Translations under genes and position numbers: made by a program | Part shown: positions 1-64,000 of the stretch, piece by piece | Layout of the letters: the number at the start of each line of letters is the position of its first letter | Numbering within the stretch: position 1 is the first letter of the stretch | Notes under the pieces: model-generated | What the model was told of the DNA's origin: nothing | What the model saw: the letters and a program-made list of their open reading frames with translations, nothing else | Database searches by the model: none | Origin: Escherichia coli | GTDB lineage: Bacteria; Pseudomonadota; Gammaproteobacteria; Enterobacterales; Enterobacteriaceae | DNA length: 64,000 bases | Reading direction: 5' to 3' (one strand) | NCBI RefSeq assembly: GCF_044324875.1 | Contig: NZ_CP172185.1

Positions 1-180
1 TGCTTTGCTAATACGCCCACAAACTCTGTAAATTAATGTATGAATAATCCGGGCATCATTTCAACGTCGAGTGCGCGAAAGGCTGTTTTGACGCGGACGT
101 TTGGGCTATGCTATGCGGATCTGAAAAACCACCTCAACGCTACATTTGTAGCCGTATTGAAAACAGGACCACTGGCTGCC

Positions 181-2763
181 ATGCAAGAGCAATACCGCCC
201 GGAAGAGATAGAATCCAAAGTACAGCTTCATTGGGATGAGAAGCGCACATTTGAAGTAACCGAAGACGAGAGCAAAGAGAAGTATTACTGCCTGTCTATG
301 CTTCCCTATCCTTCTGGTCGACTACACATGGGCCACGTACGTAACTACACCATCGGTGACGTGATCGCCCGCTACCAGCGTATGCTGGGCAAAAACGTCC
401 TGCAGCCGATCGGCTGGGACGCGTTTGGTCTGCCTGCGGAAGGCGCGGCGGTGAAAAACAACACCGCACCGGCACCGTGGACGTACGACAACATCGCGTA
501 CATGAAAAACCAGCTCAAAATGCTGGGCTTTGGTTATGACTGGAGCCGCGAGCTGGCAACCTGTACGCCGGAATACTACCGTTGGGAACAGAAATTCTTC
601 ACCGAGCTGTATAAAAAAGGCCTGGTATATAAGAAGACTTCTGCGGTCAACTGGTGCCCGAACGACCAGACCGTACTGGCGAACGAACAAGTTATCGACG
701 GCTGCTGCTGGCGCTGCGATACCAAAGTTGAGCGTAAAGAGATCCCGCAGTGGTTTATCAAAATCACTGCTTACGCTGACGAGCTGCTCAACGATCTGGA
801 TAAACTGGATCACTGGCCAGACACCGTTAAAACCATGCAGCGTAACTGGATCGGTCGTTCCGAAGGCGTAGAAATCACTTTCAACGTTAACGACTATGAC
901 AACACGCTGACCGTTTACACTACCCGCCCGGACACCTTTATGGGTTGTACCTACCTGGCGGTAGCGGCAGGTCATCCGCTGGCGCAGAAAGCGGCGGAAA
1001 ATAATCCTGAACTGGCCGCCTTTATTGACGAATGCCGTAACACCAAAGTTGCCGAAGCTGAAATGGCGACGATGGAGAAAAAAGGCGTCGATACTGGCTT
1101 TAAAGCGGTTCACCCATTAACGGGCGAAGAAATTCCCGTTTGGGCAGCAAACTTCGTATTGATGGAGTACGGCACGGGCGCAGTTATGGCGGTTCCGGGT
1201 CACGACCAGCGCGACTACGAGTTTGCCTCTAAATACGGCCTGAACATCAAACCAGTTATTCTGGCGGCTGACGGTTCTGAACCCGATCTTTCTCAGCAAG
1301 CCCTGACCGAAAAAGGCGTGCTGTTCAACTCTGGCGAGTTCAACGGTCTTGACCATGAAGCGGCCTTCAACGCTATCGCCGATAAACTGACTGCGATGGG
1401 CGTTGGCGAGCGTAAAGTGAACTACCGCCTGCGCGACTGGGGTGTTTCCCGTCAGCGTTACTGGGGCGCGCCGATTCCGATGGTGACGCTGGAAGACGGT
1501 ACCGTAATGCCGACCCCGGACGACCAGCTGCCGGTGATCCTGCCGGAAGATGTGGTGATGGACGGCATTACCAGCCCGATTAAAGCAGATCCGGAGTGGG
1601 CAAAAACTACCGTTAACGGTATGCCAGCGCTGCGTGAAACCGACACTTTCGACACCTTTATGGAGTCCTCCTGGTACTATGCGCGCTACACTTGCCCGGA
1701 GTACAAAGAAGGTATGCTGGATTCCAAAGCGGCTAACTACTGGCTGCCGGTGGATATCTACATTGGTGGTATCGAACACGCCATTATGCACCTGCTCTAC
1801 TTCCGCTTCTTCCACAAACTGATGCGTGATGCAGGCATGGTGAACTCTGACGAACCAGCGAAACAGTTGCTGTGTCAGGGTATGGTGCTGGCAGATGCCT
1901 TCTACTATGTTGGCGAAAACGGCGAACGTAACTGGGTTTCCCCGGTTGATGCTATCGTTGAACGTGACGAGAAAGGCCGTATCGTGAAAGCGAAAGACGC
2001 GGCAGGTCATGAACTGGTTTATACCGGCATGAGCAAAATGTCCAAGTCGAAGAACAACGGTATCGACCCGCAGGTGATGGTTGAACGTTACGGCGCGGAC
2101 ACCGTTCGTCTGTTTATGATGTTTGCTTCTCCGGCGGATATGACTCTCGAATGGCAGGAATCCGGCGTGGAAGGGGCTAACCGCTTCCTGAAACGTGTCT
2201 GGAAACTGGTTTACGAGCACACAGCGAAAGGTGATGTTGCGGCACTGAACGTTGATGCGCTGACTGAAGATCAGAAAGCGCTGCGTCGCGATGTGCATAA
2301 AACGATCGCTAAAGTGACCGATGATATCGGCCGTCGTCAGACCTTCAACACCGCAATTGCGGCGATTATGGAGCTGATGAACAAACTGGCGAAAGCACCG
2401 ACCGATGGCGAGCAGGATCGCGCTCTGATGCAGGAAGCACTGCTGGCCGTTGTTCGTATGCTTAACCCGTTCACCCCGCACATCTGCTTCACGCTGTGGC
2501 AGGAACTGAAAGGCGAAGGCGATATCGACAACGCACCGTGGCCGGTTGCTGACGAAAAAGCGATGGTGGAAGACTCCACGCTGGTCGTGGTGCAGGTTAA
2601 CGGTAAAGTCCGTGCAAAAATCACCGTTCCGGTGGACGCAACGGAAGAACAGGTTCGCGAACGTGCTGGCCAGGAACATCTGGTAGCAAAATATCTTGAT
2701 GGCGTTACCGTGCGTAAAGTGATTTACGTACCCGGTAAACTCCTCAATCTGGTCGTTGGCTAA
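181..2763 (+). CDS. leuS: leucine--tRNA ligase
   Basis: ORF 40..2763 trimmed to internal ATG at 181 ([12 protein letters not shown]...), giving 860 aa; class I aaRS HMGH ([11 protein letters not shown]) and KMSKS motifs present. Confidence 0.95.
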
Positions 2764-2777
2764 GCGCGGGAGGAAGC

Positions 2778-3341
2778 GTGCGATATCTGGCAACATTGTT
2801 GTTATCTCTGGCGGTGTTAATCACCGCCGGGTGTGGCTGGCATCTGCGTGATACCACGCAGGTTCCTTCCACTATGAAGGTCATGATCCTGGACTCAGGC
2901 GATCCGAACGGGCCATTAAGCCGTGCGGTGCGTAACCAGTTACGTCTGAATGGTGTCGAGTTGCTTGATAAAGAAACCACGCGTAAGGACGTTCCATCCC
3001 TGCGTTTGGGTTCTGTATCAATCTCGCAGGATACCGCTTCAGTTTTCCGTAATGGTCAAACAGCGGAATATCAGATGGTGATGACTGTCAGTGCGAGCGT
3101 ATTGATTCCGGGTCAAGATATTTACCCAATTAGCGCCAAAGTCTTCCGTTCGTTCTTTGATAACCCACAAATGGCGTTAGCGAAAGATAACGAACAGGAG
3201 ATGATTGTAAAAGAGATGTACGACCGTGCTGCCGAACAGTTGATCCGTAAACTGCCAAGCATCCGTGCTGCTGAAATTCGTTCTAACGAAGATGATGTAG
3301 CAGCAACGCCTGCACGCGTCTCTACCACGCTGGGTAACTGA
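2778..3341 (+). CDS. lptE: LPS assembly outer-membrane lipoprotein LptE (RlpB)
   Basis: GTG start; lipoprotein signal peptide with lipobox LITAGC; immediately downstream of leuS as in E. coli. Confidence 0.9.
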
Positions 3342-4372
3342 TGATTCGGTTGTACCCGGAACAACTCCGCGCGCAGCTCAATGAAGGGCTGCGCGCGGCG
3401 TATCTTTTACTTGGTAACGATCCTCTGTTATTGCAGGAAAGCCAGGACGCTATTCGTCAGGTAGCTGCGGTACAAGGATTCGAAGAACACCACACTTTTT
3501 CCATTGATCCCAACACTGACTGGAATGCGATCTTTTCGTTATGCCAGGCCATGAGTCTGTTTGCCAGTCGACAAACGCTATTGCTGTTGTTACCAGAAAA
3601 CGGACCGAATGCGGCGATTAATGAACAACTTCTCACACTCACCGGACTTCTGCATGACGACCTGCTGTTGATCGTCCGCGGTAATAAATTAAGCAAAGCG
3701 CAAGAAAATGCCGCCTGGTTTACTGCTCTTGCGAATCGCAGCGTGCAGGTGACCTGTCAGACACCGGAGCAGGCTCAGCTTCCCCGCTGGGTTGCTGCGC
3801 GCGCAAAACAGCTCAACTTAGAACTGGATGACGCGGCGAATCAGGTGCTCTGCTACTGTTATGAAGGTAACCTGCTGGCGCTGGCTCAGGCACTGGAGCG
3901 TTTATCGCTACTCTGGCCAGACGGCAAACTGACATTACCTCGCGTTGAACAGGCGGTGAATGATGCCGCGCATTTCACCCCTTTTCATTGGGTTGATGCT
4001 TTGTTGATGGGAAAAAGTAAGCGCGCGTTGCATATTCTTCAGCAACTGCGTCTGGAAGGCAGCGAACCGGTTATTTTGTTGCGCACATTACAACGTGAAC
4101 TGTTGTTACTGGTTAACCTGAAACGCCAGTCTGCCCATACGCCACTGCGTGCGTTGTTTGATAAGCATCGGGTATGGCAGAACCGCCGGGGCATGATGGG
4201 CGAGGCGTTAAATCGCTTAAGCCAGCCGCAGTTACGTCAGGCCGTGCAACTCCTGACACGAACGGAACTCACCCTCAAACAAGATTACGGTCAGTCAGTG
4301 TGGGCAGAGCTGGAAGGGTTATCTCTTCTGTTGTGCCATAAACCCCTGGCGGACGTATTTATCGACGGTTGA
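3341..4372 (+). CDS. holA: DNA polymerase III delta subunit
   Basis: 343-aa ORF, start overlaps lptE stop (ATGA); N-terminus [13 protein letters not shown] matches remembered HolA. Confidence 0.9.
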
Positions 4373-4373
4373 T

Positions 4374-5015
4374 ATGAAATCTTTACAGGCTCTGTTTGGT
4401 GGCACCTTTGATCCGGTGCACTATGGACATCTTAAACCCGTGGAAACGCTGGCGAATTTGATTGGTCTAACGCGGGTCACAATCATCCCTAATAATGTTC
4501 CTCCGCATCGTCCCCAGCCGGAAGCGAACAGCGTGCAGCGTAAACACATGCTTGAACTGGCGATTGCCGACAAGCCATTATTTACTCTTGATGAACGCGA
4601 GCTAAAGCGCAATGCCCCCTCTTACACTGCGCAAACACTGAAAGAGTGGCGGCAGGAACAAGGGCCAGACGTGCCGCTGGCGTTTATTATTGGTCAGGAT
4701 TCATTGCTGACCTTTCCGACCTGGTACGAATACGAAACGATACTCGACAATGCACATTTGATCGTCTGTCGGCGTCCAGGTTACCCACTTGAAATGGCGC
4801 AACCGCAATACCAGCAATGGCTGGAAGATCATTTGACACATAACCCGGAAGATCTTCACCTTCAGCCTGCCGGTAAAATTTATCTGGCTGAAACGCCGTG
4901 GTTTAACATCTCCGCGACCATCATCCGCGAACGTTTGCAAAACGGTGAATCGTGTGAAGATTTATTGCCGGAACCGGTACTGACTTACATTAACCAACAA
5001 GGCTTGTATCGCTGA
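4374..5015 (+). CDS. nadD: nicotinate-nucleotide adenylyltransferase
   Basis: 213 aa; nucleotidyltransferase motif [11 protein letters not shown] near N-terminus. Confidence 0.92.
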
Positions 5016-5038
5016 TACCTGTCGTTACGGAGGGCATG

Positions 5039-5650
5039 ATGCGACTGTGGTTAATTCGTCATGGCGAAACGCAAGCGAATATCGATGGTCTGTACAGCGG
5101 TCATGCTCCCACCCCCCTGACTGCGCGCGGTATTGAGCAAGCGCAAAATCTGCATACGCTGCTACATGGTGTTTCCTTTGACCTGGTTTTATGCAGTGAA
5201 CTGGAACGGGCACAGCATACCGCGCGACGGGTTCTCAGTGATCGCCAGCTCCCCGTGCAAATCATCCCTGAACTCAACGAAATATTTTTTGGCGACTGGG
5301 AGATGCGACATCATCGCGACCTCATGCAAGAAGATGCCGAAAACTATAGCGCGTGGTGCAATGACTGGCAGCATGCTATCCCCACGAACGGTGAAGGATT
5401 TCAGGCATTTTCACAACGTGTGGAACGGTTTATCGCAAGGCTTAGTGAATTTCAGCACTATCAGAATATTTTAGTCGTCAGCCATCAGGGTGTACTGAGT
5501 CTGTTAATCGCCCGTTTAATTGGTATGCCTGCCGAAGCTATGTGGCATTTTCGCGTTGACCAGGGGTGTTGGAGCGCCATTGATATCAACCAAAAATTCG
5601 CGACGCTACGCGTCCTCAATAGCCGTGCCATCGGGGTCGAGAATGCATGA
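5039..5650 (+). CDS. cobC: alpha-ribazole phosphatase / histidine phosphatase family (CobC/PhpB)
   Basis: RHGETQAN phosphohistidine motif; ORF track begins one codon earlier (5036, MM...); second ATG chosen. Confidence 0.85.
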   Translation: MRLWLIRHGETQANIDGLYSGHAPTPLTARGIEQAQNLHTLLHGVSFDLVLCSELERAQHTARRVLSDRQLPVQIIPELNEIFFGDWEMRHHRDLMQEDAENYSAWCNDWQHAIPTNGEGFQAFSQRVERFIARLSEFQHYQNILVVSHQGVLSLLIARLIGMPAEAMWHFRVDQGCWSAIDINQKFATLRVLNSRAIGVENA

Positions 5651-5686
5651 CTTTTCTGTTTTTTTACGGGTAAGCCGCAACGACCA

Positions 5687-5714
5687 TTGACAGCCCCGGG
5701 CAGGCTGATATTCT
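5687..5714 (+). promoter_or_regulatory. candidate sigma70 promoter upstream of rsfS-rlmH-mrdAB
   Basis: TTGACA, 16-nt spacer, TATTCT in the cobC-rsfS spacer; pattern match only. Confidence 0.3.
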
Positions 5715-5891
5715 CCGCAGCCAGACTTTTTTCGCCAGACACGACTTTGTAGAAATTGTTTTACAAAAATGGCGATGCAATCTGCGGCGCGGGGTGGGAT
5801 GATAGCCCACTTTCGAAAGCCGATTCGGCGACAATTGTCCCGAAATCGCCTCTGGTTCAGGTATACTGACAGACCATTTTTATCTATTTGA

Positions 5892-6227
<336 letters not shown>

Positions 6228-6230
6228 TGC

Positions 6231-6698
6231 GTGAAGCTGCAACTTGTCGCCGTGGGAACGAAAATGCCGGACTGGGTACAAACCGGTTTTACCGAGTACC
6301 TGCGTCGTTTTCCGAAAGATATGCCCTTCGAGCTGATTGAAATTCCGGCCGGAAAACGCGGCAAGAATGCGGACATCAAGCGCATACTCGACAAAGAGGG
6401 TGAGCAGATGTTGGCGGCCGCAGGCAAAAACCGCATTGTCACCCTCGATATTCCAGGCAAGCCCTGGGATACGCCGCAGTTAGCCGCTGAGCTGGAACGC
6501 TGGAAGCTGGATGGTCGCGACGTCAGTCTACTGATTGGCGGGCCTGAAGGGTTGTCGCCTGCCTGTAAAGCGGCGGCGGAGCAGAGCTGGTCGCTGTCGG
6601 CGCTTACCCTCCCCCATCCGTTGGTTCGCGTGCTGGTCGCAGAGAGTCTGTACCGGGCGTGGAGCATCACCACCAACCATCCTTATCACCGTGAGTGA
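6231..6698 (+). CDS. rlmH: 23S rRNA m3-pseudouridine1915 methyltransferase RlmH (YbeA)
   Basis: 155-aa ORF, GTG start 3 nt after rsfS stop; SPOUT-family size and sequence. Confidence 0.88.
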
Positions 6699-6728
6699 TA
6701 AGGGAGCTTTGAGTAGAAAACGCAGCGG

Positions 6729-8630
6729 ATGAAACTACAGAACTCTTTTCGCGACTATACGGCAGAGTCCGCGCTGTTTGTGCGCCGGGCGCTGGTCGCC
6801 TTTTTGGGGATTTTGCTGCTGACCGGCGTGCTTATCGCCAACCTGTATAATCTGCAAATTGTTCGCTTTACCGATTACCAGACCCGCTCTAATGAAAACC
6901 GCATTAAGCTGGTGCCTATCGCGCCCAGCCGCGGCATTATCTACGACCGTAACGGTATCCCTCTGGCACTTAACCGCACTATCTACCAGATAGAGATGAT
7001 GCCGGAGAAAGTCGATAACGTGCAGCAAACGCTGGACGCTTTGCGCAGCGTGGTTGATCTGACCGATGACGATATTGCTGCATTCCGAAAAGAGCGCGCA
7101 CGTTCACACCGTTTCACCTCCATTCCGGTGAAAACTAACCTGACCGAAGTACAAGTAGCTCGCTTTGCCGTCAATCAGTACCGTTTTCCGGGTGTTGAAG
7201 TTAAAGGCTATAAACGTCGTTACTATCCTTACGGTTCGGCGTTGACCCACGTCATCGGCTATGTGTCGAAAATCAACGATAAAGACGTCGAACGCCTGAA
7301 TAATGACGGCAAACTGGCCAACTATGCGGCAACGCATGATATCGGTAAGCTGGGCATTGAGCGTTACTATGAAGATGTGCTGCACGGTCAGACTGGTTAT
7401 GAAGAGGTTGAAGTTAACAACCGTGGGCGTGTTATCCGCCAGTTAAAAGAAGTGCCACCGCAAGCCGGACACGATATTTACCTGACGCTGGATCTCAAAC
7501 TCCAGCAATATATTGAAACGCTGCTGGCGGGTAGCCGCGCAGCGGTGGTAGTCACCGACCCGCGTACAGGTGGGGTGCTGGCGCTGGTTTCCACGCCTAG
7601 TTATGACCCAAACCTATTTGTTGACGGTATCTCCAGCAAAGATTATTCCGCCTTGCTGAACGACCCGAATACACCGCTGGTGAACCGCGCCACACAGGGG
7701 GTTTATCCTCCCGCGTCTACAGTTAAACCCTATGTGGCGGTTTCGGCATTGAGCGCCGGAGTGATCACGCGCAATACGACGCTGTTTGACCCAGGCTGGT
7801 GGCAACTGCCAGGTTCGGAAAAACGTTATCGTGACTGGAAAAAATGGGGCCACGGGCGTCTGAATGTCACAAGATCGCTGGAAGAATCTGCGGATACCTT
7901 CTTCTATCAGGTGGCCTACGATATGGGAATCGATCGCCTCTCCGAATGGATGGGTAAATTCGGTTATGGTCATTACACCGGTATCGACCTGGCGGAAGAA
8001 CGTTCCGGCAACATGCCTACCCGCGAATGGAAACAGAAACGCTTTAAAAAACCGTGGTATCAGGGTGACACCATTCCGGTTGGTATCGGTCAGGGTTACT
8101 GGACAGCGACCCCAATCCAGATGAGTAAGGCACTGATGATCCTGATTAATGACGGTATCGTGAAGGTTCCGCATTTGCTGATGAGCACCGCCGAAGACGG
8201 CAAACAGGTGCCATGGGTACAACCGCATGAACCGCCCGTCGGCGATATTCATTCCGGTTACTGGGAGCTGGCAAAAGACGGTATGTACGGTGTTGCTAAC
8301 CGCCCTAACGGTACGGCGCATAAATACTTTGCCAGCGCACCGTACAAAATTGCGGCGAAATCTGGTACCGCTCAGGTCTTCGGTCTGAAAGCGAACGAAA
8401 CCTATAATGCGCACAAAATTGCCGAGCGTTTACGTGACCACAAACTGATGACCGCCTTTGCGCCATACAACAATCCGCAAGTCGCTGTCGCCATGATTCT
8501 GGAGAACGGCGGTGCGGGTCCGGCGGTTGGTACGCTGATGCGCCAGATCCTCGACCACATTATGCTGGGTGATAACAACACCGATCTGCCTGCGGAAAAT
8601 CCAGCGGTTGCCGCAGCGGAGGACCATTAA
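6729..8630 (+). CDS. mrdA: peptidoglycan D,D-transpeptidase PBP2
   Basis: 633 aa; N-terminal membrane anchor; SxxK active site (STVKP); gene order with rodA. Confidence 0.95.
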
Positions 8631-8632
8631 TC

Positions 8633-9745
8633 ATGACGGATAATCCGAATAAAAAAACATTCTGGGATAAAGTCCATCTCGATCCCACAATGCTGCTGAT
8701 CTTACTGGCATTGCTGGTTTACAGCGCCCTGGTTATCTGGAGCGCCAGCGGTCAGGATATTGGCATGATGGAGCGTAAAATCGGCCAAATCGCGATGGGT
8801 CTGGTCATCATGGTGGTGATGGCGCAAATTCCTCCACGCGTTTATGAAGGCTGGGCCCCCTATCTCTATATCATCTGTATTATTTTGCTGGTGGCGGTAG
8901 ATGCTTTCGGTGCCATCTCTAAAGGCGCTCAACGCTGGCTGGACCTCGGTATTGTTCGTTTTCAGCCGTCGGAAATTGCCAAAATAGCCGTACCACTGAT
9001 GGTTGCGCGCTTTATCAACCGCGACGTTTGCCCGCCATCGTTGAAGAACACTGGCATCGCGCTGGTGCTGATATTTATGCCTACGCTGCTGGTGGCTGCA
9101 CAGCCTGACCTGGGAACATCAATCCTCGTTGCGCTTTCCGGTCTGTTTGTACTGTTCCTCTCTGGCCTTAGCTGGCGTCTGATTGGCGTCGCAGTAGTGC
9201 TGGTAGCGGCGTTCATTCCGATTCTGTGGTTCTTCCTGATGCATGATTACCAGCGCCAGCGCGTAATGATGCTCCTGGACCCGGAATCAGACCCACTCGG
9301 CGCGGGCTATCACATTATTCAGTCTAAAATTGCTATTGGCTCCGGCGGATTACGCGGCAAAGGCTGGCTGCATGGCACTCAGTCACAACTTGAATTTCTC
9401 CCCGAACGCCATACCGACTTTATCTTCGCGGTACTGGCGGAAGAGCTGGGATTAGTGGGCATTTTGATTCTGCTCGCTCTCTACATTCTGCTGATCATGC
9501 GCGGGCTGTGGATAGCCGCCAGAGCGCAAACCACCTTTGGTCGCGTCATGGCTGGCGGCTTAATGCTGATATTATTCGTTTATGTCTTCGTAAATATTGG
9601 TATGGTAAGCGGTATTCTGCCGGTTGTAGGGGTTCCGCTCCCACTGGTCAGTTATGGAGGATCGGCGCTAATTGTGCTGATGGCTGGGTTCGGGATTGTA
9701 ATGTCAATCCACACCCACAGGAAAATGTTGTCGAAAAGCGTGTAA
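8633..9745 (+). CDS. mrdB: SEDS-family peptidoglycan glycosyltransferase RodA
   Basis: 370 aa, multi-pass membrane protein directly after mrdA. Confidence 0.95.
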
Positions 9746-9755
9746 GAGGTGCGCA

Positions 9756-10844
9756 ATGCGTAAGCAGTGGCTCGGGATCTGCATCGCGGCAGGAATGCTC
9801 GCGGCATGTACAAGCGATGATGGTCAGCAACAGACGGTAAGTGTACCGCAGCCTGCGGTATGTAACGGCCCCATAGTTGAAATTAGCGGGGCGGACCCGC
9901 GTTTCGAACCACTGAACGCGACGGCAAATCAGGATTACCAGCGCGACGGTAAAAGCTACAAAATCGTGCAGGATCCGTCTCGATTTAGCCAGGCGGGACT
10001 GGCGGCAATCTATGATGCCGAACCCGGCAGTAACCTGACGGCCTCTGGCGAAGCTTTCGATCCGACACAGTTGACGGCGGCCCATCCAACGCTTCCGATC
10101 CCCAGCTACGCCAGAATCACTAACCTGGCTAACGGGCGAATGATCGTGGTGCGCATTAATGATCGCGGTCCTTACGGCAACGACCGCGTTATTTCGCTTT
10201 CTCGCGCGGCAGCTGACCGTCTTAACACGTCAAACAACACCAAAGTTCGTATCGATCCGATTATTGTCGCCCAGGATGGTTCGCTTTCTGGTCCTGGTAT
10301 GGCCTGTACCACAGTTGCTAAACAGACTTACGCCCTGCCTGCACCTCCCGATTTAAGCGGCGGCGCGGGAACAAGTTCAGTGTCTGGCCCGCAGGGTGAC
10401 ATTCTTCCGGTCAGTAATTCGACGCTAAAAAGCGAAGATCCGACCGGCGCGCCGGTAACCAGCAGCGGTTTCCTCGGTGCACCAACGACCTTAGCGCCTG
10501 GTGTTCTGGAAGGCAGCGAACCAACGCCTGCACCACAGCCCGTTGTTACAGCTCCGTCGACAACACCTGCAACCTCGCCTGCAATGGTGACACCGCAAGC
10601 CGCCTCGCAAAGCGCCAGCGGCAACTTTATGGTGCAAGTCGGGGCCGTTAGCGATCAGGCTCGTGCGCAACAGTACCAACAGCAACTGGGACAGAAGTTC
10701 GGCGTCCCCGGTCGCGTAACTCAAAATGGCGCGGTCTGGCGGATCCAGCTTGGCCCATTCGCCAGCAAAGCCGAAGCCAGTACCTTGCAGCAACGTTTAC
10801 AAACCGAAGCCCAATTACAGTCATTTATTACCACCGCGCAGTAG
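9756..10844 (+). CDS. rlpA: rare lipoprotein A (endolytic transglycosylase, SPOR domain)
   Basis: 362 aa; lipoprotein signal (LAACTSDD); Pro/Ser/Thr-rich linker; C-terminal SPOR-like region. Confidence 0.92.
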   Translation: MRKQWLGICIAAGMLAACTSDDGQQQTVSVPQPAVCNGPIVEISGADPRFEPLNATANQDYQRDGKSYKIVQDPSRFSQAGLAAIYDAEPGSNLTASGEAFDPTQLTAAHPTLPIPSYARITNLANGRMIVVRINDRGPYGNDRVISLSRAAADRLNTSNNTKVRIDPIIVAQDGSLSGPGMACTTVAKQTYALPAPPDLSGGAGTSSVSGPQGDILPVSNSTLKSEDPTGAPVTSSGFLGAPTTLAPGVLEGSEPTPAPQPVVTAPSTTPATSPAMVTPQAASQSASGNFMVQVGAVSDQARAQQYQQQLGQKFGVPGRVTQNGAVWRIQLGPFASKAEASTLQQRLQTEAQLQSFITTAQ

Positions 10845-10983
10845 CGTAAAGCAGGCATCTGATGTGTCAATTTCTGTAAATGACGTTAACAAAGTCACGC
10901 GGAAAGTCAGATGCCTGCCGGTAGTGCATTTGCTATAGTAGGGCACTTTTTTTAATTCCATCACGGATGTCGTAGTTCAGACC

Positions 10984-12195
10984 ATGAATACCATTTTTTC
11001 CGCTCGTATCATGAAGCGCCTGGCGCTCACCACGGCTCTTTGCACAGCCTTTATCTCTGCTGCACATGCCGATGACCTGAATATCAAAACTATGATCCCG
11101 GGTGTACCGCAGATCGATGCGGAGTCCTACATCCTGATTGACTATAACTCCGGCAAAGTGCTCGCCGAACAGAACGCAGATGTCCGCCGCGATCCTGCCA
11201 GCCTGACCAAAATGATGACCAGTTACGTTATCGGCCAGGCAATGAAAGCCGGTAAATTTAAAGAAACTGATTTAGTCACCATCGGTAACGACGCATGGGC
11301 TACCGGTAACCCGGTGTTTAAAGGCTCTTCGCTGATGTTCCTCAAACCGGGCATGCAGGTTCCGGTTTCTCAGCTGATCCGCGGTATTAACCTGCAATCG
11401 GGTAACGATGCTTGCGTCGCCATGGCCGATTTTGCCGCTGGTAGCCAGGACGCTTTTGTTGGCTTGATGAACAGCTACGTTAACGCCCTGGGCCTGAAAA
11501 ATACCCACTTCCAGACGGTACATGGTCTGGATGCTGATGGTCAGTACAGCTCCGCGCGAGATATGGCGCTGATCGGCCAGGCGTTGATCCGTGACGTACC
11601 GAATGAATACTCGATCTATAAAGAAAAAGAATTTACGTTTAACGGTATTCGCCAGCTGAACCGTAACGGCCTGTTATGGGATAACAGCCTGAATGTCGAC
11701 GGCATCAAAACCGGACACACTGACAAAGCAGGTTACAACCTTGTTGCTTCTGCGACTGAAGGCCAGATGCGCTTGATCTCTGCGGTGATGGGCGGACGTA
11801 CTTTTAAAGGCCGTGAAGCCGAAAGTAAAAAACTGCTAACCTGGGGCTTCCGTTTCTTCGAAACCGTTAACCCACTGAAAGTAGGTAAAGAGTTCGCCTC
11901 TGAACCGGTTTGGTTTGGTGATTCTGATCGCGCTTCGTTAGGTGTTGATAAAGACGTGTACCTGACCATTCCGCGTGGCCGCATGAAAGATCTGAAAGCC
12001 AGCTATGTGCTGAACAGCAGTGAATTGCATGCGCCGCTGCAAAAGAATCAGGTCGTCGGTACTATCAACTTCCAGCTTGATGGCAAAACGATCGAACAAC
12101 GCCCGCTGGTCGTGCTGCAAGAAATCCCGGAAGGCAACTTCTTCGGCAAAATCATTGATTACATTAAATTAATGTTCCATCACTGGTTTGGTTAA
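10984..12195 (+). CDS. dacA: D-alanyl-D-alanine carboxypeptidase PBP5
   Basis: 403 aa; signal peptide; SxxK (SLTK), SGN and KTG motifs. Confidence 0.95.
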
Positions 12196-12246
12196 AAATC
12201 GAACACTTGAAAGTGTAATTTCCGTCCCCATATACTAAGCATCAGT

Positions 12247-12280
12247 AAAAAACTCCCGCCTTCTGGCGGGAGTTGCTATT
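12247..12280 (+). terminator. rho-independent terminator downstream of dacA
   Basis: GC stem CTCCCGCC/GGCGGGAG with TTCT loop followed by T-rich tract. Confidence 0.6.
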
Positions 12281-12304
12281 TAATTACGTTACGCCGGAGC
12301 TGAC

Positions 12305-12568
12305 ATGAAAACCAAACTTAACGAACTGCTTGAATTCCCTACTCCTTTTACTTACAAAGTTATGGGGCAGGCGTTACCTGAGCTGGTTGATCAGGTGGTT
12401 GAAGTGGTACAGCGCCATGCGCCAGGTGACTACACCCCAACGGTAAAACCAAGCAGCAAAGGCAACTACCACTCGGTATCTATCACTATCAACGCGACTC
12501 ATATCGAGCAGGTTGAAACACTGTATGAAGAACTGGGCAAAATCGATATTGTCCGCATGGTTCTGTAA
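12305..12568 (+). CDS. ybeD: UPF0250 family protein YbeD
   Basis: 87-aa ORF matching remembered YbeD; position between dacA and lipB. Confidence 0.85.
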
Positions 12569-12668
12569 CTCGCTTCTCCGTTACCCGGCTCCTGGTCGGG
12601 TAACTCCCCTCTCCTCGCTGTGATATACTTTTCCCCCACTTTTACTCATTCTCCACGGAGATGCCGTT

Positions 12669-13310
12669 TTGTATCAGGATAAAATTCTTGTCCGCCAGCT
12701 CGGTCTTCAGCCTTACGAGCCAATCTCCCAGGCTATGCATGAATTCACCGATACCCGCGATGAAAGTACCCTTGATGAAATCTGGCTGGTCGAGCACTAT
12801 CCGGTATTTACCCAAGGGCAGGCAGGAAAAGCGGAGCACATTTTAATGCCGGGTGATATTCCGGTGATTCAGAGCGATCGCGGTGGGCAGGTGACTTATC
12901 ACGGGCCGGGGCAACAGGTGATGTATGTGTTGCTTAACCTGAAACGCCGTAAACTCGGTGTGCGTGAACTGGTGACCTTGCTTGAGCAAACAGTGGTGAA
13001 TACCCTGGCTGAACTGGGTATAGAAGCACATCCTCGGGCTGACGCGCCTGGTGTCTATGTCGGGGAAAAGAAAATTTGCTCACTGGGTTTACGTATTCGA
13101 CGCGGTTGTTCATTCCACGGTCTGGCATTAAACGTCAATATGGATCTTTCACCATTTTTACGTATTAATCCTTGTGGGTATGCCGGAATGGAAATGGCTA
13201 AAATATCACAATGGAAACCCGAAGCGACGACTAATAATATTGCACCACGTTTACTGGAAAATATTTTAGCGCTACTAAACAATCCTGACTTCGAATATAT
13301 TACCGCTTAA
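12669..13310 (+). CDS. lipB: octanoyltransferase LipB
   Basis: 213 aa, TTG start; sequence matches remembered LipB. Confidence 0.9.
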
Positions 13311-13569
13311 TTGCATACATCAATGGCCCAATTTACGCTGGGTCATTACTCATAATACCTGCTAATGCTTTACATCTCCTTCGCGTTTGTATATTTTCTT
13401 TATCACTTGCAGAAATGCGATGCTACGCCTTGCTCCGTAACTCACCCCATTGATTAACTTATTGAAATAGTTGATTATGGTGAGCAAAAGCGTTCCGTTC
13501 CAATTAGACATAAGATTATTGTAATTTTTTTTAATATTATTTTTCCATGAATAAAATTGGAGTAAGTGC

Positions 13570-14523
13570 GTGGATAGTAATAATCAAATTGAAACCTGTT
13601 TAAGCAGAAAGTCGTCAGAAGGTAAACCACAAATATTTACAACCTTACGAAATATTGATCTTAACCTTCTGACTATTTTTGAAGCTGTATATGTACATAA
13701 AGGGATCGTTAATGCAGCGAAAGTGCTTAATCTGACACCCTCGGCAATCAGTCAGTCTATTCAGAAACTGCGCGTTATATTCCCTGACCCATTGTTTATT
13801 CGCAAAGGCCAGGGCGTCACTCCTACCGCATTTGCGATGCATCTACATGAGTATATCAGTCAGGGCCTTGAGTCCATTCTTGGCGCGCTGGATATCGAAG
13901 GAAGCTATGATAAGCAACGAACGATAACTATTGCGACCACCCCCTCGGTCGGAGCCCTGGTCCTTCCTGTCATCTATCGGGCGATTAAATCTCACTATCC
14001 GCAGCTTTTACTGCGCAACCCGCCCATCAGCGACGCGGAAAACCAACTCAGTCAGTTTCAAACCGATCTCATCATCGATAACATGTTTTGCACCAATCGT
14101 ACGGTGCAACATCATGTTCTGTTCACCGACAATATGGTGTTAATTTGCCGTGAGGGAAATCCACTACTCTCTTTAGAAGATGACAGGGAGACTATCGACA
14201 ACGCTGCGCATATACTCCTGTTACCGGAAGGGCAAAATTTCAGCGGTCTGCGGCAGAGAGTTCAAGAGATGTTTCCGGACCGGCAAATCAGTTTCACCAG
14301 CTACAACATTTTGACAATCGCTGCACTGGTTGCCAACAGTGACATGTTAGCGATTATTCCCAGCCGTTTTTATAACCTGTTTAGCCGTTGCTGGCCGCTG
14401 GAAAAACTGCCTTTTCCGTCCTTAAATGAGGAGCAAATAGATTTCTCTATCCACTACAACAAATTCAGCCTGCGTGATCCCATCCTGCACGGGGTAATAG
14501 ATGTTATCCGTAATGCATTTTGA
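13570..14523 (+). CDS. ybeF: LysR-family transcriptional regulator YbeF
   Basis: 317 aa, GTG start; N-terminal HTH (LNLTPSAISQSIQKLR); AT-rich coding sequence. Confidence 0.8.
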   Translation: MDSNNQIETCLSRKSSEGKPQIFTTLRNIDLNLLTIFEAVYVHKGIVNAAKVLNLTPSAISQSIQKLRVIFPDPLFIRKGQGVTPTAFAMHLHEYISQGLESILGALDIEGSYDKQRTITIATTPSVGALVLPVIYRAIKSHYPQLLLRNPPISDAENQLSQFQTDLIIDNMFCTNRTVQHHVLFTDNMVLICREGNPLLSLEDDRETIDNAAHILLLPEGQNFSGLRQRVQEMFPDRQISFTSYNILTIAALVANSDMLAIIPSRFYNLFSRCWPLEKLPFPSLNEEQIDFSIHYNKFSLRDPILHGVIDVIRNAF

Positions 14524-14731
14524 AAAAGTATTGTTACAGCCAGATCACAGCGAAGAACGAAAAAATGGCACAATCCAACAACAATTTTACATTTTCGCGA
14601 CCGCTTTGGCTGCTTTCAGGTCCGTTTCAATGATATACTGCCAGTCGTTAATTCAAAAATAGTTGATAATTACAACAATCTATTGAATTGAAACGCTTTC
14701 CTTCGTAATTCGCAACTGGAACACGCACGCT

Positions 14732-15697
14732 ATGAGTAAACCCATTGTGATGGAACGCGGTGTTAAATACCGCGATGCCGATAAGATGGCCCTTATCCCG
14801 GTTAAAAACGTGGCAACAGAGCGCGAAGCCCTGCTGCGCAAGCCGGAATGGATGAAAATCAAGCTTCCAGCGGACTCTACACGTATCCAGGGCATCAAAG
14901 CCGCAATGCGCAAAAATGGCCTGCATTCTGTCTGCGAGGAAGCCTCCTGCCCTAACCTGGCGGAATGCTTCAACCACGGCACAGCAACGTTTATGATCCT
15001 CGGCGCTATTTGTACCCGCCGTTGTCCGTTCTGTGACGTTGCCCACGGTCGCCCGGTAGCTCCGGATGCCAATGAACCAGTGAAACTGGCGCAGACCATT
15101 GCCGATATGGCGCTGCGTTATGTGGTTATCACCTCCGTTGACCGTGATGACCTGCGCGATGGCGGTGCCCAGCACTTTGCGGATTGCATTACTGCCATTC
15201 GGGAAAAAAGCCCGCAAATCAAAATTGAAACTCTGGTGCCGGATTTCCGCGGTCGTATGGATCGTGCTCTGGATATTCTGACCGCCACACCACCAGATGT
15301 GTTCAACCATAACCTGGAAAACGTACCGCGTATTTACCGTCAGGTACGGCCTGGTGCAGATTACAACTGGTCGCTGAAGCTGCTGGAACGCTTTAAAGAA
15401 GCGCATCCGGAAATCCCGACCAAGTCTGGTCTGATGGTGGGTCTGGGTGAAACCAATGAAGAAATTATTGAGGTAATGCGCGACCTGCGCCGTCATGGTG
15501 TGACGATGTTAACGCTGGGGCAATATTTGCAGCCAAGCCGCCATCACCTGCCGGTTCAACGTTACGTTAGCCCGGATGAGTTCGACGAAATGAAAGCCGA
15601 AGCGCTGGCGATGGGCTTTACCCATGCTGCATGCGGTCCGTTTGTCCGCTCGTCTTACCACGCCGATTTGCAGGCGAAAGGGATGGAAGTTAAGTAA
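14732..15697 (+). CDS. lipA: lipoyl synthase (radical SAM)
   Basis: 321 aa; CX3CX2C radical-SAM cluster motif (CTRRCPFC) and second Cys cluster (CPNLAEC). Confidence 0.95.
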
Positions 15698-15726
15698 TCC
15701 TGTAATAATTACTTACATCTGTCTGA

Positions 15727-15757
15727 TAAAAAACCCGCTTTTTGAAGCGGGTTTTTT
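15727..15757. terminator. bidirectional rho-independent terminator between lipA and tatE
   Basis: AAAAAACCCGC-TTTTTGAA-GCGGGTTTTTT: hairpin flanked by A-run and T-run, usable on both strands. Confidence 0.8.
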
Positions 15758-15797
15758 GTATCGAACAAGATATTGAGGGAGCGTCCTGCTCGCCACG

Positions 15798-16001
15798 TCA
15801 CTCTTTATGAGAGAGCTTTTCAGCCTGAAGATCAACGTCTGCGCCTTTTTTCGCCGCAGCATCGTCATCATTCATCGCCTTCTTGAACCCTTTAATGGCC
15901 GCTCCAAGGTCTCCGCCCAGCGTACGTAACTTCTTAGTCCCAAACAGCAGAACGACCAGCGCCGCAACTACCAGCAGTTTGGTAATACTAATCTCACCCA
16001 T
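15798..16001 (-). CDS. tatE: twin-arginine translocase subunit TatE
   Basis: 67-aa ORF; TatA/E-type N-terminal TM helix followed by amphipathic region. Confidence 0.9.
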
Positions 16002-16129
16002 AGATACCTTCTTGACATATAACCGGCAACAGAACGCGCCTTAAAAACCAGAGAATATTAACGGTCATTCGACGCGCGCACACAATAGCAATCTGTAACA
16101 AGGTGAATCAAGCGCCGAGTAAAAAAACA

Positions 16130-16924
16130 TCATAATAATTGCGGCGGCGCAAAGCGACGGTTGTTTAAAACGGGAAGTTGCGCGCGCACCTGACGCACAC
16201 GTTCGGGCGTCACTTCCGCCATAATGAGTGCAGGCATTTCTGACGCTGCCGCAATGGTGACGCCAAAGGGATCTATAATCCGGCTTTGCCCGATATTTTT
16301 GTTCCCGCACTCCCCCGCCGCCACCATATAACAGGTGGTATCCAGCGCACGAGCGGCAAGCAACGTTGACCAGTGATGCTCCTTGAGCGGCCCACGAACC
16401 CAGGCGGCAGGAAGTACCAGGATTTCAGCTCCCTGTAATGCCTGTGCCAGCGCCAGCTCTGGAAAGCGTAAGTCATAACAGGTCATCAGACCGACCTTCA
16501 TCCCTTCCACCTCCAGTAACGGAGCTATTTCATTACCAGCATCAACATGGCGTGATTCCTGAATGGCAAATGCATCATAGAGATGCAGTTTGGCATAACG
16601 GGCGACGATGTTTCCTGCCTGTAGCGCCACCAGCATATTCCATGCGCGCCCCGGTGTTGAAGGAACATGAATCGTCAGAATTGTCGTCATCATGTTACGT
16701 TTACTTTCTCGACGTAAACGTCCGAGGAATTCGCCTTCCAGCAGCTGTGCTGATTTAACCGATAGATCTGCATCATGATCATCACGCGCCAACAATGCTT
16801 CCGGCAGGACAAACAGCGAAACGTCGTTTTCCGCCGCCTGCGCCATCAACGAGGCACAAATCTCAGCGTTCTTTTCCCACACAGATGTAACAGCAAACTG
16901 TCCTGCGGCAACCAGCATTGCCAC
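16130..16924 (-). CDS. ybeM: nitrilase-superfamily C-N hydrolase YbeM (Nit1-like amidase), intact
   Basis: 264-aa uninterrupted ORF with Glu/Lys/Cys catalytic-triad contexts ([23 protein letters not shown]). Confidence 0.8.
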
Positions 16925-17013
16925 CTCCTCCTGTCAGAGTCGTAAAATTCGCCAACGGCGATTATTCGGCGTTACACTTATCACTCATACAAATCAAATA
17001 GCAGGATTTTGCA

Positions 17014-17397
17014 GTGTTACAACTTCTTTTAGCAGTTTTTATTGGCGGTGGTACGGGAAGCGTGGCGAGATGGCTGTTAAGTATGCGATTTAACCCGCTG
17101 CATCAGGCGATTCCGTTGGGGACGCTGGCAGCAAACCTGATTGGGGCATTCATCATAGGAATGGGATTCGCCTGGTTTAGCAGGATGACGAACATTGATC
17201 CAGTGTGGAAAGTATTAATCACCACCGGATTTTGTGGCGGTCTAACAACCTTCTCAACATTTTCGGCAGAAGTGGTGTTTTTGTTACAAGAGGGCCGCTT
17301 TGGCTGGGCGTTACTGAACGTTTTCGTCAACCTTCTGGGGTCTTTTGCCATGACCGCACTGGCTTTCGGGCTGTTTTCCGCCTCAACCGCACACTAA
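17014..17397 (+). CDS. crcB: fluoride channel CrcB/FluC
   Basis: 127 aa, GTG start; four-TM small membrane protein matching remembered CrcB. Confidence 0.9.
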
Positions 17398-17402
17398 AGA
17401 CC

Positions 17403-17431
17403 AAAAAAAACCCGCTGATTAAGCGGGTTTT
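17403..17431. terminator. bidirectional rho-independent terminator between crcB and cspE
   Basis: AAAAAAAACCCGC-TGATTAA-GCGGGTTTT hairpin with flanking A/T runs. Confidence 0.8.
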
Positions 17432-17450
17432 GAATTCTTGCTGACGTATC

Positions 17451-17660
17451 TTACAGAGCGATTACGTTTGCAGCAGAAGGGCCTTTGGCACCGTTAGTGA
17501 TTTCGAACTCTACGCGCTGACCTTCAGCAAGAGTTTTAAAACCATTAGTCTGGATTGCAGAGAAGTGTACGAACACGTCTTTGCTGCCGTCTTCCGGAGT
17601 AATGAAACCGAATCCTTTGGACTCATTAAACCACTTAACGTTACCTTTAATCTTAGACAT
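17451..17660 (-). CDS. cspE: cold-shock protein CspE
   Basis: ORF 17451..17744 trimmed to [12 protein letters not shown] start (69 aa); RNP motifs KGFGFI and VFVHF. Confidence 0.93.
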
Positions 17661-17834
17661 CAAAATTACCTTTACATGAAAAATAGACACAAATGCTGTG
17701 TCGGTTACCAGTACACCAATTGTGGTACGCTTTGTCCAGTGCAACTTTACTAAAAAGTGATAAAAGTCGCGTTATTTTTGATGTTAATTATTTTACCCAT
17801 TGATTTTAAAGAGTTTACTAAAATTTCATTTGTC

Positions 17835-18395
17835 TCAAAACTGAAAGCGCATCCAGGCAAAGTACACATTGCCATTGTTATAGGTACCCGGAATGTAGGT
17901 CATCTGAAAAGTCACTGGACCATAACCCACAGAGGCCAATGGCAGTAGAACCGGGAGAGGGATGTAATTCCAGTTATCGCGTGCCGTTACGCCAGCGGTG
18001 AATCCCAGTCCTAAATGAAAATTTTCATCTGCCAGCGGTCGCCAGGTACTTTCCCATCCGTATCCGGCAATCGGTTCCCATTTGTTCCACGAGTCCTTAA
18101 ATGCCATGGCATACAGGCCATGCCAGTTTCCTTTTTCATCCCAACGCGACTGACCAAAACCGCCACCCCACGGTCGCTCGTTATAGCGATCGGTTTTTTC
18201 TTTGTCGTAAGCGAAACGTGCATGCCAGGTGATGGCAGGAATATATAAATCATAATGTTCAGGCTGTTGCCAGGTTTGTGCAATATTTTCTCTAAACGTT
18301 GTCATCCACTCATCTGCGTTAGCAAAAACTTTACCAACGCTGATTAACTGAATAAAAACAAAGGAAAAGATAGCGACATATTTACTCACGTTCAT
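17835..18395 (-). CDS. pagP: lipid A palmitoyltransferase PagP (CrcA)
   Basis: ORF trimmed to MNVSKY start (186 aa); signal peptide; outer-membrane beta-barrel with C-terminal aromatic. Confidence 0.9.
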
Positions 18396-18981
18396 TTGTG
18401 ACCATAAAACATTTATCAAAAATCTACTACTAGCATAGCAAAGCTACAATTAACATAACCTTAATAGCCCCAACATAAAGAACAATCTGAATAGCTGCTC
18501 TATTTATTTCCGCTTGTTTAAGTTAAATATTTCCGCGCATCGATTAAAGATGATGTATCGTTTTCTGCTATGGGAATAGTCATAAAAAAACCAAGTCTTT
18601 TTTGATGACAAAATACAACCAAGAAAAAATTACTTTATTTTTTAATAGGATACAAAAAAATCTCTTAACGAAGAATATATTATATATCGTCAACCTATGC
18701 TCATGTTAGATTATTTTTTGAGCGCACAGCCGCAGCTAACACCATTGCAATTAACAAATTTGCATCAATCCACCATCAATTTACACACATTATTATGTGA
18801 TAATTGCCAACCGCTAAATATGCGTTTTGTTATCTATGTATAAAAACAGCAAATTCAATGTCTTAATGGCAGTTTTTCTTGATTTTAATCAGCATTCATC
18901 GCCAATTTATTGGGCATATTTTTTCCTTAAGCTTTAGGAATTTTTTATTATTTACTTTGGGGCCTGGAGACAGGAAAAATT

Positions 18982-20367
18982 ATGCTGACATTCATTGAAC
19001 TCCTTATTGGAGTTGTGGTTATTGTGGGTGTAGCTCGCTACATCATTAAAGGGTATTCCGCCACTGGCGTGTTATTTGTCGGTGGCCTGTTATTGCTGAT
19101 TATCAGTGCCATTATGGGGCACAAAGTGTTACCGTCCAGCCAGGCTTCAACAGGCTACAGCGCCACGGATATCGTTGAATACGTTAAAATATTGCTAATG
19201 AGCCGCGGCGGCGACCTCGGCATGATGATTATGATGCTGTGTGGCTTTGCCGCTTACATGACCCATATCGGCGCGAATGATATGGTGGTCAAGCTGGCGT
19301 CAAAACCATTGCAGTATATTAACTCCCCTTACCTGCTGATGATTGCCGCCTATTTTGTCGCCTGTCTGATGTCTCTGGCCGTCTCTTCCGCGACCGGTCT
19401 GGGTGTTTTGCTGATGGCAACCCTGTTTCCGGTGATGGTAAACGTTGGTATCAGCCGTGGTGCAGCTGCTGCTATTTGTGCCTCCCCGGCGGCGATTATT
19501 CTCGCACCGACTTCAGGGGATGTGGTGCTGGCGGCGCAGGCTTCCGAAATGTCGCTGATTGACTTCGCCTTCAAAACAACGCTGCCTATCTCAATTGCTG
19601 CAATTATCGGCATGGCAATCGCCCACTTCTTCTGGCAACGTTATCTGGATAAAAAAGAACACATCTCTCATGAAATGTTAGATGTCAGTGAAATCACCAC
19701 CACTGCCCCTGCGTTTTATGCCATTTTGCCGTTCACGCCGATCATCGGAGTGCTGATTTTTGACGGCAAATGGGGCCCGCAATTACACATCATCACTATT
19801 CTGGTGATTTGTATGCTGATTGCCTCCATTCTGGAGTTCATCCGCAGCTTTAATACCCAGAAAGTTTTCTCTGGTCTGGAAGTGGCTTATCGCGGGATGG
19901 CAGATGCATTTGCAAACGTGGTGATGCTGCTGGTTGCCGCTGGGGTATTCGCTCAGGGGCTTAGCACCATCGGCTTTATTCAAAGTCTGATTTCTATCGC
20001 TACCTCGTTTGGTTCGGCGAGCATCATCCTGATGCTGGTATTGGTGATCCTGACAATGCTGGCGGCAGTCACGACCGGTTCAGGCAATGCGCCGTTTTAT
20101 GCGTTTGTTGAGATGATCCCGAAACTGGCGCACTCTTCCGGCATTAACCCGGCGTATTTGACTATCCCAATGCTGCAGGCGTCAAACCTCGGCCGTACCC
20201 TGTCACCCGTTTCTGGCGTAGTCGTTGCGGTTGCCGGGATGGCGAAAATCTCACCATTTGAAGTCGTAAAACGCACCTCGGTGCCGGTGCTTGTTGGGCT
20301 GGTGATTGTTATCGTTGCTACAGAGCTGATGGTGCCAGGAACGGCAGCCGCGGTCACAGGCAAGTAA
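18982..20367 (+). CDS. dcuC: anaerobic C4-dicarboxylate transporter DcuC
   Basis: 461 aa polytopic membrane protein matching remembered DcuC. Confidence 0.93.
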   Translation: MLTFIELLIGVVVIVGVARYIIKGYSATGVLFVGGLLLLIISAIMGHKVLPSSQASTGYSATDIVEYVKILLMSRGGDLGMMIMMLCGFAAYMTHIGANDMVVKLASKPLQYINSPYLLMIAAYFVACLMSLAVSSATGLGVLLMATLFPVMVNVGISRGAAAAICASPAAIILAPTSGDVVLAAQASEMSLIDFAFKTTLPISIAAIIGMAIAHFFWQRYLDKKEHISHEMLDVSEITTTAPAFYAILPFTPIIGVLIFDGKWGPQLHIITILVICMLIASILEFIRSFNTQKVFSGLEVAYRGMADAFANVVMLLVAAGVFAQGLSTIGFIQSLISIATSFGSASIILMLVLVILTMLAAVTTGSGNAPFYAFVEMIPKLAHSSGINPAYLTIPMLQASNLGRTLSPVSGVVVAVAGMAKISPFEVVKRTSVPVLVGLVIVIVATELMVPGTAAAVTGK

Positions 20368-20375
20368 ATAGTCAT

Positions 20376-20402
20376 GCCGGAGGCAAGTTTCCTCCGGCTT
20401 TA
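20376..20402. terminator. terminator hairpin between convergent dcuC and dpiA
   Basis: GCCGGAGG-CAAGTTT-CCTCCGGC followed by TTTA. Confidence 0.7.
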
Positions 20403-20407
20403 TCATG

Positions 20408-21088
20408 TCACCCACTGTGGTATATGCGTTGCGGTCTGCCAACTTTGCCGTGAACAATTTCAGCAATAATCAGATGGCGGCTGGCGCAATATTCAAGATA
20501 ACGTCTGGCAGTGGTGCGGCTGATAGTCAGTGCCTGCGCCACCGTTTCTGCCGTATGTTGCACACCAGGCTCTTTAAACAGTTTTCGCACCGCGTTTAGC
20601 GTCAAGGGGTCAATGCCGGTCGGCAGTTCGTCTTTGGGTTCACCGCGAGCATAGGCATTAAACATCTCATCAATTTGCTTCTGGCTGGCGCTATCAATAC
20701 TTTCCAGCATATGTTTACGCTGGCGGAATCGGGTTAGCGTTTGCCCCAGCCGTTCATAGGCAATTGGCTTAATGAGATAATCAAATACACCACAACGTAC
20801 GGCTTCAGACACCGTTTCCATATCACTGGCTGCAGTGGTAAACACCACGTCGCCGGGATAATGCGCCTGCACCAGTTCATGCAGTAAATTAATCCCTCTA
20901 CCGTCAGGAAGATAGTTATCAAGCAAGATTAGCCCCGGCTTAAAACGCTCGATCATCATTCGGGCCTGCGCCAGGTTTCCCGCCAGTAATATCTGACTGA
21001 ATCCGGGAATGTGACGAATATATTCCGCATGCATCTCTGCCAGCGGCGTTTCGTCCTCAACGATCAATAGGGTTAATGGAGCTGTCAT
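20408..21088 (-). CDS. dpiA: two-component response regulator DpiA (CitB)
   Basis: 226 aa; receiver domain (LLIVEDE, LLDNYLPDG) plus C-terminal HTH; start overlaps dpiB 3' end by 32 nt. Confidence 0.9.
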   Translation of the reverse strand: MTAPLTLLIVEDETPLAEMHAEYIRHIPGFSQILLAGNLAQARMMIERFKPGLILLDNYLPDGRGINLLHELVQAHYPGDVVFTTAASDMETVSEAVRCGVFDYLIKPIAYERLGQTLTRFRQRKHMLESIDSASQKQIDEMFNAYARGEPKDELPTGIDPLTLNAVRKLFKEPGVQHTAETVAQALTISRTTARRYLEYCASRHLIIAEIVHGKVGRPQRIYHSG

Positions 21089-22715
21089 TAGGTTTCACTT
21101 TCGGAATATAGATTGAAAATAAGGTACCGCAGGGATCATTATCTTCGAGAGTGATAACACCACCGCAGCGCGTTACGTAGCTGGCAATCAAGTACAACCC
21201 AATGCCATGTTCGCCGGGCTCGTCAGCACGCGTACTGACACCCTGCTCAAATATTTTGTCTCGTAGAGACTCTGGAACGCCGCAGCCCTGATCGGCGACT
21301 TCAATCACCACATCATCGCCTTCATCGCTGAGGAATAATTCAACGATCTTGTTTCCTTCATCGCTACGCAGGCTGGCTTCGAAGGCGTTATCAAGTAAAT
21401 TGCCAACAATGGCTGCAAACTCGGTGCTGTCCAGTCCTGGCGGCAGTTGCGAAAGCTGACTTCCGGGGACGATGACCATTTTTAGCCCCAGTTCGCGGGC
21501 GCGCTGCACTTTACCAAAAAGCAGCCCCGCCACCTGGCGATCGGCAAACGCCTCGCGCAGGCTATCAATAAGCTGTTGCTGGGCCTGAGACTCCCCCTGC
21601 ACCATCGCCAACACGCGATCATACTCTTTCATCTGCAACAGACCATTGAGCGTCGACATCCAATTGAGATGCTCGTGTCGCAATGTGCGCAGGCTCTCGA
21701 CGTATTGTTTAATTTGCGTCAGTTGCGCATTGAGGGTGGATATTTCGTCTTTACTACGAAAGCTGATAATGGCCCCCAGCAAATCATCACCAGAACGAAT
21801 AGCTTCCCGGTTGGCAATAACGCTCAGACCGTTAAAGTTCGCCACCACATCCTGACGTTTTTCATCAATCTGTTCGGTAAAGAAATCGGCGGGCCTGACC
21901 ACTTCAGCAATGGGTTTACCCAACCATTGCCGTCCGGGGGAACTCAGACCCAGCATCTTTCTTGCGTTACGATTGATGGCGGTAATGTAACCATGCGGAT
22001 CCACCGCAATGAGCCCTTCATAAACCGAACTAAACAGCGCCTCTTGCTGACGGACCACGCGTGCGATTTGCTTTGGCTCCATGCCCATCATCTGCCGACG
22101 GATATGCGCGGCCAGGAACCACGACAGCAACATCAGAATCCCTAACAGCACGACAAACACGCCAGCCATCGGTAATAAAAACTCAGCCCGCCAGCTATCG
22201 ATTTTACTCACCAGGTAGCCAATCGACACCACGCCGATGACTTTTCCATCGTCATCAAAGATTGGCGTTTTGGCACGCATCGCCATGCCAATTGACCCTT
22301 TCCCGGTGATGAAGTAGCTCTCCCCTTTCTCCAGCGCGCCCGGTTTGGTGAACTGCATAGGATAACCAATTTTCTCCGGATTAGGATGGTAAAGACGAAT
22401 CGAGTGCCGATCGCCAATCACCACATAATCGAAATCAGTATCTCTTTGTAATTTGTTAGCGATGGTCGCCAGCCTCTTGTAGTCACGCGTTTTCACTGCG
22501 CTGATGATACTGTCATTAGAAGCAATAATTTTTGCCTGATTCATTGCCATGTCGCGCACATGAAGCGTTAAATAGTCCTCAAAACTGGCCGTAAAATATT
22601 GCGCCAGGGCTGCAATGACAAATATTGAGAACACCAGAATCAGCAAAAAGATACGCAGCGGAAATGCCAGTCTTTGGAAAAATGCAAACTGTTTATTCTC
22701 GTTAAGCTGCAACAT
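21057..22715 (-). CDS. dpiB: citrate-sensing histidine kinase DpiB (CitA)
   Basis: ORF 21057..22775 trimmed to MLQLNENK start (552 aa); two TM segments flanking a periplasmic sensor domain; H-box HEHLNWM; ATPase domain. Confidence 0.9.
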   Translation of the reverse strand: MLQLNENKQFAFFQRLAFPLRIFLLILVFSIFVIAALAQYFTASFEDYLTLHVRDMAMNQAKIIASNDSIISAVKTRDYKRLATIANKLQRDTDFDYVVIGDRHSIRLYHPNPEKIGYPMQFTKPGALEKGESYFITGKGSIGMAMRAKTPIFDDDGKVIGVVSIGYLVSKIDSWRAEFLLPMAGVFVVLLGILMLLSWFLAAHIRRQMMGMEPKQIARVVRQQEALFSSVYEGLIAVDPHGYITAINRNARKMLGLSSPGRQWLGKPIAEVVRPADFFTEQIDEKRQDVVANFNGLSVIANREAIRSGDDLLGAIISFRSKDEISTLNAQLTQIKQYVESLRTLRHEHLNWMSTLNGLLQMKEYDRVLAMVQGESQAQQQLIDSLREAFADRQVAGLLFGKVQRARELGLKMVIVPGSQLSQLPPGLDSTEFAAIVGNLLDNAFEASLRSDEGNKIVELFLSDEGDDVVIEVADQGCGVPESLRDKIFEQGVSTRADEPGEHGIGLYLIASYVTRCGGVITLEDNDPCGTLFSIYIPKVKPNDSSINPIDR

Positions 22716-22912
22716 TGTTTTCCTTGCGGGTTGTCCCGAGCCTCTTTGACGGATGTAATTAAAATGTTGAATCAAAATACATAGATATTAAATATAATCG
22801 TGGCAAATTTTATTCATTAAATCAATTAAATCACTTAAACCTGCGGGTCATTTCGTAATTACATTAATTAAAAAACTTAAAACCATTAAATAAATAAAAA
22901 ACCACTAACTCT

Positions 22913-22936
22913 ATGTGAAATAAATCAAAATTTCAC
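22913..22936. promoter_or_regulatory. perfect 7-bp inverted repeat in the dpiB/citC divergent control region
   Basis: TGTGAAAT-N8-ATTTCACG inside an A/T-rich spacer with reiterated ATTAAAT-like motifs; binding factor not assigned. Confidence 0.3.
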
Positions 22937-23094
22937 GCTGCAATACTCCTTAGGATGTATAGCGAAAGGAGAAAAAGATATACCTCGATCGCCCCCCTTT
23001 CTCCCAAGTGAAAATAAAAGGTTATCAGTTTGCAACATCGAACAACATTCGTTGCAAATCGATAACAACATGCACCTTCAGGATACTATTTATT

Positions 23095-24153
23095 ATGTTC
23101 GGCAATGATATTTTCACCCGTGTAAAACGTTCAGAAAATAAAAAAATGGCGGAAATCGCCCAATTCCTGCATGAAAATGATTTGAGCGTTGACACCACAG
23201 TCGAAGTATTTATTACCGTAACCCGCGATGAAAAGCTTATCGCGTGCGGTGGAATTGCCGGAAATATTATTAAATGCGTTGCTATCAGTGAATCCGTTCG
23301 CGGTGAAGGACTGGCGCTGACATTAGCCACCGAGCTAATTAACCTCGCCTATGAGCGGCACAGCACGCATCTGTTTATTTATACCAAAACCGAATACGAG
23401 GCGCTGTTCCGCCAGTGCGGTTTTTCCACGCTGACCAGTGTACCCGGCGTGATGGTGCTGATGGAAAACAGCGCCACGCGACTGAAACGCTATGCCGAAT
23501 CGCTGAAAAAATTTCGTCATCCAGGGAACAAGATTGGCTGCATTGTGATGAACGCCAATCCCTTTACGAATGGTCACCGTTATCTGATTCAACAGGCTGC
23601 AGCACAGTGCGACTGGTTGCATCTGTTTTTAGTTAAAGAAGATTCTTCACGCTTTCCCTATGAAGACCGGCTGGATCTGGTGTTAACAGGCACCGCCGAT
23701 ATTCCACGCCTGACTGTGCATCGCGGCTCCGAATACATCATCTCCCGCGCTACGTTCCCTTGCTACTTCATTAAAGAACAGAGCGTCATTAACCATTGTT
23801 ACACCGAAATTGATCTGAAGATTTTCCGTCAGTACCTCGCTCCCGCGCTGGGTGTAACTCACCGCTTTGTCGGTACTGAACCCTTTTGTCGCGTTACCGC
23901 CCAGTACAACCAGGATATGCGCTACTGGCTGGAAACGCCGACTATCTCCGCACCGCCCATCGAACTGGTTGAAATTGAGCGGCTGCGTTACCAGGAGATG
24001 CCGATATCCGCTTCCCGGGTACGTCAACTGCTGGCGAAAAACGATCTCACGGCTATCGCGCCGCTGGTCCCTGCAGTCACGCTGCATTATTTGCAGAACC
24101 TGCTTGAGCACTCCCGCCAGGACGCGGCAGCTCGTCAAAAGACCCCCGCATGA
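23095..24153 (+). CDS. citC: [citrate (pro-3S)-lyase] ligase
   Basis: ORF 23008..24153 trimmed to MFGNDIF start (352 aa); first gene of citCDEFXG. Confidence 0.88.
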   Translation: MFGNDIFTRVKRSENKKMAEIAQFLHENDLSVDTTVEVFITVTRDEKLIACGGIAGNIIKCVAISESVRGEGLALTLATELINLAYERHSTHLFIYTKTEYEALFRQCGFSTLTSVPGVMVLMENSATRLKRYAESLKKFRHPGNKIGCIVMNANPFTNGHRYLIQQAAAQCDWLHLFLVKEDSSRFPYEDRLDLVLTGTADIPRLTVHRGSEYIISRATFPCYFIKEQSVINHCYTEIDLKIFRQYLAPALGVTHRFVGTEPFCRVTAQYNQDMRYWLETPTISAPPIELVEIERLRYQEMPISASRVRQLLAKNDLTAIAPLVPAVTLHYLQNLLEHSRQDAAARQKTPA

Positions 24154-24167
24154 GAAACAGGTGAAAA

Positions 24168-24464
24168 ATGAAAATAAACCAGCCCGCCGTTGCAGGCACC
24201 CTTGAGTCTGGGGATGTGATGATACGCATCGCCCCACTCGATACGCAGGATATCGACCTGCAAATCAACAGCAGCGTTGAGAAACAGTTTGGCGATGCAA
24301 TTCGCACCACCATTCTGGACGTTCTCGCCCGCTACAACGTGCGCGGCGTACAGCTGAATGTCGATGACAAAGGCGCACTGGACTGCATTTTACGTGCACG
24401 ACTGGAAGCCCTGCTGGCACGCGCCAGCGGTATCCCGGCTCTGCCATGGGAGGATTGCCAATGA
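24168..24464 (+). CDS. citD: citrate lyase acyl carrier protein (gamma subunit)
   Basis: 98 aa matching remembered CitD. Confidence 0.9.
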
Positions 24465-25369
24465 TTTCCGCTTCGCTGCAACAACGTAAAACTCGCACCC
24501 GCCGCAGCATGTTGTTTGTGCCTGGTGCCAATGCCGCGATGGTCAGCAACTCCTTCATCTACCCGGCTGATGCCCTGATGTTTGACCTCGAAGACTCCGT
24601 GGCATTACGTGAAAAAGACACCGCCCGCCGCATGGTTTACCACGCGCTGCAACATCCGCTGTATCGCGATATTGAAACCATTGTGCGTGTAAACGCGCTG
24701 GATTCCGAATGGGGTGTTAACGACCTGGAAGCCGTCGTTCGCGGTGGTGCGGACGTTGTGCGTCTGCCGAAAACCGATACCGCTCAGGATGTTCTGGATA
24801 TCGAAAAAGAGATCCTGCGCATCGAAAAAGCCTGTGGTCGTGAACCCGGCAGCACCGGCCTGCTGGCAGCGATTGAATCTCCGCTGGGCATTACCCGCGC
24901 GGTGGAAATCGCTCACGCTTCCGAGCGTTTGATCGGTATCGCCCTCGGAGCAGAAGACTATGTGCGCAACCTGCGTACAGAACGCTCCCCGGAAGGAACA
25001 GAACTGCTGTTCGCACGCTGCTCCATTTTGCAGGCCGCGCGCTCTGCGGGTATTCAGGCGTTCGATACCGTCTATTCCGACGCTAACAACGAAGCCGGAT
25101 TCCTGCAAGAAGCCGCCCACATCAAACAGCTGGGCTTTGACGGCAAATCGCTGATCAACCCGCGTCAGATTGATCTGCTGCACAACCTCTACGCACCGAC
25201 CCAGAAAGAAGTGGATCACGCCCGCCGCGTCGTAGAAGCCGCTGAGGCCGCCGCTCGCGAAGGCCTCGGCGTGGTTTCCCTGAACGGCAAGATGGTGGAC
25301 GGTCCGGTTATCGATCGCGCCCGTCTGGTGCTCTCCCGCGCAGAACTTTCCGGCATCCGCGAAGAATAA
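24461..25369 (+). CDS. citE: citrate lyase beta subunit (citryl-CoA lyase)
   Basis: ORF trimmed to MISASLQQ start (302 aa); ATGA overlap with citD. Confidence 0.9.
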
Positions 25370-25379
25370 GGCAATCAAA

Positions 25380-26912
25380 ATGACGCAGAAAATTGAACAA
25401 TCTCAACGACAAGAACGGGTAGCGGCCTGGAATCGTCGCGCTGAATGCGATCTTGCCACTTTCCAGAACTCACCAAAGCAAACCTACCAGGCTGAAAAAG
25501 CGCGCGATCGCAAACTGTGCGCCAACCTGGAAGAAGCGATTCGTCGCTCTGGTTTACAGGACGGCATGACGGTTTCCTTCCATCACGCTTTCCGTGGCGG
25601 TGACCTGACCGTCAATATGGTGATGGACGTCATCGCGAAGATGGGCTTTAAAAACCTGACTCTGGCCTCCAGCTCCCTGAGTGATTGCCATGCGCCGCTG
25701 GTAGAACACATTCGCCAGGGCGTGGTTACCCGCATTTATACCTCTGGCCTGCGCGGTCCACTGGCGGAAGAAATCTCCCGCGGTCTGCTGGCGGAACCGG
25801 TGCAAATCCACTCTCACGGCGGACGTGTGCATCTGGTACAGAGCGGCGAACTGAATATTGATGTGGCTTTCCTCGGCGTCCCATCCTGTGATGAATTCGG
25901 TAATGCCAACGGCTACACCGGTAAAGCCTGCTGCGGCTCCCTCGGCTATGCAATGGTTGATGCCGACAACGCGAAACAGGTTGTGATGCTCACTGAAGAA
26001 CTGCTGCCTTATCCGCATAATCCGGCAAGCATTGAGCAAGATCAGGTTGATCTGATCGTCAAAGTTGATCGCGTTGGCGATGCCGCGAAAATCGGCGCTG
26101 GCGCGACCCGTATGACCACTAACCCGCGCGAACTGCTTATTGCCCGTAGCGCTGCGGATGTGATTGTCAACTCAGGCTACTTTAAAGAAGGTTTCTCCAT
26201 GCAGACCGGCACCGGCGGCGCATCGCTGGCGGTAACCCGTTTCCTGGAAGACAAAATGCGTAGCCGCGATATTCGCGCCGACTTCGCCCTTGGCGGTATT
26301 ACCGCAACGATGGTTGATCTGCACGAAAAAGGGCTGATCCGCAAACTGCTGGATGTACAGAGCTTTGACAGCCACGCTGCACAATCGCTGGCCCGTAACC
26401 CCAATCACATCGAAATCAGCGCCAACCAGTACGCTAACTGGGGTTCAAAAGGCGCATCGGTTGATCGTCTCGACGTGGTGGTACTGAGCGCGCTGGAAAT
26501 TGACACCCAGTTCAACGTTAACGTGCTGACCGGCTCTGACGGCGTACTGCGTGGTGCTTCCGGTGGTCACTGCGATACCGCGATTGCCTCTGCGCTTTCC
26601 ATCATCGTCGCGCCGCTGGTACGCGGTCGTATTCCGACTCTGGTGGATAACGTGCTGACCTGCATCACCCCGGGCTCCAGTGTCGATATTCTGGTCACTG
26701 ACCACGGTATCGCAGTTAACCCGGCACGTCCGGAGCTGGCAGAACGTCTGCAGGAAGCGGGCATTAAAGTGGTTTCCATTGAGTGGCTGCGTGAACGTGC
26801 GCGTCTGCTGACCGGTGAACCACAGCCGATTGAATTCACCGACCGCGTCGTTGCCGTTGTGCGTTACCGCGATGGCTCGGTGATCGATGTTGTGCATCAG
26901 GTGAAGGAATAA
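25380..26912 (+). CDS. citF: citrate lyase alpha subunit (citrate CoA-transferase)
   Basis: 510 aa matching remembered CitF. Confidence 0.92.
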   Translation: MTQKIEQSQRQERVAAWNRRAECDLATFQNSPKQTYQAEKARDRKLCANLEEAIRRSGLQDGMTVSFHHAFRGGDLTVNMVMDVIAKMGFKNLTLASSSLSDCHAPLVEHIRQGVVTRIYTSGLRGPLAEEISRGLLAEPVQIHSHGGRVHLVQSGELNIDVAFLGVPSCDEFGNANGYTGKACCGSLGYAMVDADNAKQVVMLTEELLPYPHNPASIEQDQVDLIVKVDRVGDAAKIGAGATRMTTNPRELLIARSAADVIVNSGYFKEGFSMQTGTGGASLAVTRFLEDKMRSRDIRADFALGGITATMVDLHEKGLIRKLLDVQSFDSHAAQSLARNPNHIEISANQYANWGSKGASVDRLDVVVLSALEIDTQFNVNVLTGSDGVLRGASGGHCDTAIASALSIIVAPLVRGRIPTLVDNVLTCITPGSSVDILVTDHGIAVNPARPELAERLQEAGIKVVSIEWLRERARLLTGEPQPIEFTDRVVAVVRYRDGSVIDVVHQVKE

Positions 26913-26915
26913 GCC

Positions 26916-28320
<1,405 letters not shown>

Positions 28321-28369
28321 TAATTTAAGCACTTGATAAAATTGGAATATTAATTGTCGGAGAACCCGT

Positions 28370-29833
28370 ATGTCTTTAGCAAAAGATAATATATGGAAAT
28401 TATTGGCGCCCCTGGTGGTGATGGGTGTCATGTTTCTTATCCCTGTACCTGACGGTATGCCGCCGCAGGCGTGGCATTACTTTGCAGTGTTTGTGGCAAT
28501 GATTGTCGGCATGATCCTCGAGCCAATTCCGGCAACGGCGATCAGTTTTATTGCGGTTACTATTTGCGTTATTGGCAGTAATTACCTGCTCTTTGATGCC
28601 AAAGAATTAGCTGACCCAGCGTTTAATGCGCAAAAACAGGCGCTGAAATGGGGTCTGGCTGGTTTTTCCAGCACCACGGTATGGCTGGTATTTGGCGCAT
28701 TTATTTTTGCATTAGGGTATGAAGTTTCCGGGTTAGGTCGTCGCATTGCCCTTTTCCTGGTGAAATTCATGGGCAAACGCACGCTGACGTTGGGTTATGC
28801 GATTGTCATTATCGACATTCTGCTGGCACCGTTTACACCGTCCAACACCGCGCGTACCGGGGGTACGGTTTTTCCGGTCATTAAAAACCTGCCGCCGCTG
28901 TTTAAATCATTCCCGAACGATCCGTCCGCGCGTCGTATTGGCGGCTATTTGATGTGGATGATGGTCATTAGTACCAGTCTGAGTTCGTCCATGTTTGTCA
29001 CCGGTGCGGCACCAAACGTACTGGGTCTGGAGTTCGTCAGCAAAATTGCCGGTATCCAGATTAGCTGGTTGCAGTGGTTCCTCTGCTTCCTGCCGGTTGG
29101 GGTTATCTTGCTTATCATTGCGCCGTGGCTTTCCTACGTGCTGTACAAACCGGAAATCACACACAGTGAAGAAGTGGCAACCTGGGCGGGTGATGAACTA
29201 AAAACCATGGGTGCGCTGACACGCAGAGAGTGGACGCTGATTGGTCTTGTATTGCTCAGCTTAGGTTTGTGGGTATTTGGCAGTGAAGTCATTAATGCTA
29301 CTGCGGTAGGTCTGCTGGCAGTTTCGCTGATGCTGGCGCTGCACGTTGTGCCGTGGAAAGACATTACTCGCTATAACAGCGCATGGAACACGCTGGTCAA
29401 CCTGGCAACGCTGGTTGTTATGGCGAATGGCCTGACCCGTTCTGGCTTTATCGACTGGTTCGCCAACACGATGAGTACACACCTGGAAGGCTTCTCACCA
29501 AACGCAACGGTGATTGTACTGGTTCTGGTGTTCTACTTTGCGCACTACCTGTTTGCCAGCCTGTCTGCGCACACCGCAACCATGCTGCCGGTTATTCTGG
29601 CCGTCGGTAAAGGTATTCCGGGCGTACCAATGGAACAACTGTGTATCCTGCTGGTGCTGTCTATCGGTATCATGGGCTGTCTGACGCCGTATGCAACCGG
29701 TCCTGGGGTGATTATTTACGGCTGTGGCTATGTGAAATCAAAAGATTACTGGCGACTTGGTGCAATCTTCGGGGTGATTTACATCTCTATGCTGCTGTTG
29801 GTTGGCTGGCCGATTCTCGCCATGTGGAACTAA
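28370..29833 (+). CDS. citT: citrate:succinate antiporter
   Basis: 487 aa polytopic membrane protein of the DASS family, directly after citG. Confidence 0.9.
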   Translation: MSLAKDNIWKLLAPLVVMGVMFLIPVPDGMPPQAWHYFAVFVAMIVGMILEPIPATAISFIAVTICVIGSNYLLFDAKELADPAFNAQKQALKWGLAGFSSTTVWLVFGAFIFALGYEVSGLGRRIALFLVKFMGKRTLTLGYAIVIIDILLAPFTPSNTARTGGTVFPVIKNLPPLFKSFPNDPSARRIGGYLMWMMVISTSLSSSMFVTGAAPNVLGLEFVSKIAGIQISWLQWFLCFLPVGVILLIIAPWLSYVLYKPEITHSEEVATWAGDELKTMGALTRREWTLIGLVLLSLGLWVFGSEVINATAVGLLAVSLMLALHVVPWKDITRYNSAWNTLVNLATLVVMANGLTRSGFIDWFANTMSTHLEGFSPNATVIVLVLVFYFAHYLFASLSAHTATMLPVILAVGKGIPGVPMEQLCILLVLSIGIMGCLTPYATGPGVIIYGCGYVKSKDYWRLGAIFGVIYISMLLLVGWPILAMWN

Positions 29834-29864
29834 TACGTTCGCCAAACGCTGAATAAATCATCAC

Positions 29865-29898
29865 GCCCGCCAGGTAAGCCCACCTGGCGGGCTTTTTT
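29865..29898 (+). terminator. rho-independent terminator of the cit operon
   Basis: GCCCGCCAGGT-AAGCCC-ACCTGGCGGGC followed by TTTTTTAT. Confidence 0.8.
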
Positions 29899-29946
29899 AT
29901 GATTTAATAGATAGTATTCAGTGTATGTATGAGTTCCACACCCATT

Positions 29947-30753
29947 ATGAAAGCATTCTGGCGTAACGCCGCGTTGCTCGCGGTTTCTCTGCTTCCCTTC
30001 TCTTCTGCCAACGCCGTGGCGTTGCAGGCAAAACAGTATGGCGATTTTGATCGCTATGTCCTGGCCCTCTCCTGGCAAACCGGATTTTGCCAGAGTCAAC
30101 ACGATCGAAATCGTAACGAACGAGATGAATGTCGCCTGCAAACCGAAACGACCAACAAAGCTGATTTTCTGACCGTACATGGTCTGTGGCCAGGATTGCC
30201 TAAATCGGTTGCTGCCCGTGGTGTTGATGAACGCCGCTGGATGCGCTTCGGTTGCGCTACCCGCCCAATCCCGAATCTACCAGAAGCGCGCGCCAGCCGA
30301 ATGTGTTCATCGCCGGAAACTGGGTTATCGCTGGAAACGGCAGCTAAACTAAGTGAAGTCATGCCAGGAGCTGGCGGACGTTCCTGCCTGGAACGCTACG
30401 AATATGCCAAACACGGTGCCTGCTTTGGTTTTGATCCAGACGCATACTTCGGCACGATGGTACGCCTGAATCAAGAAATTAAAGAGAGCGAAGCCGGAAA
30501 ATTCCTTGCGGATAATTACGGTAAAACAGTGAGCCGCCGTGACTTTGACGCCGCCTTTGCCAAAAGCTGGGGAAAAGAGAACGTGAAAGCAGTTAAGCTA
30601 ACGTGCCAGGGTAACCCTGCGTATTTGACTGAAATTCAGATCTCGATCAAAGCTGACGCCATCAACGCTCCGCTTTCTGCCAACTCATTCTTGCCACAAC
30701 CACACCCAGGCAACTGTGGCAAAACCTTTGTGATTGATAAAGCAGGTTATTAA
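29947..30753 (+). CDS. rna: periplasmic ribonuclease I (RNase T2 family)
   Basis: ORF trimmed to MKAFWRNAALLA start (268 aa); signal peptide; RNase T2 CAS motifs (FLTVHGLWP, YAKHGACF). Confidence 0.9.
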   Translation: MKAFWRNAALLAVSLLPFSSANAVALQAKQYGDFDRYVLALSWQTGFCQSQHDRNRNERDECRLQTETTNKADFLTVHGLWPGLPKSVAARGVDERRWMRFGCATRPIPNLPEARASRMCSSPETGLSLETAAKLSEVMPGAGGRSCLERYEYAKHGACFGFDPDAYFGTMVRLNQEIKESEAGKFLADNYGKTVSRRDFDAAFAKSWGKENVKAVKLTCQGNPAYLTEIQISIKADAINAPLSANSFLPQPHPGNCGKTFVIDKAGY

Positions 30754-30900
30754 TCCTCTGATTTACAAAACACGCTAATTCGTCTTCCATAAACCATGAC
30801 GATTAAGATTTATACATAATGCACTGCATTGAGGAATTCCCTGAATGTGACGCAAATCACTTCAAAGAGTGAGCAACAGTCAGTATCATCATGTGAGTTA

Positions 30901-30935
30901 AACCCTCGCCGCCTGACGGTGAGGGTTTTCTTTTG
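30901..30935 (+). terminator. terminator hairpin downstream of rna
   Basis: AACCCTC-N13-GAGGGTT followed by TTCTTTTGGG. Confidence 0.6.
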
Positions 30936-30982
30936 GGTATGTTTATCTGCGACACTCGCAGTACCGACGACATGGAGTAAAA

Positions 30983-31393
30983 ATGTCCAGACCAACTATC
31001 ATCATTAACGACCTGGATGCCGAACGCATCGATATTCTGCTGGAGCAACCCGCCTATGCTGGTTTGCCAATCGCCGACGCGTTAAACGCAGAGTTGGATC
31101 GCGCCCAAATGTGTTCGCCAGAAGAGATGCCACACGACGTGGTGACAATGAACAGCCGGGTTAAATTCCGCAATCTTAGCGATGGCGAAGTGCGTGTGCG
31201 CACGCTGGTGTATCCGGCAAAAATGACCGACAGCAATACTCAGCTTTCCGTTATGGCTCCGGTAGGTGCCGCACTGCTGGGGCTGCGCGTTGGCGATTCC
31301 ATTCACTGGGAACTTCCGGGCGGCGTTGCAACCCACCTTGAAGTGCTGGAACTCGAATACCAGCCAGAAGCTGCTGGCGACTACCTGCTTTAA
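30983..31393 (+). CDS. rnk: regulator of nucleoside diphosphate kinase Rnk (GreA/GreB-like)
   Basis: 136 aa matching remembered Rnk. Confidence 0.88.
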
Positions 31394-31425
31394 TCCCATC
31401 TGCACAAGCGATAACTCGCTTTGCC

Positions 31426-31449
31426 CAGAGGATGCACTCGCATCCTCTT
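31426..31449 (+). terminator. hairpin downstream of rnk
   Basis: AGAGGATGC-ACTC-GCATCCTCT followed by a weak T tract. Confidence 0.5.
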
Positions 31450-31535
31450 TCCGCTCAAATATCAACCAGATTTATCATTTTGCTCTTAAGCGCAGCATTC
31501 TAATCTGAACTGGTTATTCATCTGCGGAACCTCAT

Positions 31536-31625
31536 ATGAGCGAAGCTCTCGGTATCACTGCATTTTATATATTCATAGCCGCAATTATTGTTGCTGCAGT
31601 GCTATACCTTGAACAACGCTGGTAG
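31536..31625 (+). CDS. candidate 29-codon micro-ORF encoding a single-TM peptide (hypothetical)
   Basis: ATG...TAG, MSEALGITAFYIFIAAIIVAAVLYLEQRW; GGAA about 8 nt upstream; hydrophobic core of about 19 residues; below the 60-aa cutoff of the supplied ORF track. Confidence 0.2.
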   Translation: MSEALGITAFYIFIAAIIVAAVLYLEQRW

Positions 31626-31748
31626 CGCCTGGTTTTATTTATTTTCCAGCTCAATAGCAAATTCAGATCAAATCAGCCTCGCAAATCATAGATTCATAAC
31701 CAATAATGTGCTGTTATGTATACATGCAAAAACAAGGAGAGAATGCTT

Positions 31749-32177
31749 ATGTACAAAACAATCATCATGCCAGTGGATGTTTTCGAAATGGAATTGAGCG
31801 ACAAAGCGGTTCGCCACGCTGAATTCCTCGCCCAGGATGACGGAGTTATTCATCTACTTCACGTACTACCGGGGTCAGCCAGCCTGAGCCTGCACCGTTT
31901 TGCCGCTGATGTACGTCGTTTTGAAGAGCATCTGCAACATGAAGCAGAAGAACGTTTGCAAACGATGGTCAGCCACTTCACCATCGATCCTTCCCGCATT
32001 AAGCAACATGTCCGTTTTGGTAGTGTGCGGGATGAAGTTAACGAGTTAGCGAAAGAACTTGATGCAGATGTAGTAGTGATTGGTTCGCGTAACCCATCAA
32101 TTTCAACTCATCTGTTGGGTTCTAACGCCTCGAGCGTGATCCGCCACGCCAATTTGCCGGTGCTGGTTGTGCGTTAA
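31749..32177 (+). CDS. uspG: universal stress protein G
   Basis: ORF trimmed to [10 protein letters not shown] start (142 aa), preceded by AGGAG RBS; Usp-fold C-terminus (VVIGSRN...). Confidence 0.88.
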
Positions 32178-32196
32178 TTGCCAGAATAAGTATCCC

Positions 32197-32229
32197 GCCC
32201 TGCCCGGAGCCATCCCGGTGGGGCTTTTT
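32197..32229 (+). terminator. terminator hairpin downstream of uspG
   Basis: GCCCTGCC...GGTGGGGC stem (two G-U pairs) followed by TTTTTA. Confidence 0.5.
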
Positions 32230-32235
32230 ATTGCC

Positions 32236-32267
32236 ACAAAAAAGCCGCCAGGTTTGACCCCGGCGGC
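32236..32267 (-). terminator. rho-independent terminator of ahpF
   Basis: minus strand reads GCCGCC-GGGGTCAAACCT-GGCGGC followed by TTTTTTGT. Confidence 0.7.
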
Positions 32268-32297
32268 TAAGCAATTGCAGGTGAATCTTACTTCTTC

Positions 32298-33863
32298 TTA
32301 TGCAGTTTTGGTGCGAATCAGGTAGTCAAAAGCACTCAGAGAGGCTTTGGCACCTTCGCCAGTGGCGATGATGATCTGCTTGTACGGAACCGTCGTACAG
32401 TCACCCGCTGCGAACACGCCTTTCACGTTGGTTTCGCATTTCGCATCAATGATAATCTCGCCCATGCGGTTACGTTCGACTGCGCCTTCGAGCCAGTTGG
32501 TGTTCGGCAGCAGACCAATCTGCACGAAAATACCGGCCAGTTCGATGTTGTGAATATCGCCGCTGACACGATCGCGATATTCCAGACCAACGACTTTGCT
32601 GCCGTCGCCTTTCACTTCCGTGGTTTGCGCATTCAGAATAATTTCGACGTTTTTCAGGCTGCGCAGTTTGTCCTGCAGAACCTGGTCGGCTTTCATTTCT
32701 GGCGCAAATTCCAGCAGCGTTACGTGCTCAACGATACCCGCCAGGTCAATTGCCGCTTCCACGCCGGAGTTACCGCCGCCGATAACCGCTACGCGTTTAC
32801 CTTTAAACAGCGGGCCGTCGCAGTGCGGGCAGTAGGTCACGCCTTTGGTGCGATACTGATCTTCGCCCGGAACGTTCATGTTGCGCCATTTTGCACCGGT
32901 CGCCACGATAATGCTGCGTGCTTTCAGTACCGCGCCAGAAGCTGTTTCAATCTGATGCAGGCCACCTTCAACCGCTGCCGGGATCAGTTTGCTGGCGCTC
33001 TGGCTGTCGATCACATCAACGTCGTATTCATCAACGTGAACTTTCAGCGCACCTGCCAGTTTCTGGCCTTCGGTCTTCGGTACAGAAATGTAGTTTTCGA
33101 TATCAACGGTATCGAGGATCTGACCACCAAAACGTTCGCCCATCAGACCGGTACGGATGCCTTTACGTGCGGAGTAAATTGCTGCCGCTGCACCCGCCGG
33201 GCCGGAACCGACGATTAATACGTCATAAGCATCACGCTTGTTCAGCTCTTCTGCCGCACGTTTTTCCGCGCCAGTATCAATTTTGGCGACGATTTCAGTC
33301 AACGTCATGCGACCCTGACCAAACTCTTTCCCGTTTACGAACACTGCCGGAACGCCCATCACGTTGCGATCGGTGATTTCGTTCTGGAAGGTGCCGCCGT
33401 CAATTGCAGTGTGCTTGATGCGCGGGTTCAGTACGCTCATCAGGTTCAGCGCCTGCACCACGTCCGGGCAGTTGTGGCAAGAGAGCGAGTAATAGGTTTC
33501 GAATTCAAAATCACCGTCAATATGGCGAATCTGCTCCAGCAGAGACTGCGCTTCTTTCGACGGATGACCACCGGTCCACAACAACGCCAGTACCAGCGAG
33601 GTAAACTCGTGGCCCAGCGGGGAACCTGCAAAACGTGGCCCCTGGTTAGAACCTGGGTTAGTGATCAGGAAAGACGGCTTACGCACCGGCAAGCTGTTAT
33701 CTTCTTTAAAGGTGACTTTGTCTGACAGTTCTGCGATTTCAGCCAACAGTTCCTTGATTTCTGCCGATTTAGCGCTGTCATCCAGCGTGGCAATTAACTC
33801 AACAGGCTTGGTCAATTTCTCAAGGTAAGCCTTGAGTTGAGTTTTCATATTTGTGTCGAGCAT
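32298..33863 (-). CDS. ahpF: alkyl hydroperoxide reductase subunit F
   Basis: ORF trimmed to MLDTNMKTQ start (521 aa); two redox CxxC centres (CHNCPD, CPHCDG); FAD/NAD GxGxxG motifs. Confidence 0.95.
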
Positions 33864-33885
33864 GTTTATCTCCTGGGCTTTAAAC

Positions 33886-33969
33886 ATCATCATGCAAGCG
33901 GCCTCTGCGGCTACCTGGATGCAGCTTGCATCATGGTGCGGGGAAGAAAATCGGGTGCCGCAGCACCCG
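33886..33969 (-). other. nested hairpins in the ahpC-ahpF spacer (candidate partial terminator/processing structure)
   Basis: 12-bp inverted repeat CATCATGCAAGC...GCTTGCATCATG (33886..33936) and CGGGTGC-CGCA-GCACCCG (33952..33969). Confidence 0.4.
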
Positions 33970-34033
33970 AAGAATTAGGTGAATTTCCGAAGTATTTCGC
34001 GCCGGAGTTGGTAGCGCGAAAGACGAAGGAAAT

Positions 34034-34597
34034 TTAGATTTTACCAACCAGGTCCAGAGACGGAGCCAGAGTTACTTCACCTTCTTTCCATTTAGCCGGG
34101 CAAACTTCACCTGGGTGAGAAGCTACGTACTGTGCTGCTTTGATTTTACGCAGCAGGTCAGACGCGTCACGGCCAATGCCTTCAGCGGTAACTTCGATTG
34201 CCTGGATGATACCCTGCGGGTCAACAACGAAGGTCGCACGGTCAGCCAGACCTTCATCTTCACGCATGTTGTCGAAGTTACGGGTCAGGGCGCCAGTCGG
34301 GTCGCCGATCATCGCATATTTGATTTTAGCGATGGTTTCAGAGCTGCTGTGCCATGCTTTGTGGGTGAAGTGAGTATCGGTAGATACTGCGTATACGTCT
34401 ACGCCCAGTTTCTGCAGTTCTTCGTAGTGGTCAGCAACGTCACCCAGTTCGGTCGGGCATACGAAAGTAAAGTCAGCCGGGTAGAAGAAGAAGACGCTCC
34501 AGCGGCCTTCGGTATCTTTTTCGGTGATTTCGATGAATTCGCCGTTTTTGAATGCCTGGTTTTTAAAAGGTTTAATTTTGGTGTTAATCAAGGACAT
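34034..34597 (-). CDS. ahpC: alkyl hydroperoxide reductase subunit C (peroxiredoxin)
   Basis: 187 aa; peroxidatic Cys motif FTFVCPTE and resolving Cys near the C-terminus. Confidence 0.95.
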
Positions 34598-34968
34598 CTA
34601 TACTTCCTCCGTGTTTTCGATGAGATGTAAGGTAACCAATTTTTGCCGATTCGGCTAATGCGTTTCCATTATCAAATCGATAAGTTTTACCTTACAACCT
34701 TCGTAAGACAACTTTGTGAACTTTGCACCGCCAGCGGCGATAAAAAGTAAAATGGCCCCCTTTCCAGGTGACCGTGTAATCTGAACTACCCTTTGGTATC
34801 TTCAGCGCCTGCCTGCAGGCTGAGGTGTTGCCCTTACAAATGCAACAACGACATGGATTACAACACCCTCATAAACAAAGGGCAATCACCTGATCTAAGC
34901 TCTTACCTATGACAGTGATAGGTTATGCCTTTTACCCGACTTTTGCACTGACTGAAAAGGACAAATTA

Positions 34969-35715
34969 ATGTTAAAAAAGATACTTTTACTGGCTCTGCT
35001 TCCTGCAATCGCCTTCGCAGAGGAACTTCCTGATCCAGTAAAAGCGATTGAAAAACAGGGTATTACGATCATCAAAACGTTCGATGCCCCCGGAGGAATG
35101 AAAGGTTATCTCGGAAAGTATCAGGATATGGGCGTCACCATCTACCTGACTCCAGATGGTAAGCACGCTATCTCTGGTTACATGTACAACGAGAAAGGTG
35201 AAAACCTGAGTAACACACTTATCGAAAAAGAAATTTACGCACCAGCCGGACGCGAAATGTGGCAACGGATGGAACAATCCCACTGGCTCCTCGACGGTAA
35301 AAAAGACGCGCCGGTCATTGTTTACGTCTTCGCCGATCCGTTCTGCCCGTATTGTAAACAGTTCTGGCAGCAGGCGCGCCCGTGGGTAGATTCTGGCAAA
35401 GTGCAATTAAGAACATTGTTGGTTGGGGTTATCAAGCCAGAAAGCCCGGCGACAGCAGCGGCAATTCTTGCCTCCAAAGATCCCGCAAAAACCTGGCAAG
35501 AATATGAAGCCTCTGGTGGCAAGCTTAAGCTAAACGTGCCTGCAAACGTAAGTACAGAGCAAATGAAAGTGTTAAGCGACAACGAGAAACTGATGGACGA
35601 TCTGGGGGCAAATGTCACACCAGCTATCTATTACATGAGTAAGGAAAATACTCTGCAACAGGCCGTGGGGTTGCCCGATCAGAAAACGCTTAATATCATT
35701 ATGGGGAATAAATAA
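34969..35715 (+). CDS. dsbG: periplasmic thiol:disulfide interchange protein DsbG
   Basis: ORF trimmed to [11 protein letters not shown] start (248 aa); signal peptide; thioredoxin-fold CPYC motif; divergent from ahpC. Confidence 0.9.
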
Positions 35716-35922
35716 AATATAATTCATGGATGGTTGAAATATATCCCTGCTTTTCAACCATCCTAAAAAAGCATGAATTGCTCGCTCTACCCTAAGTGGC
35801 TGTGCTATTTTAGAAAAACTTAATCCTGAGTTAAGCAAAAAAACATAATACAAATAAATACAACAGCAACATTATTGATCAAGTGAATGATTTATAGAAG
35901 AGATAATATAACGGAGTATGTT

Positions 35923-36825
35923 ATGGCGAATCTTTATGACCTAAAAAAATTTGATCTGAATTTACTGGTCATATTTGAGTGTATTTATCAACATCTCAGC
36001 ATTAGTAAAGCGGCAGAATCATTATATATAACGCCCTCTGCTGTTAGTCAGTCGTTACAACGTTTACGTGCGCAATTTAATGACCCGTTATTCATTCGCT
36101 CAGGGAAAGGTATCGCGCCGACTACGACAGGGTTAAATCTGCATCATCATCTTGAGAAAAATCTCAGAGGCATTGAACAAACGATCAATATTGTTAATAA
36201 GTCTGAGCTAAAGAAAAATTTTATTATCTACGGTCCTCAGCTTATTTCTTGTACTAATAACAACATGCTAATCCGCTGTCTTAGACAAGATACTTCAATC
36301 GATATAGAATGCCATGACATACTGCTTTCAGCTGAAAATGCCGAAGAACTGTTGGTTCAACGCAAAACTGACCTGGCAATTACACTACAACCAGTAATTA
36401 GCCGCTCTGTCATCTGCATGCCGTTACATACTATTCGCAATTCTCTTATATGTAGCAACAAACATCCTCGTATTACCGATACCAGTAACTATGAACAAAT
36501 TATCGCCGAAGAATTCACCTTGTTAATATCTAAATCAGCAGGGATTGACGAAATTCAAATGGACATAGATGAACGTTTTATGAACCGTAAAGTTTCATTT
36601 CGCAGTTCTTCTTTGTTGACGATAATTAATAGTATTTCTGTTACTGACTTATTGGGCATTGTGCCCACCGAACTGTACGATTTACATCGTGATTTTTTGA
36701 AGTTACAAGAGATAAAACTGGAACGACCACTTCCTGCGGTTAAACTTTATATTTCCTATAACAAGGCTTCGTTGAACAACCTTGTCTTCTCACGATTCAT
36801 AGATCGTTTAAATGATAGCTTCTGA
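35923..36825 (+). CDS. ybdO: LysR-family transcriptional regulator YbdO
   Basis: ORF trimmed to MANLYDLKKFDLNLL start (300 aa); N-terminal HTH; conspicuously AT-rich coding sequence. Confidence 0.8.
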   Translation: MANLYDLKKFDLNLLVIFECIYQHLSISKAAESLYITPSAVSQSLQRLRAQFNDPLFIRSGKGIAPTTTGLNLHHHLEKNLRGIEQTINIVNKSELKKNFIIYGPQLISCTNNNMLIRCLRQDTSIDIECHDILLSAENAEELLVQRKTDLAITLQPVISRSVICMPLHTIRNSLICSNKHPRITDTSNYEQIIAEEFTLLISKSAGIDEIQMDIDERFMNRKVSFRSSSLLTIINSISVTDLLGIVPTELYDLHRDFLKLQEIKLERPLPAVKLYISYNKASLNNLVFSRFIDRLNDSF

Positions 36826-36971
36826 TTTATTACCACGGATAAATGTTATATTACGCATCAATTGATTCATTGTGTGAATATAAAATAATGTGCTCTATCT
36901 TGCTTCGTTTACCCTATAATTAGCGGATTCATCTCACGAGTCACCCCGTAACGTTCAGAGAGCGTTTTCAG

Positions 36972-38192
36972 ATGTCTATTTATAAAATCCCGCTTCCACT
37001 GAATATTCTGGAAGCTGCAAAAGAACGTATTACCTGGACACTTAACACCCTACCCCGCGTCTGCGTTTCTTTTTCGGGTGGTAAAGATTCCGGATTAATG
37101 CTGCATCTGACCGCCGAACTTGCCCGACAAATGGGCAAAAAAATTTGTGTTTTATTTATCGACTGGGAAGCTCAGTTCTCTTGCACCATTAACTATGTTC
37201 AGTCCCTGCGCGAGTTGTACACCGATGTCATCGAAGAGTTTTACTGGGTTGCGCTCCCGCTTACAACGCAAAATTCCCTATCACAATACCAACCCGAATG
37301 GCAGTGCTGGGAACCTGATGTCGAATGGGTACGTCAGCCCCCGCAAGATGCGATAACCGATCCTGACTTTTTCTCCTTTTACCAGCCTGGCATGACCTTC
37401 GAACAATTTGTGCGTGAGTTTGCCGAATGGTTTTCGCAAAAACGTCCGGCGGCGATGATGATCGGCATCCGTGCGGATGAGTCCTACAACCGTTTTGTCG
37501 CCATCGCCAGTTTAAATAAACAACGTTTTGCCGATGATAAGCCCTGGACCACTGCCGCACCAGGCGGTCATAGCTGGTACATTTACCCCATCTACGACTG
37601 GAAAGTCGCTGATATCTGGACCTGGTATGCTAGCCATCAACGCCTCTGTAACCCACTGTATAATATAATGTATCAGGCAGGCGTTCCTCTACGTCATATG
37701 CGAATTTGCGAACCTTTTGGTCCGGAACAACGGCAAGGATTATGGCTCTATCACGTTATCGAACCGGATCGCTGGGCTGCTATGTGCGCACGAGTCAGCG
37801 GGGTAAAAAGTGGCGGCATTTACGCCGGACATGACAACCATTTTTATGGTCATCGGAAAATCCTCAAGCCCGAACATTTAGACTGGCAGGAGTATGCATT
37901 ATTGCTACTCAACAGCATGCCGGAGAAAACAGCTGAGCATTATCGCAATAAAATCGCCATTTATTTGCACTGGTATCAGAAAAAAGGCATCGAGGTTCCA
38001 CAAACCCAGCAAGGGGACATTGGCGCGAAAGATATCCCCTCCTGGCGGCGAATATGCAAAGTTTTACTCAATAACGATTACTGGTGTCGGGCATTATCAT
38101 TTAGCCCGACCAAAGCGAAGAACTATCAGCGTTATAACGAACGAATAAAAGGAAAACGTCAGGAATGGGGGATACTATGCAACAACGATTAA
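36972..38192 (+). CDS. ybdN: PAPS-reductase-like / PP-loop ATP pyrophosphatase family protein YbdN (IbrA-like)
   Basis: 406 aa; PP-loop SGGKDS at residues 35-40 (nt 37074..37091); 3' end overlaps ybdM by 28 nt. Confidence 0.8.
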   Translation: MSIYKIPLPLNILEAAKERITWTLNTLPRVCVSFSGGKDSGLMLHLTAELARQMGKKICVLFIDWEAQFSCTINYVQSLRELYTDVIEEFYWVALPLTTQNSLSQYQPEWQCWEPDVEWVRQPPQDAITDPDFFSFYQPGMTFEQFVREFAEWFSQKRPAAMMIGIRADESYNRFVAIASLNKQRFADDKPWTTAAPGGHSWYIYPIYDWKVADIWTWYASHQRLCNPLYNIMYQAGVPLRHMRICEPFGPEQRQGLWLYHVIEPDRWAAMCARVSGVKSGGIYAGHDNHFYGHRKILKPEHLDWQEYALLLLNSMPEKTAEHYRNKIAIYLHWYQKKGIEVPQTQQGDIGAKDIPSWRRICKVLLNNDYWCRALSFSPTKAKNYQRYNERIKGKRQEWGILCNND

Positions 38193-38794
38193 CGCAGGAT
38201 TTAACCCAATTTCTCGCCAGCTTGCCGGAAGACGATCGCATCAAAGCGATTAATGAAATCCGCATGGCGATCCATCAGGTTAGCCCCTTTCGAGAAGAGC
38301 CAGTGGATTGCGTTCTGTGGGTTAAAAACAGCCAACTTATGCCTAATGATTACAACCCAAACAACGTGGCACCACCCGAAAAAAAACTGCTGAAAAAATC
38401 CATTGAAATAGATGGTTTTACCCAACCCATTGTGGTCACGCATACGGATAAAAATGCCCTGGAAATCGTGGATGGTTTTCACCGCCATGAAATTGGTAAA
38501 GGCTCATCATCGTTAAAATTACGCTTAAAAGGTTATTTGCCGGTGACCTGTCTGGAAGGTACGCGTAATCAACGCATCGCCGCGACTATTCGTCATAACC
38601 GCGCTCGTGGTCGCCACCAAATCACTGCCATGTCCGAAATTGTTCGTGAACTCAGCCAGTTGGGATGGGACGATCATAAAATCGGCAAAGAGCTGGGAAT
38701 GGACAGCGACGAAGTGCTGCGCCTGAAACAAATTAATGGCCTGCAAGAGTTGTTTGCCGACCGTCAATATTCCCGTGCCTGGACTGTCAAATAA
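38165..38794 (+). CDS. ybdM: ParB/Srx-like domain protein YbdM (IbrB-like)
   Basis: 209 aa; DGFHR motif (nt 38471..38485) resembling the DGQHR/ParB box. Confidence 0.8.
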   Translation: MGDTMQQRLTQDLTQFLASLPEDDRIKAINEIRMAIHQVSPFREEPVDCVLWVKNSQLMPNDYNPNNVAPPEKKLLKKSIEIDGFTQPIVVTHTDKNALEIVDGFHRHEIGKGSSSLKLRLKGYLPVTCLEGTRNQRIAATIRHNRARGRHQITAMSEIVRELSQLGWDDHKIGKELGMDSDEVLRLKQINGLQELFADRQYSRAWTVK

Positions 38795-39955
38795 CTACAG
38801 CTGGCGCAGGCGTTCAGCTGCAGCCAGCAACGTCGATTCCTTCTTGGCAAAACAGAGACGAATCAGTTTATGGGGGAAGGGATCGGCGCAAAACACCGAC
38901 AGCGGAATCGCCGCTACACCGTGCTCCCGCGTCAGCCACTGGCAAAACTCAACGTCATCCAGCGAAGAAACCGCGCTGTAATCCACCAGCAAAAAGTAAG
39001 TGCCTTCGCACGGTAAAATCTCCAGCCGACTCTCACTTAAGGCATTCACCAGAATATCGCGTTTCTGGCGATAAAAGTCCGGTAACGCAAGATAATGCTC
39101 AGGTTCTGCACGTAGCATATCCGCAAGTGCCAGCTGTGCCGGGGTATTCACCGAAAAGGTCAGATACTGGTGTACCTTGCGAATTTCAGCGCTGATGGGC
39201 GCTGGCGCAACGCAATAACCCACTTTCCAGCCGGTCATATGATAGGTCTTGCCAAATGAAGAAACTGCCACCGCCCGCTCACGCAGCTGCGGATGCGCCA
39301 GCACGCTGGCATGGCCCTGTTGTGAAAAGTTGATGTGCTCGTAAACTTCATCGCTAATGACAAAAATCTCGTGCCCGCCGATCGCCTGCCACAAAGCGGC
39401 GAAATCAGCCTGCTGCCAGACAGTTGCACTGGGGTTATGCGGGGTGTTGAGGATCACCAGTCGGGTGCGCTCGCTTAACAATGCGGCAAATTCCTGCCAG
39501 TCCACGCGAAAATGCGGTGGTTGCAGTGCAATACGTTTCACTATTCCCCCCGAAAGCGCGATGGCGGGCGCGTAACTGTCATAGCTGGGATCAAAGCAGA
39601 TCACTTCATCACCATTGCGCACCAATGCGGTAATCGCTGCATATAACGCTTCCGTCGCCCCTGCCGTTACGGTGATATCGCTATCGGCATCCGGTTGATA
39701 GCCATACAGACGTTCCGTTTTCTGAGCAATCGCCTCGCGCAAGGCCTGCACGCCAGTCATAGGCGCGTATTGGTTTGCCCCCTGGGCAACGTGGTACGCC
39801 AGCCGCTCCTGCAAATAGCGCGGACCATCAAAATCAGGAAAGCCTTGTGACAGGTTAATCGCCTGGTGTTGCTGCGCCAGCGCGCTCATCTGGGTGAAAA
39901 TAGTGGTGCCAAGTTGTGGAAGTTTGCTTTGTGGAATCAGAGGGTTATTTGTCAT
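38795..39955 (-). CDS. ybdL: methionine aminotransferase (PLP-dependent, class I)
   Basis: 386 aa; PLP-lysine context SSFGKTYHMTGWKVGY; stop codon abuts ybdM stop (convergent, zero spacer). Confidence 0.88.
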   Translation of the reverse strand: MTNNPLIPQSKLPQLGTTIFTQMSALAQQHQAINLSQGFPDFDGPRYLQERLAYHVAQGANQYAPMTGVQALREAIAQKTERLYGYQPDADSDITVTAGATEALYAAITALVRNGDEVICFDPSYDSYAPAIALSGGIVKRIALQPPHFRVDWQEFAALLSERTRLVILNTPHNPSATVWQQADFAALWQAIGGHEIFVISDEVYEHINFSQQGHASVLAHPQLRERAVAVSSFGKTYHMTGWKVGYCVAPAPISAEIRKVHQYLTFSVNTPAQLALADMLRAEPEHYLALPDFYRQKRDILVNALSESRLEILPCEGTYFLLVDYSAVSSLDDVEFCQWLTREHGVAAIPLSVFCADPFPHKLIRLCFAKKESTLLAAAERLRQL

Positions 39956-40062
39956 TTTTTATTGTGCCTGACGAAGTTGTGTTGAAGGCACTATAACACG
40001 ATGCTAGCATTTGGCAATCAAGACGTTTAGATGTCTAAATAAAACAATAAGGACAACACAAC

Positions 40063-41151
40063 ATGCCTCACAATCCTATCCGCGTGGTCGTCGGCCCGGC
40101 TAACTACTTTTCACATCCAGGAAGTTTCAATCACCTGCACGATTTTTTCACTGATGAACAGCTTTCTCACGCGGTGTGGATCTACGGCGAACGCGCCATT
40201 GCTGCGGCGCAAACCAAACTTCCGCCAGCGTTTGAACGGCCAGGGGCAAAGCATATTTTGTTTCGCGGTCATTGCAGCGAAAGCGATGTACAACAACTGG
40301 CGGCTGACTCCGGTGACGACCGCAGCGTGGTGATTGGCGTCGGCGGCGGCGCACTGCTCGACACCGCGAAAGCCCTCGCCCGCCGTCTCGGTCTGCCGTT
40401 TGTTGCCGTTCCGACGATCGCCGCTACCTGCGCAGCCTGGACACCGCTCTCCGTCTGGTATAACGATGCCGGACAGGCGCTGCATTATGAGATTTTCGAC
40501 GACGCCAATTTTATGGTGCTGGTGGAACCGGAGATTATCCTCAACGCGCCGCAAGAATATCTGCTGGCGGGGATCGGTGACACGCTGGCGAAATGGTATG
40601 AAGCGGTGGTGCTGGCCCCGCAACCAGAAACGTTGCCGTTAACCGTGCGGCTGGGGATCAATAATGCGCAGGCCATTCGCGACGTATTGTTAAACAATAG
40701 CGAACAGGCGCTTGCCGATCAGCAAAATCAACAGTTAACGCAATCATTTTGCGATGTGGTGGATGCGATTATCGCCGGAGGTGGAATGGTCGGTGGTCTG
40801 GGCGATCGTTTTACGCGTGTGGCGGCGGCCCATGCCGTGCATAACGGTCTGACCGTGCTGCCGCAAACCGAGAAGTTTCTCCACGGCACCAAAGTCGCCT
40901 ACGGAATTCTGGTGCAAAGCGCCTTGCTGGGTCAGGATGATGTGCTGGCACAATTAACCGGGGCGTATCAGCGTTTTCATCTGCCGACTACGCTGGCGGA
41001 GCTGGAAGTGGATATCAATAATCAGGCGGAGATCGACAAAGTGATTGCCCACACCTTACGTCCGGTGGAATCCATTCATTACCTGCCGGTCACGCTGACA
41101 CCAGATACGTTGCGTGCAGCGTTCGAAAAAGTGGAATCGTTTAAAGCCTGA
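40063..41151 (+). CDS. ybdH: iron-containing alcohol/hydroxycarboxylate dehydrogenase family protein YbdH
   Basis: 362 aa; nucleotide-binding GGGALLDTAKA motif. Confidence 0.85.
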   Translation: MPHNPIRVVVGPANYFSHPGSFNHLHDFFTDEQLSHAVWIYGERAIAAAQTKLPPAFERPGAKHILFRGHCSESDVQQLAADSGDDRSVVIGVGGGALLDTAKALARRLGLPFVAVPTIAATCAAWTPLSVWYNDAGQALHYEIFDDANFMVLVEPEIILNAPQEYLLAGIGDTLAKWYEAVVLAPQPETLPLTVRLGINNAQAIRDVLLNNSEQALADQQNQQLTQSFCDVVDAIIAGGGMVGGLGDRFTRVAAAHAVHNGLTVLPQTEKFLHGTKVAYGILVQSALLGQDDVLAQLTGAYQRFHLPTTLAELEVDINNQAEIDKVIAHTLRPVESIHYLPVTLTPDTLRAAFEKVESFKA

Positions 41152-41160
41152 CGTACATAT

Positions 41161-41358
41161 TTAGCAGCAGCGCGCGCCGCCTTTTCCACCGTAGCGCGCG
41201 TCCTGCCGCTCACGGAAAAACTCCTCGTAGGTCATCGGCGTTTGATCGGGATGGTTAACCCGCATATGTTCGACATAGTTGTCGTAATCAGGCATACCAA
41301 TCATCAGCTTCGCCGCCTGACCTAAATATTTTCCGGCTTTTGCCAGTGAATCAAACAT
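41161..41358 (-). CDS. ybdD: DUF466 small protein YbdD (partner of CstA)
   Basis: 65-aa ORF matching remembered YbdD, downstream of cstA on the same strand. Confidence 0.8.
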
Positions 41359-41390
41359 TAATACCTCCGGTAATCAGGTTGCCAGGAGAG

Positions 41391-41428
41391 TGCCGGATGC
41401 GGCGTGAACGCCTTATCCGGCCTACAAA
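41391..41428. repeat. REP (repetitive extragenic palindromic) element
   Basis: TGCCGGATGCGGCGTGAACGCCTTATCCGGCCTAC, canonical E. coli REP; the same sequence recurs at 63137. Confidence 0.75.
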
Positions 41429-41450
41429 TGCTATCAACGCGCTCGGTCAG

Positions 41451-41496
41451 TCCCCTCGCCCCATCGGGGAGAGGGTTAGGGTGAGAGGGAACCCTC
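41451..41496. repeat. G/C-rich palindromic intergenic repeat adjacent to REP
   Basis: CCCCTCGCCCC-ATC-GGGGAGAGGG followed by GAGGG-AA-CCCTC; imperfect palindromes typical of BIME-associated units. Confidence 0.4.
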
Positions 41497-41539
41497 GGCA
41501 CTATGCCAACATTCGCCAACATCCCCCCTCACTCTGACT

Positions 41540-43645
41540 TTAGTGTGCGCCTTTTGCCTGCGCCACGATCTCCTCGACATTTTCCGGCATCGGCTCATAC
41601 GGCGTTTCTTTCGCCGTTGGCTTCGGCTCTTTCAATGCCGCCAGTGCCGTCTTAATCGAGAACAGCGCCAGAACCACCACGACCACCATAAAGAAGATGG
41701 TTAACCCAGCATCCAGACGGTTGTTGAATACCAGTTGCGCCAGTTGTGACTCAGTATACTGCGACGGAATATTGCCGCTGTCGATCATTGCCTGGAACTT
41801 GTTAGCAATCGCCAGGAAGCCGACTTTCGCATCCGGGCTAAACGCTTTCTGCCAGCCAGCGGTCAGTGTACAAATCAGCAGCCAGGCCGTTGGTACCAGC
41901 GCCACCCAGGCGTAACGTTGACGTTTCATTTTGAACAGCACCACGGCACAAAGCATCAGCGCCATTCCTGCCAGCATCTGGTTGGCAATACCAAACAGCG
42001 GCCACAGAGTGTTAATACCGCCCAGCGGATCGACCACACCCTGATGGAGGAAGTAGCCCCACGCCAGTACGCACAGCGCCGTTGCCAGCAGGTTAGCAGG
42101 CAGTGAATCGGTCCGTTTCAGGCCCGGAGACACCACGCCCAGCAGATCCTGCAACATAAAACGCGCAGCTCGCGTACCTGCATCCACCGCCGTCAGAATA
42201 AACAGTGCTTCAAACAGAATGGCGAAGTGATACCAGAACGCCACATCCATCATGCCGCCCAGCGCGCCGTGCAGAATGTAGGCCATCCCCACCGCCAGCG
42301 TCGGCGCACCGCCCGCACGGGAAATGATCGACTGTTCACCCACTTCGCTGGCAATCTGGTTGAGCGTATCTGGTGTAATGCTAAAGCCCCAGCTACTCAC
42401 CACCTGCGCGGCAGAAGCGACCACATCCGCCGTCCCTGCCGGAGCCAGCACCGCCATCGGGCTGTTCATAGCGAAGTACACACCTGGATCGATGATACAG
42501 GCGGAAACCAGCGCCATAATCGCCACGAAGGATTCCATTAACATCCCGCCGTAGCCGATAAAACACGCCTGCCCTTCGTTCGCCAGCATCTTCGGCGTGG
42601 TACCGGAAGAGATCAGCGCATGGAAGCCAGACACCGCGCCACAAGCGATGGTGATAAACAGGAACGGGAACAGGTTACCGGTCCATACCGGGCCAGTGCC
42701 ATCAACAAACTTAGTCAGCGCAGGCATGGTCAGCGTCGGGCGCATAATCAAAATGCCTACTGCCAGGCCGACGATAGTCCCGATTTTCAGGAAGGTAGAG
42801 AGGTAGTCACGCGGGGCCAGCAGCAACCACACCGGCAGCACCGCCGCCACGAAGCCGTAACCCACCAGCATCCAGGTCAGCTGCACACCCGTAAAATCAA
42901 AGTACGGTGCCCAGGTCGGGCTTTCTGCCACCCAGCCGCCAGAGATAATGGCGAAAATCAGGAATACCAGGCCAATCACCGATACTTCGCCAATACGCCC
43001 CGGACGCAGATAACGCAGGTAGATCCCCATAAACAGCGCCAGCGGAATGGTGAACGCAACGGTATACGTTCCCCACGGACTATGGGTCAGGGCTTTCACC
43101 ACGATCATCGCCAGCACGGCAAGGATAATGACCATGATCATAAAGCAGGCCACCAGCGCAATCACCCCGGCGGTTGGCCCCATCTCTTCTTTGACCAACT
43201 CACCCAGCGAGCGACCGTCACGACGCGTAGAAACAAACAGCACCATGAAATCCTGCACTGCACCGGCGAGAACCACCCCGGCGAGTAGCCAGATCATCCC
43301 TGGCAGGTAGCCCATTTGCGCTGCCAGCACCGGCCCAACCAACGGACCTGCTCCGGCAATGGCCGCAAAATGGTGACCGAACAGCACTTTCTTGTCCGTC
43401 GGCACATAGTCCAGGCCGTCGTTATGGCGCACCGCTGGCGTCATACGCGTCGGGTCAACTGCCAGCACATTTTTGGCGATATACAGGCCATAAAAACGGT
43501 AAGCGATCAGATAGATACAGACCGACGCCACCACAATCCACAGTGCGTTGATCTGTTCCCCACGATTTAAAGCAATGTATCCCAGAGCAAATGCTCCCAT
43601 TACAGAGAGCACTGTCCAGACGAGGTATTTCCCTGATTTGTTCAT
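41540..43645 (-). CDS. cstA: carbon starvation protein A (peptide/pyruvate transporter family)
   Basis: 701 aa polytopic membrane protein matching remembered CstA. Confidence 0.92.
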   Translation of the reverse strand: MNKSGKYLVWTVLSVMGAFALGYIALNRGEQINALWIVVASVCIYLIAYRFYGLYIAKNVLAVDPTRMTPAVRHNDGLDYVPTDKKVLFGHHFAAIAGAGPLVGPVLAAQMGYLPGMIWLLAGVVLAGAVQDFMVLFVSTRRDGRSLGELVKEEMGPTAGVIALVACFMIMVIILAVLAMIVVKALTHSPWGTYTVAFTIPLALFMGIYLRYLRPGRIGEVSVIGLVFLIFAIISGGWVAESPTWAPYFDFTGVQLTWMLVGYGFVAAVLPVWLLLAPRDYLSTFLKIGTIVGLAVGILIMRPTLTMPALTKFVDGTGPVWTGNLFPFLFITIACGAVSGFHALISSGTTPKMLANEGQACFIGYGGMLMESFVAIMALVSACIIDPGVYFAMNSPMAVLAPAGTADVVASAAQVVSSWGFSITPDTLNQIASEVGEQSIISRAGGAPTLAVGMAYILHGALGGMMDVAFWYHFAILFEALFILTAVDAGTRAARFMLQDLLGVVSPGLKRTDSLPANLLATALCVLAWGYFLHQGVVDPLGGINTLWPLFGIANQMLAGMALMLCAVVLFKMKRQRYAWVALVPTAWLLICTLTAGWQKAFSPDAKVGFLAIANKFQAMIDSGNIPSQYTESQLAQLVFNNRLDAGLTIFFMVVVVVLALFSIKTALAALKEPKPTAKETPYEPMPENVEEIVAQAKGAH

Positions 43646-43825
43646 AGTTGTTATCCGTGTGCGTGTCCATAGAGATGTTACATTTTGTTTCTATAACATC
43701 TTTGTACAATTTAACAACACAGCAACCATGTAAATCGGAGTTGAAACCAATATTTAACTTAACAATGTTAACTCGATCACTCCGTTAACCGAGTTTTCCT
43801 GCAATCTCATTTAATTCTGTCGGGC

Positions 43826-44987
<1,162 letters not shown>

Positions 44988-44988
<1 letters not shown>

Positions 44989-45845
44989 TATTTCACCTCG
45001 CGGGAGAGTAGCTTCCACCAGGCATCGATGGTCGGGTTTTTCGCCAGCATGACAAAGTCGATATCGCCATGCACTTTGCGCCAGCGCGCCGCCAGCGCCA
45101 TCATCCGCACCGAATCCAGACCGTAGTCGATCAGGTTGTCGTCATCGAACGGTTCATCGGACTCGTCCAGCAACGGCAGGATCACCTCACGCAGCGCCGC
45201 TTTGCTGGCGGGGATAGGTGCTGGCAGCAATTCTTCGGTCATCACCACCCGGCCAGAACGTCCGGCCACATATTTCAGCGACATCAAATGCTCGTCACGG
45301 CTGAAATCGGCCAGCGCATCTGCCACCATAAACGGTTTAATATCGCGCATAAATGCGTCCGTTGCGGTGGTCATACAGCCAATGTGGGCATATACCCCGG
45401 TAATAATCAGCTGGTTACGTCCACTCTCTTTGAGCATTTGCTCCAGCGGAGAACGATGAAACGCGCTGTAGCGCCACTTCACCAGCACCGTGTCGTCGGC
45501 ATCTGGCGTCAGGCGATCCACCACCTTTTGCTGTTCCGGCGAACGGGTCAGGCCTGGCCCCCACATATCATTCAACAGCGCCCGATCTTCATCGCTCTGC
45601 TCTTTCGGCTGGGCGGTGTAATAAACCGGGATATTGTGCTGTTTGCAGTAGTCGCGTAGTGCCGCAATATTCGCGATCACCTGCTCCATCATCGGGCAGT
45701 TCTCGCCCCAGAAGCTGACAAAATAGTCCTGCATATCATGGATTAACAACGCGGCACGTTGCGGTTCAAAGGCCCAGTCTACTTTATTCTGCGGAATATC
45801 GTGAGACTCCGGCAGTGCGTAAGCCTCTAATTTTGGAATAGCCAT
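44988..45845 (-). CDS. entB: isochorismatase / aryl carrier protein EntB
   Basis: 285 aa; isochorismatase domain plus C-terminal ArCP with phosphopantetheine site (DYGLDSVRMM). Confidence 0.93.
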
Positions 45846-45858
45846 CGTGTTCTCTCCT

Positions 45859-47469
45859 TCAGGCTGATGCGCGTGACGCCAGCCACTGACGTAATTGTTT
45901 TTTATCGACTTTCCCGACCGCCGTCAGCGGAAGTGAATCTACACACTCCACGCGATCCGGTAATTTAAACTCGGCAATACCCTGTTCACGCAGGAAACGA
46001 CGCACCTGCACCGCGCGCAGCGGCTCTTTTACCACCAGATAAGCACAGCTTTTTTCGCCCATCAGCTCATCTTCCATGCTCACCAGTGCGGCGTAGATCA
46101 CCGCCGGGTGGCGCAGCAGCAGGTTTTCGATCTCTTCGGCAGCGATCTTCTCGCCGCCACGGTTAATCTGATCTTTCTCGCGCCCCTGCACGGTGATGTA
46201 ACCCTCTGGATCAATAGAGATCAGATCGCCGGAACAGTAAAAACCGTTGGCATCAAAGGCGCTGGCATTGTGCTGCGGGCTTTTGTAATAGCCGCGGAAG
46301 GTGTACGGACCGCGCGTCATCAGGCGTCCGACTTCCCCTTGCGGCAGTGGATTTCCTTCGGCATCGGCAACCCACACTTCATCGTCCGGGCACATTGGGT
46401 AACCCTGGGTATGGATAATTTTCTCCGCGCTATCATCAAGACGGGTGTAGTTCACCAGCCCTTCCGCCATGCCAAACACCTGCTGCAACTGGCAGCCAAT
46501 CTCAGCGGGAATACGCGCAGCAAGCGTGGCAGAAAGACGTGCACCACCGACCTGTAACAGTTTCAGCGAGGCAAGCTGCGCCCGGCTTTCGCCTTCAGCC
46601 AGCGCCTGTAACCACAGGCTGACTGCGGGCGGCACCAGCGCGGTGACGTTCACCTGATGTTTTTCAATCAATGGGAAGCAAAGCGTGGCGCTGGGGTCGG
46701 CCGCCAGAACCACAGTGCCGCCAGCGAGAAATACCCCCAACGATCCCGGTGAACTCATGGCGTAGTTATGAGCCGCCGGGATCGCGCACAGGTAGCGTGT
46801 CTGTTGTGTGAACTGACAAATCTCGACGCTACGACGCACGCTGTAGTAATAGTCATTATGAGTACGTGGGATCAGTTTCGGTGTGCCGGTGGTGCCGCCG
46901 GAAAGCTGGAAATAGGCCACTTCATCAGCAGGTGACGGCGTGGCAGTAAAATCCTCAGCCGGATGGTTAATCGCATCCTGCAAATTATGCTCACCGCTGT
47001 CGTTGTGCAGTTGCACCACGCGAATGGAGGAATGCTCTGCAACAAATGTATTGAGGAAATCATCTCCGCTAAACAGCGCATGCTGGCGATCGGCAATCAG
47101 TAACGCCGGTTCAATCTGGCTGGCATAGGCGTTCAGTTCACTACGCTGATGGCTGAACAGCGCCAGCACCGGCGCAACGCCCAGTTTCAGCAACGCGAAA
47201 AAGGTAATGTAAAGTTCAGCGACGTTACCCAGTTGTACCAGCGCGGTTTCACCAGGTTTAATGCCCTGACGGCGCAAACTACACGCGAGGTTATCCGCCG
47301 CCTGATTCAGCTCCCGGTAACTCAACTGCCGCTCGCCGTCGATGACCGCGATGCTGTCGCTTGCGGCATGACGGGTCAGAATGTCGGTCAGCGGCAAATC
47401 CTGCCAGTAGCCTTTTTCCCGATAGCGACGGGCAAACTCTTCCGGCCAGCGGGTGAATGGAATGCTCAT
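45859..47469 (-). CDS. entE: 2,3-dihydroxybenzoate-AMP ligase
   Basis: ORF trimmed to [12 protein letters not shown] start (536 aa); adenylation motifs ([13 protein letters not shown]). Confidence 0.93.
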
Positions 47470-47478
47470 CCTCACTCC

Positions 47479-48654
<1,176 letters not shown>

Positions 48655-48667
48655 ATCATCCTCCACA

Positions 48668-48705
48668 AAATGATAAAGGCTTTAATAATGATTATCATTT
48701 ATATT
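48668..48705. promoter_or_regulatory. Fur box in the divergent entC/fepB control region
   Basis: AATAATGATTATCATT closely matches the Fur consensus GATAATGATAATCATTATC. Confidence 0.75.
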
Positions 48706-48842
48706 TTCGGTCGCTAACCTAAAAGCAAACGCGCACTATGTCAACTCTTGAGGTAACGCAATCTGCAACTCGGGGTTGCATCTGCTTGTGGTTACAATGA
48801 AAATGAGAAGCATTAACTTCATTAATAACAGGAAGCTGATTT

Positions 48843-49799
48843 GTGAGACTCGCCCCGCTCTACCGCAACGCCCTTCTATTAACAGGACTTTTGCTTTCAG
48901 GAATAGCCGCAGTTCAGGCCGCCGACTGGCCGCGTCAGATTACTGACAGCCGTGGCACTCATACCCTGGAAAGCCAGCCGCAGCGTATTGTTTCCACAAG
49001 CGTCACCCTGACCGGCTCACTGCTGGCGATTGATGCTCCGGTGATTGCCAGCGGCGCGACCACGCCAAATAACCGCGTCGCGGATGACCAGGGCTTTTTA
49101 CGCCAGTGGAGCAAGGTAGCGAAAGAACGCAAATTGCAACGACTCTATATCGGTGAACCAAGTGCCGAAGCAGTTGCCGCGCAAATGCCGGATCTGATTT
49201 TAATTAGCGCAACCGGCGGTGATTCGGCGCTGGCGCTGTACGATCAGCTTTCCACCATCGCCCCGACATTAATCATCAATTACGACGACAAAAGCTGGCA
49301 GTCGCTGTTAACGCAACTTGGCGAAATTACCGGGCATGAGAAACAAGCGGCAGAGCGGATTGCGCAGTTTGATAAGCAACTGGCGGCGGCGAAAGAGCAA
49401 ATCAAATTACCGCCGCAGCCGGTCACTGCCATTGTCTATACCGCCGCTGCACACAGTGCCAATCTCTGGACGCCTGAATCAGCACAAGGGCAGATGCTGG
49501 AACAACTCGGCTTTACGCTGGCGAAGTTGCCCGCAGGGTTAAACGCCAGCCAAAGCCAGGGCAAACGCCATGACATCATTCAGCTTGGTGGGGAAAATCT
49601 GGCTGCAGGGTTAAATGGTGAGTCACTATTCCTGTTCGCCGGTGATCAGAAAGACGCCGATGCTATTTATGCTAATCCGCTGCTCGCGCACCTGCCTGCA
49701 GTACAAAACAAGCAGGTTTATGCGCTGGGAACCGAGACGTTCCGACTGGATTACTACAGCGCCATGCAAGTGCTGGAACGACTTAAGGCGCTGTTTTAA
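48843..49799 (+). CDS. fepB: ferrienterobactin periplasmic binding protein
   Basis: 318 aa, GTG start; signal peptide; long structured leader upstream. Confidence 0.9.
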
Positions 49800-49802
49800 G
49801 CA

Positions 49803-51053
49803 TTAACTGTCGGACGCTGTCATCTGCGGCGGCGTCTGGCGAAAACGTCGCAACTCCACCAGCACCAGCAATAACAACACGCCGATAATCAACAAACCAA
49901 AACCGCTCGCGCTTGCGGAAGCAACCGGTGTCATCATCGCTCCCAAACCGCCCAGCAGCGCCGCGCCTATGGCATCGCCCGTCACGTTTTGCGCCGTCCA
50001 CAAACCGTTAATCCGCCCTAACATCGCTTCCGGGGTTTGTGTTTGCAGCATTGTGTATTGCAGCAACGAACTAACCGCGCTCAGCCAGCCGAACAGCGCC
50101 AGACAAACCACGCCTAAAATCCACATCGGCATCAGGCCAAACAGACCAATGGCGAGGAACGATCCCAGCGTGGAGAGCAGCATCAACAACCCTGGTCGCG
50201 CACTATGTGCCAGCTTCCCGCTGGTTAACGCGCCAATAGCCGCGCCGAGCGGGATCGCCGCATAGAGAAAACCAATCTGTGCCGCCGACATCTGCCAGTT
50301 GTCAGCCAGCGCCGGATACAGTACCCGCACCGCGCTCGCCATCGTCAATAAACCACCCAGCAGCGCAATCCCTCCCACCAGCGGGCTGGCGAGCAGAAAA
50401 CGAAATCCTGCCAGTAATGATTTCAACGGATGCTCACGCGGCTGCGGTGGCGGTGGCAACGCCGGAAGGCTTAACAACGGTAGCAAGGTAATAAACGTGC
50501 CCGCCGCCGCCAGCCCGTAGTTCCAGGCTACGCCGCCGGTCGCCAGCAATAAACCGCCAATCATAGGCGAAATCACCGACCCCAGGCGCACGGTCAACAT
50601 GGTGATCGCCCCGGCCTGCATTAAGTTTTCACGCCCTACCAGTGCAGGCGTCGCCGCCAGTAGCGCCGTAACGCCAAGTGATGCGAAAAAACCATCCCAT
50701 AAACCAAGTAAATAGATTGCCAGCAATGACGGCTCCGGCAGCAGTGCATTAAGGCACAGTCCAATGAAGCCAATGCCACAGGTGCCGCGCGCCAGCAAAA
50801 TCACTTTTTTGCGCTCATAGCGATCCGCCAGCACACCGCCGACCATCAGGCCAACAAACATCGCGCCGCCGGTCAGCGTCACCGAAAGCCCCACCTGCCA
50901 GGTAGAATGCGTCATCATCTGGATCTGCACGGGCACCGCGACGCCGAGCAAACCCAGAGACACAATTGAGATAAAACGAGCGAGGAATACTGCACGAAAC
51001 GCCGGGTGCGTTTTCAACAGGCTGAGGTTAAGCAGCCAGGATTGTTTATTCAT
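49803..51053 (-). CDS. entS: enterobactin exporter (MFS)
   Basis: 416 aa, 12-TM MFS profile. Confidence 0.9.
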
Positions 51054-51126
51054 TACAATGCCTTGCCATCAAATATTTTAAATACCTATTCTTAGGCTGC
51101 ACATGCTAACATATCCAAATAAGATC

Positions 51127-51153
51127 GATAACGATAATTAATTTAATTATCAT
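51127..51153. promoter_or_regulatory. Fur box in the divergent entS/fepD control region
   Basis: GATAACGATAATTAATTTAATTATCAT, iron-box-like dyad between divergent starts. Confidence 0.6.
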
Positions 51154-51163
51154 GGAAGTTCGT

Positions 51164-52168
51164 ATGTCTGGTTCTATTGCCGTGACACGCGCCATTGCCG
51201 TGCCCGGATTGCTGTTATTACTGATTATCGCGACGGCATTAAGCCTGCTCATTGGGGCAAAATCACTCCCCGCTTCCGTAGTGCTGGAGGCCCTCTCCGG
51301 CACCTGCCAGAGCGCCGACTGCACCATCGTGCTCGACGCGCGACTGCCGCGCACCCTTGCCGGTTTACTGGCAGGCGGTGCGCTTGGCCTTGCCGGGGCG
51401 TTGATGCAAACCCTCACCCGAAACCCACTTGCCGACCCCGGCTTGCTTGGCGTGAACGCCGGAGCCAGCTTTGCCATTGTGCTGGGTGCGGCGCTGTTTG
51501 GTTACTCATCCGCGCAGGAACAACTGGCGATGGCCTTCGCCGGGGCGCTGGTGGCCTCATTGATTGTTGCCTTTACCGGCAGCCAGGGCGGCGGGCAGTT
51601 AAGTCCGGTGCGTTTAACCCTGGCGGGCGTGGCGCTGGCGGCGGTGCTGGAAGGGCTGACCAGCGGCATCGCCCTGCTTAATCCTGACGTCTACGATCAG
51701 TTGCGTTTCTGGCAAGCCGGTTCGCTGGATATTCGTAATCTATATACCTTAAAAGTTGTGCTGATCCCGGTGCTGATCGCCGGAGCAACCGCGCTATTAC
51801 TGAGCCGCGCGCTGAACAGTTTAAGCCTCGGCAGTGACACCGCGACGGCGCTAGGCAGTCGCGTGGCGCGCACACAGTTGATTGGTCTGCTGGCGATTAC
51901 CGTGCTTTGCGGTAGTGCAACGGCGGTAGTTGGCCCGATTGCCTTTATTGGCCTGATGATGCCGCATATGGCGCGTTGGCTGGTAGGTGCCGATCATCGC
52001 TGGTCGCTGCCCGTCACGCTACTTGCTACCCCTGCCCTGCTGCTGTTTGCCGATATCATCGGGCGTGTGATTGTGCCCGGCGAACTGCGCGTTTCTGTAG
52101 TCAGTGCCTTTATTGGCGCACCGGTGCTGATCTTCCTCGTGCGACGTAAAACGCGAGGTGGCGCATGA
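51164..52168 (+). CDS. fepD: ferrienterobactin ABC transporter permease FepD
   Basis: ORF 51152..52168; start set at the ATG preceded by GGAAG (334 aa); the upstream ATG at 51152 lies inside the Fur box; FecCD-family permease. Confidence 0.85.
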   Translation: MSGSIAVTRAIAVPGLLLLLIIATALSLLIGAKSLPASVVLEALSGTCQSADCTIVLDARLPRTLAGLLAGGALGLAGALMQTLTRNPLADPGLLGVNAGASFAIVLGAALFGYSSAQEQLAMAFAGALVASLIVAFTGSQGGGQLSPVRLTLAGVALAAVLEGLTSGIALLNPDVYDQLRFWQAGSLDIRNLYTLKVVLIPVLIAGATALLLSRALNSLSLGSDTATALGSRVARTQLIGLLAITVLCGSATAVVGPIAFIGLMMPHMARWLVGADHRWSLPVTLLATPALLLFADIIGRVIVPGELRVSVVSAFIGAPVLIFLVRRKTRGGA

Positions 52169-53157
52169 TTTACGTCTCTCGCCGATTAATCATCACCTGT
52201 TTGCTGCTAATTACCGCCTGTGTGGTTGCAGGTATCTGGGGATTACGCAGCGGTACCGTCGCGCTGGAAACCTCGCAGATATTCGCCGCGCTGATGGGCG
52301 ATGCGCCGCGCAGTATGACGATGGTGGTCACTGAATGGCGTTTACCACGCGTGCTGATGGCGCTGTTGATTGGTGCGGCACTGGGCGTCAGCGGCGCGAT
52401 TTTTCAGTCGCTGATGCGTAACCCGCTCGGCAGCCCTGACGTAATGGGCTTTAACACCGGGGCGTGGAGCGGCGTGCTGGTGGCGATGGTGCTGTTTGGT
52501 CAGGACCTGACGGCTATCGCCCTGGCAGCAATGGCGGGGGGCATTATCACTTCGCTGTTGGTCTGGCTGCTTGCCTGGCGTAACGGCATCGACACCTTTC
52601 GGTTGATTATTATCGGCATCGGCGTTCGCGCCATGCTGGTGGCCTTTAATACCTGGCTGTTGCTGAAAGCGTCTTTAGAAACGGCGCTAACAGCGGGTTT
52701 ATGGAATGCCGGATCGCTCAACGGCCTGACGTGGGCAAAAACCTCGCCTTCCGCACCCATCATTATATTGATGCTCATTGCCGCCGCCTTGCTGGTGCGG
52801 CGAATGCGCTTGCTGGAAATGGGCGATGATACCGCGTGTGCGCTGGGCGTCAGCGTCGAACGTTCGCGGCTGTTAATGATGCTGGTCGCCGTAGTGCTTA
52901 CCGCAGCCGCCACTGCGCTGGCGGGGCCGATTTCCTTTATTGCTTTAGTCGCGCCACACATTGCCCGCCGCATTAGCGGCACCGCTCGCTGGGGGCTGAC
53001 CCAGGCGGCGCTGTGCGGAGCGCTGTTACTGCTGGCGGCCGATCTCTGCGCCCAACAACTGTTTATGCCGTATCAACTTCCGGTTGGCGTCGTTACCGTC
53101 AGCCTCGGCGGTATTTACCTTATCGTCTTGTTAATTCAGGAGTCTCGCAAAAAATGA
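52165..53157 (+). CDS. fepG: ferrienterobactin ABC transporter permease FepG
   Basis: 330 aa; ATGA overlap with fepD. Confidence 0.9.
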   Translation: MIYVSRRLIITCLLLITACVVAGIWGLRSGTVALETSQIFAALMGDAPRSMTMVVTEWRLPRVLMALLIGAALGVSGAIFQSLMRNPLGSPDVMGFNTGAWSGVLVAMVLFGQDLTAIALAAMAGGIITSLLVWLLAWRNGIDTFRLIIIGIGVRAMLVAFNTWLLLKASLETALTAGLWNAGSLNGLTWAKTSPSAPIIILMLIAAALLVRRMRLLEMGDDTACALGVSVERSRLLMMLVAVVLTAAATALAGPISFIALVAPHIARRISGTARWGLTQAALCGALLLLAADLCAQQLFMPYQLPVGVVTVSLGGIYLIVLLIQESRKK

Positions 53158-53969
53158 CCGAATCAGTAGCCCGTTTGCGTGGCGAACAGTTAACCCTCGG
53201 ATATGGCAAATATACCGTTGCGGAAAATCTGACTGTAGAAATTCCTGATGGTCACTTCACGGCAATTATCGGGCCAAATGGCTGCGGTAAATCCACGTTA
53301 TTGCGTACCTTAAGCCGCCTGATGACGCCTGCTCACGGGCATGTCTGGCTGGATGGTGAGCACATTCAACATTACGCCAGTAAAGAGGTTGCACGCCGGA
53401 TTGGCCTGTTGGCGCAAAACGCCACCACGCCGGGAGATATCACCGTGCAGGAGCTGGTGGCGCGTGGGCGTTACCCGCATCAACCGCTGTTTACCCGCTG
53501 GCGCAAAGAAGATGAAGAAGCGGTAACGAAAGCGATGCAGGCCACGGGAATCACCCATCTGGCAGATCAAAGCGTGGATACCCTTTCTGGCGGACAACGC
53601 CAGCGAGCGTGGATCGCGATGGTGCTGGCCCAGGAAACGGCAATTATGCTGCTCGATGAACCAACGACCTGGCTGGATATCAGTCATCAGATTGATCTAC
53701 TGGAACTGCTAAGCGAACTGAACCGCGAGAAAGGCTATACCCTGGCGGCAGTGCTGCACGATCTTAATCAGGCCTGTCGTTACGCCAGCCATTTGATTGC
53801 ATTGCGGGAAGGGAAAATTGTTGCTCAGGGAGCGCCGAAGGAGATTGTCACTGCTGAATTGATCGAGCGCATTTATGGTCTGCGCTGCATGATTATTGAC
53901 GATCCGGTAGCCGGAACGCCGCTCGTGGTGCCGCTCGGACGAACGGCACCTTCAACTGCCAAGATTTAA
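53154..53969 (+). CDS. fepC: ferrienterobactin ABC transporter ATPase FepC
   Basis: ORF 53013..53969 trimmed to MTESVARLRG start (271 aa); Walker A GPNGCGKST, signature LSGGQRQR, Walker B LLDEP. Confidence 0.93.
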   Translation: MTESVARLRGEQLTLGYGKYTVAENLTVEIPDGHFTAIIGPNGCGKSTLLRTLSRLMTPAHGHVWLDGEHIQHYASKEVARRIGLLAQNATTPGDITVQELVARGRYPHQPLFTRWRKEDEEAVTKAMQATGITHLADQSVDTLSGGQRQRAWIAMVLAQETAIMLLDEPTTWLDISHQIDLLELLSELNREKGYTLAAVLHDLNQACRYASHLIALREGKIVAQGAPKEIVTAELIERIYGLRCMIIDDPVAGTPLVVPLGRTAPSTAKI

Positions 53970-55099
53970 ACTAAGTGCTCTTCCATCACGGCATCCTGTT
54001 TTCTGGATGCCATCGCATGGCGCAACAGCACGCCACCACAAGCCACCATCCCGCCGATCATCGCAGAAAGGATCACAATAATCGCCTTACCCGGACCGTC
54101 TTTTTTCACTGGCAATGACGGGCTTAACTGATATTTAAACGGCGTAAAATTCACATCGTTGATATTTGTTTTTGTTAGCTGCTCAACAAGATACTGACGA
54201 TTACGTAATTCACCGTTCAGTTCCGCAACGTCAGTAACCGCTTTTTCAATTTCCAGTTTGCGTTCAATACCGTCTGCGCCGAGAGAAATAGAGAAATCGG
54301 GGTCATCTTTAACGGCCTGACCATTACTGTAAACGGGCTTTTTAATTCCTGCCGCGTTAGCAATGTCGAGTGAATAATTGAGGCGCTGAATGTTTGCATC
54401 AAGTTGATTTTTCGTTTTAATGCGATCCTGAGCCAGTTTTTCTTTTTCAAACTGGGTTTTGATCTCCAGTTTATTACGGACGTTTTCTATCGACTCTTTC
54501 ACCACCAACGCAGAGATATAATCGATATACCCGCTCAAAACGGTCTGCGCCTCTTCGCTGGTTGGCGCGGTAAAACTTAGCGTCCAGGAGGTATACAGTG
54601 ACGGTTCATCTTTTTTCTTACTGGCATTGTCATCAACCGCTTTCATTTTTTCGCTCAATGCGACAATTGCGCGATGCAAATCCAGTTCGTCGATTTTCGC
54701 CTCTTTTAATTGGTCCATCACATAAGGTGTTGAGCGCAGGTACTCTTCCAGCAAGCTAACCGACTGAAACTTCTTGATAAACAGGTTAAATGCTTCTGTA
54801 CGATCAATTTTGATATCCAGATCCAGCACACGAAGCTTAGTGAATGTTTTCTCAAGCGCCTGCCACTGAACAGGTTCTGGAGGCGTGACAACCGCCGCGC
54901 TGGTCCATTTTTGCGACAGGATGAAAGAGATCAGTAAACCTGCGCAGGCAAACGCAAAAACGACCGCCATGACCGTTTTTTTGGCCCGCCATAAAACTCC
55001 AATTAGATTAAGTAAATCAATTTCATTATTACTGGGCGACGCCAGAGGATACTCAGGAAAATGAGCGTCACTTCCCTGTTTAATATTCAGTGATGACAT
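53966..55099 (-). CDS. fepE: polysaccharide co-polymerase (Wzz-like) FepE
   Basis: ORF trimmed to MSSLNIKQGS start (377 aa); N- and C-terminal TM segments flanking a coiled-coil periplasmic domain; 3' end overlaps fepC 3' end by 4 nt. Confidence 0.88.
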   Translation of the reverse strand: MSSLNIKQGSDAHFPEYPLASPSNNEIDLLNLIGVLWRAKKTVMAVVFAFACAGLLISFILSQKWTSAAVVTPPEPVQWQALEKTFTKLRVLDLDIKIDRTEAFNLFIKKFQSVSLLEEYLRSTPYVMDQLKEAKIDELDLHRAIVALSEKMKAVDDNASKKKDEPSLYTSWTLSFTAPTSEEAQTVLSGYIDYISALVVKESIENVRNKLEIKTQFEKEKLAQDRIKTKNQLDANIQRLNYSLDIANAAGIKKPVYSNGQAVKDDPDFSISLGADGIERKLEIEKAVTDVAELNGELRNRQYLVEQLTKTNINDVNFTPFKYQLSPSLPVKKDGPGKAIIVILSAMIGGMVACGGVLLRHAMASRKQDAVMEEHLV

Positions 55100-55265
55100 G
55101 GGGTATAACCTGAAAATGAGTCCAATAGGGGAAATCTCCACGGCGCTCACTTTACCAGTTGGTGAGAATTATCCGAAGCTGAAGTTTGTAAATTCCTTCC
55201 ACTGAATGCAACATTCACTCTATTTAAGAGAAATATCCACCAAACTTATAAATTAAATAAATGAT

Positions 55266-55298
55266 AAACCCATAATTATTTCCTGTAATTATGGGTTT
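55266..55298 (-). other. 13-bp-stem hairpin in the entF-fepE spacer (candidate intra-operon attenuator)
   Basis: AAACCCATAATTA-TTTCCTG-TAATTATGGGTTT, perfect inverted repeat downstream of the entF stop. Confidence 0.4.
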
Positions 55299-55313
55299 AT
55301 AGATAATATTAAT

Positions 55314-58300
55314 TTACCTGTTTAGCGTAGCGCGAATAATCGGCCCAATTTTTTCAAACGCCCCTGGAGAGATAATATCCACATGCGCACAATCCTGACG
55401 ATAGATATCCAGCTCCGCAATCCACGGCGACCAGGCGCGTTCGGGATTCATACCTTCCTGAAGCGTGCGTTCAGCAACAAACAGCGTCGCTTTACCGTCA
55501 AACGGTACACTATGAGCAGTCGTCAGCAGGCGCACAGCATCAGCGTAGTTGCCTTCAATGGTGGTAAACAACTCCGTTGAAGTACTTCCCTGCTGTGCCG
55601 CCAGGAAGGCCTCGCGCTCGCGGTTAATCTCCGCCAGCACTTCCGGGTCCAGGCCATTAGCCTCTTTTTCCTGCCAGTTTTGCGTTTCTGGCGGCCAGGT
55701 ATCCAGCAAGCCAAGAAATGCCACCTGTTCGCCACGGGCACGCAGCCGCGCCGCAATACCCTGCGCCAGCGTACCGCCCAGCGAATAACCCAGCAGGTAA
55801 TAAGGGCCGTGCGGTTGATGCTCAAGTAACGTTGCCAGATGCGCTTCGCAGACTTCATCCAGATTTGCCGCGGTCTGCATGGGGCCATTGGGGCGCGGCG
55901 ACTGAATGCCGATAATCGACCATTGTGGATCGAGATAACGCGAGAGCACGCTGAACTGCCAGGCAAAACCGGACGCAGGATGGAAACAAAACAGCGTCGG
56001 GCCATTACCTTCACGCAACGGCAGAATGGTTTCGAATCCCATGCGCCGGGAGCTGTCCTCTTCACCATCAATAATCGTTGCCAGTTTGGCGACGGTTGAT
56101 GCGACCATCACCTGCCCCGGCGTCACCTGACGGGCAAAGTGTCGACTTAACTGCGCTGCCAGTTTCATTGCCAGTAGCGAATGACCGCCAAGCGCGAAGA
56201 AATCAGCATCGGCATCCTGCACGTCACAACCCAGCAACGACGAGAATGCCGCGGCGATAATCGTTTCACTGCCCGCTTTCGGCGCACGCCCCGGCGCTTG
56301 TGCCTTCAGTTCAGGCAACGGTAAGGCTTTGCGATCCAGCTTGCCGTTGGCGCTAAGCGGCAACTGCGGAAGTTGCAGCAGAACCACGGGCACCATATGC
56401 GGTGGCAATGTTTCGCGCAACTGCGCCTGCAATGCAGTGGTATCCAGCGGCAGGCCTGATTGCGACACAAGATACCCAACCAACTGACGCGCATCGCCTC
56501 CCGTTGCGGCAGCCTGGTTAATGACGCAGGCGTGGGTAACGGCCTGTTCGACATCCGGCAGTGCCTGCATCACGCGATCGATTTCGCCCAGTTCGATACG
56601 CTGCCCGCGAATTTTTAGCTGATCGTCACTGCGCCCGAGGTACTCCACCGCGCCGTTATCCAGCCAGCGGGCAACGTCTCCGGTACGGTACATCCGTTCA
56701 CCTGGGGCAAAAGGATCGGCAATAAAGCGGCTGGCTGTCAGATCGGGTCGTCCAAGATACCCCTGCGCCAGTTGAATACCGGTGAGATAGAGATCTCCCG
56801 CCACACCTGGCGGCACCGGATGCATCATCGCATCAAGAATACGCAGGCCCGTATTCCACACCGGATAACCAATCGGCACACTGCTGCCGCGCACCTGTGC
56901 CAGTTCCTCGCCAAAAGCCGGATACCAGCTGACATCTACCGCCGCTTCCGTCGGGCCATATAGATTATGCAACGGCACGCTGGTTAACTGTTGCCATTCG
57001 CGGCATAAATCAGCGGGTAAGGCCTCACCACTACAGAAAACCTGTTTCAACGTCGCGCAATTCTGGCGAGCGGTTTGCGGAGTCAGCGATGCAACAAAAG
57101 CTGCCAGCATCGACGGCACAAAGTGCGTGGTCGTTACGCCATATTCGGCAAAGAATTGCTGCATAGCGAGCGGGTCGCGGTGCGCTTCCGGTTCAGCCAT
57201 CACCAGTTTAGCCCCGGCAATAAACGGCCAGAAAAACTCCCACACCGAGACATCAAAACTGCACGGCGTTTTTTGGGCAACGACATCTTCGCCTGTAAGC
57301 GGGTAGTGGTTTTGCATCCAAAGCAGGCGGTTAACGATAGCCGTCTGCCCGACCATTACCCCTTTCGGCCTGCCGGTGGAGCCAGAGGTAAAGATGATAT
57401 AAGCCGTGTGGTGCGGTTGTGAAAGTTTCAGCGGCGCACTGCCCTGCGGTGTAAGCGGGGCGTTATAGCAAAGGCTGGTTAAATCTGGAACATCGGCAAA
57501 GCGCGGCAGTTGATCGTCGGTGGTGATTAACAGCGACGGACGCGCATCTTCCAGCATCATTTTCAGGCGATCGTCCGGATAGCCGGTATCCAGCGGTAAC
57601 CAGGCCGCACCAGCCTCAACAATTGCATGTAGCGCCAGAGTCAAAAAGACCGAGCGCGGTAGCGCCACCGCCACGCTGTCGCCTGGTTTAACGCCGCGCT
57701 CACGCAGCAGATTCGCCAGCGCCACCACCTGCTCGCGCATTTCCCGATAGCTAAACTGGTAACTCGCATCAACCAGCGCCGGAGCATGCGGTGTTTTTGC
57801 CGCCTGTTCCGCCACCAGCGCGCTCAGCGTGGTTTCTGGAATCTCAACCTGAGTGGCGTTGATCTGCGCCAGCTGCACATATTCACCTGGCAGCATAATA
57901 TCGACATCGCCGCACAACAGCGCCGGATCCGCGGCGAACTGGGCAATCAGCATTTTCAGGCGTTCAGCGTGTTGAATTAACGTTGGCTCATCGTAACGCT
58001 GTTTATTGGCGAGGATCTCAATACTCAAATCACCGTGTTCATCCGGGAACAGTGCCAGTTCAAGGTCATTAACCGGACCGGTTGCCAGGGTATGGGTTTG
58101 CGCCTGAACACCAGGAATATCCAGTTGGTAATCAAATACCTTGATATTGAGTACCGGACCAAACAGCGGTTCATCACCTGCCGCTCGCCCGCTGTCACGG
58201 ACAATTTGTTCGGCATCGTAACGTTGATGACGACGCATTTTTTTCAGTTGTGCTGCCAGTCGGGTTGCCAGTTGCGGCAGCGTTTCTTGCGCCTCAATAT

Positions 58301-59195
58301 GAATACCCAACGGCAAAACGTTGAGCACGGGTCCGGTAGCCGTCAGCGCCGCCGAGCCCAGTCGACGCATAAAGATAAATCCGGCGGCGTAGTCCATGCG
58401 ATTGCACAATCGCCCCAGCCATAAGGCCACCAGCGCAAGGGCTAAATCGGTACGCTGCACACCTGAAAGTTGCGTAGCCAGCTGGCGGAATTCCCCGTCA
58501 GTAAATTCCAGTTTCAGGCGAAGAATATCTGCCGAAGCGCTGCGCCCCGGTAAAGGTGCCGGAGAAAGTGACGCGGGCGGCGGCAATTGACGACGCTGTT
58601 CCGCCCAGAATGCCGCATCACGCTGCCAGGCTTCGCTTTCGCGGTATTGCTGGTACTCTTCCACTACATCAGCGAAAGGCGTAAACGGCGAAGCAGGCGT
58701 TGGTTCGCCACGCAGCCATGCGCAGTAAATATTGGCGATCTGGCGGGTAATGGCCGGGAAACTGAAGCCATCGACCAGCAAATGGTGATAACGCTGATAC
58801 CAGTACCAGCGGTTATCCGCCACCTGTATCAACTGATGAAAGACCAGTGGTTTACCGCTATCGACGCGCAAATCTTGTTGCAAATCCGCCTGCATTAATG
58901 CCCGCGCAGTACCGTGCGGATCAATGTTGGTTCGCAGGTCGATAATTTCTGGCAATTCGAACGTCTGCGCATCATCGACCCACTGCCAGACTTCGCCGTT
59001 ATCTTCCGTAAAACGCATCCGCAGCGTATCTGCTTGCGCTAATCCGGCAACCACCGCGCGGGCCAGTAATGGCGCATCAACCTCTCCGGTTAACTCAACG
59101 TAATGCGCCACGCTCCAGGCGGAGGGTAAATCCGACAGTTTTTCTGCCATCCAGATGCCGGGCTGTGCGGCGACCAAAGGTAAATGCTGGCTCAT
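55314..59195 (-). CDS. entF: enterobactin synthase NRPS component F (C-A-PCP-TE)
   Basis: ORF trimmed to MSQHLPLVAAQPGIWMAEKL start (1293 aa); A-domain core FTSGSTGRPKG, PCP site LGGHSL, thioesterase GYSLGG. Confidence 0.95.
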   Translation of the reverse strand: MSQHLPLVAAQPGIWMAEKLSDLPSAWSVAHYVELTGEVDAPLLARAVVAGLAQADTLRMRFTEDNGEVWQWVDDAQTFELPEIIDLRTNIDPHGTARALMQADLQQDLRVDSGKPLVFHQLIQVADNRWYWYQRYHHLLVDGFSFPAITRQIANIYCAWLRGEPTPASPFTPFADVVEEYQQYRESEAWQRDAAFWAEQRRQLPPPASLSPAPLPGRSASADILRLKLEFTDGEFRQLATQLSGVQRTDLALALVALWLGRLCNRMDYAAGFIFMRRLGSAALTATGPVLNVLPLGIHIEAQETLPQLATRLAAQLKKMRRHQRYDAEQIVRDSGRAAGDEPLFGPVLNIKVFDYQLDIPGVQAQTHTLATGPVNDLELALFPDEHGDLSIEILANKQRYDEPTLIQHAERLKMLIAQFAADPALLCGDVDIMLPGEYVQLAQINATQVEIPETTLSALVAEQAAKTPHAPALVDASYQFSYREMREQVVALANLLRERGVKPGDSVAVALPRSVFLTLALHAIVEAGAAWLPLDTGYPDDRLKMMLEDARPSLLITTDDQLPRFADVPDLTSLCYNAPLTPQGSAPLKLSQPHHTAYIIFTSGSTGRPKGVMVGQTAIVNRLLWMQNHYPLTGEDVVAQKTPCSFDVSVWEFFWPFIAGAKLVMAEPEAHRDPLAMQQFFAEYGVTTTHFVPSMLAAFVASLTPQTARQNCATLKQVFCSGEALPADLCREWQQLTSVPLHNLYGPTEAAVDVSWYPAFGEELAQVRGSSVPIGYPVWNTGLRILDAMMHPVPPGVAGDLYLTGIQLAQGYLGRPDLTASRFIADPFAPGERMYRTGDVARWLDNGAVEYLGRSDDQLKIRGQRIELGEIDRVMQALPDVEQAVTHACVINQAAATGGDARQLVGYLVSQSGLPLDTTALQAQLRETLPPHMVPVVLLQLPQLPLSANGKLDRKALPLPELKAQAPGRAPKAGSETIIAAAFSSLLGCDVQDADADFFALGGHSLLAMKLAAQLSRHFARQVTPGQVMVASTVAKLATIIDGEEDSSRRMGFETILPLREGNGPTLFCFHPASGFAWQFSVLSRYLDPQWSIIGIQSPRPNGPMQTAANLDEVCEAHLATLLEHQPHGPYYLLGYSLGGTLAQGIAARLRARGEQVAFLGLLDTWPPETQNWQEKEANGLDPEVLAEINREREAFLAAQQGSTSTELFTTIEGNYADAVRLLTTAHSVPFDGKATLFVAERTLQEGMNPERAWSPWIAELDIYRQDCAHVDIISPGAFEKIGPIIRATLNR

Positions 59196-59410
59196 TGTGC
59201 CTCCTGCAACTGGGTGAAATTCGTCGGTGTCAGAGTACGCCAGTGGGCTTCCAGCCACTGCTGGCAGGACGCCTGTGACTGCGGCTGACACACAACGTCC
59301 CAGCCTGCCGGTAAGGCGCATTGTTGCGGCCACAGACTGAATTGCCCCTGCGCATTGCGCAAAATGTAAAACGCTCCCTGCGGATCATCGAAGGGATTAC
59401 TGAATGCCAT
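59192..59410 (-). CDS. ybdZ: MbtH-like protein YbdZ
   Basis: ORF trimmed to MAFSNPFDDP start (72 aa); conserved Trp residues of MbtH family; 4-nt overlap with entF start. Confidence 0.85.
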   Translation of the reverse strand: MAFSNPFDDPQGAFYILRNAQGQFSLWPQQCALPAGWDVVCQPQSQASCQQWLEAHWRTLTPTNFTQLQEAQ

Positions 59411-59412
59411 AT

Positions 59413-60615
59413 TCAACTCCTGTCATGGAAAAGTGGTTGCCAGAGGTCGATTAGCCCCTGCATCAAGCCACCGCGCCAACAAAGCGCATCATGTCCGCCG
59501 TCAACCTGACGCCAGAAAATGGATTCTTTTATGGGGTGTAATTGCGCATACAGCGCCTGATTGGCCCGCATGATCATCGGCTCGCGAATACCCGCTTCCA
59601 GCACAATGCGCAGACCTTCGGCGCTAACTTCACCAGCTTTAAGTTGCTCAAGTAAAACACCTTCTTGCTGCCCGCCCCGATGCGGCCACCAGTACGATCC
59701 TGACTGGCTTAATACACAGCCAAAGCGTTCAGGCCAGTGCAGTCCGGCATACAGCGCGGAAAGCCCACCAAAACTCTGCCCGGCGACTACGGTGCGATCG
59801 GCGCGATCGCTAAAAGGGGCAATAGCTTTCACCAGGGGTAATAACTCTTGCTGTACTGCCAGCCAGAAATCCGCATTACACGGCAGTTCGTGGGCGCGGT
59901 GCGTGGTGTCAATAGCGTCGATCAACACATACACGGCGGGAGGAAGTTGCTGACGATGGGTCAACGAAGTCAGCACAGGCCAGACAGGCATACTCTGCGC
60001 CCAAAATTCGCCATCGAGCAAAACTGCCAGCGGGCGTTCTCCTGCTGTTGCATCGCCGGTGGTAAAAATCCATACACGGCGTGAATTTTTCAACCGCTCA
60101 CTTTTCCAGATAATTTCTTTGGCAGGCGTTTCTGGCGCTTGCGGACAATCCCATCCCGGTTGTAGGGGCGCTTGCGGCATTTCGAGTGCAGAAACAGCGT
60201 GCCCTCGCCCGCCTTTCCAGCTTTGTGGATTCAGCGGATCGGCTATCGCCTGGGGCAATAGTTTTCGCCAGCCTTCACGTAATTCGAGGCGATCGGGGGA
60301 TGGTGCAGAAAAAATGTCATCGCGTTCGGTGGGAATAAAACAGTAGCTGCCGCGCCAGTTGGCATTAAGTTGTGTCGTCCACTGCCAGACGTTGGTACCT
60401 GCAATTCGCTGCATCGACTGGGGCTGGCTGTTCTGATGGTGATCGGTCACACCAGTGACGTAGACCCATACCCGCTTTATCGTCGAGTATTCTTCAGAAC
60501 CTTGGGGATCACGCCACCAGAAAGTGACCTCAAACATTTCGTCATTCAGACGCTGCCATTCCGGGCCATGTTTCGACTGCCACCAGCTCTCACTTCCTAC
60601 TTTTAACGCCGTCAC
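59413..60615 (-). CDS. fes: enterochelin esterase
   Basis: 400-aa ORF, GTG start; esterase motif GQSFGG. Confidence 0.9.
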   Translation of the reverse strand: MTALKVGSESWWQSKHGPEWQRLNDEMFEVTFWWRDPQGSEEYSTIKRVWVYVTGVTDHHQNSQPQSMQRIAGTNVWQWTTQLNANWRGSYCFIPTERDDIFSAPSPDRLELREGWRKLLPQAIADPLNPQSWKGGRGHAVSALEMPQAPLQPGWDCPQAPETPAKEIIWKSERLKNSRRVWIFTTGDATAGERPLAVLLDGEFWAQSMPVWPVLTSLTHRQQLPPAVYVLIDAIDTTHRAHELPCNADFWLAVQQELLPLVKAIAPFSDRADRTVVAGQSFGGLSALYAGLHWPERFGCVLSQSGSYWWPHRGGQQEGVLLEQLKAGEVSAEGLRIVLEAGIREPMIMRANQALYAQLHPIKESIFWRQVDGGHDALCWRGGLMQGLIDLWQPLFHDRS

Positions 60616-60666
60616 ACCATAACCCCATGTTTACTGTGCAATTTTTCATTGATTGCAGAAATATAT

Positions 60667-60701
60667 TGATAATATTATTGATAACTATTTGCATTTGCAA
60701 T
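60667..60701. promoter_or_regulatory. Fur box(es) in the divergent fes/fepA control region
   Basis: GATAATATTATTGATAACTATTTGCATTTGCAAT, overlapping iron-box hexamer repeats. Confidence 0.65.
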
Positions 60702-60857
60702 AGCGTAATGGCGCGCCGTGGGAAGCGCGGACATTAATTAACCAACTGCACTGCGTGTCTTTCAGGATCAAAGGTTTTCGCGGTAGCGGGATGCGTCGTG
60801 TTGATGACGACCATGCCCGACAGTTGCAATTCGTGGCAAAAATGCAGGAATAAAACA

Positions 60858-63098
60858 ATGAACAAGAAGATTCATTCCCTGGCCTTGTTGGTCAATCTGG
60901 GGATTTATGGGGTAGCGCAGGCACAAGAGCCGACCGATACTCCTGTTTCACATGACGATACCATTGTCGTTACCGCCGCCGAGCAGAACTTGCAGGCACC
61001 TGGCGTTTCGACCATCACCGCAGATGAAATCCGCAAAAACCCGGTTGCCCGCGATGTGTCGGAGATCATCCGTACCATGCCAGGCGTTAACCTGACCGGT
61101 AACTCCACCAGTGGTCAGCGTGGGAATAACCGACAGATTGATATTCGCGGCATGGGTCCGGAAAACACGCTGATTTTGATTGACGGCAAACCGGTAAGCA
61201 GCCGTAACTCGGTGCGTCAGGGCTGGCGTGGCGAGCGCGATACCCGTGGTGATACCTCCTGGGTGCCACCTGAAATGATTGAACGTATTGAAGTTCTGCG
61301 TGGTCCGGCAGCTGCGCGTTATGGCAACGGCGCGGCGGGCGGCGTGGTTAACATCATTACCAAAAAAGGCAGTGGTGAGTGGCACGGCTCGTGGGACGCA
61401 TATTTCAATGCGCCAGAACATAAAGAGGAAGGTGCCACCAAACGCACTAACTTTAGCCTCACCGGTCCGCTGGGCGACGAATTCAGCTTCCGCTTGTATG
61501 GCAACCTCGACAAAACTCAGGCTGACGCGTGGGATATCAACCAGGGCCATCAGTCCGCGCGTGCCGGAACGTATGCCACGACGTTACCAGCCGGGCGCGA
61601 AGGGGTAATTAACAAAGATATTAATGGCGTGGTGCGCTGGGACTTCGCGCCTCTGCAATCACTCGAACTGGAAGCGGGCTACAGCCGCCAGGGTAACCTG
61701 TATGCTGGCGACACCCAGAACACCAACTCTGACTCCTATACCCGCTCGAAATATGGCGATGAAACCAACCGTCTGTATCGCCAGAACTACTCGCTGACAT
61801 GGAACGGCGGCTGGGATAACGGCGTGACCACCAGCAACTGGGTGCAGTACGAACACACCCGTAACTCGCGTATTCCGGAAGGTCTGGCGGGCGGTACCGA
61901 AGGGAAATTTAACGAAAAAGCGACACAGGATTTCGTCGATATCGATCTCGATGACGTGATGCTGCACAGCGAAGTTAACCTGCCGATTGATTTCCTCGTT
62001 AACCAGACGCTGACGCTGGGTACGGAGTGGAATCAGCAGCGGATGAAGGATTTAAGTTCCAACACCCAGGCGCTCACTGGGACGAATACCGGCGGTGCTA
62101 TTGATGGCGTGAGTGCCACCGACCGTAGCCCGTATTCAAAAGCAGAAATTTTCTCGCTATTTGCCGAAAACAATATGGAGCTGACTGACAGCACCATCGT
62201 AACGCCGGGGCTGCGTTTCGATCATCACAGCATTGTTGGCAATAACTGGAGTCCGGCTCTAAACATATCGCAAGGTTTAGGCGATGACTTCACGCTGAAA
62301 ATGGGCATTGCCCGTGCTTATAAAGCGCCGAGTCTGTACCAGACTAACCCAAACTACATTCTCTACAGTAAAGGTCAGGGCTGCTATGCCAGCGCGGGCG
62401 GCTGCTATCTGCAAGGTAATGATGACCTGAAAGCGGAAACCAGTATCAACAAGGAGATTGGTCTGGAGTTCAAACGCGACGGCTGGCTGGCGGGCGTCAC
62501 CTGGTTCCGCAACGATTATCGCAATAAGATCGAAGCAGGCTATGTTGCTGTAGGGCAAAACGCAGTCGGCACCGATCTCTATCAGTGGGATAACGTGCCG
62601 AAAGCGGTGGTTGAAGGTCTGGAAGGATCGTTAAACGTACCGGTTAGCGAAACGGTGATGTGGACCAATAACATCACTTATATGCTGAAGAGTGAAAACA
62701 AAACCACGGGCGACCGTTTGTCGATCATCCCGGAGTATACGTTGAACTCAACGCTGAGCTGGCAGGCACGGGAAGATTTGTCGATGCAAACGACCTTCAC
62801 CTGGTACGGCAAGCAGCAGCCGAAGAAGTACAACTATAAAGGTCAGCCAGCGGTTGGACCGGAAACCAAAGAAATCAGCCCGTACAGCATTGTTGGCCTG
62901 AGCGCGACCTGGGATGTGACGAAGAATGTCAGTCTGACCGGCGGCGTGGACAACCTGTTCGACAAACGTTTGTGGCGTGCAGGTAATGCCCAGACCACGG
63001 GCGATCTGGCAGGAGCCAACTATATCGCCGGTGCCGGGGCGTATACCTATAACGAGCCGGGACGTACGTGGTATATGAGCATTAATACTCACTTCTGA
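60858..63098 (+). CDS. fepA: TonB-dependent ferrienterobactin outer-membrane receptor
   Basis: ORF 60798..63098 trimmed to MNKKIHSLALL start (746 aa); signal peptide; TonB box DTIVVTA; C-terminal ...NTHF. Confidence 0.95.
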   Translation: MNKKIHSLALLVNLGIYGVAQAQEPTDTPVSHDDTIVVTAAEQNLQAPGVSTITADEIRKNPVARDVSEIIRTMPGVNLTGNSTSGQRGNNRQIDIRGMGPENTLILIDGKPVSSRNSVRQGWRGERDTRGDTSWVPPEMIERIEVLRGPAAARYGNGAAGGVVNIITKKGSGEWHGSWDAYFNAPEHKEEGATKRTNFSLTGPLGDEFSFRLYGNLDKTQADAWDINQGHQSARAGTYATTLPAGREGVINKDINGVVRWDFAPLQSLELEAGYSRQGNLYAGDTQNTNSDSYTRSKYGDETNRLYRQNYSLTWNGGWDNGVTTSNWVQYEHTRNSRIPEGLAGGTEGKFNEKATQDFVDIDLDDVMLHSEVNLPIDFLVNQTLTLGTEWNQQRMKDLSSNTQALTGTNTGGAIDGVSATDRSPYSKAEIFSLFAENNMELTDSTIVTPGLRFDHHSIVGNNWSPALNISQGLGDDFTLKMGIARAYKAPSLYQTNPNYILYSKGQGCYASAGGCYLQGNDDLKAETSINKEIGLEFKRDGWLAGVTWFRNDYRNKIEAGYVAVGQNAVGTDLYQWDNVPKAVVEGLEGSLNVPVSETVMWTNNITYMLKSENKTTGDRLSIIPEYTLNSTLSWQAREDLSMQTTFTWYGKQQPKKYNYKGQPAVGPETKEISPYSIVGLSATWDVTKNVSLTGGVDNLFDKRLWRAGNAQTTGDLAGANYIAGAGAYTYNEPGRTWYMSINTHF

Positions 63099-63136
63099 TG
63101 CTAACGTCAGATTGTTGACAAAGTGCGCGTAGTTCA

Positions 63137-63236
63137 TGCCGGATGCGGCGTGAACGCCTTATCCGGCCTACAAAAATCTTGCCAATTCAATATATTGCAG
63201 GACCACGTAGGCCTGATAAGCGTAGCGCATCAGGCA
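63137..63236. repeat. BIME: two REP elements in opposite orientation downstream of fepA
   Basis: TGCCGGATGCGGCGTGAACGCCTTATCCGGCCTAC at 63137 and GTAGGCCTGATAAGCGTAGCGCATCAGGC at 63207. Confidence 0.75.
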
Positions 63237-63263
63237 GTTTTGCGTTTGTCATCAGTCTCTAAT

Positions 63264-63893
63264 ATGGTCGACATGAAAACTACGCATACCGCCCTCCCCT
63301 TTGCCGGACATACGCTGCATTTTGTTAAGTTCGATCCGGCGAGTTTTTGTGAGCAGGATTTACTCTGGCTGCCACACTACGCACAACTGCAACACGCTGG
63401 ACGTAAACGTAAAACAGAGCATTTAGCCGGACGGTTCGCTGCAGTTTATGCGCTGCGGGAATATGGCTATAAATGTGTGCCCGCAATCGGCGAGTTACGC
63501 CAACCTGTGTGGCCTGCGGAGGTATACGGCAGTATTAGCCACTGTGGGGCTACGGCATTAGCCGTGGTATCTCGTCAACCAATTGGCATTGATATCGAAG
63601 AGATTTTCTCTGTACAAACCGCAAGAGAATTGACAAACAACATTATTACACCAGCAGAACACGAGCGACTCGCAGAATGCGGTTTAACCTTTTCTCTGGC
63701 GCTGTCACTGGCATTTTCCGCCAAAGAGAGCGCATTTAAGGCAAGCAAGATACAGGCGGCTCAAGGTTTTCTGGATTATCAGATAATTAGCTGGAATAAA
63801 CAGCAGATCATCATTCGACTAGAGGATGAGCAGTTTGCTGTGCACTGGCAGATAAAAGAAAAAATAGTCATAACGCTGTGCCAACACGATTAA
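63264..63893 (+). CDS. entD: enterobactin synthase 4'-phosphopantetheinyl transferase
   Basis: ORF 63123..63893 runs upstream through the REP elements and is trimmed to MVDMKTTHT (alternative ATG at 63273); PPTase motifs GIDIEE and FSAKESAFKA. Confidence 0.85.
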   Translation: MVDMKTTHTALPFAGHTLHFVKFDPASFCEQDLLWLPHYAQLQHAGRKRKTEHLAGRFAAVYALREYGYKCVPAIGELRQPVWPAEVYGSISHCGATALAVVSRQPIGIDIEEIFSVQTARELTNNIITPAEHERLAECGLTFSLALSLAFSAKESAFKASKIQAAQGFLDYQIISWNKQQIIIRLEDEQFAVHWQIKEKIVITLCQHD

Positions 63894-64000
63894 TTGACAA
63901 CATCTGGTACGATTCGCCCGCAGCCATCACTGACCACGGGCGAAAGTGTAAAGCAGGTGCCTTACCATCCTGACCTGACAACCGGATATGCGGGGATTAC

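Follow-up and report, generated by a model that had tools for sequence, protein, structure and literature searches.

The ybdN–ybdM gene pair of Escherichia coli: a PP-loop enzyme and a minimal ParB-like protein that most likely form one DNA-directed complex

All together, the data presented here indicate that YbdN and YbdM, the products of an already known, still uncharacterised gene pair of Escherichia coli, most likely constitute one DNA-directed complex and do not serve sulfur metabolism. Both proteins have recognisable folds and conserved motifs, the YbdN family has intact catalytic motifs and lacks a conserved cysteine, and the two genes are paired almost obligatorily in genomic contexts that favour a nucleic-acid-directed role. 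For the complex itself we infer a heterodimer, a DNA substrate and an adenylation chemistry.

Organisation and regulation of the ybdN–ybdM locus

The pair was analysed within a window of 64,000 nucleotides of E. coli DNA (contig NZ_CP172185.1), all the features described below lying on the plus strand. The ybdN gene (36972..38192) encodes 406 amino acids and ybdM (38165..38794) encodes 209, the two overlapping by 28 nt (38165..38192) with the ybdM ATG located within ybdN; a second in-frame ybdM ATG is found at 38177, and the overlap would persist also from there. These open reading frames, their overlap and the positions of the SGGKDS (37074..37091, amino acids 35–40 of YbdN) and DGFHR (38471..38485, amino acids 103–107 of YbdM) motifs agree on re-check with the original prediction, and the gene identities assigned there are borne out by the annotation of ybdN and ybdM at this locus in the complete E. 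coli genomes, 5422 of 5426 of which carry it. An identical 28-nt overlap is found in the Citrobacter, Pseudocitrobacter and Superficieibacter orthologues, and the gene junctions in other loci mostly consist of an overlap or of a gap of a few bases. The overlap kept in the enterobacterial orthologues, together with the same-strand adjacency observed in 83 of 90 loci (see below), is consistent with translational coupling. Since dS values against Citrobacter are saturated, dN values alone were compared: those of ybdN (0.094) and ybdM (0.154), set against those of the neighbouring ybdL (0.088) and dsbG (0.089), indicate that both genes are under purifying selection.

The gene order is ahpC-dsbG-citR(ybdO)-ybdN-ybdM-ybdL. 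The citR gene (35923..36825), whose RefSeq start corresponds to residue 13 of this open reading frame, encodes a LysR-type repressor of ybdNM matching the NCBIfam CitR model NF047710 at 452 bits (cut-off 400). The gene is AT-rich (GC 33–38%) and H-NS-bound. Published work identifies CitR as the repressor of ybdNM, with a ChIP-exo peak upstream of citR-ybdNM and an increase in ybdN (listed value 5.5) following citR deletion (PMC9068703), and reports that H-NS represses ybdO, that is citR (PMC4720273). The AT-rich citR–ybdN intergenic region (36826..36971) is the presumed ybdNM promoter and operator; it contains a single, weak sigma-70-like match (36862–36889), detected in a promoter and terminator scan that returned 5 sites against the 8.1 expected from shuffled sequences, so that the match by itself carries no evidential weight. 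ybdNM is best explained as a core E. coli chromosomal operon kept almost silent under H-NS and CitR.

YbdN domains and motifs

YbdN belongs to the IbrA family of PP-loop ATP pyrophosphatase/adenylyltransferase-like enzymes and matches PHROG 2302 at 1e-76. Its PAPS_reduct (adenine nucleotide alpha-hydrolase) domain (37059..37673, amino acids 30–234; Pfam PF01507, 2.4e-13) is followed by DUF3440 (37680..38120, amino acids 237–383; PF11922, 5e-23), a helical C-terminal domain for which no structural relative was found. The PAPS-reductase-family fold of YbdN was confirmed. In an alignment of 60 homologues, reaching down to 27% identity, residues G37, K38 and S40 of the PP-loop are invariant, and S35, G36 and D39 are conserved in at least 90% of the sequences. 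Specifically, inside the PAPS_reduct domain, which contains RADES (37470–37484) and YDW..D.W, the conserved residues are D64, E66, R167, E170, S171, R174, D209, W210 and D214, and the RxxES..R and DW..D.W motifs are retained, like the PP-loop, down to 27% identity. Judged from its sequence, YbdN looks catalytically intact.

By profile comparison, the closest relatives of YbdN are the adenylyltransferases CysD (1zun, 9e-11) and FAD synthase (1e-9), with the reductases behind them. The catalytic cysteine of CysH lies in a C-terminal ECGLH-type motif; among the 60 YbdN homologues no invariant or near-invariant cysteine is found, C246 being replaced by serine in several of them. Because the family has no invariant cysteine, sulfur chemistry of the CysH or DndC type appears unlikely. 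The NCBIfam CysH models score YbdN far below their cut-offs (TIGR02057, 34.1 bits versus 254; TIGR00434, 23.8 versus 165; NF002537, 33.3 versus 154), and thus do not place it in a plain sulfate-assimilation clade.

YbdM fold and motifs

YbdM, described in 2022 as 'completely uncharacterized', is a minimal ParB/Srx-fold protein of the IbrB family, which combines the ParB N-terminal domain fold and a GxxR box with a predicted helix-turn-helix. It matches PHROG 2159 at 4.5e-69, the Pfam ParB_N match being weak (3e-4). Three family motifs are near-invariant across 40 YbdM-family sequences: NDYNPN, DGFHR and RHNRARGxH. The first (38345..38362, amino acids 61–66), aligned to ParB and Noc, is the counterpart of the ParB 'PNPYQPR' sequence, with N61, N64, P65 and N66 invariant. 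The DGFHR box, counterpart of ParB box II (GERR) and of the Srx GCHR, has D103, G104 and R107 invariant and H106 conserved in at least 90% of the sequences. The arginine-rich family signature RHNRARGRH (38591..38617, amino acids 143–151), which probably occupies the position of ParB box III, shows invariant N145, G149 and H151, and R143, R146 and A147 conserved in at least 90%. Every ParB motif position in YbdM is filled by family-specific invariant residues, followed by the helix-turn-helix (38630..38734, amino acids ~156–190, GMDxDEVLRLKQ), where G178, M179, E183 and L187 are conserved and which corresponds to helices 589–601, 606–613 and 617–625 of the fused model described below.

The catalytic cysteine of sulfiredoxin lies in its GCHR motif; at this position YbdM carries the phenylalanine of DGFHR, and the whole family has F or Y. 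As for chromosome partitioning, the parB_part model TIGR00180 scores YbdM at 15.8 bits versus a cut-off of 58.45, the protein ends right after the helix-turn-helix, and no parA gene is adjacent; YbdM therefore falls outside the partition clade.

Pairing and genomic neighbourhoods

The survey of gene neighbourhoods covered 171 loci, drawn from phages, viral contigs, bacteria and a single archaeal MAG. A word-index protein search gave close enterobacterial homologues only, and the diversity of the set derives from a representative search and from locus scans. A YbdM homologue lies beside about 94% of the YbdN homologues, usually on the same strand and overlapping. Specifically, of 90 loci encoding a YbdN homologue, 88 also had one of YbdM, in 83 cases adjacent and on the same strand, and the pairing recurs in 72 of 80 viral contigs. 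In isolated phages, 224 records carry ybdN homologues and 226 carry ybdM homologues, with nearly identical host breakdowns covering at least four bacterial phyla. Plasmid records with the module number more than 800, virulence plasmids of Klebsiella being among them, and gut Bacteroidota, Firmicutes and Verrucomicrobia carry it as well. A YadA-like adhesin gene and virulence loci are neighbours of plasmid paralogues, and many chromosomal copies have housekeeping genes around them. Membership of YbdN in a sulfate-assimilation clade and of YbdM in a partitioning clade, with no conserved co-occurrence, had been named as grounds for abandoning the original prediction; the CysH and ParB scores and this near-obligate co-occurrence point in the opposite direction.

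In most viral contigs the pair lies within the replication module, and its neighbours there include Sak4, a RecE-like exonuclease, helicases and a protein in which a C5-methyltransferase-type motif, GGFPCQPYS, was read by eye. Extra ParB-like genes and a terminase adjoin the pair in actinophages, Bacillus phages and Rhizobium phages, and in several isolated phages it abuts terminase or portal genes. A late-gene activator or packaging role, suggested by this last adjacency, was not adopted, because elsewhere the pair follows the lysis genes, as in Streptococcus and Lactobacillus phages, or lies in the replication module. An association with DNA methyltransferases in phages, which first seemed strong, was likewise downgraded: the 'methyltransferase' neighbour in the Rhizobium phages is another ParB-like protein, and for the PHROG 11826 'methyltransferase' neighbour the best Pfam support has an unconvincing E-value of 0.18.

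An SNF2-like helicase gene is present in 42 of the 171 loci and, in the clustering, directly precedes the ybdN homologue in 17 of 21 loci from genomes and phages and in 17 of 22 viral ones. Variant loci also encode an EctC-like cupin (137 bits, cut-off 128) or a domain of ~125 amino acids, here called 'X', fused to the YbdM homologue; the latter has no PHROG, NCBIfam or Pfam match, and the Bacteroidota c5 protein has no PHROG or NCBIfam match. The cupin and the X domain argue for a chemistry that goes beyond DNA binding alone. All the DNA-related accessory genes of the variant loci are absent from the E. coli version. Across the 171 loci no defence gene, restriction partner or reader protein recurs among the neighbours, nor do tRNA genes or RNA-binding domains recur near the pair.

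The phage replication and recombination genes, the extra ParB-like genes and the SNF2-like helicase favour a nucleic-acid-directed module over a metabolic enzyme pair. On this point genomic context favours the proposal of a nucleic-acid modification or sensing module; the literature consulted reports no modification or sensing activity of the pair, and no measurement of DNA modification, ATPase activity or DNA binding for any family member.

Five homologues of unusual length, examined by eye, showed no natural fusion of the two proteins. An AF2 model of an artificial YbdN–linker–YbdM fusion reached a pTM of 0.79, despite a 30-residue linker at pLDDT 35–49, and showed new strands at YbdN 5–11 and YbdM 204–208 that do not appear in the model of YbdN alone. 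The single pTM value of this linker-fused monomer prediction suggests that YbdN and YbdM form a heterodimer.

Comparison with known systems

The system nearest to ybdNM is IbrA/IbrB, the immunoglobulin-binding regulators of E. coli ECOR-9, a member of the same two-gene family with the same overlapping gene order. YbdN combines PAPS_reduct and then DUF3440 in one protein, with an adjacent, co-oriented IbrB-type gene, and is ~58% identical to the IbrA-type paralogues of plasmids and islands. The kinship proposed originally fits the RefSeq and phage annotations of relatives ('IbrB-like domain-containing protein', 'IbrA/IbrB'). Whereas ybdNM is an operon of the core chromosome controlled by CitR and H-NS, IbrAB is carried by acquired islands or plasmids, and a phenotype has been reported for it, the activation of eib genes: Eib expression is enhanced when IbrB is present (Sandt 2002, summarised in PMC7649339), and the activation of silent prophage genes is reported for IbrAB only.

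The architectural analogy with DndC/DndB of DNA phosphorothioation holds at the superfamily level. DndC/DndB and SspD likewise couple a PAPS-reductase-family PP-loop enzyme with a ParB/Srx-superfamily GxHR protein, and the SGGKDS of YbdN is a PP-loop ATP pyrophosphatase motif as in DndC. Beyond this level the analogy fails. DndC carries a 4Fe-4S cysteine triad and a cysteine dyad (PMC10853773) with no conserved counterpart in the YbdN family; the DndC model TIGR03183 scores YbdN at 21.7 bits versus a cut-off of 290.4, and the PADLOC DndC match is a partial stretch, also of 21.7 bits; DUF3440 is specific to the YbdN family; and YbdM matches none of the PADLOC Dnd models and lacks the DndCDE context of DndB. 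The absence of DndA-, DndD- or DndE-like partners, noted originally, is confirmed, the neighbours of ybdNM being citR, ybdL, dsbG and hcxA, and no Dnd partner gene recurs in the 171 loci. The BREX type 4 protein BrxP matches at only 18.4 bits over 74 residues (PADLOC), and no brx genes lie nearby.

As a functional parallel for a ParB protein that gates a DNA-modifying enzyme, the 7-deazaguanine system DpdA/DpdB comes closest: there a ParB-like NTPase is required for the action of a separate enzyme on duplex DNA (PMC12839542). The likeness is one of function, the catalytic partner there being a TGT-fold transglycosylase and that of YbdM a PP-loop enzyme. In the CysD–CysN ATP sulfurylase, an NTPase partner controls the adenylyltransferase CysD, which among solved structures is the nearest to YbdN by profile; however, CysN is a GTPase of the translation-factor type and sulfate serves as the acceptor, whereas YbdN has DUF3440 and a ParB-fold partner. 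YbdM also matches the ParB module of ParB-domain methyltransferases and stand-alone ParB-like proteins (PHROG 498, PADLOC MTase_II), genes of this kind adjoining the pair in several phages, but there the ParB domain has a methyltransferase as its fusion partner or companion. Finally, YbdM differs from the VirB/KorB-type ParB-family regulators in its 209-residue length without a C-terminal dimerisation domain, in having GFHR and not GERR, and in its requirement for an enzyme partner.

Discussion

On the preferred but tentative reading, possible rather than probable, ybdNM would encode a ParB-targeted, ATP-dependent adenylating complex acting on DNA. YbdN and YbdM would be the two subunits of an IbrA/IbrB module of phage or plasmid ancestry. 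YbdM, a minimal ParB whose DGFHR and RHNRARGxH motifs may shape an NTP-type pocket next to the helix-turn-helix, would bind DNA and position or gate YbdN; the PP-loop of YbdN would split ATP into AMP and PPi and the enzyme would move the AMP to a target oxygen, either a base carbonyl or a phosphate; and a non-sulfur nucleophile would then take the place of the activated group, so that the DNA would carry either a covalent mark or a processed site. The outcome may be a changed expression of horizontally acquired genes, as with IbrAB turning on prophage eib genes, or in phages, alternatively, the marking or protection of replicating DNA. The substrate of the pair could instead be RNA, protein or a small molecule, and the sole experimental phenotype, being transcriptional, could arise with no covalent chemistry.

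This last point underlies a doubtful, still credible alternative, in which YbdN and YbdM would co-activate transcription or counteract silencing and leave no covalent mark: YbdM/IbrB would act like VirB, loading onto DNA under nucleotide control and displacing H-NS from AT-rich acquired genes, while YbdN/IbrA, handling a nucleotide, would serve to load, recycle or regulate it. However, conservation of the pair is just as strong in phages of Firmicutes, Actinobacteria and Bacteroidota, where H-NS is lacking, YbdM has no ParB-type C-terminal dimerisation domain, and a simple loader would not readily account for the strict PP-loop conservation together with the cupin and helicase accessories.

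Modification of RNA (e.g. tRNA) or protein, as carried out by many PP-loop enzymes (TilS, TtuA, ThiI, Cap9 in CBASS), seems improbable for an enzyme that is paired with a ParB/HTH protein and repeatedly accompanied by an SNF2-like DNA translocase and by phage DNA-metabolism genes, with no recurring tRNA genes or RNA-binding domains. We give a similarly low credence to a conflict system, be it phage counter-defence or host defence, acting on nucleotide pools or signalling nucleotides and not on polymeric DNA. The spread of the pair in phages, plasmids and prophage-like regions, the proposal of ParB/Srx enzymes as nucleotide-degrading effectors (PMC10853773) and the 10% growth cost of YbdM overexpression would suit it; against it, the DndC and BrxP matches in PADLOC are marginal and at superfamily level, defence genes do not recur, and many copies lie among chromosomal housekeeping genes. 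An ordinary assimilatory PAPS/APS reductase or viral sulfur-metabolism auxiliary gene with an unrelated YbdM, as the RefSeq and PHROG product name and the family fold would have it, is effectively refuted by CysH scores of 24–34 bits (TIGR cut-offs 165–254), by a canonical PP-loop without a conserved cysteine, and by a DUF3440 domain and an obligate ParB partner that are foreign to CysH.

Returning to the adenylating complex, a broader and more speculative extension, unlikely though conceivable, is that IbrA/IbrB (YbdN/YbdM) represents a class of ATP-driven machines for DNA modification that is independent of sulfur and has so far gone unrecognised. In it, the ParB-like subunit would deliver the PP-loop adenylating enzyme, optional SNF2 translocase, EctC-like cupin or X-domain subunits would extend the chemistry, and the mark would allow phages, plasmids and many bacteria to evade silencing or restriction, the E. 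coli copy being cryptic.

ybdN and ybdM are among the remaining genes of E. coli K-12 with no known function, and the one phenotype reported for their family is the switching on of silent prophage genes. With the repressors CitR and H-NS known, and the catalytic residues and the partner defined, the hypothesis is directly testable in E. coli. Should YbdN and YbdM prove to be a DNA-directed adenylating enzyme, the known DNA-modification systems would be joined by one with a new chemistry, which could also explain how some mobile elements activate H-NS-silenced virulence genes.

The ybdNM operon in Escherichia coli

Both open reading frames, the SGGKDS PP-loop of ybdN (36972..38192, plus strand), the DGFHR box of ybdM (38165..38794, plus strand) and their 28-nt overlap lie exactly where the original prediction had placed them. 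The region 35800-40000 was matched by megablast in 5422 of 5426 complete E. coli genomes, with citR, ybdN ('phosphoadenosine phosphosulfate reductase'), ybdM ('IbrB-like domain-containing protein') and ybdL annotated in the matching genomes; therefore, the gene pair is the already known ybdNM operon, which follows the LysR gene ybdO/citR. The GC content is 33-38% in the AT-rich citR and citR-ybdN spacer, 45-50% in ybdNM and approximately 54% in the flanks.

Downstream, the stop codons of ybdM and of the convergent ybdL (38795..39955, minus strand) abut at 38792..38797, with zero intergenic bases and no space for a terminator in between. Upstream, a perfect 12-nt inverted repeat (35728..35763, GGATGGTTGAAA / TTTCAACCATCC, arms 12 nt apart) starts 13 nt past the dsbG stop codon and is probably the dsbG terminator, setting dsbG apart from the promoter region of citR, to which H-NS binds. 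In the closest RefSeq genome (NZ_OW967178.1), which differs from the window by a 1-bp indel, ybdN is annotated with a length of 1164 nt and stops 29 nt short of ybdM, so that this strain lacks the overlap; an IS1 is present in the citR region of other strains (hits H4-H6). In Escherichia albertii NBRC 107761, the species representative, the ybdM homologue right behind the intact ybdN is broken up into ORFs of 51 and 120 aa (locus L013:54-1309), and is probably a pseudogene.

According to published data, CitR binds upstream of citR-ybdNM, and the increases listed for a citR deletion are 5.5 for ybdN and 2.5 for ybdM (PMC9068703); ybdO is repressed by H-NS (PMC4720273). In addition, YbdM increases 29-fold in MG1655 with a CTX-M-15 plasmid, and its overexpression carries a 10% growth cost, in a study whose authors call YbdM completely uncharacterised (PMC8764527).

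Conserved pairing of YbdN and YbdM homologues

By scanning one genome per species we obtained 80 loci, spanning Proteobacteria, Verrucomicrobia, Firmicutes, Bacteroidota, Tenericutes, Lentisphaerae and a Heimdallarchaeota MAG. When these were combined with 10 phage loci, a YbdM-type ORF was found near the YbdN-type ORF in 88 of 90 cases: 81 loci have ybdN then ybdM on the same strand, with gaps of approximately -200 to +85 nt, mostly a few bases, and two have the reverse order. The two YbdN-type ORFs without a partner comprise one at a contig end and one apparently genuine case. Both genes are also present on 72 of 80 IMG/VR contigs. A lack of conserved co-occurrence, which was to count against the original prediction, is thus clearly contradicted. 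Among 50,697 phage records searched by tblastn, 224 contain a YbdN homologue and 226 a YbdM homologue, with a nearly equal host breakdown for both genes (Flavobacterium 90, Mycobacterium 60, Streptococcus 21, Arthrobacter 12, Bacillus 8).

YbdN, YbdM and their predicted complex

YbdN consists of a PAPS_reduct domain (aa 30-234) and a DUF3440 domain (aa 237-383; Pfam), and no structural relative was found for the helical DUF3440 half. The protein scores far under every curated sulfur-assimilation and Dnd cut-off (CysH 24-34 bits against 165-254, on which CysH was rejected as its identity; CysD 18-24 against 195-413; DndC 21.7 against 290). It has marginal PADLOC matches only, to DndC and BrxP, and strong PHROG matches (2302 at 1e-76, 15645 at 9e-86). 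Across 60 homologues, down to 27% identity, the PP-loop is kept, with G37, K38 and S40 invariant. Also kept are the motifs RxxES..R and DW..D.W and the residues D64, E66, W119, S171, D214 and Y230; no cysteine in the same alignment is invariant or nearly so. Of the proteins with solved structures, the adenylyltransferases CysD (9e-11) and FAD synthase (1e-9) come closest by sequence profile, with reductases ranking behind. On these results, we conclude that YbdN is an intact enzyme of the ATP pyrophosphatase or adenylyltransferase type, for which thiol-based or Fe-S-based sulfur chemistry is unlikely.

YbdM matches Pfam ParB_N weakly (3e-4) and PHROG 2159 strongly (4.5e-69). Near-invariant in 134 family members are NDYNPNxVAPPE, DGYTQPIV and VDGFHR, which align with the corresponding ParB motifs, as well as TIRHNRARGxH and GMDxDEVLRLKQ; we infer that RHNRARG occupies the box III position. 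The family profile matches ParB, Noc and Spo0J structures (1e-6 to 1e-4) and, more weakly, SbnI and serine kinase. YbdM is a minimal ParB, composed of the N-domain and a helix-turn-helix without the dimerisation domain. A partition ParB and a sulfiredoxin were both rejected as its identity, given the missing dimerisation domain and the F at the sulfiredoxin Cys position.

All together, the pair belongs to the IbrA/IbrB family. The proposed likeness to DndC/DndB holds only for superfamily-level features, and the pair does not pass the defining tests of either protein; the family goes unmentioned in recent comparative-genomic surveys of Dnd and BREX systems.

The complex was modelled from a paired alignment of 30 N-(GGGGS)6-M fusions. 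The fused model reached pLDDT 85 (linker 35-49) and pTM 0.79; for a randomly placed YbdM we estimate a pTM of about 0.56 (406/645 x 0.89). Two strands appeared in the fused model and not in that of YbdN alone, namely YbdN 5-11 and YbdM 204-208, the latter within the conserved FSxAW tail. The prediction is compatible with a defined YbdN-YbdM heterodimer.

Accessory genes and neighbourhoods

Accessory genes were counted over 171 loci, among which the E. coli operon represents the minimal form. An SNF2-like helicase of approximately 415 aa (GTGKTR, DESxxIKN, LNGTP and RIGQ motifs; PHROG 62 at 1e-60) is present in 42; by clustering, it lies directly upstream of the ybdN homologue in 17 of 21 genome and phage loci and 17 of 22 viral loci. 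In seven alphaproteobacterial MAG loci (L044, L046, L053, L055, L057, L060, L068) it lacks Walker A and retains the rest, which suggests an inactivated subunit that may only bind DNA.

A domain of approximately 125 aa, the X domain (WEChKAGFY, SCEHYLTN, NRIAWLGQA), is free-standing in 29 of the 171 loci (for example L143:7407-7832) and C-terminally fused to the YbdM homologue in 18 (L115:4163-5413, L117:6769-7980, L028:5848-7035 and 15 others). It has no match in Pfam, PHROG or NCBIfam, and the E. coli window does not contain it.

Ten loci, mostly phage or viral, carry an ectoine-synthase-like cupin between or fused to the paired genes (L137:9281-9652, L139:4532-4915, L154:7738-8112, L155:6707-7081, L159:2517-3002), N-terminally fused to the YbdM homologue in three (L042:1125-2225, L144, L156). 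It passes the NCBIfam ectoine-synthase cut-off (NF009806; 137 bits against 128), an unexpected enzyme in a phage DNA-metabolism cluster. Furthermore, a protein of approximately 140 aa lies upstream of the ybdN homologue in 12 Bacteroidota loci.

On viral contigs, genes for Sak4, a RecE-like exonuclease and helicases neighbour the pair, as does a gene whose product shows a motif of the C5-methyltransferase type on reading by eye. Further ParB-like genes surround the pair in actinophages, Bacillus phages and Rhizobium phages, where it also adjoins terminase. In Mycobacterium phage Phlyer (L004:1069-5236), overlaps of 4 nt each join the IbrA-like gene, the IbrB-like gene and the gene for the large terminase, which contains an intein; the annotation lists no small terminase. 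Many chromosomal copies lie amid housekeeping genes.

Mechanism and alternatives

We tentatively favour the possibility that YbdN-YbdM would form a ParB-targeted, ATP-dependent adenylating complex acting on DNA, because of the obligate pairing of an enzyme with a ParB, the conserved catalytic residues in both subunits, the DNA-translocase and DNA-metabolism contexts and the enzyme-type accessory genes. The nearest functional analogies are DpdA/DpdB, in which a ParB-like NTPase enables a DNA-modifying enzyme, and CysD/CysN, in which an NTPase gates an adenylyltransferase.

The main rival is a VirB- or KorB-like anti-silencer that would leave no covalent mark. On plasmids, the pair occurs in 855 PLSDB records, including an IbrAB-type paralogue of approximately 58% identity. 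On the E. coli IncF plasmid p100 (L173:4904-10844) the paralogue adjoins a YadA-like (Eib-like) adhesin gene, and on a K. pneumoniae plasmid (L174:7580-12315) it lies between the fec (fecIA) and iro (iroBCDN) loci. Plasmid paralogues of this type further adjoin a gene of the OmpA family and one for an S6 autotransporter protease, and Shigella plasmids of approximately 215-230 kb retain only fragments of them. Anti-silencing agrees with such virulence-gene neighbourhoods and with the eib phenotype, Eib being expressed more strongly when IbrB is present (Sandt 2002, cited by PMC7649339). However, it explains neither the conservation in H-NS-free phyla nor the intact PP-loop, and we consider it rather unlikely. 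RNA or protein as the target is improbable, and equally so a conflict role on nucleotide pools; sulfate assimilation is effectively excluded.

In conclusion, the genes and their family are already known; new, as far as searchable papers show, are the accessory modules, the predicted heterodimer, the finding that no cysteine is conserved and the figures for how often the two genes are paired. The function of ybdNM, including the putative adenylating activity on DNA, is directly testable in E. coli.

Follow-up and report, generated by a model that had tools for sequence, protein, structure and literature searches.

What lies between cstA and ybdD in Escherichia coli, and does it influence how much of each message is made? 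In the stretch of E. coli DNA analyzed here (64,000 nt; hereafter, the window), the two genes follow one another on the minus strand, separated by a spacer rich in palindromes (Table 1). CstA and YbdD act together in the uptake of pyruvate (Hwang 2018), and AlphaFold-Multimer predicts a CstA-YbdD complex. According to RegulonDB, as quoted in Kaplan 2016 (PMC5100583), cstA and ybdD are separate units (1/1 each). The window is approximately 96% identical to K-12 across 41100-41800, K-12 not being the source strain, and it matches strains such as Ecol_316 and 042 at up to 99.7-100%. The RefSeq annotation of K-12 carries no repeat features, and REP names could therefore not be confirmed there.

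Table 1. Features of the cstA-ybdD region, in window coordinates, from cstA to hcxA.
Feature	Position	Strand	Description and basis
cstA (pyruvate/peptide transporter)	41540-43645	-	701 aa; ORF list, Pfam CstA E=4.8e-257, RefSeq annotation of matching genomes
cstA stop codon TAA	41542-41540	-	
cstA-ybdD spacer	41359-41539		181 nt
Remaining block of the inverted, truncated second BoxC	41522-41538	-	H1 5' arm and 5-bp outer helix; RNA GUCAG.GAGUGAGGGGGGA
Linker of the BoxC pair (H1 loop)	41492-41521		Inner GGC/GCC hairpin at 41497-41507
BoxC/PIT/TMECO/HPG1 unit	~41437-41491	G-rich strand on +	~55 nt: 15-nt conserved flank, 36-nt core, GGAA; alignment of 8 K-12 copies
BoxC core block 3, GGGTGAGAG	41479-41487		A at 41486 deviates from consensus
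BoxC core block 2, GGGAGAGGG	41467-41475		Followed by TTA
BoxC core block 1, CCCTCGCCC	41453-41461		
Equivalent of K-12 3' end 632098	41442	-	Transferred by alignment; 10 nt 3' of H2, upstream of REP, 84 nt before ybdD AUG
A/U-rich linker between BoxC and REP	41426-41436	-	RNA GUUGAUAGCAUUUGUA covers the linker and adjoining bases; unpaired in MFE and centroid structures
Solo y-type REP (RNA hairpin H3)	41391-41425	-	35 nt; stem GCCGGAT/ATCCGGC with AA/GC bulge; exact repeat, inverted repeat I1, fold
REP-side flank	41369-41390	-	RNA CUCUCCUGGCAACCUGAUUACC; alignment of Escherichia alleles
ybdD Shine-Dalgarno GGAGG	41364-41368	-	5 nt upstream of AUG; kept in all Escherichia alleles
ybdD (small partner of CstA)	41161-41358	-	65 aa; Pfam PF04328 'Sel_put'/DUF466
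hcxA	40063-41151	+	Convergent with ybdD; 9-nt gap between stop codons (41152-41160)

According to our analysis, the spacer is a mosaic of two unrelated dispersed palindromic repeat families, a solo y-type REP at 41391-41425 and a BoxC module at approximately 41437-41536. Other kinds of element were sought as well. A consensus scan of both strands of 41100-41750 returned 0 terminator-like sites and no sigma-70 consensus within the spacer (a promoter of ybdD inside cstA is possible). An Rfam scan of 41000-41900 detected no riboswitch or sRNA family, its single match being a sub-threshold one to naRNA4 (RF02564, REP325-derived) at 41319-41422(-), which scores 39.2 bits against a gathering threshold of 59.5; we rejected membership, the match reflecting similarity to a REP only. 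Two ORFs in the spacer (65 aa on the plus strand and 54 aa on the minus strand) were likewise rejected, since they lie wholly inside the repeats and are disrupted by indels of 28, 38, 54, and 69 nt between alleles.

The REP is canonical, as the earlier note had it. The 34-nt sequence GCCGGATGCGGCGTGAACGCCTTATCCGGCCTAC occurs at exactly two places in the window, 41392-41425 and 63138-63171 (0 expected, from 100 shuffles), and reading both places directly extends the identity to 38 nt (41391-41428 and 63137-63174), which bears out the claim that the element is identical to the copy after fepA. Its minus strand reads GTAG-GCCGGAT-AA-GGCG-TTCA-CGCC-GC-ATCCGGC-A, with the GTAG tag at 41425-41422 (CTAC on the plus strand) just 5' of a 35-nt palindrome which carries the AA/GC bulge and whose 14-nt arms are 86% complementary. 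It is extragenic and highly repeated, megablast placing the REP region at a median of at least 37 sites in each genome. The E. coli y class is described by GTAG, a bulged imperfect palindrome, and a length of 35 nt (Corneloup 2021, PMC8266576), and the cstA-ybdD REP has all the testable defining features of that class. It shares with the E. coli y-type REPs (REPtron Ec; Stern 1984; Corneloup 2021, PMC8266576) the tag, the 35-nt bulged imperfect palindrome, the extragenic position on the 3' side of a gene, and the many near-identical copies, but it stands by itself, lacking the inverted REP of a BIME, and is missing at this locus from approximately 28% of complete E. coli genomes.

That lack of a partner bears on the label of REP/BIME cluster which the earlier note gave to the spacer, of which the REP part stands and the BIME part does not. 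A BIME consists of a REP and an inverted REP with a linker; the REP tail motif occurs once in the cstA-ybdD spacer, and the whole window holds three REPs, the other two forming its only pair, after fepA (63138-63235). Since the spacer has one REP only, the element is a solo REP and not a BIME, and no DNA-level BIME function, such as IHF or gyrase binding, is implied. The BIME after fepA (63137-63236) is a true one, made of a y-type REP at 63137-63171 and an inverse 29-nt z1-type REP at 63207-63235 around an A/T-rich linker of 35 nt (aaaaatcttgccaattcaatatattgcaggaccac). This linker may resemble the IHF-binding L motif of BIME-1.

The imperfect G/C-rich palindromes next to the REP, which had been attributed to the same cluster, are present as inverted repeats but belong to an unrelated family that has received four names: BoxC (1990s), PIT for 'potential intrastrand triplex' (Hoyne/Maher 2000), TMECO (Holder 2015, PMC4666352), and HPG1 (Kaplan 2016, PMC5100583). 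The K-12 copy at this locus is listed in Table 1 of Kaplan 2016 (PMC5100583) as HPG1/HPGQ no. 19, 51 nt after cstA and 108 nt before ybdD, with its midpoint at 632058 on the minus strand. In accordance with the HPG1 description, the GGGAGAGGGTTAGGGTGAG core is intergenic and contains four G-tracts (41466-69, 41473-75, 41479-81, and 41487-89) in the pattern G3N1-7 x4; this core has one match in the window, where 0 are expected. Conservation continues past the core, as in a BoxC unit of approximately 56 bp with multiple dispersed copies: in our alignment, 8 other K-12 copies likewise have the GGAA tail and the 15 nt that flank the core on its 5' side. The 100 nt at 41440-41539 match 14 places in the median E. 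coli genome, and the BoxC half is thus a dispersed repeat too.

As described by Bergler 1992 and Hoyne/Maher 2000, both as cited in Holder 2015 (PMC4666352), and in PMC5100583, BoxC, PIT, TMECO type A 'mm', and HPG1 are one element, and the copy studied here shares with it the C/G/G three-block layout, the TTA second loop, the 15-nt flank, and the intergenic, multicopy nature. It deviates by one mismatch from the strict BoxC/TMECO pattern of Holder 2015, CCCTCNCCC N3-6 GGGNGAGGG N3 GGGNGAGGG: the third block is GGGTGAGAG instead of GGGNGAGGG, which is why the strict pattern fails and why the K-12 copy is not among the 23 strict K-12 copies tabulated there (Holder 2015, PMC4666352). At this locus, the KE55 allele conforms perfectly to TMECO type A 'mm'.

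The cstA-ybdD copy is further set apart by being fused to a linker and, next to the cstA stop codon, to a single remaining block of an inverted partner that has been truncated. In K-12, the fepB-entC spacer holds two BoxC units in inverted arrangement (TMECO nos. 7 and 8), and this pair aligns with window positions 41424-41536 at 77.6% identity over 116 nt, linker included (BLAST, E = 8e-17). Both have the order unit A, linker (homologous at 41492-41521), inverted unit, but at cstA-ybdD the first block alone of the inverted unit (CCCCCCTCAC) is retained, abutting the stop codon; the alignment thus identifies the imperfect G/C-rich palindromes as a truncated inverted BoxC pair. Within the H1 loop there is also a 10-nt tandem duplication, GCCAACATTC/GCCAACATCC (41505-41524, direct repeat D5), which is found in the BoxC-bearing alleles and not in the CFSAN061763-type allele or other Escherichia species.

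No further TMECO-like motif was detected in the 64-kb window. At its own fepB-entC spacer (48813-48815), the 183-bp segment that holds the inverted BoxC/TMECO pair in K-12 (NC_000913 624541-624724) is cleanly missing, with a 3-nt junction overlap. Elsewhere in K-12, a REP lies within approximately 100 nt of BoxC at three of the eight other BoxC loci examined (pstA-pstB, frlR-yhfS, and adk-hemH), which suggests that the two repeats are often neighbors; of these copies, that of pstA-pstB lies, in addition, within an operon.

Comparison of the spacer across strains, which the earlier note had proposed, revealed that both repeats come and go. The window and K-12 alleles carry the BoxC module and the REP in spacers of 181 and 182 nt, respectively; the KE55 and WP5 alleles (153 and 143 nt) have BoxC without the REP; the CFSAN061763 allele (127 nt) has H1 and the REP without the BoxC core; and the JNEC-KY178 allele (112 nt) has H1 and a different hairpin (GCCCTCTTAATTCAGGAGGGC, then ATTTGTATT) in place of both the BoxC core and the REP. 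By junction-specific megablast of 5,426 complete E. coli genomes, 3,695 have BoxC and the REP, approximately 340 to 370 have BoxC without the REP (the KE55 and WP5 junction queries cross-match, hence only their sum is reliable), 134 are of the CFSAN type, and 1,189 are of the JNEC type, with neither repeat and a Citrobacter-like hairpin instead. The REP is consequently missing from approximately 1,540 of the 5,426 genomes and the BoxC core from approximately 24%, and in every genome sampled both cstA and ybdD are annotated as intact. It follows that the REP is not required for ybdD expression and, as about a quarter of the genomes lack each element while keeping both genes, that any effect of either is non-essential and may be neutral.

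The alleles also bear on how the REP was lost. In every Escherichia allele with the REP, the REP-side flank accompanies it, and the flank is kept where the REP is lost: the REP-less BoxC alleles retain it (GCACTCT.TCAGCAACCTG), and the JNEC-KY178-type allele lacks the 17 nt CTCTCCTGGCAACCTGA which make up most of it. This pattern suggests secondary losses of the REP. The WP5 allele equals the window allele less 38 nt between two GCA triplets. The 3' side of the REP holds CT dinucleotides (CACTCT), and excision by a TnpA_REP-type (RAYT) transposase was considered as a route and rejected, because the WP5 deletion ends at GCA/GCA microhomology and not at a CT cleavage site, which makes slippage or ordinary deletion as likely as TnpA_REP excision.

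Folded as RNA in the cstA sense, 41340-41560 has a minimum free energy of -87.1 kcal/mol (z = -2.4) and is predicted to form three consecutive hairpins: H1 (-27 kcal/mol), in which the leftover inverted block pairs with the third BoxC block; H2, the BoxC core hairpin (-17 kcal/mol); and H3, the REP hairpin (-20.9 kcal/mol). The unpaired A/U-rich linker between BoxC and the REP is a candidate entry site for an endonuclease. When the plus-strand RNA was folded with G-quadruplexes allowed, a plain hairpin was chosen. Every E. coli allele retains H1 and at least one more hairpin. In the H1 of E. albertii (alignment A2, L006 1075-1130), both sides of one pair are changed, from A-U in E. coli to U-G, and the pairing is intact, which may be a small hint that the stem is maintained. 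The outer 5-bp helix begins 1 nt past the UAA of cstA, and H1 starts 1-7 nt past that stop codon, where it might stall terminating ribosomes. A REP near a stop codon is said, in work by Liang, Rudd and Deutscher from 2015, to reduce translation.

Hairpins at this position extend well beyond E. coli. A YbdD scan of species-representative genomes yielded 80 loci, and the end of cstA could be placed in 77 of them, giving spacers of 14-195 nt (median, 63 nt). Of the 77 Enterobacteriaceae species spacers, 74 contain a single hairpin with dG <= -15 kcal/mol. When the 74 spacers with a length of 40 nt or more were compared with dinucleotide shuffles, 64 had z < -2 (median z = -3.4). The sequences that supply the hairpin vary. 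E. albertii, E. whittamii, and a cryptic Escherichia clade have H1 and the same REP without the BoxC core. In Citrobacter, Salmonella arizonae, and Kosakonia, the spacer measures approximately 50-63 nt, and (G)TTTG comes after its one CCCTCTCC/GGAGAGGG hairpin, which the second hairpin of the JNEC-type allele clearly resembles; in C. freundii and Atlantibacter, the hairpin is followed by TTTTT. Enterobacter, Lelliottia, and Leclercia have a REP class of their own (GCCGGGTGGCGC..GCGCTTACCCGGCCTAC; GCCGGGTGGCGCnnGCGCTTACCCGGCCTAC) between cstA and ybdD (L022, L025, L029, L035, L051, L061, L083, and others, at approximately 1140-1200). A BoxC-core-type hairpin is found in 31 of the 77 spacers, BoxC occurring singly or as inverted pairs in Enterobacter, Leclercia, Lelliottia, Phytobacter, Pluralibacter, Pseudocitrobacter, and Cedecea, and full inverted pairs are present in several genera (e.g., L016, L019, L062, L065, L066, and L072).

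Two records retrieved by the scan carry unexpected labels. A 465-bp contig labeled Streptomyces sp. DH24 (L010) encodes a YbdD that is 98% identical, and a metagenome-assembled genome labeled Bacillota (L036) has an Enterobacter-like cstA-ybdD locus with the Enterobacter REP and BoxC; both have the appearance of public assemblies affected by contamination or mis-binning.

The pairing of a transporter with a DUF466 protein, which the earlier note had said to recur at other CstA-family loci, is indeed found again at btsT-yjiX (Pfam CstA/PF04328). Its K-12 spacer of 49 nt (L094 2581-2629) contains a GC hairpin, AGCCCCGC-TTCG-GCGGGGCT, followed by TTGTTCTT, and is terminator-like. Both loci have a CstA-family transporter, a hairpin, and a small PF04328 gene preceded by a ribosome-binding site of its own, so that the layout of transporter, hairpin, and small gene is common to the two paralogs; unlike the cstA-ybdD spacer, that of btsT-yjiX has one simple GC hairpin with a T-rich tail, without REP or BoxC. 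From the species survey and the paralog together, the conserved feature is a stem-loop before the PF04328 gene, not a sequence family. The REP and BoxC are thus dispensable, strain-variable passengers at an intergenic site that bears a hairpin in almost all Enterobacteriaceae.

Whether these passengers affect the cstA message can be approached from published RNA ends. Term-seq of K-12 identified a 3' end at 632098(+) in LB at OD600 2.0, which precedes ybdD by 84 nt and has approximately 1,686 reads (Adams et al. 2021, PMC7815308, Supplementary files 1 and 3); with approximately 1,700 reads, this is a modest end, seen in one of three conditions and in K-12 instead of the window strain. As curation of the peaks in Adams 2021 retained one per 100 bp, an end associated with the REP could be hidden. 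On the opposite strand, antisense to the end of cstA, the same study (Adams 2021, PMC7815308) places a region of Rho termination at K-12 631994(-), with a Rho score of 4.5 and p = 8e-6; in the window, this corresponds to approximately 41545(+). ybdD and hcxA are listed as a convergent excludon; since they converge, read-through RNA from hcxA would cross ybdD, the REP, and BoxC in the antisense direction, and the position of the Rho region implies that it spans all of ybdD and the repeat spacer.

Precedents exist for a hairpin that fixes a 3' end. Stable stem-loops, of which REPs are only some, set the trimmed 3' ends of Rho-terminated transcripts (Dar & Sorek 2018), and REP hairpins are described there as established 3' stabilizers, with reference to Newbury 1987 and Khemici & Carpousis 2004. 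The intercistronic REP stabilizer of malE-malF (Newbury et al. 1987, as cited in Dar & Sorek 2018) resembles the present case in having stable palindromic hairpins between the genes of one transport system, with protection of the upstream message from 3'->5' decay as the expected result; at cstA-ybdD, however, the mapped 3' end comes after the BoxC hairpin and not after the REP.

In our judgment, the palindromic repeats of the spacer are dispensable and probably serve as hairpin barriers on the RNA, and it is BoxC, not the REP, that would mark the observed 3' end of cstA. Transcripts from the cstA promoter would run through the spacer, and part of the cstA-ybdD RNA may be cut in the A/U-rich linker, or ended downstream, and then trimmed 3'->5' up to the BoxC hairpins, which would leave a protected cstA-only RNA. 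The read-through RNA would supply ybdD, which could be translated independently from its own strong Shine-Dalgarno sequence, and the outcome would be more cstA message than ybdD message. The REP would serve as a redundant second barrier, also standing in the antisense path of the convergent hcxA read-through. Because CstA and YbdD act together and a complex is predicted, a device that sets their ratio is plausible.

The main rival makes pure passengers of both repeats, selfish or neutral DNA accumulated at a permissive site, with an RNA 3' end that is incidental and invisible to selection. The coexistence of four or more alleles in E. coli agrees with this, as do the unusual variability of TMECO loci (Holder 2015, PMC4666352), the clean absence from the window of the neighboring fepB-entC BoxC pair of K-12, and the frequent adjacency of REP and BoxC at loci such as pstA-pstB, frlR-yhfS, and adk-hemH. 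Neutrality would, however, leave unexplained that a stable hairpin persists in 74 of 77 species and at btsT-yjiX despite the changing sequence family, and that no E. coli allele falls below H1 plus one further hairpin, and we regard this rival as possible but somewhat unlikely.

The reading of the earlier note, in which a REP/BIME cluster stabilizes the upstream cstA message through its REP and sets the coupling to ybdD, is plausible in its mechanism, given that a canonical REP is present, that REP hairpins are known 3' stabilizers, and that the cstA-sense RNA of this one has a folding energy of -20.9 kcal/mol. It appears to name the wrong element: there is a single REP and no BIME, the mapped sense 3' end falls after BoxC and before the REP, and the frequency of REP-less genomes counts against it as well, so that in this form we find it unlikely.

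Still less probable is that the cstA unit ends at a transcription terminator and that ybdD has a transcript of its own. The 1/1 units given by RegulonDB according to Kaplan 2016 would fit, as would the hairpins with T-rich tails in other genera and at btsT-yjiX and the very existence of a 3' end within the spacer; on the other hand, no hairpin in the spacer is directly followed by the T/U run of an intrinsic (Rho-independent) terminator, an end 10 nt past a stem is typical of exonuclease stalling and not of intrinsic termination, and there is no promoter consensus between the 3' end and ybdD, the REP leaving 32 nt only before the AUG. Least probable of all is a DNA-structure element, in which the G-rich strand of BoxC (window plus strand, the cstA template) would adopt an intrastrand triplex or switch between G-quadruplex and hairpin, and so block polymerases, regulate transcription, or promote local rearrangement: the four G-tracts and the listing of the K-12 copy as HPG1 no. 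19 agree with it, family consensus oligonucleotides form triplexes or G4 in vitro (Holder 2015, PMC4666352; Kaplan 2016, PMC5100583), and strains differ by extensive rearrangement of the spacer, in which deletions leave hairpins that can still fold ('palindrome effect'), but in vivo DMS footprinting found no triplex and a dominant duplex form (Holder 2015, PMC4666352), earlier tests of PIT/BoxC elements, as summarized in Holder 2015 (PMC4666352), detected no promoter or terminator activity, and the window copy has an extra mismatch in its third block and yields a plain hairpin in the G4-aware fold of its plus-strand RNA.

Returning to the reading of the repeats as RNA hairpin barriers, the hairpin at this site is supplied by plain CCCTCTCC/GGAGAGGG stems in Citrobacter, Salmonella, and Kosakonia, by genus-specific REPs in Enterobacter, Lelliottia, and Leclercia, by single BoxC units or inverted pairs in at least eight genera, and by BoxC with a y-type REP in most E. 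coli. A bolder and rather doubtful extension is that the hairpin of cstA-ybdD and btsT-yjiX is a selected device for balancing expression whose sequence is recurrently replaced ('hairpin turnover'), BoxC being here the determinant of the cstA mRNA 3' end that sets the ratio of transporter to small subunit. A plain hairpin of this kind could be the seed from which BoxC units arise.

The element and its K-12 location are in the literature, and the spacer is to that extent already known, an ordinary composite of two known repeat families. What is added is a corrected label, a solo REP and a truncated BoxC pair instead of a BIME, together with four natural alleles, having both repeats, either, or neither, which provide a ready allelic series for the balance between CstA and YbdD. 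These alleles and the BoxC-linked 3' end are useful but unsurprising leads. The published 3' end points to BoxC over the REP as the end of the cstA message and would be among the few functional hints for BoxC, which has long been regarded as functionless; hairpin turnover, if true, would give it a 3'-end role at cstA.

Follow-up and report, generated by a model that had tools for sequence, protein, structure and literature searches.

What does the 188-bp gap between the divergent genes entC and fepB (48655-48842) hold: a near-consensus Fur box and a structured leader, as the initial annotation had it, or another set of control elements? The gap belongs to a stretch of Escherichia coli DNA of 64,000 nucleotides, hereafter the window, which corresponds to the ent/fep cluster in an orientation reversed relative to that of K-12. 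The flanking genes are entC and fepB; a 901-bp query spanning the gap had matches of at least 95% identity in 5417 among 5426 complete E. coli genomes, in each case with these two annotations. On the sequence evidence set out below, we consider it highly probable (about 95%) that the gap consists of two back-to-back sigma-70 promoters, each with a Fur operator of its own, with RyhB providing an additional layer of control on fepB. The entC/fepB gap as a classical back-to-back promoter region under Fur is already known, and has been for long; it is an ordinary one. The coordinates of the elements are collected in Table 1.

Table 1. Control elements of the entC-fepB gap and other Fur-matrix matches in the window (rank, order by matrix score in the window; identity, mean over the 57 aligned species)
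Feature	Position	Strand	Remarks
Fur-matrix match GATAGTAATAATCAAATTG	13573-13591		rank 5, 13.9 bits
entC (EntC) ORF	ATG at 48654	-	
entC Fur operator (entCEBAH promoter)	48660-48708	-	equivalent of the 49-bp K-12 footprint, 49/49 identical to K-12 624831-624879; from about the inferred +1 to the Shine-Dalgarno sequence
Fur-matrix match	48678-48696		rank 4, 14.8 bits; overlaps the entC box at a 6-bp offset
entC core 19-bp Fur box ATAAATGATAATCATTATT	48684-48702	-	rank 3, 17.8 bits; 15/19 to consensus
Inferred entC -10, TAGGTT	48716-48721	-	identity 0.96
Inferred entC -35, TTGACA	48739-48744	-	invariant in 57/57 species; 17 bp from TAGGTT
Palindrome TGCAAC-tcggg-GTTGCA	48764-48780		between the promoters; only clean hairpin in the gap
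Inferred fepB -35, TTGCAT	48776-48781	+	identity 0.99
fepB footprint-equivalent stretch	48793-48823	+	spans the -10 and inferred +1; 31 bp in K-12, the first 23 (48793-48815) identical here
Inferred fepB -10, GAAAAT	48799-48804	+	invariant; 17 bp from TTGCAT; first six bases of the fepB Fur box
fepB core 19-bp Fur box GAAAATGAGAAGCATTAAC	48799-48817	+	rank 1, 19.0 bits, best match in 64 kb; 15/19 to consensus
Empty target site TTA	48813-48815		from alignment to K-12
RyhB pairing site	48823-48847	+	over Shine-Dalgarno AGGA (48830-48833) and the GTG start
fepB (FepB) ORF	GTG at 48843	+	
entS/fepDGC divergent-promoter Fur operator	51114-51182		footprint equivalent, 67/69 identical
entS/fepD-region core Fur box	51127-51145		rank 2, 18.1 bits
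Consensus match	51133-51151		15/19
fes/fepA divergent-promoter Fur operator	60660-60707		footprint equivalent, 48/48 identical
fes/fepA best 19-mer	60674-60692		rank 6, 12.7 bits

Fur sites were scored with a symmetric matrix built from 13 K-12 sites (fur, gpmA, tonB, sufA, cir, mntH, bfd, ryhB, sodA, fecA, fecI and two at fhuF) with coordinates according to PMC2189734. These training sites, all of which lie outside the ent cluster, were chosen in order to avoid circularity, and they scored 6.8-22.5 bits when each was left out in turn. In the window, three sites reached at least 17 bits, compared to 0.08 expected from 200 dinucleotide shuffles, and the best matches fall within the three ent/fep control regions. 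Moreover, a plain scan against the 19-bp consensus GATAATGATAATCATTATC, covering both strands of the 64 kb (~128,000 positions), returned 15/19 matches at three places only, one at entC, one at fepB and one in the entS/fepD region. The match ranked fifth by the matrix falls at the beginning of an ORF of 317 aa (13570-14523) whose N-terminus resembles a LysR-type regulator. It may be noise, given that chance alone should produce about 0.5 matches of at least 14 bits in the window.

DNase I footprints of K-12 Fur sites, including those at entC, fepB, fepA-fes and fepD-entS, are listed in Table 3 of PMC2189734. These footprint coordinates were shifted by +777 to NC_000913.3 and then aligned to the window. 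The value of +777 is what we take to be the offset between the K-12 genome versions, its sole support being that the resulting sequences contain the boxes. The stretches equivalent to the entC, fepA-fes and fepD-entS footprints proved identical or nearly identical to their K-12 counterparts.

The initial annotation had ascribed the whole cluster to classical Fur control, which it considered expected and not novel, on the basis of a box at 48683..48701 and iron boxes at 51127 and 60667, and it had named a matrix scan and a comparison with published footprints as checks. Both bear it out. The sites at 48684, 51127 and ~60667 score 17.8, 18.1 and 12.7 bits, rather than all three falling below threshold, and the Fur boxes are therefore real. 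The box at 51127 lies inside the fepD-entS footprint-equivalent stretch, while position 60667 falls in a cluster of matches at 60662 (6.8 bits), 60674 (12.7 bits) and 60680 (6.8 bits), within the stretch equivalent to the fepA-fes footprint. The entC box is equally genuine, although its stated position deviates from the best 19-mer by one to two bases. Overall, the coincidence of the best matrix matches with footprint-equivalent DNA is what classical Fur control would lead one to expect.

It should be noted that the longest fepD ORF starts with the ATG at 51152, immediately after the 15/19 match of that region. The K-12 annotation places the fepD start at another ATG, 12 bp further on (51164 in window coordinates), and the footprint-equivalent stretch covers the gene start either way.

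At entC, the 16-mer AATAATGATTATCATT sits at 48684-48699, and the operator as a whole contains overlapping matches phased by 6 bp, at 48666 (5.4 bits), 48678 (14.8 bits), 48684 (17.8 bits) and 48690 (8.3 bits). The phasing follows the same pattern as the multi-dimer clusters of overlapping Fur sites in 6-bp register described in PMC2189734. An AT-rich palindrome of this kind might also be a chance match, or simply a pair of promoter hexamers with no repressor site, given that Fur boxes resemble -10/-35 hexamers and that a generic promoter/terminator scan placed all of its three promoter-like matches within the entC box, calling ATGATA-17-TATCAT on both strands. We regard this explanation as practically untenable. 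When the 188-bp gap alone is shuffled, 0.05% of trials yield a site as good as 17.8 bits; across 57 species the box hardly varies, in contrast to the drifting spacers next to it; and its sequence is identical to K-12 DNA that has been footprinted.

The same generic scan found no terminators in the region and left the conserved hexamers uncalled, since TAGGTT has only 3/6 matches. The promoters were thus assigned from conservation and from the literature. With this assignment, the entC box is flanked by the conserved -10 of that gene on one side and by its ribosome-binding site on the other. Transcription of entC would start at about 48708, which is also the upstream limit of the entC footprint, and that of fepB at about 48811, in the centre of the fepB footprint. 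Brickman et al. reportedly placed the two starts 103 bp apart in 1990, and the distance between the starts proposed here agrees with that value.

A second operator, at 48799-48817, scores slightly higher than the entC box and was absent from the initial annotation, which is incomplete, as each promoter has a separate operator and only one of the two was listed. The arrangement has been described in PMC5020551, which reports two non-overlapping Fur boxes: box 1, which covers the fepB -10/-35 and corresponds to the second operator, and box 2, the entC Fur box, which is downstream of the +1, -10 and -35 of entC. In the same study, the cloned K-12 region drives iron-controlled expression in both directions. 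In the present strain, the equivalent of the fepB footprint ends in 8 bp that differ from K-12, because the K-12 version of these positions lies in an insertion found only in K-12 in this comparison.

We then considered the conservation of the gap among Enterobacteriaceae. A search recovered FepB relatives from 80 species, and the gap measures 187-188 bp in 49 of them; 57 gaps were aligned. The conserved blocks of this alignment are, for each gene, the Fur box, the -35/-10 pair and the ribosome-binding site, with mean identities of 0.93 for the entC Fur box, 0.96 for the fepB Fur box and 0.99 for the fepB ribosome-binding site, while the spacers are only 0.41-0.55 identical.

Insertions of various lengths interrupt the gap in several lineages. 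Klebsiella grimontii carries ~124 bp between the promoters, Salmonella enterica subsp. arizonae ~120 bp within the entC operator/leader and Intestinirhabdus alba ~156 bp in the entC leader, whereas six Kluyvera and three Pseudocitrobacter loci have 45-60 extra bp between the promoters. These insertions are independent of one another, and the core Fur boxes are kept in all cases. The insertions of K. grimontii and S. enterica subsp. arizonae may be ERIC-like, judging from their appearance.

In most Enterobacteriaceae, a TGTGCGAC block is found just upstream of the fepB -35, conserved at ~80% per column versus ~45% in the nearby spacer. Escherichia has drifted from TGTGCGAC to CTGCAAC (window 48763-48770), which gives rise to the perfect palindrome seen here. 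This block could be a site for another regulator. Its moderate conservation in most species, together with the footprints of both RcsAB and Fur reported upstream of entC for Klebsiella pneumoniae NTUH-K2044 (PMC7298118), raises the question of whether a second regulator such as RcsAB also acts through the entC operator, so that control would not be purely by Fur. We consider such sharing unlikely in this strain: at the alignment positions concerned, the E. coli sequence is not that of the Klebsiella type. A second regulator would, in any case, add to Fur control and not replace it.

Moreover, the fepB start region carries a site for the small RNA RyhB. RyhB represses fepB translation by pairing with positions -20 to +5, as demonstrated by compensatory mutations (PMC4666370). 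These 25 positions are all identical (25/25) between K-12 and the window. The duplex predicted between the core regions of RyhB and fepB has an energy of -19.3 kcal/mol, which is equalled by 0.3% of shuffled targets. The ryhB gene itself is located outside the window.

Taken together, these elements suggest the following mechanism, in which Fur occupancy in the present strain is what we infer from the conserved sites. When iron is present, Fe2+-Fur dimers would bind the 48660-48708 stretch in 6-bp register. Since this stretch runs from about the entC start to the ribosome-binding site, bound Fur would be expected to block the initiation or early elongation of entCEBAH. On the other side, Fur bound to the stretch of about 48793-48823, which includes the fepB -10 and the start of transcription, would keep RNA polymerase off fepB. 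When iron becomes scarce, Fur would be released and both units transcribed. The resulting fepB mRNA would have a short unstructured leader of ~31 nt in this strain, and its ribosome-binding site would pair with RyhB, itself repressed by Fur, which would add translational repression.

The short fepB leader distinguishes this strain from K-12, in which the gap is 374 bp long versus 188 bp here. The difference consists of one 186-bp block, which comes directly after GCATTA, near position +5 of the fepB mRNA, with TTA bordering it on each flank (16531-16716 of the K-12 locus). The block contains two exact inverted copies of the motif CCCTCNCCC-N3-6-GGGNGAGGG-N3-GGGNGAGGG, which is the BoxC/PIT/TMECO intrastrand-triplex repeat motif defined in PMC4666352, where such loci are reported to be unstable. 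With the insertion, the K-12 fepB leader reaches ~217 nt and folds into a long hairpin (-98.1 kcal/mol, z = -3.74).

The BoxC element is absent from the 188-bp gap, and the only copy of the motif in the window is located at 41453-41485. The surrounding stretch (41424-41536) belongs to the same GC-rich repeat family, sharing 78% identity with the insert of the K-12 fepB leader over 116 bp; it is intergenic, about 7 kb away from the gap. A REP-like palindrome is found just upstream of this repeat, at ~41395-41430.

The initial annotation had also assigned a structured leader to the gap, which would imply a riboswitch, an attenuator or a stabilising hairpin acting post-transcriptionally on entC or fepB. 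The strongly structured K-12 leader, the perfect 6-bp palindrome and the folding of the whole gap, slightly better than that of its shuffles (z = -1.65; 11 of 200 shuffles as good), could all be cited for it. We nevertheless find it very improbable, as the evidence collected here already largely refutes it. The structure of the K-12 leader arises from an insertion that this strain lacks. As for the leaders themselves, that of fepB (~31 nt, as inferred), folded together with the early coding sequence, is no more stable than its shuffles (-6.5 kcal/mol, z = +0.72), and no consensus pairs were detected across 17 species. The inferred entC leader (~54 nt) gave -14.5 kcal/mol with z = -1.04, and the consensus energy across 19 species was only -2.8 kcal/mol, with compensatory change in 0 of 13 pairs. 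The pairs predicted for the entC leader are simply the inverted half-sites of the Fur box.

With respect to both proposed starts the palindrome is situated upstream, and the invariant fepB -35 overlaps its 3' arm. Only 4 of 57 species retain the full set of six pairs. Whether it was considered as an RNA or as a DNA structure, it showed no informative compensatory change across the 57 species, which is explained by the 3' arm being the invariant -35 itself. Finally, an Rfam search of 48500-49000 with E values up to 10 returned chance-level matches only, none below E = 1, the best of them reaching 18 bits where the gathering score is 90. The idea of a structured leader was probably a K-12 feature transferred to a sequence that does not carry it. 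The reading that we retain is that of two promoters with one Fur operator each, and with RyhB acting on fepB.

Given that K-12 and the present strain differ at this position, we evaluated the distribution of the two states. The insertion allele is found in 2721 of 5426 complete E. coli genomes (~50%), and the empty-site allele in at least 2332 (at least 43%), including UTI89 and an O157:H7 strain. The empty state also occurs in E. albertii, in two other Escherichia lineages and in most other genera, while E. whittamii carries a 100-bp version at the same position of the fepB leader. Since the empty state prevails in the other Escherichia and in most genera, the window represents the ancestral arrangement and the K-12 allele the derived one. 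The presence or absence of the K-12 element from strain to strain fits the instability reported for BoxC/TMECO loci (PMC4666352). In a limited literature search, we found no description of a two-allele fepB leader, nor of the insertion as a repeat or MITE.

The fepB leader thus exists in two forms in E. coli. We tentatively raise the possibility that the alleles might differ in the strength of Fur repression, in mRNA stability or in the access of RyhB, and hence in the level of FepB, because the footprint, reporter and RyhB data that we could trace were all obtained with K-12, which carries the insertion allele. This bears on the use of K-12 regulatory knowledge for the present strain: the long structured fepB leader belongs to the insertion allele and is absent here, while the strain keeps the two Fur operators and the site for RyhB. 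As a discovery the locus has little value; as a textbook Fur region, it can be used as a positive control of the scan.

Compared to the fepB-entC region of K-12, which goes back to Brickman, Ozenberger and McIntosh (1990) and is covered in PMC2189734 and PMC5020551, the genes and their relative orientation are the same. No difference is seen in the entC operator, in either -35/-10 pair, in the core fepB box, at the two ribosome-binding sites or at the RyhB site, and a single substitution separates the two sequences between the entC ATG and the insertion point. In K-12 the element supplies the 8 bp at the distal end of the fepB footprint, whereas the present window has the empty site. Within the cluster, fes-fepA, entS-fepDGC and fepB-entC are alike in having divergent promoters with clustered, 6-bp-phased Fur boxes, and all three are intact in the window. 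They differ in the number of operators: at fes-fepA and entS-fepDGC one operator cluster is common to both promoters, while fepB-entC has two operators ~100 bp apart, one for each promoter.

What the first reader, a model, noticed from the sequence alone, without database searches (positions are those of the whole stretch)
53966..53969. Convergent genes with overlapping or abutting stop codons (fepC/fepE, ybdM/ybdL)
fepC (+) and fepE (-) share 4 nt at their 3' ends, and ybdM (+) and ybdL (-) stop codons are directly adjacent (38794/38795), leaving no room for terminators. Convergent transcription must therefore collide or read antisense into the partner gene.
Basis: seen in the sequence. Interest (0 to 1): 0.2.

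Follow-up and report, generated by a model that had tools for sequence, protein, structure and literature searches.

The report
Ordinary stop-to-stop convergent gene junctions
Two pairs of E. coli genes that face each other really do end with no DNA between them, but this is a common, long-annotated arrangement, and the RNA hairpins that usually sit between such genes are here tucked inside the last codons of the neighbouring gene.

Summary
fepC (+) and fepE (-) share the tetramer TTAA at 53966-53969. The ybdM stop ends at 38794 and the ybdL stop starts at 38795. Both junctions are annotated identically in E. coli K-12 and occur in more than 99% of 5,426 complete E. coli genomes. TTAA is one of four stop/stop tetramers already described as the commonest convergent overlap; E. 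coli has 58 convergent overlaps.

"No room for terminators" is only half right. No hairpin-plus-U-tract terminator exists at either junction. However, three of the four transcripts meet a stable stem-loop 6-20 nt after their stop codon, inside the partner's last codons.

At fepC/fepE both stems are invariant across eight Escherichia sequences, while the 39 nt between them vary. Salmonella, Citrobacter and a rare E. coli fepE allele instead have a 30-54 nt spacer holding a classic bidirectional terminator.

The most likely mechanism is Rho-dependent termination inside the partner gene, with trimming back to these hairpins. Polymerase collisions may add to this when both iron-regulated operons are on. 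This is inferred, not shown.

Published strand-specific RNA-seq shows low antisense signal in all four genes.

Verdict: already known, low interest.

The parts
53154..53969 (+). fepC coding sequence (ferric enterobactin ABC transporter ATPase, 271 aa). The last 7-8 codons (TAPSTAKI) are an Escherichia-specific C-terminal extension.
   Evidence: ORF and translation. Annotation in K-12 and CP026723. In Salmonella, Citrobacter and the rare E. coli allele fepC ends ...VVPLGR(N/Q)K*.
53966..55099 (-). fepE / wzz(fepE) coding sequence (O-antigen chain-length regulator, 377 aa). The true ATG is at 55099-55097; the listed ORF start at 55150 is an upstream GTG.
53966..53969 (.). TTAA: the shared 4 nt of the two stop codons (fepC TAA at 53967-53969; fepE TAA is the complement of 53966-53968).
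   Evidence: Conserved in all 8 Escherichia sequences compared. One of the four known stop/stop tetramers (PMC2174442).
53927..53950 (-). Hairpin A: GGTGCCGCTC-GGAC-GAACGGCACC, inside the last 14 codons of fepC. On the minus-strand RNA it forms 10 bp (one G.U) starting 15 nt after the fepE stop. It has no U-tract. Proposed role: 3' stem-loop of fepE transcripts.
   Evidence: Fold of -20.9 kcal/mol, z -2.9, 2 of 200 shuffles as good. p 0.014 against 1120 antisense-CDS 60-mers. Invariant in 8 Escherichia sequences, with a run of 8 invariant third-codon positions against a gene-wide variable fraction of 0.42. The 3' arm lies in the Escherichia-specific fepC extension.
53990..54011 (+). Hairpin B: GGCATCC-TGTTTTCT-GGATGCC (7 bp here, 9 bp in K-12), inside the last 15 codons of fepE, starting 20 nt after the fepC stop. 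It has no U-tract. Proposed role: 3' stem-loop of fepDGC transcripts.
   Evidence: Fold of -14.8 kcal/mol, z -2.56, 5 of 200 shuffles as good. By energy alone it is not exceptional (p 0.16). The stem is invariant in all 6 aligned fepE genes, against a gene-wide third-position variable fraction of 0.58; the only change is in the loop.
54021..54100 (+). The most C-rich, G-poor 80 nt of the RNA downstream of fepC (C minus G = 19). Candidate Rho-loading region.
   Evidence: Only marginally unusual for antisense-of-CDS RNA (p 0.06).
38165..38794 (+). ybdM coding sequence (IbrB-like / ParB-N domain protein, 209 aa); stop TAA at 38792-38794.
38795..39955 (-). ybdL coding sequence (methionine aminotransferase, 386 aa); stop TAG is the complement of 38795-38797.
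   Evidence: The 0-nt gap is kept in E. fergusonii and E. albertii while the stop codons themselves vary.
38800..38828 (+). Stem-loop GCTGGCGCAG-GCGTTCAG-CTGC(A)GCCAGC inside the last 11 codons of ybdL, 5 nt after the ybdM stop. It has no U-tract.
   Evidence: Fold of -18.7 kcal/mol, z -2.54; p 0.04 against antisense-CDS background. It is not conserved in E. albertii, where the 5' arm changed without compensation, so its function is doubtful. The opposite transcript (after the ybdL stop) has no structure (z +0.6).

Best explanation
These are two ordinary, conserved members of the known class of convergent gene pairs whose stop codons overlap (TTAA) or abut.

Origin of the fepC/fepE junction (inferred from comparison). 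The overlap is a derived state of the genus Escherichia. Relatives keep a 30-54 nt spacer carrying a classic bidirectional terminator. In Escherichia that spacer is gone. The fepC frame runs on for 7-8 extra codons until it meets the complement of the fepE stop.

Mechanism (inferred, not shown). Each operon's polymerase transcribes past its stop codon into the partner's 3' coding end. The RNA there is untranslated antisense RNA and is terminated mainly by Rho. Exonucleases then trim the 3' tail back to a stable stem-loop without a U-tract that lies within about 45 nt of the stop. These stem-loops are hairpin B (53990-54011) for fepDGC, hairpin A (53927-53950) for fepE and 38800-38828 for ybdM. 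ybdL transcripts have no such structure and probably end diffusely.

Collisions (inferred). When both Fur-controlled operons are induced, head-on polymerase encounters in the roughly 85-nt zone bounded by the two hairpins may add to termination.
For: Shown:
- The geometry and its conservation.
- No hairpin-plus-U-tract terminator at either junction.
- Stem-loops directly after three of the four stop codons.
- Post-stop 60-mers are more structured than 1120 antisense-CDS 60-mers: p 0.014, 0.16, 0.04 and 0.72. Fisher combined p is 7.5e-4 when the two neighbouring tight pairs, entS/fepB and ybdD/hcxA, are included.
- Both fepC/fepE stems are invariant in 8 Escherichia sequences, while 7 of the 39 nt between them differ between this window and K-12.
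- Runs of invariant third-codon positions at exactly the stems give roughly p 0.013 and 0.001.
- Lineages with a spacer (Salmonella, Citrobacter, E. coli NCTC9967, L006) carry one canonical A-run/GC-hairpin/T-run palindrome and lack the fepC extension.
- The divergent cassette boundary falls inside hairpin A.

From the literature:
- Steady-state 3' ends of Rho-dependent E. coli mRNAs sit just after stable stem-loops that lack U-tracts, with C>G sequence downstream (PMC6061677).
- Convergent overlaps with terminators inside the partner CDS were described in PMC2174442.
- Low antisense read counts are seen in all four genes (PMC7373196, Table S1c).
- The three best Fur-box-like sites in the window lie in the fepD-entS and fepB-entC promoter regions.
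Against: - No 3'-end map for these genes was found. The Term-seq supplements of PMC7815308 that are held contain no fepE, fepC, ybdL or ybdM ends, probably because the genes are barely expressed in iron-replete media.
- C>G tracts downstream of the stops are not above what any antisense-of-CDS RNA shows (p 0.06-0.36). They allow Rho action but do not argue for it specifically.
- Hairpin B is unremarkable by energy alone (p 0.16).
- The ybdL-embedded hairpin is lost in E. albertii without compensation, and ybdL has no hairpin at all.
- The conservation tests rest on only about 4 independent Escherichia lineages. The stems lie in coding DNA, so amino-acid constraint explains part of the conservation.
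Confidence: 0.55

Rival explanations
1. Collision-driven bidirectional termination is the main mechanism. Converging polymerases pause at the nascent stem-loops, meet head-on in the roughly 85-nt zone between hairpins A and B, and are dislodged by trailing polymerases, as described for intergenic bidirectional terminators.
For: - The known system requires a convergent pair plus a nascent stem-loop and does not need a U-tract or Rho (bioRxiv 10.1101/2022.10.23.513370).
- Both operons are iron-regulated, so they would be active together. Fur-box-like sites lie at 51133-51151 and 48684-48702; Fur control of fes-entF-fepE is from established knowledge.
- Two conserved stem-loops bracket the overlap.
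Against: - The described elements are single palindromes located between genes. Here there are two separate hairpins inside coding DNA.
- Collision termination needs high polymerase flux on both sides, and fepE and ybdM/ybdL are weakly expressed.
- No collision or 3'-end data exist for these loci.
Confidence: 0.2
2. The hairpins are incidental products of coding sequence and chance. Transcripts have no defined ends, read far into the partner gene, and the antisense RNA is merely tolerated noise.
For: - The ybdL-embedded hairpin is not kept in E. albertii, and ybdL has no downstream structure.
- Hairpin B is within the normal energy range.
- C>G tracts are generic.
- Antisense:sense read ratios are high in fepE (about 1.1) and ybdM (about 0.4) in PMC7373196 Table S1c.
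Against: - Synonymous-site invariance sits exactly at the two fepC/fepE stems, while the 39 nt between them are the most variable part of the region.
- Post-stop structure is enriched across the four tight pairs of the window.
- Every lineage examined, with or without a spacer, keeps a 7-18 bp hairpin within about 40 nt of each stop.
Confidence: 0.2
3. The overlap is a regulatory device of the excludon type. Transcription of one operon represses the partner through antisense RNA, RNase III cleavage of the duplex, or transcriptional interference.
For: - The geometry permits a complementary overlap of at least 85-95 nt if both transcripts end at their hairpins.
- At the neighbouring tight pair ybdD/hcxA (ybdH), antisense reads exceed sense reads (66 against 18 RPM), and p19-captured dsRNA is high at 270-602 RPM.
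Against: - p19-captured dsRNA is very low in fepE (0.08-1.4 RPM), fepC, ybdL and ybdM.
- Antisense levels do not rise clearly in rnc mutants.
- fepDGC and fes-entF-fepE are co-induced rather than mutually exclusive.
- The rare E. coli allele and other genera work with a normal terminator.
Confidence: 0.07
4. It is an annotation artefact: one of the coding sequences really ends earlier, so there is no overlap.
For: The last 7-8 residues of FepC and the last approximately 7 residues of FepE are poorly conserved.
Against: - Stop codons are set by the frame, and there is no earlier in-frame stop.
- Homologues align up to the tails.
- The same ends are annotated in K-12 and by PGAP.
Confidence: 0.02

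Closest known systems
4-nt stop/stop convergent overlaps (tetramers CTAA, TTAA, CTAG, TTAG) described in surveys of prokaryotic overlapping genes (Lillo & Krakauer 2007, PMC2174442)
   Same: fepC/fepE share exactly TTAA. The origin by 3' extension after loss of the old stop fits: fepC gained 7-8 codons relative to other genera. The question of where terminators go was already raised there, with 23 of 116 such E. coli genes having predicted terminators inside the partner CDS.
   Different: Nothing of substance. ybdM/ybdL is the 0-nt (abutting) neighbour of this class rather than an overlap.
Protective 3' stem-loops of Rho-dependent transcripts (Dar & Sorek 2018, PMC6061677)
   Same: Stable stem-loops with energies like those of terminators, no U-tract, and C>G sequence downstream, located shortly after the stop codon.
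   Different: Here the stem-loops lie inside the coding sequence of the convergent partner. Rho dependence and the actual 3' ends are untested for these genes.
Overlapping bidirectional terminators at convergent gene pairs with collision-driven termination (Ju et al. 2019, known to me only as cited in the preprint read; Wang et al. 2022, bioRxiv 10.1101/2022.10.23.513370)
   Same: A convergent pair with stem-loop-forming sequence at the boundary. The relatives (Salmonella, Citrobacter, rare E. coli allele) carry a single intergenic palindrome of this kind at the same position.
   Different: In the main Escherichia allele there is no intergenic palindrome. Two different hairpins about 40 nt apart sit in the two coding ends.
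Canonical intrinsic (Rho-independent) terminator
   Same: GC-rich stem-loops of 7-10 bp close to the stop codon.
   Different: No U-tract follows any of them, and none passed the consensus scan.

Membership tests
4-nt stop/stop convergent overlap class | Two coding sequences on opposite strands whose stop codons share a tetramer [C/T]TA[A/G] | tested here: met
   TTAA at 53966-53969. Annotated the same way in K-12. ybdM/ybdL is TAA|CTA with a 0-nt gap, i.e. adjacent rather than overlapping.
4-nt stop/stop convergent overlap class | Origin by 3' extension of one gene after loss of its former stop codon | tested here: met
   fepC ends ...PLGR(N/Q)K* in Salmonella, Citrobacter and the rare E. coli allele, and ...PLGRTAPSTAKI* in Escherichia. 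The divergent cassette boundary lies at about 53940.
Canonical intrinsic terminator | GC-rich stem-loop close to the 3' end of the gene | tested here: met
   Hairpins at 53927-53950 (- strand RNA), 53990-54011 and 38800-38828.
Canonical intrinsic terminator | U-rich tract (at least 5 of 8) directly after the stem | tested here: not met
   The consensus scan finds none at either junction. The tails read ACGAGCGG, ATCGCATG and AACGTCGA.
Rho-dependent 3' end with protective stem-loop | Stable stem-loop without a U-tract at the steady-state 3' end | tested here: inconclusive
   Stem-loops without U-tracts are present for 3 of 4 transcripts. The real 3' ends are not mapped in any data I could reach.
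Rho-dependent 3' end with protective stem-loop | C-rich, G-poor (rut-like) RNA downstream of the stem-loop | tested here: inconclusive
   C minus G maxima of 13-19 per 80 nt are present, but they are typical of antisense-of-CDS RNA (p 0.06-0.36).
Rho-dependent 3' end with protective stem-loop | Read-through increases when Rho is inhibited (bicyclomycin) | not testable with these tools
   Needs RNA-seq of treated, iron-starved cells.
Overlapping bidirectional terminator (collision-driven) | A single palindromic element between a convergent gene pair that serves both directions | tested here: not met
   No intergenic DNA; two distinct hairpins in coding sequence. The feature is met in Salmonella, Citrobacter, L006 and L083 at the orthologous site.
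Overlapping bidirectional terminator (collision-driven) | Opposing transcripts with overlapping, well-defined 3' ends that depend on convergent transcription | not testable with these tools
   Needs SEnd-seq or Term-seq and promoter deletions.
Excludon | Long antisense overlap giving mutually exclusive expression, with RNase III processing of the duplex | tested here: not met
   Published p19-captured dsRNA is very low in the four genes, and antisense reads do not rise in rnc mutants. Caveat: those data come from rich medium only.

The most novel reading that the evidence does not exclude
In the genus Escherichia the ancestral intergenic bidirectional terminator between fepC and fepE was replaced by a "split" terminator written into protein-coding DNA. 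It consists of two different stem-loops, one in the last codons of each gene, each serving the opposite transcript. Both are kept by selection at synonymous sites, while the protein tails between them drift freely. If general, tight convergent pairs would carry a recognisable coding-embedded 3'-end code.
Probability: 0.3. Interest if true: 0.3.

Novelty: already known. Interest (0 to 1): 0.1.

Why it matters
It matters little. The junctions are annotated in the reference genome. The class of overlap and the terminator question it raises were described in 2007, and mechanisms for ending convergent transcripts are established (Rho plus protective stem-loops, and collision-assisted bidirectional termination).

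The modest added value has two parts:
- There is a clean natural comparison. One species, E. coli, carries both a terminator-containing spacer allele (for example NCTC9967) and the overlap allele at the same locus.
- There is sequence evidence that stem-loops for 3'-end formation can be maintained inside coding DNA.

That pair of alleles would be a convenient test bed for how convergent, co-induced operons end their transcripts.

Tried and rejected
- Consensus terminator and promoter scans around both junctions gave nothing above the shuffle expectation.
- An Rfam scan of the whole window found four families, none near either junction.
- C>G (rut-like) tracts looked striking against the whole-window background (99.9th percentile). 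They turned out to be ordinary for antisense-of-CDS RNA, so they are not used as evidence of selection.
- The ybdL-embedded hairpin was considered as a conserved element and rejected, because E. albertii lost the 5' arm without a compensating change.
- Published 3'-end and transcript-overlap data gave nothing for these genes. The held Term-seq supplements of PMC7815308 have no entries for the four genes. The supplements of PMC6061677, PMC4161252 and PMC12288877 are not held. Ju et al. 2019 is not held.
- No paper mentions fepE, fepC and antisense together.
- A Fur consensus search with 3 or fewer mismatches found nothing. A relaxed scan placed the three best sites (15 of 19 matches) in the ent/fep divergent promoter regions.
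- Annotation artefact was rejected from the reading frames.
- I asked whether the rare fepE allele is a recent import from Salmonella or Citrobacter. It is about equally distant (73-77% aa identity) from all of them, so its source is unresolved.

Full report
**1.

- Reading the window shows ...GCC AAG ATT TAA at the end of the fepC frame, with TAA at 53967-53969.
- On the other strand the fepE frame ends ...CAC TTA GTT TAA, whose stop is the complement of 53966-53968.
- The two coding sequences therefore share TTAA at 53966-53969.
- ybdM ends with TAA at 38792-38794, and the ybdL stop is the complement of CTA at 38795-38797, so the gap is zero.
- Stop positions follow from the reading frames, so this is not an annotation choice.
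- The same coordinate relations are annotated in E. coli K-12 MG1655: fepE 618254-619387 and fepC 619384-620199; ybdL 633586-634746 and ybdM 634747-635376. They are also annotated in the closest complete genome.
- The window is an Escherichia coli ent/fep-ybd region. A 1.2-kb probe across the fepC/fepE junction matches 5416 of 5426 complete E. coli genomes, with a best identity of 98.9%.

**2. It is not unusual**

- A 111-nt probe across the fepC/fepE junction aligns without gaps in 5407 of 5426 genomes. A 201-nt probe across ybdM/ybdL does so in 5416 of 5426.
- The window contains eight convergent pairs, with gaps of -4, 0, 3, 9, 40, 53, 101 and 120 nt.
- Lillo & Krakauer (PMC2174442) counted 58 convergent overlaps in E. 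coli.
- They showed that 4 nt is the modal overlap length.
- They named CTAA, TTAA, CTAG and TTAG as the tetramers that end two genes on opposite strands.
Terminators of such genes must lie inside the partner's coding sequence, and 23 of the 116 genes have a predicted one.
- The finding is therefore a textbook instance of a described class.

**3. What lies around the junctions**

- The consensus scan finds no hairpin-plus-U-tract terminator at either junction.
- Folding the first 45-60 nt after each stop codon shows stem-loops for three of the four transcripts:

| Transcript | Stem-loop (window coordinates) | Position relative to stop | Energy (kcal/mol) | z-score |
|---|---|---|---|---|
| fepE (- strand) | hairpin A, 53927-53950, 10 bp | starts 15 nt after the fepE stop; inside the last 14 fepC codons | -20.9 | -2.9 |
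| fepC (+ strand) | hairpin B, 53990-54011, 7 bp here, 9 bp in K-12 | starts 20 nt after the fepC stop; inside the last 15 fepE codons | -14.8 | -2.6 |
| ybdM (+ strand) | 38800-38828 | starts 5 nt after the ybdM stop; inside ybdL | -18.7 | -2.5 |
| ybdL (- strand) | none | - | -4.9 | +0.6 |

- None of the stem-loops is followed by a U-tract.
- Compared with 1120 random 60-mers of antisense-of-CDS RNA from the window, the four post-stop segments rank at p 0.014, 0.16, 0.04 and 0.72.
- Adding the two other tight pairs of the window (fepB/entS, gap 3; hcxA/ybdD, gap 9) gives a Fisher combined p of 7.5e-4 and a Mann-Whitney p of 0.0065.
- The normally spaced pairs dcuC/dpiA and uspG/ahpF show classic hairpin-plus-T-run terminators.

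**4. Controls that weakened part of the story**

- RNA downstream of the fepC stop is C-rich and G-poor. C minus G is 19 per 80 nt, the 99.9th percentile of the whole window.
- Measured against antisense-of-CDS RNA only, the four downstream tracts are ordinary (p 0.06, 0.22, 0.17 and 0.36).
- They are compatible with Rho loading, as is any antisense RNA, but they are not evidence of a selected rut site.

**5. Comparative evidence, fepC/fepE**

- Scanning one genome per species with FepC gave 80 loci.
- A 4-nt overlap occurs only in Escherichia: the main E. coli allele, E. albertii, E. whittamii and Escherichia sp. MOD1.
- Citrobacter and Salmonella have a convergent fepE 30-54 nt (sometimes more) away. 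Most other genera have no fepE next to fepC.
- In the spaced lineages fepC ends ...VVPLGR(N/Q)K*. The spacer holds a canonical bidirectional terminator, for example Salmonella GAAAAAGCCGGATAATCGCTATCCGGCTTTTTGG.
- A rare E. coli allele (NCTC9967, locus L083; also L006) has the same spaced arrangement: a 35-36 nt gap with AAAAAATGGAGCGC...GCGCTCCATTT.
- Against L083 the window is 97-100% identical on both sides but only about 70-75% identical from about 53940 to about 55373. That block covers fepE with both its junctions. Its left boundary falls inside hairpin A.
- The rare FepE is 73-77% identical to all other FepE proteins compared, so its source is unresolved.
- In the main Escherichia allele fepC is 7-8 codons longer (TAPSTAKI), and the 3' arm of hairpin A lies in that extension.

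**6. Selection on the hairpins**

- Across eight Escherichia sequences both stems are invariant.
- The 39 nt between them encode both protein tails. In that stretch K-12 differs from this window at seven positions and the other Escherichia species differ at more.
- In fepC, 42% of third-codon positions vary among six sequences, yet a run of eight invariant third positions coincides with hairpin A. That gives 0.58^8, about 0.013; it is the second longest such run in the gene.
- In fepE, 58% of third positions vary, yet the nine codons of hairpin B are invariant at third positions. The only change, CAG to CGG, is in the loop; this gives roughly p 0.001.
- These tests rest on about four independent lineages and on coding DNA, so they are suggestive rather than decisive.

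**7. Comparative evidence, ybdM/ybdL**

- The zero gap is kept in E. fergusonii and E. albertii, although the stop codons themselves vary (TAA or TAG on one side, CTA or TTA on the other).
- Citrobacter rodentium lacks ybdL and hcxA. There ybdM is followed by an 81-nt spacer and then ybdD.
- The hairpin embedded in ybdL is not kept in E. albertii: the 5' arm changed with no compensating change. I therefore do not claim a function for it.

**8. Published expression data**

- Strand-specific RNA-seq of E. coli in rich medium (PMC7373196, Table S1c; headers, values) gives these wild-type sense/antisense RPM values:

| Gene | Sense RPM | Antisense RPM |
|---|---|---|
| fepE | 1.09 | 1.18 |
| fepC | 2.52 | 0.34 |
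| ybdL | 11.2 | 1.9 |
| ybdM | 9.4 | 4.0 |

- One RPM is about 10.7 reads (10.7 million aligned reads), so these antisense values correspond to only about 4-43 reads.
It is relatively highest where the incoming transcript lacks a hairpin (ybdL into ybdM).
- p19-captured dsRNA is very low in the four genes (fepE 0.08-1.4 RPM). Antisense reads do not rise in rnc mutants, which argues against strong duplex formation in that condition.
- The neighbouring tight pair behaves differently. ybdH (hcxA) has 66 antisense against 18 sense RPM and 270-602 RPM of captured dsRNA. This is consistent with read-through from the highly expressed cstA-ybdD unit.
- No 3'-end map for the four genes could be found.

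**9. Most likely mechanism**

- The features at fepC/fepE are a stable stem-loop without a U-tract close to the stop, followed by untranslated, C-rich antisense RNA. This is the published signature of Rho-dependent transcripts whose tails are trimmed back by PNPase or RNase II to a protective stem-loop (PMC6061677).
- I therefore propose Rho-dependent termination inside the partner gene, with hairpin-defined steady-state 3' ends.
- Predicted ends lie just past 54011 for fepDGC, just past 53927 on the minus strand for fepE, and just past 38828 for ybdM. ybdL ends are predicted to be diffuse.
- The three best Fur-box-like sites of the window lie in the fepD-entS and fepB-entC promoter regions. 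Fur control of fes-entF-fepE is established knowledge.
- The convergent units at fepC/fepE are therefore co-induced. Head-on collisions, as shown for intergenic bidirectional terminators (bioRxiv 10.1101/2022.10.23.513370), may contribute.
- All of this is inference from sequence and from other genes.

**10. Verdict**

There is no intergenic terminator and there is some antisense RNA. But termination signals do not need intergenic room, and collision is not forced.
- The kind is already known, and interest is low.
- The only mildly new points are two. The Escherichia overlap replaced an ancestral spacer carrying a bidirectional terminator. Two conserved coding-embedded stem-loops now bracket the junction.

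Noticed in passing
window 49799-49803 (fepB/entS) and 41151-41161 (hcxA/ybdD): The two other convergent pairs of the ent/fep-ybd region are also almost gapless (3 nt and 9 nt), so all four convergent pairs between 38 and 54 kb have gaps of 9 nt or less. Strong hairpins without U-tracts lie in the partner's coding end. One example is a 14-bp stem at about 49808-49841 after the fepB stop (-23.4 kcal/mol, 0 of 200 shuffles as good). Published data show ybdH (hcxA) antisense reads exceeding sense reads (66 against 18 RPM) and high captured dsRNA.
   Followed up: partly
window ~53940-55373; L083 (E. coli NCTC9967) and L006: fepE with both its junctions is a sharply bounded divergent cassette (about 70-75% identity) between flanks of 97-100% identity. 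A rare E. coli allele carries a different FepE (76-77% aa identity), a shorter FepC and a 35-36 nt spacer with a classic bidirectional terminator. Its source lineage is unresolved.
   Followed up: partly
window 55264-55300, minus strand (entF-fepE spacer): An AT-rich perfect palindrome with a 15-bp stem (ATAAACCCATAATTA...TAATTATGGGTTTAT) followed by a T-rich tail lies just after the entF stop. It overlaps a weak promoter-like match. It could be an entF terminator or attenuator, or a protein-binding site upstream of fepE.
   Followed up: no
hits H10, H11 and locus L091: Some E. coli genomes carry IS1 insertions in fepE. In strain EC05 an IS1 sits inside the FepC tail codons, a few nt before the position of the overlap, and fepE sequence is not seen next to it in the 448 bases fetched.
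   Followed up: no
window 38165-38192: ybdN and ybdM (a PAPS-reductase-like protein and an IbrB/ParB-N-like protein, an IbrA/IbrB-type pair) overlap co-directionally by 28 nt. This is much more than the usual 1-4 nt.
   Followed up: no
L085 (Citrobacter rodentium) 3119-3199: C. rodentium lacks ybdL and hcxA. There ybdM is followed by an 81-nt spacer with a REP-like GC-rich palindrome, and then ybdD. ybdL-hcxA is therefore an insertion or deletion difference between the genera.
   Followed up: no
window 30829-30937 (+), 17403-17761 (-), 34742-34835 (-), 63173-63214 (+): Rfam matches above the gathering score, all unrelated to the finding: rnk leader, cspA-type thermoregulator (at the position where the closest genome, annotates cspE; mapping inferred), STnc70 sRNA and ES036 (CssrF) sRNA.
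   Followed up: no

Follow-up and report, generated by a model that had tools for sequence, protein, structure and literature searches.

A conserved hairpin between entF and fepE is probably a leaky intrinsic terminator of the fes-ybdZ-entF transcript in Escherichia coli

The fes, ybdZ and entF genes lie tightly packed on the minus strand of the 64-kb stretch of Escherichia coli DNA analysed here (the window) and are followed, after a gap, by wzz(fepE), gene identities and order being those that RefSeq gives for an E. coli genome of 99.4% identity. This gap is the only sizeable one in the fes-ybdZ-entF-fepE gene string. Its borders are the TAA stop codon of entF (55314..55316, minus strand), which ends fes-ybdZ-entF and was placed using the ORF list, the sequence and the RefSeq annotation of near-identical genomes, and the ATG start codon of fepE (wzz-fepE; 55097..55099, minus strand), placed by a translation check and RefSeq annotation. 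The length of 214 nt (55100-55313) and the A/T-rich composition that a first-pass annotation had given for the spacer between the two codons were both borne out, the G+C content being 33.2% in the spacer as compared with 51.9% for the window. The only small ORFs in the spacer are unsupported frames of 20-35 aa, which are located downstream of the hairpin described below and overlap the fepE promoter. At its other end, fepE (minus strand) is convergent with fepC (plus strand), the two genes overlapping by 4 nt at 53966-53969, which leaves no room for a terminator between them.

The spacer contains an RNA hairpin (55264..55300, minus strand) that is supported by fold energy as well as by conservation and covariation across 26 loci from three genera, and that lies, as had been noted at first pass, just downstream of the entF stop, 13 nt past the TAA on the minus (coding) strand. 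It had been described as a perfect 13-bp hairpin, AAACCCATAATTA-TTTCCTG-TAATTATGGGTTT, at 55266..55298; the position holds, whereas the stem is longer and comprises 15 perfect pairs, with arms at 55264-55278 and 55286-55300 enclosing a 7-nt loop at 55279-55285. The transcript reads 5'-AUAAACCCAUAAUUA (55300-55286), the loop CAGGAAA (55285-55279) and UAAUUAUGGGUUUAU-3' (55278-55264), followed by CAUUUAUUUAAUUU. Only 3/15 pairs are G-C; these are located near the base of the stem, beside the U tract and within the core 55269-55295, and are the best conserved, with C:G in 25/26 and 26/26 of the loci. The hairpin is the longest perfect close inverted repeat in the 64-kb window. In 20 dinucleotide shuffles of the 64 kb, no stem of at least 13 perfect pairs was obtained, the best having 8-11, and 3000 shuffles of the spacer gave a longest perfect stem of 12, which was reached once. 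The 56-nt sense-strand RNA folds at -15.8 kcal/mol (z = -4.97), and 0/200 shuffles were as good. The hairpin is therefore far beyond chance expectation.

A 350-nt stretch around the hairpin matches 5410/5426 complete E. coli genomes, the best match being 99.4% identical. Dispersed repeats of the REP, ERIC or MITE type were excluded, as the hairpin is single-copy, with a median of one place per E. coli genome; where a second place was found, a match of the palindrome to its own opposite strand could account for it. RefSeq annotates no feature at the hairpin, and a literature search on a fepE/entF terminator and on the literal hairpin sequence found no paper in which it is described. It is very likely, we assume, to be listed by genome-wide terminator predictors. 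Elsewhere in the window, another perfect 13-bp hairpin, AAAAAACCCGCTT-N4-AAGCGGGTTTTTT (15728-15757), is flanked by A and T runs on both sides and has the look of a classical bidirectional terminator.

A U-rich tract, UUUAUCAUUUAUUUAAUUU (55250..55268, minus strand; tail CATTTATTTA), starts right after the GGG of the stem and is mirrored by an A-rich stretch upstream of the core, the first five bases of the tract also being able to pair with the upstream AUAAA. Among the 26 loci, T accounts for 71% of the 14 positions after the G-C core, falling at position 15, as compared with a spacer average of 36%. The tract of the window allele is marginal, with U at 5/8 positions beyond the full stem and the sequence UUUAUCAUU following the G-C core. 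Canonical U tracts were found in Salmonella (GGGUUUUUUAUU), B2-type E. coli (GGUUUUUUUAUU) and Citrobacter (GGGUUUUUGUUU) and also in several other E. coli alleles (GGGUUUUUU(U)AUUU, i.e. UUUUUU(U)AUUU), with 6-7 consecutive U in Salmonella, in B2-type E. coli and in these other alleles; interrupted tracts are those of the window (GGGUUUAUCAUUU) and of K-12/B (GGGUUAAUCAUUU). The U tract (55248-55268) is polymorphic within E. coli, reading UUAAUCAU in K-12/B, UUUAUCAU in the window and UUUUUU(U)AU in other lineages, and terminator strength may differ between E. coli strains. As judged by textbook criteria, the element is a weak candidate terminator, given its A+U-rich stem, its 7-nt loop and the 5/8 U tract of the window allele. 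The site was flagged by a generic terminator scan, which is uninformative by itself because the scan yields about as many hits in the sequence (28) as in shuffled sequence (24; 20 kb). An A+U-rich outer helix, GUAAAUUAAU / AUUUAAUUUAU (55317-55308 with 55258-55248), which includes the entF stop, was also predicted around the hairpin. It is predicted in E. coli alleles only and is absent in other genera; on these grounds, and given the low complexity of the sequence, it was not included in the element, and it may have arisen by chance from such sequence.

The conservation of the hairpin was assessed in regions downstream of entF taken from other E. coli alleles, from a one-genome-per-species scan with the EntF C-terminus, and from contigs encoding the Salmonella, E. 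marmotae and B2-type FepE, which were retrieved by a FepE protein search. The same hairpin follows entF in 26 loci of Escherichia, Salmonella and Citrobacter, and is present in every fepE-followed locus except one, which carries a decayed copy. The loci cover Escherichia spp., E. albertii, E. marmotae, the divergent B2-type allele, Salmonella enterica and ~14 Citrobacter species. A hairpin core, CCAUAA...UUAUGG, is common to the fepE-followed loci and is more conserved in sequence than pairing alone requires, and the remainder of the spacer can scarcely be aligned across genera. Across the 26 sequences, 92.8% of stem cells are paired. In the 19 sequences that were aligned in register, standard pairs amount to 92.6%, as compared with 38-53% after a shift of the 3' partner by 1-3 columns, and compensatory double changes occur at 7/15 pairs; the covariation score in this set is 0.405 against 0.19 in shuffles, with 0/500 shuffles reaching the observed value. 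Relative to the window, the K-12 stem carries a double change from A:U to U:A, one C:G pair became G:C or U:A in other Escherichia species, and the Salmonella hairpin has two additional G·U pairs. The orthologous hairpins fold at -11.5 to -19.9 kcal/mol. The non-Watson-Crick cells of the 26 sequences, read on the sense strand, include 40 G·U as against 4 A·C, an A·C on this strand being a G·U on the opposite one. For the Citrobacter hairpins, fold energies of -13 to -20 kcal/mol were obtained on the sense strand, as against only -5 to -15 kcal/mol for the antisense sequence. Because G·U outnumber A·C, and in view of the compensatory changes, the structure appears to have been selected in entF-sense RNA and not in DNA. 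Loci that lack fepE (C. sedlakii, Tenebrionibacter and Tatumella) carry a hairpin of a different, G+C-rich kind downstream of entF; entF is thus, as a rule, followed by a hairpin.

Variation in the junction was observed both within E. coli and in Citrobacter. About 540/5426 E. coli genomes (e.g. Nissle 1917) carry a divergent spacer allele, which is ~50% identical and measures 246 nt, not 214; this Nissle-type allele has a different fepE 5' end and keeps the hairpin, the RcsB box and the -10, and this suggests an old event in which the fepE module was replaced by another allele. In Citrobacter sp. MGH106 (L018:4212-4340), a ~125-nt insertion lies between the entF stop and the old hairpin (L018:4345-4400), which has lost both conserved C:G pairs (now C·A and C·U). 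The insertion carries a strong hairpin of its own, CCCCAGTCACTTA...TAAGTGACTGGGG, and is ~75% identical to an unannotated intergenic stretch in 606 E. coli genomes. We take it to resemble an ERIC/IRU repeat.

About 125 nt downstream of the hairpin, the three genera share a conserved promoter block. When the 125 nt preceding the fepE ATG were aligned for 22 loci, one block stood out as strongly conserved, consisting of TTTCGGATAATTCTNA, 4-5 nt and CTGnTAnAnT. In the window this corresponds to an RcsB box, TCGGATAATTCTCA (55163..55176, minus strand), which overlaps the -35 region, matches the Salmonella sequence TCGGATAATTCTGA and is conserved in 22/22 aligned loci, and to the extended -10 of the fepE promoter, TGgTAAAGT (55149..55157, minus strand), whose CTGnTAnAnT is likewise conserved in 22/22 loci. 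The RcsB box of Salmonella fepE has been demonstrated by EMSA and DNase I protection and spans -36 to -22 of a start site taken from SalCom (PMC7913699). The box TCGGATAATTCTNA and the TGnTAnAnT of this RcsB-controlled promoter of Salmonella Typhimurium are kept in the window, with a distance from the box to the fepE ATG of 77 nt as compared with 79 nt in Salmonella (PMC7913699). That work concerned the promoter, not the hairpin, and both RcsB binding and the start site in the window are predicted by homology; placed from the Salmonella site, the fepE start site would lie near 55140, with a 5' UTR of ~41 nt. A further box, AATTCCGAATAT, is common to Citrobacter and Salmonella and is absent in E. 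coli.

About 20 nt past the hairpin, a string match identified TTTGGTGGATATT (55232..55244, minus strand) as the counterpart of an H-NS footprint, TTTGCTGGTTATT, reported in EHEC (PMC8669466), and H-NS may also bind here in the window allele. A fepE promoter-reporter fusion was active and H-NS-regulated in EHEC (PMC8669466), and a fepE promoter fusion was active in E. coli and repressed by SdiA (PMC11619404). Together, the published reporters, the mapped Salmonella start site with its RcsB box, and the box and extended -10 in the window answer in the affirmative the earlier question of a separate fepE promoter. As this promoter lies downstream, the hairpin is outside the fepE primary transcript and at the 3' end of the entF message. 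The best match to a Fur box in the spacer is 11/19, which is typical of shuffled sequence, so that iron control could reach fepE only via read-through. A promoter-like pair inside the hairpin itself (ATTACA-17-TATCAT) was rejected, since its hexamers are not conserved in other alleles, such hits are no commoner than in shuffles, and the Salmonella start is far downstream. Upstream of fes, the divergent fepA-fes promoters probably have their Fur-box region at an imperfect 24-nt overlapping palindrome, TGCAGAAATATATTGATAATATTA / TAATATTATTGATAACTATTTGCA (60654-60693).

The expression of these genes has been reported in several transcriptomic studies. In an ExPEC strain exposed to iron-poor serum, fes, ybdZ and entF were up and fepE was not, the latter responding separately to complement (PMC4145685). 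In MG1655 under a mild pressure of 1 MPa, which induced the iron regulon, entF rose 13.7-fold, fes 5.8-fold and ybdZ 3.5-fold, and fepE did not appear in the list of induced genes (PMC6049941). Microaerobic Fur repression was accompanied by log2 changes of -5.04 for fes, -4.96 for ybdZ, -3.10 for entF and -1.69 for fepE (PMC8910356), values that fit some read-through into fepE. Following database convention, fes-ybdZ-entF-fepE is quoted in the literature as one operon (e.g. PMC4145685), which implies read-through. Entries for entF/fepE are absent from the supplements of an E. coli Term-seq study (PMC7815308) and of a full-length transcript SMRT-Cappable-seq study (PMC6131387), probably because the genes are repressed in iron-replete media. 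Taken together, the published transcriptomes fit a junction at which entF and fepE are mostly, but not fully, uncoupled, and the uncoupling of fepE from the iron-regulated transcript suggested at first pass is, as a partial effect, in line with these expression data (PMC4145685, PMC6049941, PMC8910356).

The hairpin is most likely a Rho-independent (intrinsic) terminator of the iron- and Fur-controlled fes-ybdZ-entF transcript. It has the features expected of such an element, namely a sense-strand position after entF, a stable stem-loop, a U run and selection on the transcribed strand, and the terminator reading put forward at first pass is strengthened by the conservation, the compensatory changes, the sense-only wobbles and the U-rich tract across three genera. 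The support for termination and for uncoupling is comparative or comes from the literature; from what was observed, namely the structure and the strand it belongs to, its conservation, the U tract and the promoter block, we infer that transcripts end here and how efficiently they do so. It is proposed that RNA polymerase moves beyond the entF stop codon and on through the stem-loop sequence, whose RNA would fold while the weak rU:dA hybrid of the U-rich tract sits in the enzyme, and that many complexes, in the fuller form of the proposal most polymerases, would release the transcript at the hairpin. The 3'-terminal hairpin would also shield the fes-ybdZ-entF mRNA from 3' exonucleases. The fepE gene would then be expressed mainly from its own RcsB-, H-NS- and SdiA-responsive promoter. 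Because the U tract is interrupted in the window (UUUAUCAU) and in K-12 (UUAAUCAU), termination is probably incomplete in both, making the window allele a probably leaky terminator, and read-through in alleles with interrupted U tracts would probably supply an iron-dependent minor share of fepE mRNA.

Leaky terminators occur inside other gene strings, textbook examples being the rpsU-dnaG terminator and the rplL-rpoB attenuator. In common with the intrinsic terminators of Enterobacteriaceae, the entF hairpin combines a sense-RNA stem-loop and a U tract just after a stop codon, has G-C pairs at the base of the stem beside the U tract and an A-rich upstream stretch mirroring that tract, is kept by compensatory changes, and precedes a gene with its own promoter. 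It differs from them in its 15-bp, A+U-rich stem with only three G-C pairs, in a loop of 7 nt in place of the usual 3-5, and in its interrupted U tract, and termination is here a prediction. It shares with the dispersed REP/BIME and ERIC/IRU palindromes an intergenic location at a gene's 3' end, a stable fold and a potential to stabilise the mRNA upstream; in E. coli genomes, however, it is present as a single copy, and it does not resemble those repeats.

A stem-loop selected in the sense RNA, as observed here, would also be needed if the hairpin were a 3'-to-5' exonuclease barrier or a processing site acting, without termination, in a longer fes-ybdZ-entF-fepE transcript, so that the entF and fepE segments would acquire different stabilities and transcription would end elsewhere. 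The A+U-rich stem and the imperfect U tract of the window allele are compatible with such a role, as are the four-gene operon quoted in the literature and the joint decrease of fepE and entF under Fur repression (log2 -1.69 vs -3.10, PMC8910356). However, the conserved U-rich tract (71% T over 14 positions) would be needless for a barrier and is a hallmark of intrinsic termination, many alleles have U6-U7, and fepE has its own conserved promoter and fails to follow entF in two transcriptomes (PMC4145685, PMC6049941), and a barrier without termination is considered unlikely. The palindrome could instead act at the DNA level, as an operator for a dimeric transcription factor or as an H-NS nucleation site controlling the fepE promoter. 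Its half-sites CCATAA/TTATGG are nearly invariant across three genera and constantly 13 bp apart (12 bp in one locus), the region is A+T-rich, the H-NS footprint of EHEC is ~20 nt away (PMC8669466), and SdiA represses a fepE reporter through an unmapped site (PMC11619404). The compensatory changes, e.g. from C:G to G:C, U:A or A:U at one pair, nevertheless speak against this, because operators select particular bases and not the complementarity of the arms, and the ratio of 40 G·U to 4 A·C makes sense only for a sense-strand RNA. Moreover, the hairpin is located ~125-160 nt upstream of the predicted fepE start site, the reported H-NS footprint differs from it in sequence and no Fur-box match exceeds chance, all of which make a DNA operator or nucleation site very improbable.

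Termination might alternatively be conditional, with read-through set by a factor or by an alternative RNA fold, in which case the hairpin would be an attenuator coupling O-antigen length to iron starvation. The partial co-variation of fepE with entF (PMC8910356), the differences in U-tract strength among E. coli alleles and the A+U-rich outer helix predicted across the entF stop in E. coli alleles could be read in this way. An Rfam search of 54000-56500 with E up to 10, however, returned no match other than chance eukaryotic snoRNA/miRNA hits, the outer helix is confined to E. coli alleles, and there is no leader ORF upstream of the hairpin. The stretch from the stop codon to the hairpin, in addition, is conserved neither in sequence nor in length (13 nt in E. 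coli, ~35 in Salmonella and 25-45 in Citrobacter). The probability of such a switch is regarded as very low.

Read as an intrinsic terminator, the hairpin is an ordinary example at an internal operon boundary that involves no new mechanism, and only the length and A+U richness of its stem, the 7-nt loop and the conservation of its sequence set it apart. It is conceivable, although rather doubtful, that the terminator is deliberately leaky, with a leakiness that depends on the lineage (UUAAUCAU in K-12/B, UUUAUCAU in the window, and U6-U7 in B2-type E. coli, some EHEC-like E. coli and Salmonella). If so, iron starvation would raise FepE and very long O-antigen chains in some lineages only, and the hairpin would be an evolvable dial linking nutritional immunity to surface architecture. 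Termination by the hairpin, as proposed here, would refine the textbook operon, in that the iron-regulated message would mostly stop after entF and fepE would be a unit of its own, controlled by RcsB, H-NS and SdiA, with minor read-through at most. In practical terms, this would put right the usual view that one Fur-controlled operon comprises all of fes-ybdZ-entF-fepE, and it bears on the reading of iron-regulon transcriptomes and on how the length of O-antigen chains is controlled in pathogens.
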